Source: Camelus dromedarius (lineage: Eukaryota). From it: a stretch of 64,000 bases of DNA. Shown one piece after another: positions 1 to 64,000 of this stretch. The stretch spans positions 51,958,001 through 52,022,000 of the forward strand of contig NC_087436.1 of the NCBI RefSeq assembly GCF_036321535.1, read 5' to 3'. Position numbers and translations under genes: made by a program. The notes beneath the pieces were generated by a model. It was not told where the DNA came from and made no database searches. It worked only from the letters and a program-made list of their open reading frames with translations. Position 1 is the first letter of the stretch, and the number at the start of each line of letters is the position of its first letter.

Positions 1-114
1 TGCCTCCTATGAAGACTTTTATGGGTGCAAGTATAAAGCACATTCACATAAAACAAAACAAATTCTGATTTTAGCAGCTTAAACAAAAAGGAAGTTAATT
101 AAAATGGTCTGGGG

Positions 115-285
115 CAGCATTATTTAATAGAACTTTCTTTGATGATGGAAATGTTCTCTAAATCTGGGCTGTCCGATATGGTAGCCTGTAGCCATATGGG
201 ACTATTGAGTGTTCGAAATGTGGCCAGTTCAACTAAGGACTTGGATTTTAAATTGTATTTAGGTTTAATTACTTTAAATTAAAAA
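115..285 (+). mobile_element. MER3 hAT-Charlie DNA transposon relic, 3'-truncated
   Basis: 'aatagaactttctttgatgatggaaatgttctc...ctgtccgatatggtagcc...agccatatgggactattgag...gaaatgtggccag' follows the recalled MER3 consensus. Confidence 0.85.
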
Positions 286-879
286 CTTTCAGTGTTTAAA
301 GGAATCCTTGGAATAACAGCCATTAATCTTAAGAAGGTTGGGAAGGAGCTAAGGATGGCTTTAGGGACTCAGGACTGCTTTGGGATCTCTAAAAGCAGGA
401 ATGCTGGACTCTTTAGAGTTGCTGTTACCATGATTCAGATGCTCCCAGACTATGTTTATCAGATCAAAATGACAACTTCCGGGGAGAGACAGTCTGTTTG
501 TCTTAGCTTGGGTCTAGTGTCTACCCTCAAATCAGTCAGCTGTAGGTTGGGCTGAAGAATTACAGTACAGGTGTAGGTGTGCTGCTGGTGGTGGGAGAAG
601 GAAGTAGGAGCCAGACAGCAGTCTTCAGAATTGTCTGCTACCTTGCTTAAATCATTTTACTCTGCAAGCATTCATTTTCTAAATTTAAAATACTCCAGTT
701 TTGTTAATTCACTCATATGGCACCTGTCTGTTTACCTTTTTTATTACAAATTAAAATAATTCGACTATATGTTGATAAAACTTTCTAAACTGGGAGACTA
801 ATTTATAACATGGTGTGGAAGGAAAGAATTGAACATTGCAGCTAAAGGCCACAATATGAATATATTAGTCAGTGTTCTC

Positions 880-975
880 TTTTTACAGGTAAGGAAACCA
901 AGACTTAGGTGTTGTGCAACCTCTAGCCACAAAATGAGTTGCCATGTTAGGACCAGATGCTTGTCTGAACCTCTG
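880..975 (-). mobile_element. MIR SINE fragment
   Basis: 'ttttacaggtaaggaaaccaagacttag' resembles the reverse MIR core (ttttacagatgaggaaactgaggctcag). Confidence 0.6.
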
Positions 976-2769
976 CTATTGGTCAGTTAAATATTAAACC
1001 TGGGTATTTGAAAACCATCCCTTTGCAATTCAAGTGTTTTTTGAAAATTCTTTTTTTTTTTTTATATAAAATGCTAAGGCTAAAAATTTGTGTAAAATCT
1101 GAGTAGTGCAGGTTTTGATTTTTCAAGCTTGAAGAAAGAGTTTTGAAGGAGCATGTGATATTTGTGTCATATGGACTTACACAGACCACTACTTCTTACT
1201 GAATGCATTTGAACCAAATAATACTTGACCCAGGTAAGTCAAAAACCAGCGGAAAGGAAAGACAGTTCCTAAGAAGACAGCTGATTCTATGGAAGTCCGA
1301 GTTTAAGGAGGTGTTTAGAAGCCTAAGATCAATGTGTTGAGGACGCCCCTGGGAACAGGTTTGTCTGCTCTGCAGACCTGTCCTGTTTCTGGAGTGAGGG
1401 GAATGGGAGGCTTGCTTTGTTTATACCCCTGCAGTCTCAGGAAGGGAAGCTTGCTAAGGTGCTAAGTGCCAACATACATTGACACGAAAATTATTGGGGG
1501 TGCAAAACAAACAGATGAGAGAAGGAATGGGGGTCAGGGAGAAGCATCCAGAGCAAGTTTGAGTCAGACACTAACTCTGCATGGGAGGACACCAGAAGCC
1601 CAGAAGTCAGTCCGACCACGGAGCATGTGCTGCATACCCTTCCTTTAGCACAGGTCGTGGGGAATTCAGGGCTTGCGTTTCCATGTGTTCTTCCCCACTT
1701 GATGCAGCCATCTGGGAAGAGCTCTAGACACATACCTCAGAGATGTAAGTTCTTCACTGCATTCCGATGAGTTCTCTCCATCACACTCCTCCCATCCTAA
1801 TCTTCGCCATCTTCTGGTTTTCACAGATAAGATAGAAATTTTTAAAATATATTTTATTTAAAAATTATTTTGTCCATACTTCCCCCAGTCATTTGTCAGT
1901 AGCCCTCTGGTATAACCTCATTACTCCATATTTGGCCTCTCACTAGCCTTCAGAATTAGGGCCATTAACTGTCACCACCTAGCTCTGGCTTTGCTGCCAC
2001 CAGATGGATGTGAAGTGGTTATCAGTGTGGAGACTGTTAAAAGCACTCCCCTCCAAAATAGGTTTTCGCAGTTAAGCCAAGGTTAAATGATTTTGGTACT
2101 GGGCTTACCTATGCTGAGAGAGAATAACTCCAGGTCACGCTTAAACTGGTCATAGATGAGAAGATAATAAAATTTTCTTGTTATTCTGTACTAGCTCTTC
2201 CCAGGAAACGATATGGGGCAGAGGGCTCTCCAAGATAAATATCAGTATTTGTAGATATGGAAAGACCCGTGAAGATGTACTTATCGGCTCTCTAAGATCT
2301 ACCTCAGTGTGTGTTGAACACAATTTCTGTTCCTCCTGTTTCCCTCCTCCTGGTTTGTCATTTGGGAACTTAGTCCAGGAAGAAACACCCTTGACAACTG
2401 GCAAGCTGCTTTGTTGGATAGAAGCATTTTCACTGACTGAGAAAAAGATGATTATTTTGTTCTGTAAAATTAAAACGAAGTTATGGAAGGATGGAAAAAG
2501 GAAAAAAGACTTTTAAATACAAACAGAAGTTTGTTTTCCTACCTGAGTTGGATACTGTATGTTTTGCTACATTGTCATTATTACATTTGATTCGTTTAAA
2601 ACCTAGCTGTGTATAGCCTAAACAACTTAAGAATTTCAGAAAGTTGTGGCAAAAAAAAGTTTCTTTTGGACCATTTCTCATCCATAGCCAACACAATTTC
2701 ATGTACCAAAAAGTCTAAACAAACCAAATTACCCTGTAACCTGCACACTTTTGTTTCACTGAGACCAAG

Positions 2770-3380
2770 GAAGGGTCTCTTCCCATCTTCCCTGGATCCC
2801 ACCCCTTTTACCTATCAGGGGACATTGCCCTAGCAAGTCCCTCTCTCTTTGGCATCATTGTTTTCCCTCCTTACTGGATCTTTCCCATTAGCAGAAAAGC
2901 ATGCTGTACTTTTTCCACCTTAAAAAAACAGTTTCCTGTGCCTATGTTCTTATCCAGCTACTAGCAGAATCCTTGCCTGTCTAAATGAAATTAATTTGTC
3001 CACAGTCAAACGCCTGCTTCCCTTTGTTCCTTCTGACTAGCAGTCCTGGCAGCCTTGATGTTCCTCCAACACAGAAAGCCCGCTCCCAGCTCAAGACTTC
3101 GCATTCGTTGGCACCTCTGTCTGCCATGCTCTTCTCCCAGATACCCACACCATCGGTTCATCTCCCCACCTCCCGAAGTCTTTGCTCAGGTATCACCACT
3201 CTTCACCCAACCATTTTTCTTAATTTTCTTTGCAGTGCTTTTTTTGGATATGCTTTATTATTATCTGTTTATTGTCTTTCATTTCAGTGACTTTTGTCCA
3301 TTTTATTCACTTGTGTATCCCCAGTTCCTATGACACTGCCTAGTCCATAGTAGGTGCTCAATTAATATATGTTGAGCAAA
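2770..3380 (+). mobile_element. L2 LINE fragments including the 3' end
   Basis: Pyrimidine-rich L2-like body ending 'gcctagtccatagtaggtgctcaattaatatatgttgag', the L2 3' terminus motif. Confidence 0.75.
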
Positions 3381-3679
3381 AGACCACAGGAATACTATTC
3401 CTATGTTGATGTTACAGTTTATTTCAGTGCCAGGAACTGAAAATCTGAAAGGGCTTCAATCGGTTTCTCCTTTGAGCCTTTGCTTTAAGATCACTTATGT
3501 CTTTAGGAGAGACAGCAGCCCCTGCCCTTAAAGGAAAATTTCCATTGTGTTCTTTCTCTTCTGCAGCTGTCTCTCAGCAAATTGCTCATCCTAGCTGCTT
3601 CTTGGAATGAGTCTCTCTCCTCTGAACTTCACTTGGCCTTCTCTCTTCCAGCTTGGCTTCTGTTCACCCAGCGTCTGCT

Positions 3680-3990
3680 TCATGACCTCACAGAGCTTGC
3701 CCTTTTTATAGTAAAAAGCCGGTGGTGATGTCATTCGCTCAGCTGGTTTCAATCAGGTTTCAAACTGAGCACATTTGAAGCTGGTAAATGACTCTGCAAG
3801 TTATCTTTTGATGGGGCAAACTAATTTCGACACAAAACAACAAGTTATATACAGCACTAGCCCTTTAGCAATTATCCCACGGAAGTCACAGGAATGCATT
3901 TCTTCACTGCTTACTAATGGAAATTCTAAATGATTGGTGGCTGTCCACACAGATGCAGTAGGATCAGTGTCTGATGCTGCCAGTTGTCTG
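3680..3990. promoter_or_regulatory. Candidate enhancer (CRE-like, ETS, TEAD, NF-Y motifs)
   Basis: tgacctca (~3684), tgatgtca (~3726), cggaagt followed closely by ggaatg (~3880-3896), tgattgg (~3931) in non-repeat DNA with retained CpGs; motif evidence only. Confidence 0.4.
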
Positions 3991-4154
3991 TTCACTGGCT
4001 CTTTCTCAGCTCCTTCCCTTCCAGGACTCCCTAGAGCATTTTTGTTGCCCTTACTTGATTCTATTCTCTAAATGTCGTTCCTCAGACCCTTTATGAAACT
4101 ACCCAAAATTCACTTCCCCCTTGTTTTTCTATCCCTCTGTTGCTCCTGGATCAC

Positions 4155-4175
4155 TTTTTTTTTTTTTTTTTTTTT
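4155..4175. repeat. Poly(T) tract
   Basis: About 21 consecutive T. Confidence 0.9.
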
Positions 4176-4660
4176 GGCCTTGCCATCTGTAAAAAGAAAT
4201 TGAATTGCATGTTTTATGGCCAAACTTTCTTCTTTTTTAAAATTGACTTGAAATCTAGGCACGCATCTTTACTCTTAATGTTGAATTCCCTACAATTCCT
4301 ATTGTGATAGATTGTTGAACAAACTTCTCTTAGTGAGGTGACTGGCTTGAGATTCTTTTATTCAAGAAGAATGTTACGCTCCTAAGTCTAATGCAAGACA
4401 TTTTACTTACATTTTTTAGTTGGAAAAATGCTTTTTTGGGGGGAACCATTCAGTTTTTGTAAAACAAATCGGTCAGATTTTTTAAGACAGTCCTTCATAG
4501 AATGTAGTGTATACGAAAAATAGTGACTGCAGAGTTCTTATAGTCAGAGCTCTGGAAGTTTGATAGCCCGTGGCATGAAAGGGCTGGTGTCAACAGGGAT
4601 GGTTGTTTCAAGGGAGGGTAGGGAATATGTAAAGTGAGTGAGTTGGGGGGTGTTTTGGAC

Positions 4661-4750
4661 AGGGGGACCACATAATTTATTGTCTAAATCAGGATGCTTT
4701 GAAGGTGAAAGTACTAGGGGCAGAAACTAGGACTGCCTTCTATAAACCCT
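4661..4750 (-). mobile_element. MER94 hAT-Blackjack fragment
   Basis: 'agggggaccacataatttattgtctaaatcaggatgctttgaaggtgaaag' matches the reverse complement of the MER94 end, and of the copy at 56821-56950. Confidence 0.7.
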
Positions 4751-5409
4751 GCCTATCACGTTAGTAGCACCTGTCAGAGTGATGGGTAGCAGGTTGACCC
4801 CTAGATTCTCAGGACCCAGTGAAGTTATGAAACTGTGAACACCTGCGTGGTGTTCATAATTTACTTCATAGCAGAAAGAGAGACTTGGTAAGCACATAGT
4901 TCAAGAGCCTTGAGGTCAGTATGGAGAGATCCCTCTCTTAACAGATGTTATTTCTGAATCACAGCAGGCGGGAGATGGTGGAGGAAGTGCTGGGGAAGGC
5001 ATCATGTTTCCCTCCAGGCAGTTAATGGCCCTAATTCTGAAGCTAGAGAGAGGCCAAATTTGGAGTAATGAGTTAATAGCAGAGGGCTACTGACAAATGA
5101 CGGGGGGAGTATGGACAAAATAATTTTTAAATAAAATACATTCAAAAAATGTATTTATTTTACCTCATTATAAGCTTATAGTTCTTTTAACATTGTATAG
5201 AATAAAATAAATGCAGTGTTGAATTTATTCCAAAACATCAAATTTTAAAGTCTTAATAAAAAGAGCTGTTGTTAATTGTTTAGAAATGGCTTTTCCTTGT
5301 CCATTTTTGTTTACTGCTATGTGAGAATTAAGAAGTGGGTCTCTCTCCATATTAAATGTGCACTTTTATGTACTAGGCAGGTTCACCATTGTAACTTGGA
5401 AAAATATCT

Positions 5410-5765
5410 GGTTCAGGGGGAACACAGGAGAGCAAGAGGCTAGGACAGGTGAAGCACAGAGAATTTTTAGGACACGGAAACTATTCTGTATGATTTTGTA
5501 GTGACAGATATATGACATTATGTGTTTGTAAAAACCCACTCAACTACGCAACACAAAAGTAACCCTAATCGTAGTGATGGACTTTAGTTACTGTATCAAG
5601 GTTGGCTCAGTTGTAACCAATGTATCACACTAATTCAAGATGTTAATGGTAGGGAAATTGTAGGGGGTGGGCAGGAGGTATTTGGGAAGTCTGTGACTTT
5701 CCATTCAGTTTTCTTGTAAATCTAAAATTGCTCTAAAAATTAAAGTCTATTAATATGTTTTAAAA
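5410..5765 (+). mobile_element. Old LINE-1 3' UTR (L1MC/L1MD-like)
   Basis: 'gcacagagaatttttagg...gaaactattctgtatgat...gacattatgtgtttgt...aaatctaaaattgctctaaaaattaaagtcta' is typical of L1MC 3' ends. Confidence 0.85.
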
Positions 5766-5931
5766 AGGGAAAATCCCATTTCCTAGTACACAGTGGATGT
5801 CTAATGAATACGGGTACGTGAATGTAAGAGGAGATGAATGAGGAAAAGAACGAGGCAACAATGGATGTGAGAATACCATTCTACATTTTTCTTCACACGT
5901 GTAGGAAAAAATAACTAAAAAAAGGACTAAT

Positions 5932-6060
5932 AAAGAAAAAGAATATGAAAATGAATGTATGTATGTACGACTGAACTATTATGCTGTACACCAGAAACTG
6001 ACACAACATTGTAAACTATACTTCAATAAAAATTTAAAAAATTTAAAAAATAAAAGAAAA
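5932..6060 (+). mobile_element. Younger artiodactyl-type LINE-1 extreme 3' end with A-rich tail
   Basis: 'gactgaactattatgctgtacaccagaaactgacacaacattgtaaactatacttcaataaaa' followed by an A-rich tail. Confidence 0.85.
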
Positions 6061-6829
6061 TGGAAAAAGTGAACCTCTGAAAAATTTCAGTGAAAAAAAC
6101 TGAGATGGCATAAGAGGAATTTAAATTTGCATTAAAGACTGAAACTATTTTTCAAAGTTTAATTTTGAGAAGAAATAATTAGTAAACTTTCCTTTAAATG
6201 AAGGTTGATACCTGTGCTTCCAGATTTCGTGAACTAGAGACTCCTTCATGAAGTAAACTACTGCTTATATATTTGACTGTGTCCTAGATATTTCAGAGGG
6301 GGCCCTTCTTTGGAGGTATTTTTTGTTTCCTTCATTGTTTAATGTGGTCAGATTTCCATAACACTGATACAAAACCTTGATAAGATGTAAATGTGACCTC
6401 TTTACATAACAAGCTTCCAGCAAAGAAGGTTGAAAGGCAACTAAGAGAAATAGACAAATGGACTTTCATTTGCATAATATTTTATAATTTGGGGTCTTTA
6501 ATGGAAAGAAAACATAACTTCTTTTGTTAAATTCTGGATACATTTTGCAACGACCTTGGTTTTTTAGTTTTACTGTCAATAGTATTAAGTACAAGTATGT
6601 TGACAGTGTGGGCTCTTTTTTTTTAAATAAGCCTTTTGTTGTATTTGGAAATAATGGTGGAAATAGCTTCCAATAATTGCTCTTTGGGAGAAGTGTATTT
6701 CCTCCAGCCTTATATCTTCTTTGCAGTGATCTGTAGGAATGTGAGTGGTGAAAGGTTGTCACATGTTGCCACCATATTTCTGTTGGATTTGACATGAAAG
6801 AAGATATTACTTCTCTAGTCTATTACAGA

Positions 6830-7160
6830 GAAGAGCAAGATGCAGTGAGAGCAGATGGAGGAGGATGCTCGCCTGCAGCCCTGAGGGGTCAGGGAAGGAC
6901 CTGCAAGAAGTGTCAACTGGTCAGGACCTGAGGGACAGTGGCAGTTAGCTATAGGAGGAGGTACAAGAGAGGAGGGGCGTGTAAGTAAAAGCACAGTCTG
7001 TACAGAAGCTTCGAGCTGAGGCTGAGGAGAGTTTGAAGAATAGGAAGATGTTCTTTGTGGCTAGAATATACACAGTTAAGTGGGAGGGTTATGAAGAAAT
7101 AATGAGGCTAATGAGGAAATAGGTTCAGACGAAAGGCCTGCAGGCCATGTTATGTAATTA
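6830..7160 (-). mobile_element. L2 fragment
   Basis: Purine-rich degenerate segment ('gacctgagggacagtggcagttagctatagg', 'tttgtggctagaata', 'ggcctgcaggccatg') like antisense L2. Confidence 0.5.
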
Positions 7161-8784
7161 ACCTTTGAGGCCTTTCAGTTTTGTTTTTGAATTTTTGAGC
7201 ATCTTGTGATTAAGAAATAAAAATGAGATATTAATGACTGATTTTTAAAGGTTTTAAATGCTATTTTCAGATGTCTTATCTAACATAAATTGTCTTACTG
7301 CTCAAAACGGCTGTTAGATTTGTAATAATCTAAATGAAACTTCACTTTAGCTTGATTAAAGTGTTTTATAAAGTGAAACAATAAATGAATTATATAGGTT
7401 GGATTTGTGGGAAGGAAGTCTTTCTTTAAAGACAAAAAAAAAAAGGTCCTTCTGAAGATATTACTAATATAGTAAGTACACCAAGTATTCTTTTTATGTA
7501 ATCTGTGACTTTCATGTTGGAATATAGTAGATAGAAGAAGGGATTAAAAGAAAAAAGAAAGAAGTCATATTTAAACTCTGAAAGATTGTCATTTCTAAAG
7601 GAAAAGAAATGGTAGATCAGAAAGTAATGCTGGTTTAGTATTCCTGAAGAATCAGTTATGCCCTAAATTACTGAATAATTCAGCAGATCTTTGATCTGGT
7701 TAGTTGAAATAAAATAAGTGAAGATTTTGGAAGTTGTAACAAAATAATAGCTGGGATGTCCGTCAATACTAACTGAGTAAAGACTGCAAACAGACTAAAA
7801 CTTAAACACATTTTCTCATCTATAATATTCTTTTATCTACTCTAAGCTGTGTAAAGAGTTATTCTGCAACTTCACTATGTAAAACTTTTTTTCAGGTGTC
7901 TAAGTTACTCAAATTTTAACAGATGTACGTTATAATAGCCAACTTTCTATTGCATTTTGGTCCAGGATGTTTTCAAAATTCATCCTTTTTTCCCCTCTTT
8001 CAGTCTGCAGTGTTGACAGGTTGTGTCATTCCTGCAGAGGTAGCAGCACCCTTAGCCATTTTTTTATGAAAGAATTCTTTCTTCATTCTGACCCTAGAGG
8101 TTTGAGTTGAAGCTTGTTTTTGAAAAAAGGGGAAATAAAACTACTTATACGTGGGACTCAGTTTAATGAATGTGAATTGTCTTAAAATAAATGAGTAATT
8201 TTAAGGATTATTTCTCTCTATTAAGAATAGAATCTGATTGAAAAAAATGTGCTCATTACTTCTTTAAACTAAGAGTAATGGAAACCCTTATGCAGGTGTT
8301 GAAAAGTTACAAAATATAATCTTGATTTAGAAAGTAACACATATCAGTTTGTATTTTCAAAATATTAACTAGTAGTATGATGCTTAACTTGACTGAGTCA
8401 TCAACTGGAGGATCATAATCAATATTTACAAAAATCTACCCACTTTGAACTAGGGATGATACTAACATCTGATACTACTTCAAATGATCTAAAATCAAAC
8501 TGGAAAATGGTATTTTGAAGAAAGTCTGAAACTTCTAGTTTCTTTTCTGCTCCCTCTCACCCCAGCTGTTAGCTCTTCATTCCTACCTGGGAACAGTTGC
8601 TCATTGTCCACCCTTTCAACTAGCTCTCTTGCCCTAAGGGAATGTTTAAAAGTATTTGGGTTACAAGGTGTTTCTCTATAAATAAAGTACATGTTGTGCT
8701 GTCAACAGAGTTTGCCATTAAGCAGATTTGATACAGTCTACCCATGGAGAGTGGTTTTGCTTAACAAACACCTCACCCTTCTTA

Positions 8785-8930
8785 CTCTGCCAGGCACTGT
8801 TTCAAGTACTTAACAAATACCAATTCATTTAGTCTTACAAGGTAGATAGTGTTATTATTCACATTGTGCAGATGAGGAAACTGAGGCACAGAGAAGTCCT
8901 TGGGGGGCTGGGGTTGGAACCCAGATTGTT
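8785..8930 (-). mobile_element. MIR SINE
   Basis: 'tgccaggcactgtttcaagtactt...cattgtgcagatgaggaaactgaggcacagagaag' MIR core. Confidence 0.85.
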
Positions 8931-9134
8931 AGACAATATAATCTTGTGTTGTGTTGCCTCTCCAAGTAAGAGGATCAGTACTAAAGAGAGGTATGCTCAT
9001 GGTCCATAATGTTGAAAACATTTTTTCTTGAACAAGCTTGTACTGAATAGATAAATGAATCTTGATAGGATTACTTTATTATCCTGTACTTCTTGTATAT
9101 TATAGGAGGAGGTAGTCTATCTCTGGAAGATACC

Positions 9135-9320
9135 CAGGCTTTGATGCTTAATAGAATTGGGTTTAAATCTTGACTGCCACTTGTTATAATTCTTATAAGT
9201 AATTATAATTCTAGGTAAATGTCTTCAAATATAAAATGGGACTAATAATACTTCATAAAGTAATTATAGTGTTAAATAAGGTAATGTGACAGGCCAGGTA
9301 TATTAAAGGGCATTAACAAA
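9135..9320 (+). mobile_element. MIR SINE
   Basis: 'tgggtttaaatcttgactgccactt...tataaaatgggactaataatacttcata'. Confidence 0.65.
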
Positions 9321-11507
9321 ACGGTGTGTAGTTGTATTAAGTGCTATGACTAGAATGATAGGAGGAGATCAGTCTAAAAACAGAGTTTCAATATTATCAT
9401 ATTATTGAACTAAGGACACAGAGTGAGGTATCCACAGACAAGTGTCAAGATACCTAACCTAACTTGCAGGTGAGGGGAGTGGGGTTATCAAGGAAATCTT
9501 TTTGAAGCAAATTAGGCCTAACTACTAAGAAAGAAAATGACATTCCTAGTGATTAAGTGAATTCATAATCATTCCATTATGATATTCTTACTAGGAATAA
9601 CTAAGATAATAGCAGTATGTTATATCTTAACTTTTTGTCTTAGAAAGGTAAATTGTATCAGTGAGCAACATGGATATTTGCTTAACAGTAGTGTTTTTGT
9701 CATTCGTGTTTTGTGTGTGTGTTTAACTTTTCCCACTATACTTTGGGCGCATTTTTACCCTTGTTTGTGCTTTAGCTAAGATGTGTCATTCCATGAAGAG
9801 AAGACTTTTCCGCTTAATAAACAGCAGGAAGCTGTCCACTTCCAGTGGTGCTGACTCATGCAGTAACAGGAAGACAAATAATGTGAAGATGGGTGGGGGA
9901 GGGATAAGATCCCTTTCTCCCCAAAAGGGGACAGATTCAAGCCAGACTTAAAAAGCAGTCTATGTGATAGATAAGTAACCTACAGGTCAAAAGTTTTTGT
10001 CCTTACTTATGGCATTTTTGTTTCATTCGTGCCCCATTGACTTACCCATGAAAAAACTGTTGCTAATGCTAACTGCCTTTTAAAGTTACAGTGACTTTCT
10101 CCAATTAGAAAGTGAATTACAGGGAATATCTTATATACACATAAAACATTAATTTCAACTTCTGTCTGGTGGTATGTATGTGGGAAAGTAACTAGAGCTT
10201 ACCAATCATGGTTGGCACCAATAAATTCTTATTGGTTGAATGAAAGAATTGTTGAATATAGATTTTAATTATACCAGGTATAATTGTCTAGCTAAATGCA
10301 TGAATTTTAAGCATTGGTTATGAGTTTATCATTGACCAAATGCTGCTTTTTAATTGTCGAGGTTTAGAAAACATATGGAATTTTATAAATAGAAATCTGG
10401 TGGACTTGAAAAGATGAGTGGGGAGCCCTGATTCTTGGAGAAAAGCGTGCGTGAGAGGTTAATTCTCTGAGGGACCTTGAGGAACCTGTGTAAGAAGTGG
10501 CAGGTAGATTTGCCAGTGGCTAAAACCAGCTGCCATCCCTACTCCTAATAAAATCGTCTCTGCCTACTTTTCATTTACAGAATTACTTTTGTTTTCCTTG
10601 TCTGCTTTTTATAATATAATGTGTGTTGTATGTTATAAATTTAGCCACAAAATTACTTTTTATAGGGAAGTATGGCTTGTTATAGGTAAAATGAGTAAGT
10701 TTTATAGTAAATTTGATAGGACCACAGGTCTTTCCCAATTTGAAAACCAGGAACTTGGCAGTTCTGTAATAAAGGGGTCTAACAAAAATTACTAGAATGA
10801 TTTTTACATGTAGTTTATGGAACTGTTCTTAAAAGCTCATAGAATCATGCTATATTTAATCTATTTTGGTGTATAAACTTTCAAAAAAAGACTTTTAGGC
10901 CATGATTGATTTGAATGCAAATGATAATGATACTGCTCATTAGAAACTGATCTTACCCAATTGTTAAGGCTGGTGTAGGGAATCAGCGACTGGACCAACC
11001 AACTTGTAAATTAAGAAATAAAAACTGAGTTAAACAAAGTGAGTATAAAGGTTCTTTTTGCCCATATGCAGATGTGCTTTTTCTAGGAGATATCCCTTAA
11101 TATATCCATTTAAATAGACTATGGTCTCCTTGAAAACCACCGTTGAAATCTCTTTGAGCATTGTGCATCTTAAATAATTGCAGGCAATTGCCTTATGTCT
11201 GTAAACATACTTTTAGAAACTTATGGTATTATCCAGGGAGCCTTTCCTTTGCATCTCGGAGTTTGAAGGAAACTCAGTTTGAACATCCTCATTTAGTACC
11301 TGATAGAGGACATTCCTCTATGCCTGGTGATAGAGCAATGGATTGAGACACACATTCATTAACAACAAAGTTTTTACTTTTAAAGTGAGTGTTTGGTTGT
11401 GTAAGTGCCTACACACCTGAATGAATGATCTGTGTTCTTCATAGGTCTCACAATGATGCTTCTTTTTATGCAATAACTATAGCCCCTTTAAAAGCTACAG
11501 CTATTAG

Positions 11508-11633
11508 GTGGGAGGATATAGCTCAGTGGTAGAGTGCATGCTCTGCGTGTACGAGGTCCTGGGTTCAATCCCTGGTACCTCCATTAAAAAATAAACAAAT
11601 AAATACATAAACCTAATTCCCCCCCCTCCAAAT
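11508..11633 (+). mobile_element. tRNA-derived SINE, vic-1-like (camelid)
   Basis: A-box 'tagctcagtgg', B-box 'ggttcaatcc', AATAAA repeats, 'acctaatt' plus C-run tail; degenerate TSD aaaagctacagctattag / aaaagttacagatgttag. Confidence 0.9.
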
Positions 11634-12499
11634 AAAAGTTACAGATGTTAGATAATAAAAGTACTATAAGCTCAACACATTTTTTTTTTCATTTTGGCCT
11701 TTCAATTTTAAAATTGCTGTCTTTTCTCAGTATTCTTCAAAGAATTTGACTGCAGCATAGTGTGCCCTGAAGCACATGAAGTGTGTTTTCCTTACTGTCT
11801 CACATGTTCTATGCTCTTAGCTCCATTTATAGGAACTCCTTCTCACATTTAACGAAACCTTCAGCAGCCAACTTTATGCCACAGAGATTACCATGGGAAA
11901 ATGAAAATTTACGAAATGTTAACATGTTCTTGGAGAAACCTGTGGCCAACTTCTGGAGGGTGGCTAAGTAAAGGCCCTTCTTCTATGGGAATGGCATTTC
12001 TGGAGTACCGCCATATTTAGACACTTAATCTTACAAGTACTTGTGTGTTATCGTTCTTCATGATGTTCACATTTAAGTGCTTCATTATGACAGCAGTGTA
12101 CTTTCTGTGTTGCCCAGCTGTAAAGCAAAGTGGATTAGCACCACAGCATGCCTGCATTTCCAACAGTCCAACTTAATGAGTGCCTGTTAATACCAGGATG
12201 TTTTCTGGGTTCTGAGGAGACAGCCACTAAAAATAATAATAATGCAGTAAAAATAAATATACGTAAAATTCGCTGTTTGCATGAAACGTGTACTCTTTTC
12301 CTTTTGATTTGGTTATTGATTCTGTGGGCTGTGCATTGAATGATAGTTATTGAACCCTTTTTGTTTGTTTGTTTAATGGCCCTTTTGTGTTTGATAGGAG
12401 GTGGCAAAAATGAATAGCATTTTATCCCTATCTTCATGGAGGGGAATAATGATTTAATATTGTTTATTTGAATCCTGGAATATAAGTTAGAGAGAAAAG

Positions 12500-12950
12500 C
12501 CTTGAATAATGGACTATGAAGAGCTAGTGAAGATGTAGAGCAGGACAGAGACAGGATTGCTGCTGGGCCTCTGGAAGATGGTTCTACCATCAGGGTATAG
12601 TGTAAATTATAATCTAAATTGTAACTAAGGCATGGTCAGATTTATGTCTAGCAAGATTTATTATAGCATGTTGTAGGCAATATATTGATAAAGGTGGAAA
12701 GACTAGTTAGGAGGGTTTCACTATATTATAGGTGAAAGTAAAAAGCACCCAGAGCAATATCCTGGCACCGAGAGATATATTTGGGACAAATAGTAGAAAT
12801 ATCAACTAAATATAAGACCTTAGGAACTGACTGCATGCATTAGGTGTCAGAACTGAAGGGGTCTTGGATAACCCTAAGTTTCTGACTTGTCAGCACATAG
12901 AGCAGTGGCCATAAGGAAAAATAGGAAATGCGAAGGGTTAGGAGAACAGT
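12500..12950 (-). mobile_element. L2 fragment
   Basis: 'aaagactagttaggagg...gaccttaggaactgactgcatg...cttggataaccctaagtttctgacttg' antisense L2 motifs. Confidence 0.65.
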
Positions 12951-14949
12951 TTAAGCCAAGTAGAGGCTTAACTATTATCCTGGGGGTGGGGTGGTGAGTG
13001 GCAAGTGAGGAATTAGCAGGCTGGGGCAGTCTTCATTTGCAAGACAAACCATAGGGGAGGGGGAGCTATTGTGTTGAGAAGGAACAGAATCAGAGGGTAG
13101 GTTTTTCTTATTCTTTTTTCTTTTCTTTGGCCTGGGGAGACCTGAGAGTTTTTGTAGAGAAAAAAATCTGAAATGTTTGAGAACTATTCTCTTCATTGAT
13201 TTTTTTAAAAAAGGGAGTACTAGAGTGGGCAATGAGGCACTTTCAAGAAAATGGATGGAAGATTCACCTTGGCAAAGAGGAAGTGTGCTCAGAGAAAGGA
13301 GTGGAGAGGGAATCAGCAAAGGGATTTTCAGTTGGTGAGGATATTGGCTATGGAATCTTACAGCAGAGAGGCTCCATCCCCTTGGTAAAGTTTTTGAAGG
13401 CAGGATATAGCATTGCTAAAAGGTAACAATAAAAATGACAAAGGCTAATTTGGTAGTATTAGACATAATAAATGAATCTGGTGACTGCCCTTCTATAATT
13501 TTTATAGTAGTTTGCTCCCGGGCTGAGTAAATAATGTTTATGAACTTTGAGCAGCTACTATTTAGCAGGAAGTCCTATAAGCTGACTCAGTTAAAAGAAA
13601 CAAGTGCCAAGATTGGGTTCATGAACATAACACAAAAATCCAATCATGCTAATGCCCTTGGCTTTGGCCCCATAGCTGTTTATGGAAGATGTCTTAAACA
13701 CGCACACGTCTTGGACCTTTGGTTCGTAGGTATGTTACTTTATGTGTGACTAATACATTAAGCGTATTATCTCAGTGCATTAATATAAATGGGATTTGAA
13801 TCTTCTTTAGGTCTGTCTAGGTATGGAGGGGAGATAAAGTTGAAATTTTATTTTCTTTGGTTCATGAGTAGTCAGATGTGTTGCTCTGTGTTATTGATTC
13901 TGTCCCGCAGCTCTTCATGGTGATATTGGCATGCCTAGGGCACTGCTGTAGATGAAGATGGTTTCTGTGTTCAAGTAGATGCCAGCCGTGCGGTCCCATA
14001 GCATACGGAGTCAGAGTAAGAACCAGGGGTTCAGAATTCTCCCTGCCAAATGGCTGAAGTCTCCCCGCCAAATGGCTGAAGGCTCACTCGTCACTATGTA
14101 CCACCTGAAGAATGTAATCACTAAATGTGACAGTTTTGCCTTCTTTTTCTAAAATTTCTAAGATTAACCTTGCAGATATTTTTGCAGGAAAGGGGGAATG
14201 TCTCTTTCCTGTTTGCTGTAGTTGAATATAGACTAACTAAAGAGAATTTATAGATTGTTTTTCTTCTCCATATTGATTTAATCCAAGCCATTTAGTGTAT
14301 CCCTGAAAAGAGGAAATTATTTAAACTGAAAAAAAAAAACCAACCTTAAAAATCTTTGTACAACTCTGGTTACTCCTACAGTGTCTGCATTTTTCTCATG
14401 CAACTTGTCCCTCTTCAGTTGACAGTACTCGAGTTATTAGTTTCTAAGTGAAATTAAGGGCATTTCATCTCCTTTCCCACCTTTTCATTCTTTCTGCTGG
14501 TTTGTTTTTTTTTTTTTTGAGACTGAAATCTTCCTGCTCTTAGAAGGAGCCTCAATTATTTGTTTTCCTAGGGCATGCCCTGTGCTTTTCCATATCCCTG
14601 TTCCTGTGCCTTAGCTCATCTTGACTGTGCACTCACACCCCAGTTCTCAAGTTTTTGTTTTTTTCTTCAAAACACACTTCCATCTTCAGTAAATATGTCT
14701 ATTTATTGAATCAATTAATTACTTAATTAGAAATGGCACTAAGATTTTGAAAGATTAATTGGAATCTGATTTTAGATGTCATATGGATTTAACTGTTAGT
14801 TCAGTATTTAATGTAAAGGCAATTTGAGGCAGCTCAGTAGCTGTTGTATGCCATTTTGAAGTAGCCTTGCATGTTATTCTTTTGCTTAAAATCTTTCAGT
14901 TTCCCTTTTAAAGGACAGAGTCCAAGCTCTCTCTATTTCTGGGTCCCTG

Positions 14950-15305
14950 TTTGCTTTTCCAGCAGACTCACTGTTGCTTCAGTCTTTTGCACATGGGATT
15001 TCATCTGCCTAGAGCCCGCCTCCTTCCACCTCTTTGCTGGATTGCTAGATTAGATGTCACCTCCTTTAGAAACCATTCCTCAGATCCCTTTATACCTTCC
15101 TCCTCCAGTCTTAGCGGAGCGTGGGCTTCAAGTACTTCCTTATGCTTCTGCCCTCAAAGCAGACACTGTGCACAGTTTCTGTACTGTGATTGTTTGATTA
15201 CATGTCGTTCCCACTAGATGATGAACACCTGAAGCACAAGGGCATTGTAATCTCAAGTACATAATGCACTTCCTAGGTCCTGAATAGATATTGATTGATT
15301 GAATA
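14950..15305 (+). mobile_element. L2 3' end
   Basis: 'agatgtcacctcctttagaaaccattcct...cccactagatgatgaacacctgaag...tattgattgattgaat'. Confidence 0.65.
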
Positions 15306-17289
15306 TTCACATTTATGGAGATTCACACATATTATGTATTACACTGACTTCTGAAAACCTTTTGGTTTAACAGAGGTAGAATTTTATTCAACTTTTAAGT
15401 GCTGTTAACTTAGCCTATATTGAATGTGGATTCTGTGCAGTATGTGACTTATCCACTAATATTTCTTTTTCTAACAGGCAACTGGGTTCCATTTTATAGA
15501 GCCCTTGCACTCGGTATGTGGGTGTGGAAATTTACATGCATACATATTATCCATTCCTAGGTAACCGGTGAAGCCCCAGGGCAGAGGCAGATTGGTCAGA
15601 AGGTGTCTTCTGACCTCATATTGTAGCCTCATCAGTAGTGTGAAAAGGACAGCCAAGGGTGTAATATGGGGCATTGGGTGTCTTGTGTTCGACAGCATTT
15701 GACTTACTTAAGAAGGAAGAAAAGAGTTGGTTGGTCAGAATCTGTAGATAAGAGAAGACAACATCTGTAACAAATGATCGTTCAGCATTTGGTATCGGTT
15801 TCCTCCTTTCAGAATTCTTACCTTTCTTCTCTGAACATGTTTGTGTTTGGTACCAATTACCCCAAATTTAAAGGCCTTTCACTGGTTGGACTCAGGTTCA
15901 ATTGAAAGACTTCATGGTGGACTTACTCTTATTTCTAATCATATCCTCTCAAGAGTCTGTTCATGTTATTCCCAACCTTGACTTTTCTTTGAGATTTTTC
16001 TTTTGGTAATTCTTAGTTACAGGTTTTTAATTTTGTCCTTAAGCTATGGTTTGTATAGACTGAGCTAATAACACATGGTTTTAAAGGAGAGACATTAGTC
16101 ACTCAATTTATAATAGTTAAACTAATTTTTATAATATATTGGTAACTATCACATAGCCAGGACTATATCTGAATTTAATAACTTTATTGAAAACTCATAT
16201 TTACCTTATAATTGTATTTGCTTTTTAAAACACTTTTGATACTGCATATAAATCATAAAAGTCTAGGGATATATGTAACTGGTATTATTTTCTTCCTTTT
16301 AGTTATTAACGATTTTACATATGTGATAGTTTAAGGAGAGAAAGAACAGTATGGGGACTGATGAAAGAAAATACAGAGTTTTGGTGAAAAGTAGGGTGAG
16401 TGGGAAGAGGTAAGAAGCTTTAAAAAACAGTGTAGAATAATCAGTTTCTATTCTATCTAAGGTACTTGGTAAAAAAGTAGACTTGTTGAAGTGTAAAATA
16501 ATTCCACTTTCTCTTTGTACATATAACAGTAATTCACCCACAGGCAGAGGTAACATGTAAATTCTATGTTCCCTCCAGTGTGCTGTCACAAATACATTGG
16601 TAAAAATATAATTTTTTTTCCAGGTAGAACATGCAGATTTTATCACTGTAGAGATATTTGTGTCACTTTCCTTGATTTATTCACCTTGTTACATAATTAT
16701 TATATAATTAAGTCCTTCTCTATCCTATGAGCAAATGACCAATAAATTTTGTCAGATAGTTGCGTTTTATTCTTCTGGAGTCATGTTAAATGGATTATGT
16801 TTGGTTTGAGGCAATGTTTGTGTATCTGTTGCTAATCTTCTGTGATTGTAACCTCCTCTTACTTTTCATTCAGCTTCTGCCCCAGAATGTTGACAAAAAC
16901 AGGGAGAGAGCGTGAGTGAGCAAAACTCACTGTTTATATTTATGTGTGTATTTCCGAGTGATTCATGTTCAGTTATCCATTCCCTGAATCACCACCATTC
17001 ATCAAAAAAGAAAAAACAATTGTCTTCTTTTTGCCTGTGTTGTATATTTGTTAGACCATTCTTGGGGGTTCAGATCAAATTAGTTAGAAAAGCTCAAGAT
17101 GAAATACTTTGCTATCTTGAAGAAAGCAGACTCTTAAGTGTTTCTGTCCCTGGGTTGACAGATGTAGACTCTACAAGAAAACAAAAGTCAGTGGAATGCT
17201 TATGGAAAACAGTGGTCATATAAATTTTTTGTTCCTCTATTGAATTATCTTTCTTTTTATCATCTAGATCAAAGGTGGAACCTACCTCC

Positions 17290-17530
17290 CAGCTCAGAGA
17301 GAATTATTTGGCCTACAAAGAGATATAAATAGTTTGCCTGAATATTCAACATGCAGGATTTAGAAGTTTTCACATAAAATCTGACTTTTCATAGCCCCTT
17401 TCATTTAGTAAGGGCATTATTGTCAGAACTCAACCTTACCTCCTGTATCCCCTCTTCCCTCCATGTTCACATTCAGTTGCTCCGCCTGCCCCGCCCCGGC
17501 TCCTGTAGGTATTTGAGTTGGCTACTCTTC
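17290..17530 (-). mobile_element. MER102-like hAT-Charlie relic
   Basis: 'ggctcctgtaggtatttgagttggctactc' matches the reverse of the MER102 terminus; internal 'ttcacataaaatctgacttt'. Confidence 0.65.
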
Positions 17531-18809
17531 CTTAGGTGATTAAATGAGATGTTTCTTTAATGATTATTTTATGTGACAAACCATTGGGAGAATTTGTGGG
17601 TCTTTGGTCTGCTAGCTTGTGCAGCTGGGTATTTAGAATCTAGATTAACTCTGAAACTGAGGGACAAAGGTTGGAACAATAAAACTGAATTTTATGTGCA
17701 TTTGTACATTGTGCATTTTTCTGTATGTTAAATAGTAATTGCCTGCTGGTTGCCAAAAAGTAGTTCTTGAAGAAAGTTCAAAAAGAAATTTTTTTTCTCT
17801 CCTTCATAGCCCTCAGAAGTCATTTCAGTTTTTGTTTTAAAGATTAAAAAAACTCAATACCTATTGACATTAAAAACTCCAAAAATTCAAATGTAATTGT
17901 GAACTATAGTAACTTTCCAGTTACTAATCAAGTATTAGGTCTTTTAAAAAGAGAGAGAGAAACAGAAATAGTACTTCCTTTGCAGGAGCTTATTATATGG
18001 ACAAAAAGAAATGAAAAGAGATTTATGCTTTATTTGACTTATTTAATATAAATAAAATAGTTTATGTGAAGGTATATTACATTTTTCTGCCTGTTTCAAA
18101 GTCTGTACTTAAGGGAAAAATTGCTAATTACTAAGAGGATCTGTACGTTAAGATAATCGTGCGGACGGACAACGTTGAATGGAGCCTCTACCCAGCAATT
18201 GTTGTGTCATATCAATTAAAATATTCTCTTCAGCGTTTTCTGTGTCAACCCAACTGACCTCACTCAGTAATTTGGTAAAGTGAGAAGAGTGAGCAGATAC
18301 GCATAGCATCTCAATTTCTGTTCCACTTTTATGAAACCCTTGAATGGTACCTTAATGGACACAATATACAATAAAGCTGAAGTGGGTTAGATGATGGTGT
18401 GGTTAAATGGATTTTTCCCTGTTTGAACAAAGGAACTGACCATTTAATTAATGGGTCTTTGTCAGTCTGGAGAAGTGTTTGTAGTGCTGAGCAAGGGGCT
18501 CTGACCTTTATGTGTGTATATGGGGGGTGGGGTGGGGAATGTATTAGGATTTTGCAGTTAATCATGGCAAAAACAAAAAACAAAAAATAAAACCCAAAGT
18601 AGAAATGTTAAGTTAACAGTGGAAAATAAGAAGCCGGAATTTTAGAAAGCTCCCCTCCTTGAAGGTAAGAAACATATCTTATCAGTCTTTTTTAAAAAAA
18701 TTCTTGATGCCTATCATATTGCCCTCTATAAAGGAGGGGTTCAAAAACATTTGTTTGTTGTTTGAATCATTGAATGAGATGTAACATGTATGTTGGCATA
18801 ACAGAGATA

Positions 18810-18942
18810 AGAATGATGCTAATGCCTAGACCTTGCTCTTAGAAATTCTGATGTAATTGATCTGGGATGGGGTCCAGGCATTAGTCTGTTGTATAAGTTC
18901 CTCAGATAATTTGAATGTTCAGCCAGGGTTAAGGGCTACTAG
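18810..18942. mobile_element. MER5B-like hAT-Charlie relic
   Basis: 'agaaattctgatgtaattgatctgggatggggtccaggcat...ttcctcagataatttgaatgttcagccagggttaag'. Confidence 0.8.
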
Positions 18943-19489
18943 TTAAGTCATTTACCAAAGATTTTTTGAGATGGGTAGAAGATTGGGTATTCCCACATAC
19001 TGTGCCATAGCTATTGCTTAGTGATATATACTTGCCCCGGGATTTTGCATAATGAGATTGAGAGCTGAAGAAAATGAAAACATCCTAAGAACATGAGATA
19101 TAAGTCTCCAGCTTAAATGTATTTTCCCAGGTGCAAACATAGCATACACCCAGTGCGTGTGTGGCGCATCATTCGTGCATTGACTTCCTGTTTGCTGTGG
19201 ATTATGATGGCATGTTTTTAGCCCTCTGTCTCTCCAGTTTTTTGCTTTCCAGCACCCTCTCCTCCCTTCCGGGTCCTGTGAACCCGCACTGCCTAAGAGA
19301 GCATACCAGGGCCACTGGGTCAACCATGGGCATAGATCTTAATGCAAATTTTCTTCTCAGTGAAGTAGCTAGCCCACTAACTGTGGGAGTAAGGTGGTCA
19401 GGTGGATGGTTGTAGCCAACATCAGCCTGATTTGCATTTTTCTAATTACTCTTAGAAGGCATTATATATAGCTGAAAGTTATGGAGCAT

Positions 19490-19640
19490 GCTATGGTCCC
19501 GGGAAATGAAAACCATGAGAGTCAGGAGACCTGCATCATAGTCTCAGATGTTTAGGGACCACTTAACATGGTGACTTTCAGCAACTTCTTTATCTGCCTT
19601 TGCCTCATTTTCCTTTCTGTAAGATGAGGAGCTCGAATAA
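19490..19640 (+). mobile_element. MIR SINE
   Basis: 'gagtcaggagacctg...gtgactttcagcaact...gcctcattttcctttctgtaagatgagg'. Confidence 0.65.
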
Positions 19641-19774
19641 GGCAATCATTCTAGCCTTTAAAATACAACAAGCTACTTTTATTATTACATTAAGAAAATA
19701 TAAGAATCTATGTGTAGCTAAATACTGTTTTTGCATCGAAAAAAAAATCCAGCTAAGTATATCACTTTAGTGAG

Positions 19775-19900
19775 TCATGTTGGTAATGGGGGAGGCCATG
19801 CATGTGTGTGGACCAAGGGTAATGGGAAACCTCTGTACCTTCTCAATTTTGCTGTAACCTAAAACCGCTCTAAAAAAAATGAAATCTTAAAAAAAAAAAA
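19775..19900 (+). mobile_element. LINE-1 extreme 3' end (L1MC-like) with poly(A)
   Basis: 'gggggaggccatgcatgtgtg...tgggaaacctctgtaccttctcaattttgctgtaacctaaaaccgctctaaaaa' then A12. Confidence 0.85.
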
Positions 19901-20679
19901 CTCAACCGAAAAAATAGAAATTAATGACTTCAGTAATTTATATAATGTCATGTATACCCTTAATATGGGCGTATTTTAATTGGAATGTATCTTAGCATTA
20001 TGAATTAAATCTACCCCAGTCTAGAAATATTTTTATAATCTGATAAATATGAAGGCCCTGGGTGTATGTGTGTACTCTTATTACCGACTTCACTTAAAGT
20101 GCTTCTATAAAATACAGATAACATTGCCTTTCATTGCTTATTTGCAGAGTGGTTATTAGTTAGATGTAGCATGATTGGTGAATGCCTCCTTTTCTACTAA
20201 AAGAAAAAGAAAATTTAATATAAAAACTGTTCTGTTTAAAAAATCAGTCTATATTTTACCTTAGCTTATGGTCAACGTTTAACTCACTGAATAATTGTTA
20301 GAAAAATCCTAGATAATCATTTTTTGTTGTTACTATATAACGAGGTTAATAACCTCCCTGAATATTTCACACTTTAATCCTATAGGAAGCTATAAGTAGT
20401 TAGAGTAGATTAATTTAATTCTGGGGAGAATAAACATTACAGCTTGATTCTTTCTCTTCATAGCTTTTTTTTGTAGGGTTTAACAATACACATGCATAGT
20501 TGAAGTATTTTTAAAATGTGGTCTTTGGAAGAATGTATGAGAAAGCTCATGATGATTCTTTAATTAGTCTGGGAATTTGTAGAGCCTGTAGTTAATTGAA
20601 TATTTATAAACCAATATGCAAATTTCTGGCCGGTGCTTTTCAGTGGGATCAGCTGACACCTTTAAAGGCAGAAAATAAA

Positions 20680-20830
20680 ATTCTCAGACCTCAGCTTCCT
20701 TATCTCTAAACTGGAGATATTAATGGTACTCAACTCATATAGGTACTGATGAAAATTAGTTAAAACAACATATATATAAAGTGTCCAGTGAGAGACTGCT
20801 CTATAGCGCACACTCAGTAAAAGCTGGTGA
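20680..20830 (+). mobile_element. MIR SINE
   Basis: 'cctcagcttccttatctctaaactggagatattaatggtact...catatag...tatataaagtgtc'. Confidence 0.65.
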
Positions 20831-23800
20831 GAATGTTGTTCTCTTGCCTGTATGCTAAAACCTTCCGTTCCTTTGCTATTGGCTGATTCTTTCTCTCTGA
20901 AAGTGACACTTTTAGCTGTCTGTTTATTTTCTTTCTTTCTTTTAAGATCTCATATGTCCCTGGGACAGTGAAAGTAATTAAGTGGTTACTTTAATGGATC
21001 TTCCTTTCTAGCTCATTCTAGATAAGAATAATCAGAAAGTAGGTGACAGTGTTAATTAGAAACAGAAGTTAACATCTTTTCTGAGGATAATTTATCTGAT
21101 GACAGCAATTGAGACGTGATTCTAAGACTGTCAGAGGGCAGTTTATAGAATGATTACTTTAGATGAACAGAGAGAGGTTGTGGTTTCAGAGGAAGAAGCA
21201 GATAATTTGGGCTTACATTTTAGAGAGATACGGAAAGCTACAGTGTGTGGCTGCCGTTCATTCTTTAGTTAATAATTTGGCTGATCAGATTCATACCTAA
21301 TGGTTGAAATAGAACTTGCTTCTATTGATGAAAGTTCTAATATAAAAGATTATTTAGATGACATACCTGTCATTCTAGAAAGATTTGAGGTAGTCCCATA
21401 TGGACCACAATAGCACTAACAAAGTAAAAGATTTCCAGGGAAATCAGATATGCTATTAGAGGAATGGGTTTATTAGGTCATTTAAATTTTTATTAGACTT
21501 TGAATTCCCTCTTTTTTTCTTTTCAGATTATGAAGTGCTCTGTAAGACCAGAAAGGAAGCCAGCATATTAAGAAAGTTTTAATTTACTGCGTTTCTAATA
21601 CCACACACACGCACGCACACCTGCACACACCCCCTACACTTTCTTTGTCATCTCAGAATTATCTAAGGGGAAATTTAGAGACAGCATGAAATCCCATGAT
21701 GCTAAGATCTTTATTAGTGTAGCAGATTTGCACCTTTCTTGTCAGTATGATTTGCCCTGTCTTCAGGAGCCTGGGCAGCAGAAGATGAGTCACTACGAGA
21801 AAACAGCATCAGTAAAGCTGCCATTTTTACAATAATGCTTTTTGAACTGGCCGTCTAGCTAAAATTGGCTGAGGCTGAAAGCAGCAGTTTCTGCTTTGAA
21901 AGGAAAGAGTAATTGGTATTAAAATTGGTCAGGAAATTTCTTAAATGCTTTATGCCTTGACAGCTCTTAGCATTTTATTAGCATATATTTTGGAAACGGG
22001 TTGTGTGAATCACAGTATTTCAGAAGGACATGAGGCTAACAGAGTAGTAGGTTCTACAGGATGCACGCGTCTCAGAGAAGGAGCATATGACAGAGGATTC
22101 ACATACTTCAGTTTGTCTAGATGTACTGCCCTGATAAAAAGTCAGCATCTTTTAGGGTGGTATGGTTGGTTTTTTTAATCCAAGGAATCTAAAACACCTT
22201 TCAAAATTTATAAGTATTATGAACATGGTCTCAATGTAGCATTGGGAAGAAATCTGGCAACATAATGATGCGCTTTAGAATCCTAACCAGGTTACTTTTA
22301 TATCCTCTCAGATACACTCAGATGAGTTCATTTCTTAACTCAGATACATTTTTTTTTTCAGCTCTCATGAAAGAAAATTCTTACCTGGTGTAACAATCCT
22401 TTGGCTATAGGGACATGGTCTGCACTGTGGGGACAGGTCTATGGGAGGGGAGGGGGATTGAAGTTGCAGGGGTTTATTGACCTCCCTGGTGATCCTGGTC
22501 AGCGTGGTGTCCAGGCTTATTGTGGAGGTTTGTCACGCGAGTGATAGCCTACCTGTCAAGCGGAAGAGGAAGGAGGAGACCATGAAATGGGAAGGGAAAT
22601 GCTCAGCAGTAAGGTTCTTAACAGTTGGGTTCTGTTCTGACCCGTGTTCTGACTAGTTTTCAAAACTGAGTTTATCTCAAAGACACATGAGAGGAAACAG
22701 TTGGCATGTGCAGTGGTGGAGAGCCATGATACAGAAGAGGCGACAGTACTTGTAGCCTTGTGTTCCCCAGTGTAAAGAGAAGGAAGTGTTAAAAGAAATT
22801 TAAAAAATTTAAATATAAACCGAAGAAAACCTCTGGTTCCTGTTTTTGGCAGCGGGGGAAACCCAGAGCAGAGATTAAGAGGAGTAATCTGATCTCTGTG
22901 TGGGGTCAGCTGACAACTCAGACGCCAGGTCTTCTGACTCTGGGCTGCACGGTGCTCCCGTCAGCACTGCGAGGACCCGGCTGGCAGCCCTGATTGGGAG
23001 GGGTTTGTTGGGTTTTCATAATCAACACTATGCTTGTCTGGTTTCTTCTCAGAGACATTTAATTTCCCAGGGATTTAATTTCTTTCATGAAAGGCAACTT
23101 TCTTGACTTCATTGCCAAGCCAGAGAGAAGAGCTAAGCTCTCTCCTTTCCTAGTTTGTTGTTTTGTTTGCTTGTTTTTAATCAAAGGAAAGCCCACTGTG
23201 ATGTTTTGGGGAGAGGGATAAGAGGAGACCTGGAAATGAGTAGGTGACAGAGGGATGGTCTGGCCCAACAGCAGGCGAATAAGACAGAGACAAAGTTCCA
23301 GGGAAGGTCCCCAAGGAGAGAGATACTTACGGTGGTGTGTCAGAATCGCAGCTTTCCCATCAAAGCAGGGGAATTTAGATGGTGTCTGCTGTTTCCACCT
23401 GGAAAGTCAGCGTCTGAAACATTGATAGATTTGAGGGAACATGCAGAGTACCTTCTCATCCAAAAGGAAGACTTACCTGTGGGCAGTGCTCAGCCCTGTG
23501 ACACACTTTTCGGTTTCTTTTGCTTGCTGGGGGTTCGCTGTTTCATCGGAAAATTTGGGCAAGTCGCCCATGGAGGTGTAGACTATGGTTCCTTCAGTTC
23601 AGTGAGAATCCATTTGTATAATTCCTTAAGTATCTTCTACAATATCCACTTTCTTTAAAGTTTTGTGAAATTTTCCATAGCTACTATATTCTACCATGTT
23701 TTTTTCCTATCAGTGAATGTGTGAGAATTTAGTATTTCTACTTCTGATTTAATGTTCTTGATCAAAGTTGGGGTTTTGCTTTTCTAGTTGATTTTTGTAT

Positions 23801-24729
23801 TGTTTTGAATGCTTCACTACTAAAGAATTATTTGTTCATTTATATATTCATTTGTTCTTACAGTAAATATGTATTGAATACCGATTGCCCGTAGGCAATT
23901 TTTAAGCTTCCCTGACTTTTGATAAGTAGGCCATAACATTAATAAATTTGTTTTGAACACTGTTTTGTTTACATAATTTTAAGAAGAATTATTGTTATTT
24001 TGGGTAACAATGATAATACATTCTGCATTTTCAAGATAGAAGATAGAGAAGAAAAATTGAAAATGTTCCTGGATACATTCTAAATACAAATAATGCATAA
24101 TCAGTAATTCATGTTCTTAGACCAAAAATAAACTAATGAAAAGTATGATTAAGCATGAATCCTTTTACACAGCCACTAATACTGTCTATCAGAATTATGT
24201 AATGTTCTGGATATTTCATGGATAAAGTGGTACATTATAACAAAAATAGGTAGTATTTTATAGATCGTGCTGCATCCCAGACACCGTTCTGTGTATTTGA
24301 CATTATTGATTCATTTAATTATTAGAACAACCCAATGTGATAAATACAGTTTATATATTAAAACACTATTCCCTGATTTGCACACTATGGGTGAAGTAAC
24401 ACAGCCCACAAGGAATAACTGTGGGCTTCACAGTAAACTTATAACAGATTCTAAATGTCAAATAAAATGGCTGATGATCTTCAGATTTAGACACTAAACC
24501 TGGAGCAGTGACCAGATGTCTTCGATGTGCAGTTGGAGACATCTGTCTCTCCAGCTTGGGGTGAAGGTAGTCAGCCAACCTGTTTCTGTAGTGTGCTTCC
24601 CTTTGGAACATTAATATATCCTCTCTCTATTACGCAGCCTGCCCCCTACCCCTTGCATTTATAAAGGCATAAGAAAGAAGACAACAAACTAAAAGAATCA
24701 GGAATAAATAATAACATGAAAGTTTTTTT

Positions 24730-25030
24730 TAGAACTCTTTGTAAAGATGTGGAAACTGAGTCTCAGAAAAAGTAAGTGACCTCTGTGGAAGGGTACAAAG
24801 GGTACACAGCCGGGCTAGGATGGGTTCTGTAATCACAAGTATTTAGATTCAGATCTTACCCCTTTCCACTTGAGTGGCCCTGGAAAAATTAATCTTTTAC
24901 AGCTTCTGTTTCTTCATGTGTGAAAAACATAGCAACGATAAAATTTATAGCATTAATGAGAATACTCATTAATTAATACAATACTTGGAAGTATCTGGTT
25001 CAGCACTTTATTTCGTAGTAGACAAGTGAT
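24730..25030. mobile_element. Adjacent MIR fragments in opposite orientations
   Basis: 'tttgtaaagatgtggaaactgagtctcagaaaaagtaagtgac' followed by 'cttctgtttcttcatgtgtgaaaa'. Confidence 0.6.
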
Positions 25031-28000
25031 AAATGCCAATATCCCTTGGTCCACCCTGTCTCCCTCTCTATGATTTAATCTTCTGCCCTGGGACACAACC
25101 CTGAGATTGCCATTGCTCGTGGGGCCAGCCAATCCCACTGGCAAACATTCTCAACACACACAGCTGTTTCATAACAGGTCTATTGACTCCTTCCGTCATT
25201 AAAATTCTGCAATCATCATATCTCAGTTTAACTTCGTCAGACTTCTTAACAGTCATTTAAATGGAAATTGCTGTTGTGGATATGGTTTATTTGATATCAG
25301 TGAATACTAACACTAGTGAACAGGCAGCCTTACTAGCCAAATATTTGCCTTTGGAGTCGGCCAGTGATCATGATTGCTCTACTTTTACAGCACATGTGGT
25401 TCCACTTCTAGCAGGTGGTCATTTGAAATTTCTAGCAATGTTTATGTGCCATTATATAATTACCAACCTGTTGTAAATCACCCAGCCAGTGGTGATTTGC
25501 CAGAGTGAACAATAGCTGAGATTGTGCACTGCTGACTTTTATATTGTAACCTGAAAGATAACATCCTTTTTCCTGGTTGGTGTGAAACTCTTCTGACATG
25601 AGATGATTTTTAAAAAGTTAACTCTGTCGATTCTGACTTGGGTTTGATAGCAAAATAATCCAGTGTCCATATTGGGCTAATAACAAATCTCTATTAAGAA
25701 TCCATGTGTGTACCTTTGTTAAAATTCTTAATACATGTTTTCAGTAAAACTCTTGATATTGTGAGAGTGTTGAATAGAAGATCAGTACCAAGGGCAGAAA
25801 GGAATGTAAATTGTTAGACATATTGGTACTTCACCAATTGTTTTACCCAATTCAGTGACCATAGTGTGGACAAGAGAGAGAGGAAAATGATGTTAAATGA
25901 TTGGTTATCCTACTTTAAAAAAGGGAGGAGGAAAAGAAAGGTAAATAGTAAAGTAGATTTGAAGAATATTTTATGATTTCCTTATGAAAAAGTAACATTA
26001 ACATAGTATCTGCAGTGATTACAGTAACAAAACAAAAGAGCACACTGAGCACACTTGCATTGTGTCTGTGCACTGTTGGACAAAGTAACTAAACACAGGT
26101 GGCACCGTACAAAAGTGTAAGCTATAAAAGGAGAGGAAAGAGAAGCAAGAATCAATACATCTTCAATTTAAATTTTTAACATTTTACTTTTACCCTCAGA
26201 AGATTAACATTTAAACAAGAGATTGCTTTTTATATTTTGCAGAAATCAGTCACTTTTAGTTACTAATAAGAATTGTTTTTCTTACTAATTTTAAATTAAA
26301 ATTGATATTATGAATATGATAAATTTGATAAAATACTGGGGAAGGGAATCTGTCTTACTTTTGTTTTCTGTCTCTATTTCTGTCTTTCTAGTGTAGGGCT
26401 TCACATTTCCTAAGTGCTAGGTGAACTATTTATGTTGTACTGAAAAATGTAATAACTGAAAAATGAAATAAATTTTCACCTAAAAACAGCCAACATAGCA
26501 TGAAAACATTATATTTTTTTGTCTTTTTAAAAATAACTATGACAATACAGAATGTCTGCTTTCTGGTGAAATGGGAATCCGGATTATTTACTGAGTTGGG
26601 GAGGAAAGACGGAAGGGTGTCAAATTGGAAATCAATTAAATATACGTGCTGATTCTCCTTCCCCAGAGTGCCATCTTTTTAAATTGTTGACATTCCCTCC
26701 CCATCTTTTTTTTTTTTTTAAAACAGAGCATTATATTCTGCCTCCACAATTTGCAGGTATTAACATAAGTACCTTGGATTATTTGTTACTAGATATTGGG
26801 GAAATGGGTGTTTGGATCAGGGATGTAAAGGCGGATGTTTGAGAGGTTTGCTGTAAGAGACATCTTAGAGGATAGGCCTCTGAAGGGGGCTTTGTGGTGG
26901 GTTAGGGCAGGGTGATGGGGCTATCCCCCAAAATCAGAAGTCCCGAGGGATAGGTTTTTCCATTTCAGTGATTTCAAATTTGCAAAATTTAAAGGTTTCT
27001 GGCTTCTCAAAGAAAAAAAGTGAAAGAAACACCTTCCTGTACAACTTTACGCCTTGATCCTGGGACTCAAGCTTTTTTTTTTTTTTTAATTTTCTGATGC
27101 TTTTTATGTTTATGGTATTGTGGAGTGGAAGGATTTCTTCATTCCCATATGGCTCATTTCCTGTAATTACATATAAGGCTCTGTATTTTGCATGATGGAA
27201 AATACAAAGATTAATTGGACACAGGGTTCATCTTCAAGAATGGTATATTTTAGAGACAGAATTAAGCTAAGGTCATTAAATGCTGGTTGAGAGACTAAAT
27301 GAAAATTTTTATGACAATCATAGGGCCTGTGGGAGCAAAACTTGCCAAGGGCCAGACTCCATATTTAAGCTAGCCTAACTGAGGAAATGGTCAATTAATA
27401 CTTACTGATTTATCTTACTAAATTTACCAAGTGAAGGCCATTTAGACAGTGTTCTTTCTGATCATTTCTGTATGAATGTCGTTGAACACTGTTCCAGTTT
27501 TCTAGTTGTATGAGGGCATGCTTTTCCTTTTGGATACAAATTATATTTTTAATCTTTATTCATAGAGACCTTGCCAAGAACTGTGAGCATTAACTATTAT
27601 GGTAATTAACATTTTGGGCATTTTGGAGTTTGCTGTAGAAGAAAGTTTGCTGTCTAGCATAATCACCAAATCAGTGACTCTTGCTTTTTAAAAATGTTCA
27701 ATGCAATACAGTTTTAGTGATTCAGGCAGATATGAAAACCAGTGTCTTTAGTACAATTTGCTAAACTGTAACTAGAAGAACCAACTCTACTGGGAGTTGG
27801 AGGAGATTGACTCATGGGGCAGTTTGGATATGTATCTTGAAAGAGAGGATGATTTTTTTATTTTATCTGGCATGGGTATGATACAACTCTACCTCCAAGT
27901 TACTGTAGAAGTTAAGTTGAATGGTTACAGATTGGGGGGTGGGGGCAAAGGGTGACAATGGTGAAAAAGTGACAGCCTGTACTGTATAATTTTCTAGGGT

Positions 28001-28884
28001 ATGTCTTGGCCACATCCCCACCGAGAAAACTGGAGTTGGTTTCTCTTTTCTCAGGTGGATCCTAAGGGAGAGGTGCTCTCTTTTCCCCTCTTCTTTTACA
28101 TTTACATGCTGATGTGACATAAGACTGATTCATTCGTTGGAAATAATGTGAGTGTGGGGTAGGGGATTAAGTGTTAGAGCTCTTATTTCAATCATAGTGT
28201 TACCATAATCTGTCCATTAATATGTTAACTTAATCAAATAATCTGCAAATATGTACTTTAAAGTCTGCAGAGCAAATCAGATTTGTTCAATTAATATTCA
28301 TGGAACAAATAAATAAACAGATTGGGACATTGGGATTTTTTTTTTTTTATTGGTATAAGTGATGAAATTTAAGAGAAAACTCTTTTTTATAATGAGATAG
28401 AATGATTATACCAGGTGTCCGGGGTGATAGGAGATAATGACCAAGAAGGAGGAATGGTGTACAGAAAAGAGATGTGAGAAGGCCAGAGAAATGTCATATG
28501 GTTGCTTGGGGTTCAAGTACTGAGTTATTCTCATGTTTCTGAGAATCTTGGAGTCACACTTAGAATGCTGTCTTGGGACTCAGGTATTTGTGTAAATGTG
28601 ACATATAGTATTGGATCTTTGAATTGCAGGTATCAATATGTAAGGTGTGTATACACTGCTAATGCATGTAATAGATAGCGCACCCCTTCTGTGGGCATGG
28701 AAATCATCAAATTTCTGTATCTGGATCTTATTTACATAAAGGAATATGGTTTAGAACTTTTTCTGGTATCTTTGTATGTGATTTTATAACTACTTGTATA
28801 TGTGCCTTTTAGAAATAATTGTTTAGAAGTAGTAGACTAATAGATGATTACAGACTAAAAATAGATTTCTTTAAATTGCCTTTT

Positions 28885-29665
28885 AGCATAGTGTAAAGAA
28901 CAGTAGACCTTTTAGAGTCAAGACTTTGTTTAAATCCTGTCTTGAGCTTGAATCCTGACTCTGCCACTTATATGTGGGCAACTTTGGGGGAAGTTAATGA
29001 TCTGCTCTATGCTTCAGTTTCCTTATCTGTAAAATGGAGATAAACAGTGTTTCTCTTTCGGGTCAGGGACAGCTTTACGGGCATTCAACCAGTGACATGG
29101 CAAGTGGTCCAGCACTCACAATATGGCCCTGTGCTTGTTGTTTAATGCTCTGTGGTCACCATCTTGACATTTTAAATAATTTTTACTTTGGATTTATATT
29201 TTGTAACGAAGTCAGATGGGACAGCAAAGCTTGCCCTGGAGACTTGCAGCCATGGCTCACATGGGGTCCCACCTGCTACTGCCTTCCCACTTCTCTGAAA
29301 GATCCTGGGCTGCCCCTTCTCCTGCCTCCTCTGCCTCCCTTTGCCTCCAGTGGGAACTGGGCACGGGGGCCTGGGGAATTGGATCAGCCAGTGGTGCCTG
29401 TGCTGAGTGTCAGGGACCGGAGAGGGCATCTGTGAAGATCTGCCTTTGCCCTTCAAGTATCTCATAATACGTTGAGAGAGAAAGACCACGGGAGAAAGGA
29501 AAAAACTTTTATCCAACAGGTTTAACAAAGGACCCTGCATTTTCATTTTGCACTGGGTCCTGCAAATTATGTACCTGGGATAGGGTGTTTTGAGGGCTTG
29601 TAGGTGTAAAGCAACTAGAATGATGCCTGGCAAACCATAGGCACTGGAGAAAGCTGTACTGTTAT
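28885..29665 (+). mobile_element. MIR SINE split by a MER45 insertion
   Basis: 5' part 'tgaatcctgactctgccactta...cttcagtttccttatctgtaaaatggagataa' (to ~29063); 3' part 'tagggtgttttgaggg...tgtaaagcaactagaatgatgcctggca' (from ~29580). Confidence 0.8.
29064..29578 (+). mobile_element. MER45-family (hAT-Tip100) element, longer than MER45A (MER45B/C-like)
   Basis: Left end 'cagggacagctttacgggc...gtttaatgctctgtggtcaccatcttgacattttaaataatttt'; right end 'aacaaaggaccctgcattttcattttgcactgggtcctgcaaattatgta'. Confidence 0.85.
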
Positions 29666-31498
29666 TGGTATCTAGTATAGTACATATCTAGCATATCATC
29701 TAGTGTAGTTTATCAGCTCTGTATTACAATATACCTGTGTAACATAATAATTTTATAAAAGGTACATGTTGTCACGAATAAGATTTATTGCATTTAGATG
29801 GAAATAGGTCATTAAAAAATAACCAGTAGCCTCCAGTTGGTCTTAAATGTATGAAATCTAGTAAATATTATAGATATCATTTTTGCATTTTCAATGCAAT
29901 AACTGTAAAAATATCTAGGTAAAGGTTATATGGTGGTACAAAATATATCCACTTTTGTACTACGGTTAGATAGGAAGCCAGCATGTTGCAGGTTTTCCTT
30001 CATTAAGGTACTTTATGCTTGCTAATAGCAAATGGAAACAAACTCAGCAAAAGCATTTATGCTTTGTTGTTTTTGTTGTTATATATTGTCTTGTGATATA
30101 TGTTATCTATTTTCTGTATCCCATTTTTATAGGTATAGGTTTTTAGAAGTTCATTACTATTTTTTTTTCTTGTCCAGAAAATATCTGTGAGGTACTACAG
30201 AAATGAATGCTTTTGTTTAAACAGGCTTTATTTAATAGAATGAAGGTAAAACAGGTTTTATGTATCATAGATAAACTGTTACCCTTGGAGGTGCGTAGTG
30301 TATGTGTTGCAAATGTTGGGAGAACTTAGGAGGAAGGCTTCTCTTGGCTTCAACTACATCATTGTCTTTCCTTAATCTTTAAGTAATGCTCTGAATTTGA
30401 TTAGCCATACAAAGAGCAGATGGTGGGATGGTGCCAAGTTGACATTCACCATCTGCCTCTCACATATATAATTCTGTATGTGAAAAAATAATATAGCAGC
30501 GATCTTCTATTTAGTAGTTGTTGGAGAAACTACCATTTGGGACAATCATATTTCAGCATGAATAACTTCATTAAATAAACATAAGCAAAAAGCTTGTCAT
30601 GTTCAAACTCAGCATGTGTTTTTGTCTATTATTTGCATATATGAAATTTTGTTGTTGTTTTTGATCCAAAGTTAATATAGGACCAGAGATCTTAGAAAGT
30701 TATATTCGACAGTTGGTTGAGTTTGACCAAATGCCTTGGTGGATTAAAAAGTGTCTTTGCCCTAAACTGGCAACAAGCGTTTTTTTGTTTTTGTTTTTCT
30801 TTTTGTTTTTCTGGGCTTAATTTAAGCTGGGATGGAAGCAAAGAGGGGTTTTGGTCAAACAACACTTAATTCTTACACAAAATATGCAACAAATAGTACG
30901 GTTTTCTGAACAAATTTATCTCCGAATTTATCAGGAACACACCTAGGCCACTCTGTGTATAATAGGAGAAATGGAGGTGAGCAAGGAGAGTTTAGATTCA
31001 CCCTTGGACTCTACTAGCTGAGTCAGGATTGGTTTCTCCGTTCTTCAAAGGGATGCCCCCCTCTATCAGGTTTCCCAGAGTCCTTTTCTCTCTGTGTAAG
31101 AGCCACATGTCTTAGCAAGAGGCAAACTTCTGGAGTCAGCTGCAGGTAACAGCCTCACTCCCCGACTGTCTCACCTCACCCCAATATTAAGTGTAGGCTT
31201 GATGGTAGAGTGAGAGCAATTGTCTGTTACATAGGAGGGATACGTCCTTGAGAAGTGCCTCAAAGGAGAGGGAAAGAGACATTAGGAGTTAAGCTGCTGC
31301 ACCAGGTTGCCAACATAAGAAGAGTAAGTTAATATTAACTGTAATTTGCCTTGTACTTTCAAGTATCCATAAAGCAGGGTGATATTATACATGGACCTAT
31401 GTGGAGCCTGCATAGAATCTTCAGAGGGTCTGAGGATTCCAAACTTCCGTGCAGCATTTGTTTGTTTAGATGCAAACAATTAGAAACCCTTACCACTC

Positions 31499-31685
31499 GG
31501 GGGGAGGCTGTAGCTCAGGGGTAAATTGCATGCTTAGCATACGCGAGGTCCTGGGTTCAATCCCCAGTACCTCCTTTAAAATAAATAAATAAAAACCTAA
31601 TTACTCCCCTGCCCCCCCCAAAAAAAGAAATTTAAACATAGAAATGGAAAGGGCATAGAAACTTAAAAAAATTTAAAAAAAAAAA
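31499..31685 (+). mobile_element. tRNA-derived SINE, vic-1-like, with extended 3' tail
   Basis: 'ggggaggctgtagctcaggggta...gcatgcttagcatacgcgaggtcctgggttcaatccccagtacctcc', AATAAA repeats; TSD aaacccttacca / aaacccattacca. Confidence 0.9.
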
Positions 31686-33909
31686 CCCATTACCATGGAG
31701 TTATAAATACGAGTAGAACATGTAGAGCGGTTTTCACCAGTACCGCGGTGGTGTGTCTTGGTTTTCATTGCTGTGTTACCACCAACTGACGAAAAACAAA
31801 ATCATGTATAAATCAGAAAAAAGGTGAGAAATAATTTAAGTGGATGTTTATAGTCTTTTGGTAATTCTCTACTGTATTTACAACCCCGCCAAAGTCAATA
31901 TTTTGTCATATGACAGACACACCAAGAAATAATTTGTGTTTACCTTACCTCCTTTGAGGCTATGGTGGAAAAAGAAGACTAGTCTAAAATGGAGGTAGAC
32001 TGGTAATATGGAGACTAGTATGGTAATTTTGGCTAAGAACATGGACTTTGGAATTGATGTCAGGAGTATGGGTCTGGGTTCTTCTGTGTATTTCTGATTA
32101 TCGTTGGCCATGTGGGCAGGCTCTTCAAAACTGGACTTGCAGGCAGTTTTCTTACCTGGAAATTAGGGGTAATAATATTTACTCCTCAGAACCCATCTTG
32201 TCGTAAAATCACAGTTTCAGAGATGAGAAGTGGGGACTCTGGCAATGCACCTTTTCAGCAAGGTGCGACCTTTTGAAATGAGAACTTTTCTTGCAGGAGA
32301 ACCTAATTCTGAGTTTCTGAAGGGATCACCTGTTCAATCCTTAGATCCAGGAGATAGACTGTTGGTTTAGGACTTACCCTGTGACTCTCATTACCTCCAC
32401 AGATGGTACCCTTGGTATTTATGTGCATGCTTGCTTCTGGAGAGAGGTTTAGATCCTAAGCTGTTTTTGCTTTGGGGGATGGTAAACACTTCTTCCAGCT
32501 GGCTGAAATCAATGGGCACTTTTTCTCTGAAGCTCTTAGGAAAGGAAGGAAAGGGGATATTAGAATGTACTTTTATTGAAGTGGTCATTTTTACTGTGCA
32601 CCTTTAGTTCATCTGGGACTCGCACATTGCTTTTAATCTCTACAGCACTTTTTGTTTTTTATTATTCAGGAAGAGCATTAGAGTATCCCCATGGTTAGCA
32701 ATTATGGGACATTTAACAAATGGTCTGTAATTCTAGAGGGCAAAATGTCTGTGTACTATATTCCAAAGGAATAGTCATTGTTCGATCCAGCTTAATTTTT
32801 GCCCTATGTAACTTACGTGGATATTTCCCTTTATTTATAGCAGCTAGGGATAGTGTGTCAGTCATATTTTCACACAGTAGAAAAATCTCTGGAATTGAGT
32901 TTTGTGGTTAGCAAAACAGAAGTAAAAATGTCTAAGGCCTTTCATTTAAAGGTACCCTATATAATGAAAGAATTTTATTTATCTTTGGGAGAATATAAAA
33001 GAGAAATTGAAAAAAGTATGTATACTTCTTATTATGTATATTTTATGTATTTTTTTCTGATAAATGAAAATAGAAAGTACTTTTTCCAGTTCTCCCTTGT
33101 TATTATCTTCTCACCATTCCACATTGGTTTTAATATAAACATCATTTTATGATACTTTGAGAACTAAAAAAAAATCATTGCTAGTTCTTCCTCATGAGTT
33201 AATCTTAATGCATAAAAATGAAGTTAAATATAAGGAATATGAAAATTTTCTTTTATGTGGAAATGCAATTTCTTTTATACAATTGGAAGCCTTCTTCTCT
33301 TATAGGCTGTAGTTAAAGATATTTTATTTGAAAGAAAGAACAACCTTTTTTTTCTTTTTAAATAACTGTACCAAACTAATTGTTCAGGAAAAAGTCCACT
33401 TGGTAATCACAACTGACACATTTTGGTTGACTTTTTTTTAGTAAGGGTGAGCAGTCCATTGTGTTTACAAAGAGAATTATACTCACTCATTAACCCCATT
33501 AAAATTTTTGTAGTTGAGAAAAAATTAACCTCACTCAGGGGGGAAAGAAAAAAAGCAGAGGCTAATGACTAGAGTGGAAAAGCTTTGTTAAAGTCACTTA
33601 AGATTAACTATGCTAACTTGATATGTAGATGGCAAAAGTACGGTTTTGAATGTGTGAGATTTGCATAATTGGGATGAGTTTTAAAACTATGTGGAAAAAT
33701 ACGTATTTTGAATTTTAAGCAAATAGCAAGTTAAGAAAAATATCATCTTGGTGACTTACAGACAAGAAAGCAAGAAATCTGGATTGTATGTAGCTATTTC
33801 TTTAATAGGGCTAGAAGTTCACATATGCTTACCATCCTTTTCTATACTATGATGATACTCTGTTCAGTTTAATGTCACTGCAACTTAAAAAATGCTTACT
33901 GTTCTATCC

Positions 33910-34040
33910 TTTTTTCAGATACAGAAACTAAGGCTGTGAAAGACACAGTAACAAGTCTAACACAGCACAGTAAGGGGTGAAGCCTGGATTAGTGACCAGA
34001 TCTGTCTGACTCTCAATTGTGGGCCTTCTCACTACATCAT
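33910..34040 (-). mobile_element. MIR SINE
   Basis: 'ttttcagatacagaaactaaggctg...cagatctgtctgactc'. Confidence 0.65.
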
Positions 34041-34314
34041 GCTGTCTGACCTTGACCCCAGGGGCTTAATTTATTTAGGGAACCGTTTCTTAATCTATAG
34101 AGAAGATTTAGGCCAATTTATATCAGAAATCTCATTGCCTCTCAAATTCTGTAACTCAAGTTTGTTCCTTATTTTTAAAATTTAGACCATAAAGTATTAC
34201 AGAGGTTACGTATTCAATAATATATTCAATAAACTATTACCTTGGGACTCTACACAGCACTTCAGACTCACAGTCTTTATTCATCCAAAATCGAATGTTA
34301 AAAAGCTATTCAAC

Positions 34315-34440
34315 GGGGAGACTATAGCTCAAGTGGTAGAGCACATGCTTAGCATGCACGAGGTCCTGGGTGCAGTTCCCAGAACCTCCTCTAAAAAAAT
34401 AAATACGTAGATAAACCCAGTTACTCCCCCACCTAAAAAG
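34315..34440 (+). mobile_element. tRNA-derived SINE, vic-1-like
   Basis: 'ggggagactatagctcaagtggtagagcacatgcttagcatgcacgaggtcctggg'; degenerate TSD aaaagctattca / aaaaggctaattca. Confidence 0.9.
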
Positions 34441-37228
34441 GCTAATTCATTTGTACCTTAGTACTGAGAAAATTAGAGAAACAGTAGTTTGCTATATAAC
34501 TTATGAAAAATTAACTAGAAAATTAGTTGGGTTATATTTTGTATTATGTTGTAAATGTCTTGAGGGGACACTCTTCAAAATGTGATAAATATAAACCTAC
34601 TAAACTTACTTTGCTTTGTGTTCATTTAGCTTTGTCATATTTAAGCTATGTTTGCAAATACATCATACAACTAGATAGGGAAAGTTGATAATTTTTCATC
34701 TCTGTCCTACATTAAAAATAAAGCATAATAAATGCAAATATTTTAAAAGTCTATCTTTATGAAATGAAATTAAAAGCTAATGTCAGCTATACATTCTTTG
34801 CCATGTTCTTAAAACCATATTAGTTCTGATAACTTAAGTGAGTTATCAAGAAATTAGAAAGTTAGCATATTGCCCTGTCACAGAATAACAGCCCCCTAAC
34901 TTCTGTGCTAGCTCTTTTTCACTCAGTTTAACTTTGGTGTTTCAGTGAAGGATGAATACAGTTTAAAAAAAGAAAGAAAGAAAAAAAAAAAGAAAAGAAA
35001 AAAAAAAGAGGAAAGAAAGAAAGGAACACCCATCTTTCCTCTTGCAGTGGATGAAAAATTCCTAGCAATCTTGTTCCAAAAGACTTTATGATACTTTTTA
35101 ATGAATGGTTAATAAATATAAGGACAAATGATAGCATATGCATTGTTTTATCTGATGTAAAATAAAATTTTAAAGCTAATTTTATTTGCCTTATTTTTGC
35201 TAACAGTGTATTAAAGTTATGTCAAAGGTAGACGCATGCCTATAAAATAGGATATTGAAATCATCCAACTTTGTGGTAATGTCTGCATTCTTTTTAAATA
35301 TATTTCCCCCCTCCAAACAATAATTTATTTTTTTTTTCTGTTAAGCATTGTTTAACACTTAAGAATCCCTCACAGATGTATTCAGGATATTTCAGTTCAA
35401 GTTTGAATTACAAAGAGTAGCTGCTAATGAGTTACAGGCAGAATAAAACAGAATTTCACTAATTAGAAGTTAGACAGTTTTGTCAGTATGTAGCTATTGG
35501 ACATCCATATCATCATTAGTGCCTTTGGAAAAAGAAAGAAGTTACTTTGAAATGCAAAAAGGTAACCCAACACATACCTTTGTTAAATTGAAAACATTGA
35601 TTGAGCTGATCTTTTATGCCCATCAGTCAGTCTAAGTGGTGATGACACAACCCCTTCCCCAGAGCAGTTTGATGTATAGTGGAATTTGATAGGATGTTTA
35701 CTATTTACTAAAAGTGATGATAAATATATGCATTTAAACATTTGAGAGACGAGAATCCATCTTACATTTTGTGATACAGCAGACTGTCTCTGAAGAATAG
35801 TGGTCTCCCTTTAATTCAATAATTACCATTTCTTCAGTACTGATTATATTTTTACATACCTTAAATGCATCATTTCTAATTCTAACCAGAATAATTTAAG
35901 GAAGAAATACTAGTGTGGAAATTGAATGCACACTTACCTCTGTCTGGTTCTAAAAGTCAAATTCGTTTCACATTGTACTGCCTTCCTGTGACTTGTTCTG
36001 CAGTCTGAATTGTAAAAGATCACAGGATGATAGAGATGGAAGAACCTTCCTTGTCATCTTGTCAGAACCTTCAGTCTTACATCTTTGGGAGGGCCAAAAG
36101 TGGTTCATGGACTTGCCAATGACAAACTGAGAGTGGCTAGACTGAAACTTCAGTCTTCTAACTCCTAGTAGTTGCTCTTTCAAAGCTCCTTTTCAGTACC
36201 GTTCAGGAGCAATTAATCATATACTCTCTTGGGATGTTTCTTATATTATTCTTCTTGGGTATAAATATTTATTATTTTTTAACTCTCAGTTTATCGTAAG
36301 CCCCTGTAAGGCAAGGAAGGGTTTCTTGCCCTTGTTTGGGCAGTGCCCAGTCAAGTGGCATATACGTAGTAGCAGTCAACAGATATTAACTAGTTTGTTG
36401 CTTCTGTTTTGTTTCTGTTACTTCAGTGTTGCTTTTCTGCTCTTTCCGCCTGGCCACGACTGTAACCAGTTTCGTATATTAATTTTTGTTGTTGTTGTTG
36501 AAATACCGACTATAGTGTTTAGTACCCTGACTGTACCCTGATACAAAATGAATCACAAACTGAGAGAAACATATTAAATATGAAAAAACATAATAAGTAG
36601 GCTTGTTTAAAATTTTTGAATTCCTTGCTCATGAAAATTACAAAAATGATGCTCGTACTGTGCTTAGTACAACAGGCAGAATATTTGACATAGAAAGAGT
36701 TGCTGAGGAAAGGTCTCCCGTGATGACAAGGAGGCAGGCATATGTAAAGACCATATATCATTAACAGTGTGTAAGGACATTACCACATCTCCATACAACA
36801 AAGCTTTAGAAAATATTTAATATCTAATGTTCCACAAATTGATCTTATGATAGGGAGTACTCTGGTCTAGTTAGTAAGTTTGCATGTGACTTGCATTTAA
36901 ACGCAAACTGATTTTTCCCTCCAAAGGAAGTACGTATGTTTTGCTTATTATATTATTATATATACTTTGTTTTTCTGGTATGGTTGGTGATTTTTCTCAT
37001 TCAACTATTTTGTGGGGCAGCTGGAAGACCAAGGTGAGGATTGCAAGAAGAGAAGGCTGCAAATTCCGGGTCAGCAAATTGGCTTAGGAAGAGTTAGCCC
37101 TTTTTACTTTCGCCTCATTAGCATCACAGTTTAATTAAATATGTGTATAAATCACGAGTGACAAAGTTCTTTAACTCTGTACATATACCAGGAGACCTCA
37201 GAATGGCCATATATGTTTGTATGAGTGT

Positions 37229-37247
37229 ACACACACACACACACACA
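37229..37247. repeat. (AC)n microsatellite
   Basis: About 9 AC units. Confidence 0.85.
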
Positions 37248-37709
37248 ATGACTGTGTCTACACTGATTTAACTTGCAGTTGTTTTATACTCAGAGCAATA
37301 TACAGAGGTAATTTTTTTGTTTATATAAAGAAAAGACTAAAAAGTATTTTAACTCTACACAATTTAAATACTTTATAATTTATTGTTAATCAGTTAAGAT
37401 TTGATTACTTTTGACTGGAAAGTAGATGTCTTATGTCTTCTCTTTGAAAATCCTCCTAGTGGTCGTGGATGAGCTTTGTACTCCCCTGTGCAAAAGTGGC
37501 CTAAAGCTTTGTTTTCAAGTTATTTGGAATTGCTGTGCTATTTATGACTTCACTGGTTGAAGAGGATCAGAATAAAAAGTAGCATCTCTCTGGCTCCTTC
37601 CTTTCTGAGGAACATCCCAGTGTTCCAGTGTGTGGATTGCAGTTGATATCTTACTCGGATTGGGCATTTCTTTGTGTCAGGTAATCAATAGTGTGGTCAT
37701 CAGCACAGA

Positions 37710-38800
37710 CTCATTCAGTCCCTACTCCATGCATATTTGTTGGAAGTGGAGAAGATGCCAACATGTAAAACATAGATACTTCCTTTAAGGAAATTATGCT
37801 CTGAGAAAGAGAGGCCAGATATAGAATGAGGTGTTTGGGGAAGATTTCATGGATGAGCTAGAACTTGCATCAGGCTTTGAAGACTAAGCAGGCTTTAATT
37901 TTAGAGAAAATAGAGGCAGAGATAGGCAGAGAGCCAACATGAGCAACCAGGTTGGGAAAGAGATGACTGTAATATACATAAAGAGACGGGCTATCTACAT
38001 CAGAGGTGAAGAAAAGTGGTGGGAAACAGAGGGTCATGGTTTCATAAGGATGGAGGAGGAAATGGAAATCCAGAGAAGTGTTTTACCTTGATATGTGATA
38101 ATAGCATTTCCCCCATTGCTCCATTAATGCATGGGTCCCTTGATCAAAGAAGCATGGAGTATGCTAAAGAAAGGTAAACTGATCTACACCTCAAGACTAA
38201 AGAGATTTTAACACATTACTGTACATGGTGAAATTCCGTGAGGGGGGTATAGCAAGCAGAATATCTTAAACCTAGTTGGTCACGGGTGCTTTTAATTTTT
38301 CCTGTGACAAATACACTTGTGGGAGGAATGTCGTAACAGAATATAGATGCAACCAATACAGATTTTAGAGGACATGGTGAATGGTGTTTTAGGAAGATAA
38401 GTCTTCTAGGGATAAACTGGGTAAAGTGAGGAGTAAAGGATAGAAGCTATTGAAATATTTTGGGAGAGGGTTGAAGAAGGCCTGGTCCCGGGTGGCAGCA
38501 GTAACTTTGGAGGGTAAACGTAAATTCAAGACCTTTTACAAATAAATAAACAAACAAACAAACAAGGCTGCAGGATGTGGTAGCAAATTGAATTAAATAA
38601 AGTGATGGTAAAACTGTATGACTGAATGCAATTCTTGATACTATGAGTGATAAAAAAATGAGAAGTCAGAAACCAGTCCTAGGAATTCTAATTGAGAGAA
38701 TTGCAGAGATGATGGCCCCACCACTAAGACTGAGGTAGCAGTGAAGAGGAGCTGGAACTCTGTGGGAGAAGAATGGTGAGTTAAACACAAGGGACACAAG
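37710..38800 (-). mobile_element. L2 (antisense), apparently interrupted by a hAT-Charlie-like relic at ~38110-38350
   Basis: 'tcattcag...catatttgttg' L2 end, 'aggctttgaagac', 'tgttttaggaagataagtct'; insert contains 'aatatcttaaacctagttggtcacgggtgc'. Confidence 0.55.
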
Positions 38801-41188
38801 CGCAGTTGGATAGTGAGACTGGGGTTGTGTGGTGCTCAGGGCTGTGAAATGTCCTCGTCAGTCTGTGAGCCTTCTCTTTTGTATAATCAGATTGCATTTC
38901 TTTTTCTCTTTTTAAAAGCCTTGATGGGAATCCTTTTTTTTTTTTTTTTAAATCCATTTAAACAAGTGTGGAGAGAGTCCTCTCCAATCTCATTAAGTTT
39001 CATTAGATTTCTGTGAAATACATGCAGGCTGACAAGTTGTGATAGTCCCAATTTCATAGGTAGAGTCAGTTTCTCTCCCTTTTCTTTTTTGTCAGCGAGG
39101 TGTATAAAATGATGACATAGCTTGGACATGATTTCAAATAATTTCCTTTAAAGCTGTTCTCACAGAGCCACGTGTTTGGCATCTCTAAACATTTTACAGG
39201 CAGGCACCATGGTGCAGAATAGAGAGTTCTGACTCTGGGCTAGTTAAGCATGGAATCAGTCCATAGTAACCAGTTGGATACTAAACTACACTGGATTGAA
39301 TGTGGTACAACTTCAAGAAACAGCTATTAAAATATAGTAATCTCTTTTAAAATACAGGAAGTGTGTGTCGCATTACAGAACAGGATCTATTCTCTCTTGT
39401 ATTCCTGCGTGACTTTAGCGTGTGCCTGTGTAGGTGAGCTGTTGACTTCGCTCTCGTTTGCCTGGAGACAGCATACTCTTTGCTTGTGCTGTTAGTCAGT
39501 CCACAGTAGCACTATGGGAGGAAATGATTTCTCACTTCCTCTTATTCCATGGACTTGATTAAAGTGAACATGGTATGTCCTCTCAGTTGTACACTCTGTG
39601 TCCCTCCTCCTTTGTATGCTGTTTCTGGGTTGTTCAACTTGCAGATTGAAGAGGTTAATTATATAGCCTCCCTGTTTCACTTTTCTCTCATTAACATTAA
39701 AAAAGATGATTAAGCAACAAAAATAGGAGATCCTGTGGGAGTGTATAGACTCTAACTTACTTTTGTGTGGTGGAGGGTAGATTTTGTCTGGTGGAGAGTA
39801 AAGAAATGCATATTATTGGAGGTTGGCTCTGGTGTGTGACTATTCTCCAAAAGGTATTTTAAGAACATAAACTTGAATACGGGAAGCATGTTTTTTAAAT
39901 AACACATTGAAACTAAACATCAGATAGTTTAAAGGCAGAGTGACTAATGTGTTCCTCTAATGTTTCAAATGTTACCAATATTTGGAAAATGTTGTAATCT
40001 TGCCTTTGGCATAGGGAAGCCAGCATCTTTGTCAGTAAGAGACTGTGATCCAACCATCATGAGATAAAGCATCTTTGATCCTATACAAAAAATACCAGAG
40101 CCTTATCATATAAATCAAAACTATTGTCTTCCTTTGAATCCACTTTTTTTCTTTCAAGAATTAAGAGTTTTGAACTGGAAAGTGTATTAGCTATTTCTTC
40201 ATCAAAGATTCAGTGATTGAGAAAAGTGAGGGTTGGAAAAATTAAAGAACCACCGAAGACTACACAGACATCAAGGAAGGAGCTGGTATTTGATTAAGGA
40301 TATCCAGGTCCTGGCCAAGAATGATTGATTACCCATTACGCATTTCCACAGCTCTGTTCTGTAACTCAATGTGCTGTTTCTCAGCCTAGAGCTTATATTA
40401 GTGGTTCCAAGTGGATGGTATTTTCCATATCCTCTGGTGTTCGAACAAGAGCATGTGCTGTGTCTGTGAGGATGTGTGTGCACTCATGCGTGCATTAGTG
40501 TGGTACAGTGTGTGCATGTGTGTATGGTGTAAGGGAGTCAGGACAGTGGTGGGAGTTGGGCAGTTTTAGGAAAATGAGCAGAAGGGAAAATCAGAGAAAG
40601 ATTCATCTAGTGTGTAGGCTGCTGAAAGCTGGGATATAAGATAAAATGGTTGTTTTAAATGTTTTCCAGATTTTTGAACCGGTCTTGATTTAGAGCTGCC
40701 ATCAAGCTTTCTGCCCACTTTAACCCAGTAATATTCCATTGCATGAACTGCTTCTGTATTAGTGGATAATACGGTACAGATTCAGAGGCAGCAGAAGCCC
40801 TTGTTCAAGGATCAGAAACAGATTTCTTAATTTAATTCTGATAATGACACATACAGATAGTCTGGAAGTCATGTGAATCCATGATATGAGAAATGGATGG
40901 AGAATCCAGTTTTACTTTTTTTTTTTTTTTTTTTATTAAGCGTAACTTTTTCTTCCTGAACAATCTCAAGCACATGGAGTGATTAAACTTCATTTCTGTT
41001 TTCTGGTACTTATGTCCCCCAGATTTGATCTTTTCTGTTTTTCTTCAGAACTTTTAAATTCAACGAGTAGCATATAAATTTTGAATTGGAGATCAGTAGT
41101 TTAAAAAAAAATTAGCTTCCTGGCTATCTCACATAAGTGTGTTTTGTGTCTTAATTAACTGTGCTGATTTCTGGATGAAGAAACTTTT

Positions 41189-41361
41189 TTAATTTATTAT
41201 TATTTTTTTAATTAAAGTATAGTTGATTTACAATGTGTTAATTTCTGGTTACAGAATAGTGACTCAGTTATACATATATATATTCTTTTTCATAATAGGC
41301 TATTACAAGGTTCTGAGGATAGTTTACTGAGCTATACAGTAGGACCTTGCTGTTTATTTAT
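41189..41361 (-). mobile_element. Artiodactyl-type LINE-1 3' end, heavily 5'-truncated
   Basis: T-rich tail then 'aagtatagttgatttacaatgtgttaatttctgg...gtgactcagttatacatat...gctatacagtaggaccttg', the reverse complement of the type seen at 46022-46273. Confidence 0.9.
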
Positions 41362-41400
41362 TTCTACAGCCATACCACCCTGAATGTACCCGATCTCATC
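41362..41400 (+). pseudogene. 5S rRNA 5' fragment (nt 1-39) retrocopy
   Basis: TTCTACAGCCATACCACCCTGAATGTACCCGATCTCATC vs mammalian 5S GTCTACGGCCATACCACCCTGAACGCGCCCGATCTCGTC: 33/39 identical, five of six differences at CpG positions. Confidence 0.9.
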
Positions 41401-42399
41401 CAAAGTAACTTTTCATAGGGATGCAGAGATTTGCCTCATTGCAGGAAGTAAAGCCTAGGTCATCTCTTTTCCCTCTACCACACCATCTCCTGGTAGGAGG
41501 AGCCTTGCTTAAGTACACTCCCGTGGAGCCTCTGCAGGTTCATACGTGGATAACTTGGACCTGGGGCAAGCATCCATATTGGTTTGGATTCTTCTAAGGC
41601 TAAAACACAGTAATTCTATCCTTAGGTTTGTTTTTTTTTTTAAGTTTTAGAAAGGGTTTCTGAATATTACCAATATTGCATTTAAAGAAATTAATTGAAA
41701 ATAGTTGACTTATTCATGAAACATATTTCTGATGTTTCTCTTTATCCTTTTGTGTCTTTGGCTTACCCAAATCCTGGTTTTCTTTTTACATTTTTACCTA
41801 TTTGCATATCTGACTTCCCAGCATTCCAGATTTAAATTCAGACCTGATTTAAATTCAACCTGCTTATTTCTTCTTCAGCCCAGGCAGAAATCTGAACAAG
41901 GAGGGGAAAAAATGTAAAGCTGCCCATCAGACATGTAATGGGCCTCTCTAATAGACCTGATTGAATTGATTACTCTAGCAATTTACCCAGTGGAATAAAA
42001 AGTGTAAGGCACTCATCATTTAGCTATAAATTTATTCGTTGCAAAGAGCCACATCCCATTAATTTTATGTAATTTGGTAATTCCCAGTAGCTGCTGCTGA
42101 AGTATGTGTTCCCCCTTGGTTTTGTGTAGTGATGTTCTCTGGAGAGAGAACTCTATTGTGAATGTAAAGTTTAAAGGGCCAAAAGATTTTCAGAGCATTC
42201 ACAATTTGAACTGATGCTTTGATTCTGCTTATATTCTCACTCTTAGAAATGCTTTCCTCTGCTGTATTTCCACATCCAAGTATGTATAGAACTGTAGTGT
42301 AAAATGATGCACAAACTAGTTGTTCCTATGTTCCAGTAGCTCCCCAAAGAAGCGGTTGCTGCAGCCTCCTTTTACCCTAAACCTCCTTAATCAAACTAT

Positions 42400-42542
42400 T
42401 TTATATTAATTTTTTTATTCTTAAAAATCTGAGGTGGGTAATTAGGTTTATTTGTTTATTTTTTTAATGGCGGTACTGGAGATTAAACTCAGACCTCATG
42501 CATGCTAAGCAAGTGCTCTACCACTGAGCTATATCCTTCCCC
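42400..42542 (-). mobile_element. tRNA-derived SINE, vic-1-like
   Basis: 'gacctcatgcatgctaagcaagtgctctaccactgagctatatccttcccc' is the reverse complement of the head of the other three copies. Confidence 0.9.
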
Positions 42543-43135
42543 TCCGTACATTCACCTAAGATCCACCTGATGTAGTGCACAGTAAAATGTGTTTGAGCCC
42601 ACCACCAGTGCCACCACAAGGGAGCTACGTTTTAACTTTTATCATGCCTAAAGAGTGAGATTTTGGACTGGCTTGCCATGTATATGGAATCCCTGTTGTA
42701 ACTGATTACCTGAAGGAATGGTGATTTTGACAAGTTAGTTTTAGCCAGTGTTGGAATATCACCTTCTTGTACTGAGTGCCTATTCTGTGTACAAGGCCCA
42801 TAGCAGCTTTGAACCTTAGTATGTCTTCATGTGTCTTCATATTTTATCTTAACATATGATATATAATAGATATTTATCTTAATATATGATTGGAGAAGAG
42901 TTGGTAAAGCAGAGGTGAATCATCATTTTTTGCATTTTCCTATCTACGCATGAATTTGTGTTTAACTATCACTCTCATGTTTACTGTTGACTTGCTTTTC
43001 TCCATTGCTGCTTCTCGCTTCCAAACTGTGATAATTAAATATCCTAACTCGCTCTAGAGCCTCTCCTATACTTGGGTAGAATTATTTTCTTCTGGAATTG
43101 CTTTTCTTCTCTTTGTAAACACAGAATTTTGTATT

Positions 43136-43164
43136 ATTTATTATTGTTGTTGTTGTTGTTGTTA
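43136..43164. repeat. (TTA)n/(TTG)n compound microsatellite
   Basis: 'ttattattgttgttgttgttgttgttatt'. Confidence 0.75.
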
Positions 43165-44667
43165 TTCTTTTGCCTCTTGTTATGTTTGTATGCTTTAAAT
43201 TAGACTATTGAGATGTTGACATTACTGAGAAAGAGGAAGGGAGTAATCCGCAGTGCCATCAGAGTGCGTTAGTGCTTTAAGGAATGATAGTAAACAAAAT
43301 GTTTAAATTTTGTTGGAAAGTAGAGTTGAGTGAGACTGTTACTTTTTACAAAAATGACTTATTTATTTGCTTCTGACAAGAGTGAGATGTTTGTATTTGC
43401 ATATAACAAAGTGCAAGGGAGCCAAACAGCCTAAGTGACACACAGAACCTCTCCCAGTTACTGGCAGGAATGAATGTTTGTTTAAAGTTCTGCTGATGGG
43501 ATCCAGTAACTCCTCACAACCTGTTTCCTGACCTTCAATAAACTTTCTTTGAATATAGCATTTGTAGATGGAGAAAGTTAATTTGATTGTCAGCCATAGA
43601 TGTGTATGTTTCAGTTATGCTAGGGCGTACTGGCAAATGGGAGAATGGTTATGTTAGAGTTTTGATCCTAAAAATAATTCTGAGTCATCAAAGTGCCAGT
43701 AAAGTAATAATTGTGTAAGACATTCGAAACGTCTTAGGTCAGGGAGAGAATTAAGTCTCAGAAGGCTAGTTGAGGGATAGATGATAGGATGTATTTGAGA
43801 ACATAATTCTAGTTTCTGGTGAGCAAAGTAGATTCTCTTTTTACATCCATTAAAATTGAAGTGCTTCCCACCAAAACAATTAAGATTCTAGCTTGTGGTC
43901 TGAGATAAATATTGATTTTTTAAGTAGAAAAACTATGATTTTTGAATCCCAACTCTTTAAGCTATGCACTTTAAGAGTGTCAATAGCCCCAGGATATAAG
44001 TATTTTATATGAAGGAAAATAAGCTTGAATGTATTTCCCGCACCTCCATTTTTAAAATTTTCCTTGTTTTCATCTTCAAACTAAAACTTTCTTCATTATA
44101 TATTCATTTTCTATCAGTTTATATACTAAATTAGAATTATACTCAAAAGTTTATAAGCTACTCTTTTAGCTTAAAGGTAAGATATTAACTTGTCTTAATG
44201 AGACTGAATTCTTTATTTCTTGAATTAAATCATTTTGGCCTGTGAGGAAATATTAGGTCTATTCTTAAGGAAAAAAAAGTAGTTGGGTGTGGAGGTTTAA
44301 AAGAAATGAACTGGTCCAAGACATCTATTTTAACCTCACATTATTTTCATTATAAAAAGAAAAATAATTTTCTTGAGATACCTATAGAATTAATGTCATC
44401 AGCCTTTTAAATGGTTTGCAGTCTCAGAGTGAAGAATAAGATATTAAGTCAGTTCAGGTAGTAATTATTTTTGTTTGACTACTTAACATTAAATACAAAA
44501 TAGTGAAATGAAATGATGACTGTGTTTTTAAAGCTTGTTCACACATCTTTATTATCAATTTAACTGCTGGTTTATGCTTTAGGATGTGTTCTTCTTTAGA
44601 AAGAAGATATGTATGGATCTAGTTAGTGTCAAAGTCATTCATTTATTCTACAGTATTTGTTGGGTGA

Positions 44668-45041
44668 TGTCTTAGGGGCGAGTTGCTGGGAAACAGAGTA
44701 GGATTTGTGTGTAGGAAGTCTACTGGTGAGCACTCTCACGGCCTACACTGTGGGGGTGCTGAAGAGAGTGAAAATTGGAAAGAGGGAGATGTTGAACCAT
44801 GATAGATGTGTGAGCTGATCCTATTGTGAGCTCTGGATCTAGATGGCCCTTCAGAGTTGTCCAGAATGGAGGCGAGACGACTGGACCTGTGCAGTCCTGC
44901 ATTGACCAGAGAAATGGTGCACATTTGAGTGATGCAGTTGTGAGTAGTCAGCAGCCAGTATCCTTGGAAGCTGGGGGAAGGAGAGCCTTGATTCAGAAAG
45001 GAGCTGGGGGATCTGGGCAACACACTAAAGTATCTACTACA
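44668..45041 (-). mobile_element. LTR16C-like ERVL solo LTR inserted in an L2 3' end
   Basis: TG...CA ends (tgtcttagg ... atctactaca); 'gagctctggatctagatggcccttcagagttgtcc' and 'gggggatctgggc' match reverse LTR16C; flanks are L2-like. Confidence 0.85.
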
Positions 45042-45669
45042 GTTGCCTACCAAGACTCTGACTTTGATCTAGGCAGTGGGGACATCACAGAGCAAAAGCA
45101 GACATGATTATTCTTTCAAGAATTTGAGCTCTATTCAAAACCTACAAAAACGAAAGCAAACTTGTGGTCGTTACAGACCTAATACATGGTATTATGAAGG
45201 CCTAAATTAAGAAGCTAAGAATCTGTTAGGATTAGTATGGATAAAATACTTCTAAAATATATGTTGATGGTAGTGAACCTAATCTTTAAGTAAGCTCATT
45301 GCTGGTTTGCCTTCTCTAATATAAACTTGTCTTGTATTATGTTTTTTATGCTTTCTTGTGTGGACTTTGTTTAACTACTCAATAATTGAATCTCCACATT
45401 AAGACCCAAGTCCTCCACTCCCCAAATTCTGGATAAAGCTAATTCGGATGAGTCAGATAACACAATGATAATGTTATATTTACTCACTCACAGGAAACTG
45501 TTACCATATGCACATAGATCTAATTAGTTGGGAAACCACAATTGCAGTTGTGGTATTTTCTGCTGGATGTGAACAAACTAATAGAAAAAGGGTAGCCAAT
45601 GAAGGAGGACTTCTGAGGCTGCTTTTTTATAATAATTATTACTAAAATAATAATGACTATTCTGATTAT

Positions 45670-45900
45670 AATGATCCAGTTGCCAAGTGCTTTATATAGA
45701 TTATTTTATTTAATTCTTATTAGTCTACTGTTCTAAGAGGTTTACACAAATTATGTGATATAATCTTCATAATATCTCTAGGAAATAAGTTCTATTCTTA
45801 CCCCAACTTTACAGGTGAGAACACGAAAACTAGAATCTTTATAAAATTAGTAAGCAGAAGAGCCAAGATTTTAAAAACTGACATTCTGACCCCAGAGCTT
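45670..45900 (-). mobile_element. MIR fragments
   Basis: 'tgccaagtgctttatatag', 'tattcttaccccaactttacaggtgagaacac', 'tagtaagcagaagagccaagatt'. Confidence 0.65.
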
Positions 45901-46021
45901 TCCTTAGAGACATATTGATTATGCTTATTTGAAATAATGTGTTGGTAATAGAAAAATCAGGGGTGGTTGAAAAAAATATTCAGATTCAGGGGAAAAGAAA
46001 CAATTTTAAAAAATGCTCCCC

Positions 46022-46273
46022 TCTCATAGATACAGAAAACAAGTTACCTTGTAGAGAGGAAAGAGAGGAGGGGCAAGGTACGGGTATAGAATCTAGAGAT
46101 ACAAACTACTGTGTTTAAAATTGATGAGCAACAAGGATACATTTTACAGCACAGGGAAATATAACCATTATCTTGTAATAACTTTTAATGGAGTATAAGC
46201 TATAAAAATACTGACTCACTAGGCTGTATACCTGAAACTAATGTAATATTATAAATCAACTAAGCTTCAATTA
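46022..46273 (+). mobile_element. Artiodactyl-type LINE-1 3' end with TSD
   Basis: 'ctcatagatacagaaaacaag...gagatacaaactact...caacaaggatac...cagcacagggaaatata...gctgtatacctgaaactaatgtaatattataaatcaacta'; flanks aaaaatgctccc / aaaggtgctccc. Confidence 0.9.
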
Positions 46274-46329
46274 ACAAAGGTGCTCCCTTGCCTTATACCG
46301 ATGGTGAAACATAATAAATGTATCAAGGC

Positions 46330-46935
46330 AAGAGTTTAGCCACCATCAGTTCCCGTGTTTGCTCCTCACTCTCATTCTCCACATGGCAAGGAGAGACAGC
46401 GATTGAATCTAAGCAGTCTCCTACCTAAACTCTTCAATGGCTCCCTGCACTTGAACATATATTCTTTGATGCCTACTTCTTCAACCATAGATGGTGTCCC
46501 CACCCCAGCCCCCTTCAACTTTGCTCATCAACAAGATTCTTTCAGTTCTTCTAAATGCTAAGCTCTTTCTCACCTCAGGCTTCTGCTCTTGCTGTTTTCT
46601 TTGCCTAGAACATTCTTCCTTCTGCTTTTCACATGACTGAGTTTTTCTCATCCTTCAGGTCTTGACTGAAATGTCACTTCCTCAGCAGAGCCTGCGTGAC
46701 CATGCTATTGAAAGCTGATTTCCCCTTTTACTCTCTTTGTACCCCCTTTCATTCATTGTTCTTGCCATCATTCGTGCTTATTTTATTTGCTCCTTTGGTT
46801 ACTTTCATCTAGATACTCTACAGTACTACAGATGCTGTGAGTCCAGGGCTGGTGTCTATCTTATTCCCTTTGTTTTATCAGTGTCTGGCCCTGTGCCTGG
46901 CAGGGTTCATGTTCTTTCTGTGTTATTTGAATGAA
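46330..46935 (+). mobile_element. L2 LINE 3' region
   Basis: 'aaactcttcaatggctccc', 'ttgcctagaacattcttcc', 'aatgtcacttcctcag', ending 'gtgcctggca...ttatttgaatgaat'. Confidence 0.85.
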
Positions 46936-48729
46936 TCATCAGCTGTGGTAATACAGTGGTCTTATATAGTCAAGTCATGGCAAATTAACTTTTTAACTCA
47001 CTGTCTTTTTTTAGATCCTTTCAAGCTAAAACATAGATTTAAATTTAAATCCAGAAAAATGGTCAATTTTATTGGAAAGTCATGTGGACCCTGCACAGTG
47101 CAAAGGATATATTATTACTAAAAGAGTTAATGGTCATTTTAGTTAAATGTATTAACCTTCTCTGTAACGTCAGTGGGGGAAGTTCCTTGCTACATATAAA
47201 GTAAAACAATTTTAGACAAGTTGGCTGTCAAAAACAATTATACTGTGTTATTTGGGGATAAATATTAGTTATATAAGAAACTGCTACCAAGAAGAAATCT
47301 GATTATTTCAACTAGTTGTTAACTAAAATACTAACGTGTTTACTGAGCATCTTAACAGGCTTTAGGGATTTGGCAGAGAAATATAAGCAACCCCTGCCCT
47401 CATGAGTCTTATAGTCTAGTTCAGGGAGAAGGTTTTAATTAGCAGTCATTCTCCATTACACATGATTTTATATTCATGTTAGTGCTAACACTGATGCAAA
47501 TGCATGCATTGTGTATCTGTATATGTGTATGTCCATATATATAATTCTGCTTTTGTGTGTGTATGAATAGGTCTGGTAACCCTTTCAAAATATGAAGTGG
47601 AGTAGATTGAAGCTGATTGGTAGGGAGAATGGTCAACCTCAGTAGTGTTCTTTGAGTCCCAAATGAGATGCCTTCAAAAAGTCATTTTCATTTTGATTTT
47701 CTTCTAAGGCACTTCAGCCCCCCCAGCCCCCAAAATGAGTTAGACAGACTTAGCTTGTAAAAGGGTTTAGTTTCTTGAATTGTATGAATTATGTATAATT
47801 TGGGCAGTTTAAATTCAGGTATATACTTTTTAAAAAGTTTTATTATTTTGATCATATCTCACAGAGCATCTTTCATGCATTAATAATTTATATGTTAAAA
47901 AGTCGACTTTTCTTAACGTTCATTCACTAGTAACATATGTATGACTGAAAAGTTTGTTGTAAACAAAGCCTGTTTGCAGTAAATATTTGTAAATAACTCC
48001 ATTGAAGTCTTCCCATTTCTTTTAAGCAAATGAATTCTTTGCTGGTTTAATAATTTTGGAATAATATTCTGACTCTCTGAGTTCATGATTAGAAAGCAAA
48101 CCAGAGGATAATTTGGTTTTCAGGCAAAAAGCTATGACTCAGTGAAAGGTAATCATGCCATGCTAATATTTGTCTTTGTACATTTTTCACTTTGAACATG
48201 TAAATTTCTTGCTGCCCTAACTATTAACTGCCTTAACTCATGTTAAAATGGATGGGCTTTCCATTACTTTTAATAATTTGCCAAGCAATTTAGTACCAAT
48301 TTGCAATACAAAAAATAAAAATTGATGAGTAGGAACTTTACTTAACCTAAAGCATTTCATTAAAACAGACCTGAAAATTTCTGGATTAGGACTTAACAAA
48401 ATTTTCATTTGAGTTAAATTCTTAATAATTTAGTTCATTTTATTTAATTTCTTGATGTTTAAACTCACACATAAAGGCCAGTTAACTTGATGATAGAAAA
48501 TAAAAAATAAACATTGTAGACTAAATTCCCTAAATTACAGGGTGGATTTTCAAAAGACTTTTTAGCGTATATTTATTTACAATTTTCCTTAAAATATGCA
48601 GACCAAAAAAAAAAAAAGCATTATTCTAAAGTATTATAGAAAATCAAATTGTTAAAGGCATACATTTATTTTCTCTTCAAAATGTTTCTGATTTACTTTT
48701 AGTTTACTTCCATATAAAGGGAGAAGCTG

Positions 48730-48856
48730 AAGTTTCAGCTTGCTATGTCAAGTGGGGAGACTTTTCTAAGGTTTTAGTCCTTTAGAAAGGATGTTTCCCT
48801 GCATCAGGGAAACATCCTCCCCACTTCCATGCAATCCAGGATGGTTGGCTACTCTA
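48730..48856. mobile_element. MER81-like hAT-Blackjack relic with internal inverted repeats
   Basis: End 'gcaatccaggatggttggctactcta' resembles the MER81 terminus GCAAACCGGGACGGTTGGTCACCCTA; internal 'ggttttag' and 'gggaaac' anchors. Confidence 0.5.
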
Positions 48857-50464
48857 ATGTCAAGTTTAAAATCCTTTTTACCTGCTTACTGCCTTATTCA
48901 TGTTTCTAGATAGCCATTCTTTATGTCTGCATATGTTAAAATTTTTTTTAATATAAGTTATTGAAGATTCATTTATATTTTAGGTATAGTGACTTCAAGT
49001 TTACTTATTGGCAAGGTGGCCTTTCTTTTGAAAGTAGGCATAGGTTTAAAAAAAAAACAAACCAAAAAAACCCAGACCTTATATTTGGAATTCACGTTGA
49101 GTTTAGATAGTTTATTTTGGGAGAGAGCAGCATAACTGACAAATAAATGAATAAATAAGAAATAAGAAATTAAGAGATAATGAGGTAGTTGTGAGTTTTA
49201 AAATGTCATTGTGATGTTTCATGTTGACAACATCGCCTGGAAGCAGGATGTCAATTTACATTCAAATCCTTCAAATGAATGTGAGGAAAGCAGCCTGATT
49301 TTATTTCATTGTTAAGTTTAAGTAATCAGCATTTTAATACACATTAGTAAATGTATAGTGTGCTTCTTGTATTTACTGAGGATTTCTTTTCTGCTGTTGG
49401 AATACCAGAATATATCCTATTAAAAATAGACTAACATCAGTTTTTAAAATTGACATTTTCAGAATCAATGAACAAACACAATAGTAGTATTTTTTACATA
49501 AGATCATGAAATGAATTTAAACTCAAGAGTGTTAGGAAGGAGGTTTTATATAGAAATTAAAAAGCGGCAGATATTCCCTTTTCTATGAAGCTGATCTGTG
49601 GTGGGACCAGCAAGCAACTCAAAGGAAAGCATATAAATCAGCTCGTAAGTGTTTGGTGTACATGTGGTCAGTCATAAGATATTGAGACCAAAACTGACTC
49701 ATGTGTGAAGGAATTAGAGATGACCAGAAGGTCCAAAGTCTCCCAACAAGAGAGTAAGCATTTATCACTATTGCATATGCTCTTGGTTATTTTCTTTCGT
49801 TCCTAGTATTGTCACTTTGAGTGAAATAGCTACAATTATTTTTAAAGAAAAAAAAGAAACTAACCCTATTCAGTGGCCAAAAATTATATCCTAAATCCTG
49901 GAAGGCTATATTAAAAAAAAAAAATGTGTGCCATTGGTCCCAGGAGGAACCAAATGGCTCAGTCAGCACAATTCATCATTACTACTGGAAAAAATAACTC
50001 AGCATGCCTGCTCTGCTCGTGGTGAGTCAGTGGCATCATATTCATATACTGACAGCACTTTTTTCTTTTTAGGAATTACCCTTTCCATCCTGAGCCAAAG
50101 CACATGGGCAGTAAGATTAAGTTAGCTACCAGTGTTCCAAAGAGCAAAGGCTGATGTGTTTATTTTAAATTAGTAATTCACTCAAAAATGTTGAGTAAGG
50201 TTGACCTTAGGTGCTCAGGTGATGACCGAGGTCCATCTGATATGGGTCTTAACCTTGGGGAGCTTTTGAGTCCTAGAGAAAATATGAAATACACTATTTT
50301 TTTTTTTTAGCATAGAATGCTGAGTGAGTTACAGGTAATATGAAATGGTAATTCAGGAGGGAATGAGCATTCTGGTTGGAAGGGGTTCTTTTATTTATTC
50401 GGCAATGTGATTCCTACTGTGTCCTGGTAGGAATTTTTAACAAGGAGATTTCAGTATAGCTCTG

Positions 50465-50645
50465 GTTGATCCAATAATCTATCAAAAATTTATTGAACAC
50501 CTAGAATAAATGAGATATTTAAGAGAATGAGAGATGACTAACACACAGTTTAAGTTTTATAGGTAAATCATGGTCCAATGGAGGGAGACAGACATGTAAC
50601 AAGTATTTATAGCAAGCTATGTAAGTATTATAATGCATGTGTAAA
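50465..50645 (-). mobile_element. L2 3' end (antisense)
   Basis: 'tcaaaaatttattgaacaccta...tggtccaatggagggagacagacatgtaacaag'. Confidence 0.7.
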
Positions 50646-51344
50646 AGATACCATCTTTTGCCTATGGTGTGTTATAAATGTGCTTTAAATATCTATGTAT
50701 CTTTTTGGTCAAAGCCTCTAGCACTAGATTTATTTCAAATTGTAAAACGTCTACCACATTATCTAGTAAGTAAAGCTAGTCTTTATTTGTCAAACCAATA
50801 AGCCAAATCAGACTTAACTTTTGGTAAGAAAAACTTTGACTTCATTTTTCAGTTTAAATAAACTATACCTCTTTCCCCAAGCATCTCATTTCTGATTTCT
50901 AATTCTAAGTTAGGTGGACTGAGAGATTAACAGTCTGACCTATAGTAGATAATGGCATGGAATCTGGCTATGAGTTAGTGGCCAGATGAACCAAGATTCT
51001 GCCTTTCACATTTCTTACTTGGTTCTTACAGGACTCTTTCTCCAGACTAGAGCTCTGAGTTGGCTTCAGGTGCTGGGTGATCTGGAGGTTTTTAAGCCCT
51101 GAGCAATGCATCCTTATAAGATTTGTAAAGTAGAGTAGAACAATTGTGAAAGAAAAGGGGTTGGGGGTGGGTTTGGATGGGAAAGAAGAACCAAAGTGTT
51201 TTCAGGATGTTTTTTCCTTTTGAGAAAGAGGAGATTTGGGAATTGAAGATCTGGGAACTGATTCTTACAAAATTATCCATACCCATGTGCACCTTGGAAT
51301 AACTTTGTGTATTGAAAATGCTTCATAAATGACAAGTTATGAAG

Positions 51345-51960
51345 TATGAGTAGAATTTTCCTAGATGAGGAAGGTGGGGAGGAGAGACAGTTCATGGAAA
51401 GGGATGGTTCATATCATGCATAGTAAGTCTTGAAAAGAGCATACTGTAGTTATGGAAAATAGAGGCCCTTGTTGTGATTTTTAGAACAGAATAATGTTAT
51501 GGGAGTGACAGAAAGTGAGACTAGAGCTCTGATTGGGCCTAATTTGTGAAAAACTTTGCATGCTATTAATATCTAATTTAGATTTCACTTACGCAGGCAG
51601 AAGGAGACAAGTGGCCTTTTAGCTGGGCACTGCTAGTACCAGCAGATAATTCACGTGGCAGAGCGAAGGGTGGGGGGGAAGCTGGGACATGAGATAGGAG
51701 GCAGAGAGCCAGTTGGGAGATTTCGTCCACTAAAAAATGAAGATTTTTCTGAAATTGAGATGCATCTTACAATTGATGAAGTTATAAATTAAAATTGGCA
51801 GTATTTTTTTTTCTTTTTTTGGAGACTTACAAAATAATTATATATTGTACAGTCAGTGAAAACTATAATTCAGGTAGAGGTGATGTTGGTCTAAACGTAG
51901 ATACAGATGGGGATAGATAAAATTTAAGATCCATTTCTGGAGAGGAAAAATCTGAATGAT
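51345..51960 (-). mobile_element. L2 (antisense) interrupted by MER104
   Basis: 'gagtagaattttcctagatgaggaagg', 'ggaggcagagagccagttgggaga', resuming at 'ataattcaggtagaggtgatgttggtcta'. Confidence 0.65.
51720..51860 (+). mobile_element. MER104 (TcMar-Tc2) relic
   Basis: 'tctgaaattgagatgcatcttacaattgatg...aattggcagtattttttt...caaaataat' follows the recalled MER104 consensus. Confidence 0.7.
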
Positions 51961-52148
51961 AGAGTAAATTTGTTTTTTGATTTATGATACACGGTTTCTA
52001 AAAATTGTTAGAATTTAAGGTTCAAGAATTGTCAAGATACTTTGATTAAAGTCTTTTATAACTCAAATCAGTATGATTTTATGGGTATTGAATTACTTTT
52101 TGTGGCTGAAAAAAATTTTAATGGAGAAAAACAAGGTGTGTGTATGTG

Positions 52149-52168
52149 TATATATATATATATATATA
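52149..52168. repeat. (TA)n microsatellite
   Basis: About 10 TA units. Confidence 0.85.
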
Positions 52169-52794
52169 TTCAAGACCAGTGATCAATGATTCCAAATATA
52201 GACTTTGAATATCTGTAAATACCTTTTTGTCTTTTTCCCATTCCTTGGACTTTTTCTTCCATTTTTTCCCAATTCTCTATTTGTTATCTTCTTACTTTCC
52301 TTTCTTGTCCTATTTGCCTGAAAAAAAAATACTGTCACTCTAAAAGCATTATCTACCAACGTTTTAATTCCCTCCTCTTCTACCTCTCCCTTTTCCTGCT
52401 GCCCTTTTTACCGCTGCCTTGTGGATGACACTGGGAATAATGCATAATACAGAAGGGAGCAATTAACTCAACACTTGGCCTAGGGATTAAAGTAGAGACT
52501 GACTAGCTTTTGACTAACTCCTAAGGGCTCAGTTTACATTAATGCTGCCTTTAGATTCACTTTCTTCACCTGGTAGCACAGTGCAAACTCCCTAGTTGTT
52601 TATTCAAGTCAAGGTTTACTTTTGCAAAGCATGAATGGGTCAGGATGGGAAACAAATACAGCTCTTGAAAAGTGCCAGTTGGAAGAGGCTATCACAAAGT
52701 CACACTATTGTGCTGCAATGCTTATCTGTCTATATTAGGATACCTGGTAGTTGAATCCTGAAGAACAATCAGTATCTTTGCACTAAGGGATCTG

Positions 52795-53372
52795 GTAGAC
52801 ACTTGAGTTGTTTCCATATCTTGGCTATTGTAAATAATGCTGCAGTGAACACAGCAGGGGCATGTATCTTTTCAAATTAGTGTTTTTGTGTTCTTTGGAT
52901 AAATACCCAGAGGTGGACTAGGTGGGTTATGTGGTAGTTCTATTCCTACTTTTTTGAGTAATCTCCATATTGTTTTCCATAGTGGCTGCACCAGTTTACA
53001 GTCCTGCCAGCAGTTCCCTTTCTCTGTATCCTCTCCAATATTTGTTGTTCTTGTCTTTTTGATGATAGCCATTCTAACGGGTGTGAAGTGATATCTCATG
53101 GTAGTTTTGATTTGCATTTCCCTGATACTTAATGATATTGAGTGTCTTTTTATGTGTCTGTTAGACATCTGTATGTCTTTGGAAAAATGTATGTTCAGAT
53201 CATCTGCCCATTTTTTAAAATCAGATTGGGTGTTTTTGCTGTCAAGTTGTATGAGTTCTTTCATATTTGGGATCTTAACCCCTTGTTTAATACATAACTT
53301 GCAGATATGTTCTTGTATTCAGTAGGTTGACTTTTCATTTTGTTGATGGTTTATTTCCCTATGCAGAAGCCT
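52795..53372 (-). mobile_element. LINE-1 ORF2 C-terminal fragment (non-functional)
   Basis: ORF 52872-53264 contains [57 protein letters not shown] and LGIYPK, hallmark L1 ORF2p C-terminal motifs with small deletions. Confidence 0.95.
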
Positions 53373-53514
53373 TGTTTGGTCAATTACAGCTTTAGTCACT
53401 AAGAGAGAATCTCCCTGAAAAGGCCTGTGAGATGATGAGAGGAATTCTGTTTACTGTTGTTGAAGCACCACTGTTGTGATTGAAACATCAGGATGAGAAG
53501 TTAGAATTAAGTGC

Positions 53515-53770
53515 TTATTTATTTATTCATTCATTCATTCACTTAGTTAATCCAACAAATACTTACCGAGTGGCCTTCTATTTGCTAGGTTTCAGGCTAA
53601 ATATTCAGTGATACATAAAGTATTTCTTACTATTTTACCAGTTCTACCATAGAATGAGAGAAAGGCAGTTGATGAATGATTCTAGCATTATATATGACTA
53701 CACAATCTGGTATATAAAATGGGAGAGGAGAATTTACAGATGATCAGGAGAAGGCAGGTGTCAGACATAA
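53515..53770 (-). mobile_element. L2 3' end (antisense)
   Basis: 'attcattcattcattcac...caacaaatacttaccgagtg...tatttgctagg'. Confidence 0.65.
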
Positions 53771-55721
53771 GCAAAAGACTTGGTTGAATTTTAAATTATA
53801 CATAACCCAATGAGTCTCTTAAGAAATTGATGAGCATTTATTTTCCTAGGAAGAATTCAAGTATAGTGAAAACTTTTTTTCCCTCAAAATGTGTTGTCTT
53901 TGTTAAATAATATGTGTGTGCATGTATATGCGTGTTTGTATATATTATAGGTAAATGTCTGTTTATGTGTACATATGAATGTAGAAACCTATATACCATA
54001 TACCCAACACTGGACTTACTGATAGGACCACATTTATTTTATTTGGAATACTTATTTACAGTAGACCCTGTTTAATTATAAAGGACTGTGAACATTTGTA
54101 TGTTTGATACTATGCACTTTCCAAAACATAAAAACATAATCCTGCTCAGTCATGGACAGGCTTGTGCTTGTGTGTCTATTTTCTTTTCTGTACCTGAAGT
54201 GATAATACTTCATGATATCAATATTTCTCAAACATGTATATCAGAAGACATCATGACTGCAAAGGTAAATGATGTGAATGGTCATGTTCTTCTAAGTTGC
54301 CTGAGAAATACAGCCCTGAGAGGCCTTTGTAAGTGGAACATATTTTGAAGTCTTAAGCTTTCTAGGGAACAATCTTGCAAGCATTTTACTTCCTCCAAAT
54401 ACATGTGTTTATTTCAATACAAAAAAGATCCAGGTTGTAATTACTGCTTCCTAATAATGTAGTGCAAGAAACACAGCTGTGCATTTGGAGCTTTAATTCA
54501 GTAATATTCCAAACTGGTGAGTTCACTGAGTTAGAACTTGTTTCAGTTTTGACAGTTGTTGAGTCTTCATAGATACTTACTCATCTAGCAAATTTTTCCC
54601 CCATATCAGTAGTCTGCAGTCTCTGACTTGGGTCATTCTGTTACCAGTGTGCCATATCTAAAGGAAACCTTTGCAATCCAAATATACGATTGTTTCCCAA
54701 CTGTCATATCAAGATATCGGAGGTCCTACATTTTTAATTTTGTCACTTGGTTTGGGAAATTTTGCCTAGATGCTGGACGTAACAACAATTAGAATGGAGA
54801 GAGGAAGGAGATTCTGTGTGTGCGTGGGGGTGTGTGCGTGTGCGTGTGCACATGTGTGATTGCAAGGAGCCTGGATTCTCAGAAAGTTTACAACTCAGAT
54901 CTTGGCTGAGCTATGTCGGCACAAATCTGTTCATCGTTTATATTAAAATCCTTCAAAGCTTAGGTTCTATAACTATATGGTTTTTTCACGTAGAAAGAAA
55001 GGTACTACTTTAATGTTAGAGTTTCAAAATTTCAGGTATTTCAGCATCCGTATCGTGACAGTATTATATACAACACAGTTTATTATCCATAAATATTTTC
55101 TACTCAAAGCATATACACATTGTGTATTTGTACTTTACCATTTTTTCTAATTCTCCACACTCATACAAATGTATATCTTGACGGAGAAAACTGAAAACTT
55201 GATTGTTAATGTTTCTAATGTTGCTGTTTGCATTTTTATGTAGTTTGACACAAAGTTCTCACTGTTAAATCCACATCTATCCCACATGTTTTAGAGATGA
55301 AAAGGAAGGTCTTTGTTTTCCTATTAGTAGTTTATATATAATTTCCTTTGAGTATTGTATATACAAGATGCATAAAGGAATTGTTATTTTTTTCTATTTT
55401 AAATTCCTCTTAACTGTCATAAAAGGTATATGTTTAATATTGTTTTAAAAATATAATTAAACACATAATTGAATTCTAATTTGCTATGCCTGTTGCTGAT
55501 AAAAACAGTCTGGAACCAATAAATTCTTTGAAATCCAAAGAATTCTGTATTTCAGAGATACTCAACAGGACATGTACAAAATAGCCAACATTTTACTTAT
55601 AAATTTTAAAATCATCTTTAGGCAAACCAGGCTTGTGGAAGGAGTTGCAACCAGTGTGCCAGATTGCCAGGCACTTCTGTGAGCTTAATGCATTTAAGGG
55701 TTACATTTCTTGTATTAGAAG

Positions 55722-56260
55722 CTTATTTATCCAATAAATGTTTATTGAACCTTTTTTTAGGTGACAGTCACTTTTCTAGACACTGGAGACATAGTAGTGA
55801 GTGTATTCAACAAAAACATCTTTGTCTTTATGAAGCTTGCATTCTGGTGAGAGCATGACAGAAAAAAGTCAGATATATGATATGTCAAATGGTGATTTTA
55901 TGTGGAGAAAATAAAGCTAGACAGGAAGATGGGGAATGCAAGGTGTATTCAATTCAAAATCAGGTGGTCAGGGAAGGTCTCCCGGAAGTGACATTTGGAG
56001 GGGGACGCTTCCCTGGGAGAATGTGTTCCCACCGGGGAGTATTCTAACTCTCTGAGGCAACAGCACGGCTGGAGGTTGTGGGAGAGTTGGGCTGAGAGTT
56101 GGGCTGACTGATGCTGAGTGAATGAAATGAGAGAGTAAGAGAGGAGGGGGTCAAAAGAGTGTTGTGCGTGGAGAATGGGGGGAATCATAGGACATTTTGT
56201 GAGGGCTTTGGCTTTACTCCGAAGAAGATGACAGACCATAAGAAAGCTCTAAGCGTGAAG
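55722..56260 (-). mobile_element. L2 3' region (antisense)
   Basis: 'aataaatgtttattgaac...ctagacactggagacatag...gaagcttgcattctggtg...ggtggtcagggaaggtctc...gtgacatttg'. Confidence 0.85.
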
Positions 56261-56820
56261 AATTAGTGAAAATGTCTTCAGAAATCCTGACTATACATTG
56301 TGCTGTAAAAGCTTTATTTATAATATTGCCTCGTTCTTCTACCCCTCTCCTCCAAATTTCTTTATTTCTTCTAAATGGTGAATTTCAGAAGACATTACAT
56401 TTGAAATATACATGCCTCAAGTGAGCTGTAGCAGGTTTTTCAGAGTCTTGTTTCAGGTGATGTCAAACACAGAGCAGTGTCTTAGCAAAGGCAGAAACCA
56501 GACTGTGGCTTTCTCCTCTGGGCTCTGGCCGTGACATTTGGAAGTGGAAACACAGAGGCCATAAACCTGAGATGGTAGAAGTAATAGCTTTTAAAGAAGA
56601 TTTTCAGACTAATACACATTTCTTGCCCTAATTAATAGACAAAATAGGACATGCAGAGAAGAAAGAGTTAAGTGGCTTGACTAATCTTTTCCTGGGTTAT
56701 AAAAGAGAATTAGGGGTAGGAGAGAATGAAGAAAAAAAAATAATTCTGACTTTAAAAAAAAAAGTCAAGATGCTTGGGAATCCTTGAAAAAAATCCAGCT
56801 GGTGAAGACATAAAATTTGA

Positions 56821-56950
56821 CTGACCATATGTCCTGTTTATTTCCCAGGACAATCCTAATTTATGCCTGTTGTCCAGTGTAATTATTAATAACCCCCTTT
56901 TAGATCCCCAGAGTATCCTTGTTTAGACAATAAGCTAATGTGGTCACCCA
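56821..56950 (+). mobile_element. MER94 hAT-Blackjack, near full length
   Basis: 'tgaccatatgtcc...gcctgttgtccagtgtaattattaataacccccc...tgtggtcaccc' with terminal inverted repeats. Confidence 0.85.
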
Positions 56951-57539
56951 ACGTGTATGTCCATAACTGTTTGTGCTTTATTTTTACTATTTATCATCTG
57001 CATTATATTATTTATATTATTCCAAATCATTTCAGTTTTTGGTATGTTCATAATTTTGGTTTGAGTTGGGATCTTATTAGTGTTCATTATTTCAATATTT
57101 TGTTTTTTTCTTTAAACTTTTGTTTTCCTCTGGGAATAGGAGTGTTTAAAGAGTTTGGGAATTGTTCCCTTTCTAGGCAATTCAGAAAAATATGCACTTT
57201 TTAATTTTAGAAGATGCTTATATATGTCTATTTTATTAACATTTTTGTCTGCTGACTGAAAGACTATTTTAGAGTCCAAGTTACGTATATTTTCCAGAGT
57301 GTTGCTGTTATAATAATATTGAATAATTACATATTAAATTGTGATATATTTGTGTATTACTTAGAAGCGTTGATGAGTTTTGATATGTGGAAAGAGATTG
57401 AAGAGAGAAACAAAGGTTTCATTTTTAAGGGGATTTTCTGGAATGGATGCTTTCATATGTGTGTCCAGATTTGTTTTGCTATTGTATTATCTCAACTGGA
57501 AACACCACTACACTATAAATACTGCTGTAACATTTTTTA

Positions 57540-57750
57540 TAGACATGGCATTGTGAAGTCAGGGGAAGAGAACTGAGTTGAGAGTCAGGAAACTTGAATT
57601 CTAGTTTGGTTTTACCTGGTAAGTGGCATTATGATTTTGCCAATATTATTTATCCAGTCTGTGCCTTAGTGCTGGCTCTCTGGCCTAAACTAAGTCACGG
57701 GCTATTGTGTGGAGCCAAGGACATAATATATTTGAAAGAATTTTATAAAT
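57540..57750 (+). mobile_element. MIR SINE
   Basis: 'gagagtcaggaaacttgaattctagttt...gtctgtgccttagt...cacgggctattgtg'. Confidence 0.6.
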
Positions 57751-60700
57751 TATCGTTCTTCTCTAAATCTGAGATTGCATTAGATCTGCAGAAAAAAAGA
57801 AAGCTCTTTTAAGTGAGAGGGCTACATTTCTTTCCTAAGGAAGTTCTGAACCAGTAAGTTAATTACCTCTTTCCCCTAGGGAATGAATCAGCTAATTATA
57901 AAGAGAGAGCCAAGGTCAAATTTAAGCCAGTCTTTCCATTAGCCTAGGAGACTGCTTAGTTCATCCCCTGCATGGAGGGACTGCTGGAGCAAATGTGAAC
58001 AGTTTGACAGGTTTGGGAGCCAAGTAAATAGACCTTTCAGAATGACTTTATTAGATTATTGAAAATACTATGTATTAATAGGCTGTCAGAGATACCCAAA
58101 TGTCTATCTTTCACATACAAATACTTTTTGGATTATGTGCACTGATGACCTGCACAGTTGGCAAAGATAATTAAATTTTAACTGTGTCTTTGCAGCTAAT
58201 CCAGCTTGATATCTGTGTTTCAGTGTAGGACATAGCTTTCATCAGAGATACTGGAGCAAGAATGCCTATGTTCAAAGAGGCTTAAGCATATTCCTTTTTA
58301 ATAATGTTCATTCATATTTTTATTGTATGATTAAGAGTAGATCCATATTCTGTCCTCCTCCAGTTGGTCTCTCTTTGATATAGATGATATTTTTATGAAC
58401 CACATTTTCATCAGTGCAGTGAATCATCCATTCCTGGATACCTGCCAATAGATAGTCATGACCTTGGGATAAAATAACAATTGGGAAAATTAATCAGATT
58501 TCCATATGTGATGCTGGGCAGTGTAAAGAGTATAAGGTGTGCCCTTTCCCTAGCACAGACTCGTTCAGACACACAGAAGTGAAGGGAATCTTTTATGTGA
58601 TACTGTTTTTAAGGACTGGAAAAACAGTGACTAAAGAGGGCGGTTATGGTGTACCATTGTTATTGAGTGTATTTTTTAATGTGTTTGGGCTAGGGTTGGG
58701 GGTGGAAAGTTATACAAGCTGGGATGCCTGATTTAGTGTGGAAAAGAATTCTGTCCATTTATACTGTAATGCTTTTCTCATATATATTTTTCAAAATTAA
58801 ATGGCTCTCTCTCTTATAGTAAAAGAAAAAAAAAAAAAGGAGGAAAGAAAAATGATCAGAAGCTTCTGAATACGCCCTAGATACGCTTTTTGGTATAGCT
58901 TGTTCTAGGTTTGGTTTTTTGTTTTTCTGGTCCTGGTCATGATGTTGCTGGTGATGACTGTGAGAAAGAATGTATTTACCTTTAAATATGATTTATCAGA
59001 ATAAATAAATACAGATGTTTTTTAACAGTGATGATTTCAATAGATTAAGATTCTTTAATTCTCAACAGTTTATCCTTAATAGTACAGTATGTTATTGAAC
59101 CAAGCAACCAGGAAGTCATATGCGTGATTGTAAGAAAGCGTTGACTGAAAAGTGTATTGAACTGAGAAAATTAAAAACACAGTAAAACATGTTAAGCATT
59201 TTGTGTATTTTAAAATATAGAAATTTTTAGTAATTTGTCTTACAAGATTCCCTCAACTGATGTTCATTTTTATGGAAAGTAATCCAAGGATATTTAATTT
59301 CTTTACCCAGTGTTATTCAAAATATGCTCCTCTAAACTAGATCTCCATTATGTTGGGTGAAGAAGATCAATTTCAAGAATCTATGCTAACCGATTATTTA
59401 GAAAGGTTTCTCTGACTTACTATTTATTTTTCAGGTTCAGGTTCCGGTAAAGCTGTCATCAGAATCTAACCAGAAAATGCATGGTTGAATCATCAGCACT
59501 GTCCAGTACTACTGGGCCCTCTCTGACTGTCATTGAAAATACCTAATAGAATTCCTAGGGTTACGTAACAGTGTGCTTGCCACGGGGTGCCTCTGCTACT
59601 TCAGATGACTCCTAGAGTAATATGTATTAACAGAGCAACGGTTTCCAAGTCGTCTAAAAAGTTTGATAAATGCTTGGGATGCCTTATTTTCAGAATTCAC
59701 TGATAATCTGGGCTCCTAAATTTAAGTACAGGTTATTTTATGTCTATGAGAAGGAATGAGGAAAATTCAGTGCAGCAGATCACTAAAGAAAACCGAAAGA
59801 ATTTAAGGATTAAATTCCACTTGGTTGGGTGTCTCCTACTTTTAAAAGTATTTTGATCGTGTTAAGAACATAATCTAGAAGAGAGAACATGTGTGAACTT
59901 TATATTGTCTTGGCTGCCAGGTAGCGACTAGAACATGTATTTGCTTTCGGAGGGGAGTGTGTTTTGTTCTTTAAAGCAGTTTTGAAAAATTCCTAGTTGA
60001 TGCTGTTATATATTACTTTTGTACAGTCAATATATTTGGAGTTGTAAACGTTGTTATGTACCGCACGCAGTGTGTCCATTCTGGTGGAATGCAGTCATTC
60101 CTAAAGGTTGACACTCAGGAACCATGACTATGCCTTGCGTTTCTGGGTGCCTGTTGATGATGTTGGACTTGATTTTGTATGTGGTTTTTCAAAAAGTAGA
60201 CTGCTTGAAGTAATTTCTTACGTTCATGTTTTTTAGCAACATGAGCATGGGCCTTAGAATTTCAGTTTGGAATGTTGGGGTTTTTGCTTGTTTGTTTCCC
60301 CCCTGTGAAGGGATGCTGACTAGAATCCCTTTTAATTCTCAAAATGTGATTTCTCTTGGAAACAAACTTTTAAGTGATGTGACCTTGAATATATCAGATC
60401 TGATTAAAAATCTTTTACATTGATGTAAAACATTACTAAGTATGTTAATGTGAACAGACTTATTTAGTTCTAATATAGATAGTAACTACAGCTGTCGTTG
60501 TATGAGGCAGCTGTGTATTTCCTGTAATTCCATGTTAATCCCTTGTAAGCGGCACTATAGTGTGGATTTTTTTAATTGCCCTTGGATAATCTCTCTATCA
60601 CAGCACTTCACATTTTATACATTGTACAGTTGGATTTAGTGCTTTCTACCACTTAGCAACTAATGGAAAATATATGTGAAACCTTGAATCCATGCAAGCA

Positions 60701-63700
60701 AGTCGTTTCATAGTAGGAATTCTGGTACAAAACTGGAGTGGAGCGGTTTGGAATAGAATACTTAGGCTTCTTCATGGTGTAATTCAAATGGGACAATCTG
60801 TTTGAATAAAAATACAGGAGGAATTTAAGGCCAAGGGGGTTGTTTGGGTTTAACCAACATTTTGTAATGCATACCTTAAGGTAAAACTGTAAGTTTTTCA
60901 AATTTATTGAAGTGACTAGTATACGTGCCAATTTAGTATGAATGGATATTCATATTTTGAATATCCTTTGAATGTTTGCATGTATATGTGAGTTATCGAT
61001 AAATAATGTACAAGAAAGCCATTGGATAATAGACACGGTCCTGGTGTGAATTGGGAAATTGAAGAGGGAAAGTATCCAGTGTTTCATTTGCATCTGTGTG
61101 TGCTAGGGGAAGAAAGTTGTTTCCAGAGTGCCTGTTGCACCCAAGCAAGTACATTTTTCCTTGAGTATCAGAAAAGCTAGATCTTTCTATTAAAACCTAT
61201 TCATCTCTAGCTGAGAAAGCATCAGTAATTCTGTTAAGTAAAATTTAGTCTTAATACTATTTAAAGATTATATTTTAGTTTGATTATAAAAAGTGGGATT
61301 AAAATAGAAGTATGCTTGTTTCTGGTGAGAAAAGGAATAGGTTAATTTTCCCTTTCTCATTGGGCTATTATTTTAGCAAGAAAAAGAAACAAAATAAAAG
61401 GAAAAAAAGAACCAAAGCTTGCTGTCAAGTAATTGTGGAAAACAAAGCATTGGGTATACATGGTATTATTTAAGAATGTATTATTGAACTTGTCTCAAAG
61501 GATTTGAAAATTTAAGGCTATTGTAAAAATTAGGGTACTAAATAATCTGATTTCCTTTATGGTGAACATATTTATATGTATTTGTAATCTTAACTATATA
61601 AGTGGCAGTGAAACATGTTTTCTTCCTAAGTGTGATCATCTGTTTTATATTTAATTGGAGAAAATTTCTTCCAGTTTTCTGATTATAATGATAACATGGC
61701 ATGCAAGAAACCAGAGCATGTTAATCAAACCTCATGATTATAAGTATTTAACTTCATGGAAAATGATCATTATGGATGTTCAATAACACTCATTTGACTC
61801 CATTTCATGTAACGTTAGTTCCAGTCTTAACTATTAAGTTACACGTTTGTAAATCTCACTAATGAAGGAAATTTGTAAATCCTCTGATTTTGAGTTTGAA
61901 TCTCTCATTTCATTTTGCAACTTAAACAATACTTTTAGAAAATCAGTCTGCATTGTTATATGGAATACAATTTGTTAACGGGCCTCTTCCAAGATGACAC
62001 TACTCAAGATTGTAATGCATACTGAATATTCATTTTATTCCAGATGTTGAGTACTTTTAAGATTGCTTTCACTGAAAGAGAATAGAGCTTCTAGGAATAA
62101 AAGTTTTATTGTTCACCATGGGCAGTTCAGAATTATATGATTTACTTCCCCATTTGAAATAGCTTATAAATGACCTTTCCTTATAGGGTGGTCTACTGAA
62201 ATTTTGCTAGATGAAAGAGAGATACGTGTTTAGCTTAGTGATGAGATTTTATTATATTTTTAAGAAGAGATTAATTCTCTTTTGTCTGTTTTTACTGCCA
62301 TGTTAGTTTTAAATTTTATTCTTAAGATTAGATTCAGAAGCTGAAAGCAATATTCTAGAGCTTTTCTTTTAACTGTATTTCTATTTATCTGCAATGTTCA
62401 TGATACTATAGAATACTTTTCAAAGGGAGAAAAGATTTTATTATAATTTCATACATATGTTGTTCATTGTTGAGTAGACTCTTCTATAAGTAGAAGAATC
62501 TGGTTATAAAATATTGATTTCATTTAGGAAGCATGAGTTAATAATGTCACAGATATATCTAATCACCATCGAGGCAATAATTTTTTAATGGAAATAACTG
62601 TCAACAATATTCTGTGTATTTTTTAACCACTCATTTTACCTTTACATTTTCTTGAAATATGTTACTGTGATTTTCAGCATCCTTCTGCCTTTCTGTTAAA
62701 GAGCTGGGCTGTGTCCATGGACACTTGTCACTAACAGGTATATTTGAAATGTAACCAACTGTGGCATTTTTTCTTAATTTTTTTTCTCCTTATTCCATGA
62801 CCCCACATTATTAATGGACCTTCAAATTATTCTTTAAATATTATAATTTCCAGATGTATTAATGAAATATTTAGGAGAATTTTGAGCCACAAGATGATAA
62901 AATTGTAGTATATCAGGCTTTGACAGTGAATCTGGGAACCCCAATCTCACTCTTCCTTCTTTTTTGGTGAAACAAAGGAACATCTGGATATCCAGTAAAA
63001 ACTCTGGAGAATAAACAGTGGTAGAGAACATTCTTCATTTGTTGCTCATTGCTCATGTCTGATTTGAGACTTTTAAAAATATATATATATTTCTGCTTAT
63101 TTCAGTCCTCAAGAACTGTTACTTTTCCACATTCATTTGCTTCATTAGTTCTTGTTTCATCCAGAGAGCAGTTGGTTTTATAGTTTATCCCCATTGCTGA
63201 AATATTCTTATTTGTGTTCTTCTCTTATCTGGATGATGGAAGAACTGTGTTTTCCATTATTACACGTGATTTTTTCCCCTTTGTTTTCCCTAAATGAATT
63301 GTTTCTAGAAGGGAATCTAAACTGTGGGTAATTATTACTCAACCTTCCTAGTGTTTATAAAAACAAAAGTTGACCTTATACAGTGAAGGGTTATGGGAAA
63401 ACTTGGGTGTAACAAAATTTTTTTAACGTGAAGGGAAAAAAATTTCAACAGTGAAAGTGGGAGAGTCTGCTTCAGTTTTCCAATTTTAACTCCACCCCCC
63501 CCCCAAAAAAAAGAGAGAGAGAGAGAGTTATTCAATAACATAATGCAGTTTTAAAGGGATTTTTCTTAGCATATTCTTATGTTATCTGAATAACATGATA
63601 ATAAAGATCAAACACCTTTGCTTCAGCACAGGATATGCTGAGGGGAAAATCATATTCTTTCGTGGAGGGCTTTCGTCTCTCTTCCATTAACCAGGAAACC

Positions 63701-63827
63701 TGGGATACATTCTTCATAACTCCACTTAATAACTTTTCCTTTTCTTCCTCCTCCCTTTTTTTCTCCTTCCTCTTTTCTGTAACACTGTCATTTTTTCCTC
63801 CTCTTTTTTCCCTTTTCCTCCCATCAG

Positions 63828-64000
63828 TGTTTATTATGAATTTATTCCTTGCTGGGCTCTTCTTCAAGACGCGTGGTTCATCCTCAAGCCCAAGAGAGAG
63901 AAGAGACGAAATAGAACTGTTGTATTTCTTTTCTTGTCCCACCCAACAAACAACTCCTTTTTGGAGACGAAGATCGCTTTAGCATTGCTCGTGGTCTCTG
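63828..64000 (+). other. Candidate exon of an unidentified host gene, running off the window
   Basis: Pyrimidine tract 63733-63822 with branch-like tgtaac (~63778) and catcAG acceptor at 63826-63827; six CpGs retained in the last ~135 bp. Confidence 0.4.

Follow-up and report, generated by a model that had tools for sequence, protein, structure and literature searches.

A 5S rRNA fragment joined back-to-back to an L1 3′ end within one repeat pair

Organization of the locus

The window, that is, the whole 64,000-nucleotide stretch of DNA that was analysed, is G000:C1:51958001-52022000. In it, the 3′ end of an L1 and a 5′ piece of 5S rRNA in inverted orientation form a chimera, lying back-to-back in one repeat pair. 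The layout is given in Table 1, in which positions at the focal locus are those of the window. The L1 is 5′-truncated and has a poly(A) tail. The 5S piece is opposite in strand to the L1, with its 5′ end at the junction, and the two parts are joined directly, 5′ end to 5′ end, with no spacer. The chimera is a dead, single-copy, neutral fossil of L1 activity, for which no function is expected. In a search for a host gene among ORFs of at least 90 amino acids, as distinct from short exons, none of the 38 ORFs passed the Pfam cut-off. A tRNA-like element listed in Table 1 is probably the head of a tRNA-derived SINE, presumably of the family named vic-1.

Table 1. Features of the focal locus and of related loci in the genome
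Feature	Position	Strand	Remarks
Left copy of likely target-site duplication	41176-41188	no strand	10/13 identical to right copy
Decayed L1 poly(A) tail	41189-41209	-	T-rich on + strand; where 29 aligned copies cease agreeing and show T-rich tails of their own
Last ~154 bases of L1 3′ UTR	41210-41363	-	5′-truncated at junction; 81-88% identity to 29 genomic copies
L1 piece including tail	41189-41363	-	joined 5′-to-5′ to 5S
5S rRNA nt 2-39	41363-41400	+	3′-truncated, antisense to L1; 33/38 bases as in the genome's own 5S gene
Right copy of likely target-site duplication	41401-41413	no strand	CA follows; in the L1 direction the cut site is TG/AAAA
7-base inverted match	41172-41178 and 41396-41402		outer edge of left repeat and 5S/right-repeat border
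tRNA-like element	42468-42536	-	Rfam tRNA, 33.9 bits
Tandem 5S rRNA gene array	G000:C8:4355027-4494817		61 pattern matches ~2.3 kb apart; source of the 5S reference
L007, inverted chimera	G000:C1:103605133-103605166	-	perfect 16-bp duplication, first 5 bases = 5S nt 38-42
L064, inverted chimera	G000:C2:38040377-38040410	-	12 bp perfect duplication
L078, inverted chimera			duplication 11/13, first 3 bases = 5S nt 38-40; cut site TTTT/AA
L088, inverted chimera	G000:C5:61494864-61494897	+	9-bp duplication; 5S to ~nt 91; weakest case
L080, solo 5S nt 1-42	G000:C3:45912174-45912207	+	perfect 13-bp duplication ending TTTT

The 13-bp direct repeats proposed in the initial annotation are borne out. 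The mismatches between the two copies are at repeat positions 1, 2, and 6, and an 11-bp core matches at 10 of its 11 positions. When the left flank was held fixed, an equally good match was found in only 13 of 4000 random right flanks, and so the enclosing repeat beats chance; none of the right flanks of 61 other 5S copies matched as well. One target-site duplication, degenerate at 10/13, surrounds both the L1 and the 5S parts. The further claim that the repeat ends like an L1 endonuclease site stands in part: in the L1 direction the site is TG/AAAA, which is one base off the consensus TT/AAAA but is counted as an endonuclease motif among the human chimeras of Table S2 in Law et al. (2026, PMC13174262).

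Two other proposals concerned the outer edge of the repeat, namely that the TG/CA difference arose from one decayed CpG and that the target matched the UGA of 5S rRNA. The two conflict in part, as follows. If a CpG was ancestral, the target would have started with CGA instead of TGA, and its pairing with 5S nt 40-42 would comprise two Watson-Crick pairs and a G-U wobble. If the target began with TGA, the CpG explanation falls. The target homology to 5S at the break is three bases with the left repeat copy and zero with the right, depending on which copy is ancestral. The 7-base inverted match at the edges of the insertion takes in both bases differing between the repeats; it is probably due to chance.

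The L1 part was compared with genomic copies of its family: of 4406 candidates, 40 were scored and 29 aligned, with the focal locus excluded. Against the majority of the 29 copies, the L1 piece has 15 differences in 157 columns (41205-41361). In a longer copy of the same family, L026, the sequence continues into the coding region of L1 ORF2p, as a PDB sequence search shows (8uw3, E 6e-44). The same kind of search identified the L1 ORF2 fragments, of which none of four scored above the Pfam cut-off. The alignment and the ORF2p link confirm the original reading of a T-rich tail and an L1 3′ end on the minus strand inside the repeats. The L1 majority agrees with the locus up to 41363, a position that is also 5S nt 2, giving a junction overlap of one base. 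Two genomic L1 variants, L013 and L024, continue with bases resembling the start of 5S; therefore, a junction microhomology of 4-5 bases is possible if the L1 source resembled these variants. No second duplication was seen between the L1 and 5S parts in the junction alignment. Only one of the 13 matches to a query spanning the junction was full-length, and it was the focal locus itself.

The 5S part was compared directly with the 5S gene of this genome (L044, from the array in Table 1), and it is this comparison that identifies the piece, because the Rfam score is below threshold: RF00001 gives 12.7 bits (E = 2) on the 5S piece, against a gathering score of 38, and is absent from a 4.5-kb Rfam scan around the locus, so that the Rfam confirmation suggested earlier was not obtained. 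In the direct comparison, all five changes are CpG transitions, at four of the five CpG sites, and there are no non-CpG changes in 28 sites. The best matches in 30 shuffled windows were 19-22 of 38. The assignment to 5S on the plus strand therefore holds by direct comparison, with the amendment that nt 1 (G), included originally, is absent. The CpG decay of the focal piece is in the highest class, to which 10 of 62 copies belong. No duplication flanking the 5S piece alone was found, the best adjacent match being 4 bases in length and 20 bases away.

Dispersed 5S copies and sister chimeras in the genome

The genome was surveyed with three strict patterns requiring 5S nt 8-39 to be intact except at CpGs, which gave 9, 16, and 95 places. 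After 61 array units were dropped, 59 dispersed copies were left, and three more from the junction-query search brought the sample to 62. That is, the sample consists of 5S copies with nt 8-39 intact, and older or shorter 5S pieces fall outside it.

In at least 5 of the 62 copies (4 of 61 without the focal locus), the 5S start adjoins the 3′ end of an antisense L1 and both lie within a duplication; the count is a lower bound given the L1 library of 29 loci supplemented by a by-eye look at 12 loci. Thus the scan for 5S pieces abutting an oppositely oriented L1 in one duplication, which had been proposed as a check, produced four further cases among the 5S copies of this genome: L007, L064, L078, and L088. 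L007 is cleaner than the focal locus, with 5S complete from nt 1 and a single CpG change. L064 and L088 have a second L1 3′-end type, likewise linked to ORF2p. For the first L1 type, to which this estimate applies, the local density of 17 pieces in 279 kb leads to an expectation of ~0.02 abutting ends by chance in 62 loci, versus two found besides the focal one. No L1 in the sense direction abutting a 5S 3′ end was found in the survey with the 29-locus library; with this library, sense chimeras involving other portions of L1 could escape notice.

Two of the sister chimeras have additional features. In L088, the L1 3′ end has two T tracts separated by ~23 extra bases, which are possibly a short 3′ transduction. 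In L064, the 14 bases preceding the 5S start resemble the upstream flank of the 5S gene at 11 of 14 positions, and two of the differences are at CpGs; the next best likeness among the 62 copies is 6/14. The template of L064 was probably a 5′-extended 5S transcript or 5S gene DNA.

The remaining 57 copies are solo 5S pieces, and 47 of them have their own adjacent duplication of 12-23 bp. Their 5S sequences end at nt 39-42 in 32 cases and at nt 86-93 in 19.

Relation to published chimeras

The initial annotation placed an inverted chimera of two RNAs outside the known cases. This view is not sustained, since such chimeras have been published for snRNAs (PMC4476161) and human 5S/L1 chimeras have been catalogued (PMC13174262). 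Doucet et al. (2015, PMC4476161) drew a two-RNA twin-priming model for chimeras of L1 with U1, U2, U5, and U6, and described seven inverted, 3′-truncated snRNA chimeras as part of their Group IV. As at the focal locus, a 3′-truncated small RNA lies opposite a 5′-truncated L1 in one duplication, the endonuclease site fits only the L1 direction, and internal priming is placed at the second nick. The partner in their chimeras is U1, U2, U5, or U6, whereas that of the focal L1 is 5S rRNA, with a priming complementarity of 0-3 bases.

The closest counterparts are the 27 human 5S/L1 chimeras of Law et al. (Cell Genomics 2026, PMC13174262), which are typically antisense and 3′-truncated with the 5S start at the junction. 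By our own count of their Table S2, 23 of the 27 are antisense, and the antisense pieces include 5S:1-40, 2-40, and 3-40. Duplications of 7-17 bp were given for 20 of the 27, and twin priming is named for the antisense chimeras. The focal chimera has in common with them the 5S start at the junction, the antisense orientation, the short 5′ piece, and the TG/AAAA site. It differs in belonging to another, camel-like mammal and in being known from the sequence of one genome, whereas the human catalogue was checked by multi-species alignments (PMC13174262).

Solo tailless 5S copies were described by Noll et al. (2015, PMC5322556), who favoured internal priming. Like the focal 5S piece, these retropseudogenes are 5′-intact and 3′-truncated and have no poly(A), and in this genome their break is near nt 39-42. 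However, they have their own duplication at both ends (PMC5322556), whereas the focal 5S shares its duplication with the L1. In the U6/L1 chimeras attributed to template switching or ligation (PMC4476161, PMC13174262), a small RNA and a 5′-truncated L1 likewise lie within one duplication, but the two parts are in the same direction and the U6 is full-length, in contrast to the inverted, truncated 5S of the focal locus.

The focal chimera is thus an ordinary new instance of a published class. A search of largely open-access literature gave nothing on 5S/L1 chimeras in camels or on 5′-extended 5S retrocopies. Two findings were not encountered in the literature searched: the number of such chimeras in this lineage and, in L064, the 14-base stretch of 5S gene flank. 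With 5 of 62 sampled 5S copies, all antisense and with two L1 3′-end types, the survey carries a class catalogued in human over to another lineage of mammals. Such recurrence speaks for two-RNA twin priming as a feature common to mammalian L1 elements.

Origin of the chimera

We propose that the chimera arose in a single L1 insertion in which two RNAs were used for twin priming, a reading of the sequence to which we give a probability of about 0.85. The events would be as follows. A nick made by ORF2p in the top strand, following the T run, would have provided the end that primed on the L1 poly(A). The synthesis of L1 cDNA would have ended after ~175 bases. A second nick, on the bottom strand and ~13 bp away, would have primed on 5S rRNA near nt 39-40, where solo 5S retrocopies in the genome most often break off, and the 5S cDNA would have been extended to the 5′ end of the RNA. 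The two cDNAs would then have been joined via 1 to ~5 bases of microhomology, with gap filling producing the duplication, followed later by CpG decay and drift. Priming of the L1 poly(A) at the top-strand nick and internal priming of 5S at the bottom-strand nick had been suggested at the outset, and both the geometry and the four sister cases argue for this arrangement.

In favour of one insertion, the focal 5S piece is without a duplication of its own, unlike 47 of the 57 solo copies. Several features count against a single event. The L1 is 9.6% off the majority of its copies versus zero non-CpG change in the 5S, a discrepancy with a 6-13% chance at equal age by a hand calculation that has little weight. 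The duplication has three mismatches in 13, and the priming homology is 0-3 bases. A search for a paralogous empty site showed that each flank matched only itself in the genome, the flanks being single-copy.

An alternative, which we regard as unlikely, retains the single insertion but not the priming of 5S at the second nick. Instead, end-joining or a template jump would have led to the capture, at the 5′ end of the L1, of a free 5S cDNA or a 5S fragment cleaved at ~nt 39. Capture would suit the focal locus if the target began with C, since priming homology there may be nil, and the flank-like bases of L064 imply that mature 5S RNA was not always the template. Targeted 5S processing has also been raised as a source of truncated pieces (Law et al. 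2026, PMC13174262). Yet the duplications of L007 and L078 begin with five and three bases of 5S exactly at the break, which supports internal priming, and 41 of the 47 solo copies with a duplication have at least one base of overlap between target and 5S at the break, a count that has no chance control. Capture, moreover, does not predict a single fixed orientation. Truncated 5S RNAs that would correspond to the break points were not found by Noll et al. (2015, PMC5322556), who prefer internal priming.

Two successive insertions are about as unlikely as capture. In this order of events, a tailless 5S copy would first have inserted alone, with a duplication whose end reads TTTT; an L1 would then have landed precisely on the TTTT/G border, in the opposite strand and without a duplication of its own. 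The L1 endonuclease can use TTTT/G as a site. Tailless solo copies that end at nt 39-42 are common, as noted above (32/57), and a substrate exists in L080, in which the TTTT is directly before the 5S; two insertions would also account for the missing 5S nt 1. However, TTTT is offered by only one of the 57 solo copies, yet chimeras make up 5 of 62. The chance expectation is ~0.02 for the L1 type measured, and each case would need an L1 lacking its own duplication and always antisense. The 27 human cases, compiled by inspection of multi-species alignments (Law et al. 2026, Table S2, PMC13174262), also stand against this order of events.

Three other candidates were rejected: a multi-copy 5S-derived SINE, by the presence of the full junction at one locus and by the different L1 break points of the sister chimeras; a solo tailless 5S retropseudogene, by the lack of its own flanking duplication at the focal locus; and a U6-type template-switch or ligation chimera, by the opposite strands of 5S and L1.

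Of 24 sequencing runs listed, 20 contain 0.95 of the 194 words sampled across 1.9 kb (three organism labels, nine studies). The insert makes up ~1/8 of this 1.9-kb stretch, and thus the 20 listed runs, which are near-identical to the stretch, probably all carry it. The presence or absence of the focal chimera could be used to mark the lineage; by itself the chimera is of little importance.

It is tempting to speculate, quite tentatively, that the tailless 5S copies standing alone and the inverted 5S/L1 chimeras are alternative products of a single reaction. In this view, priming of 5S by ORF2p would take place at two shared hot spots (nt 39-42 and ~90), whichever nick supplied the primer; in about 1/15 of dispersed copies (4/61) L1 would have been copied as well, and the template could be a 5′-extended 5S, as in L064. 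If this were true, such loci would constitute a fossil assay of second-nick priming. In the solo copy L080, the second nick could have primed on 5S without any L1 cDNA being retained.
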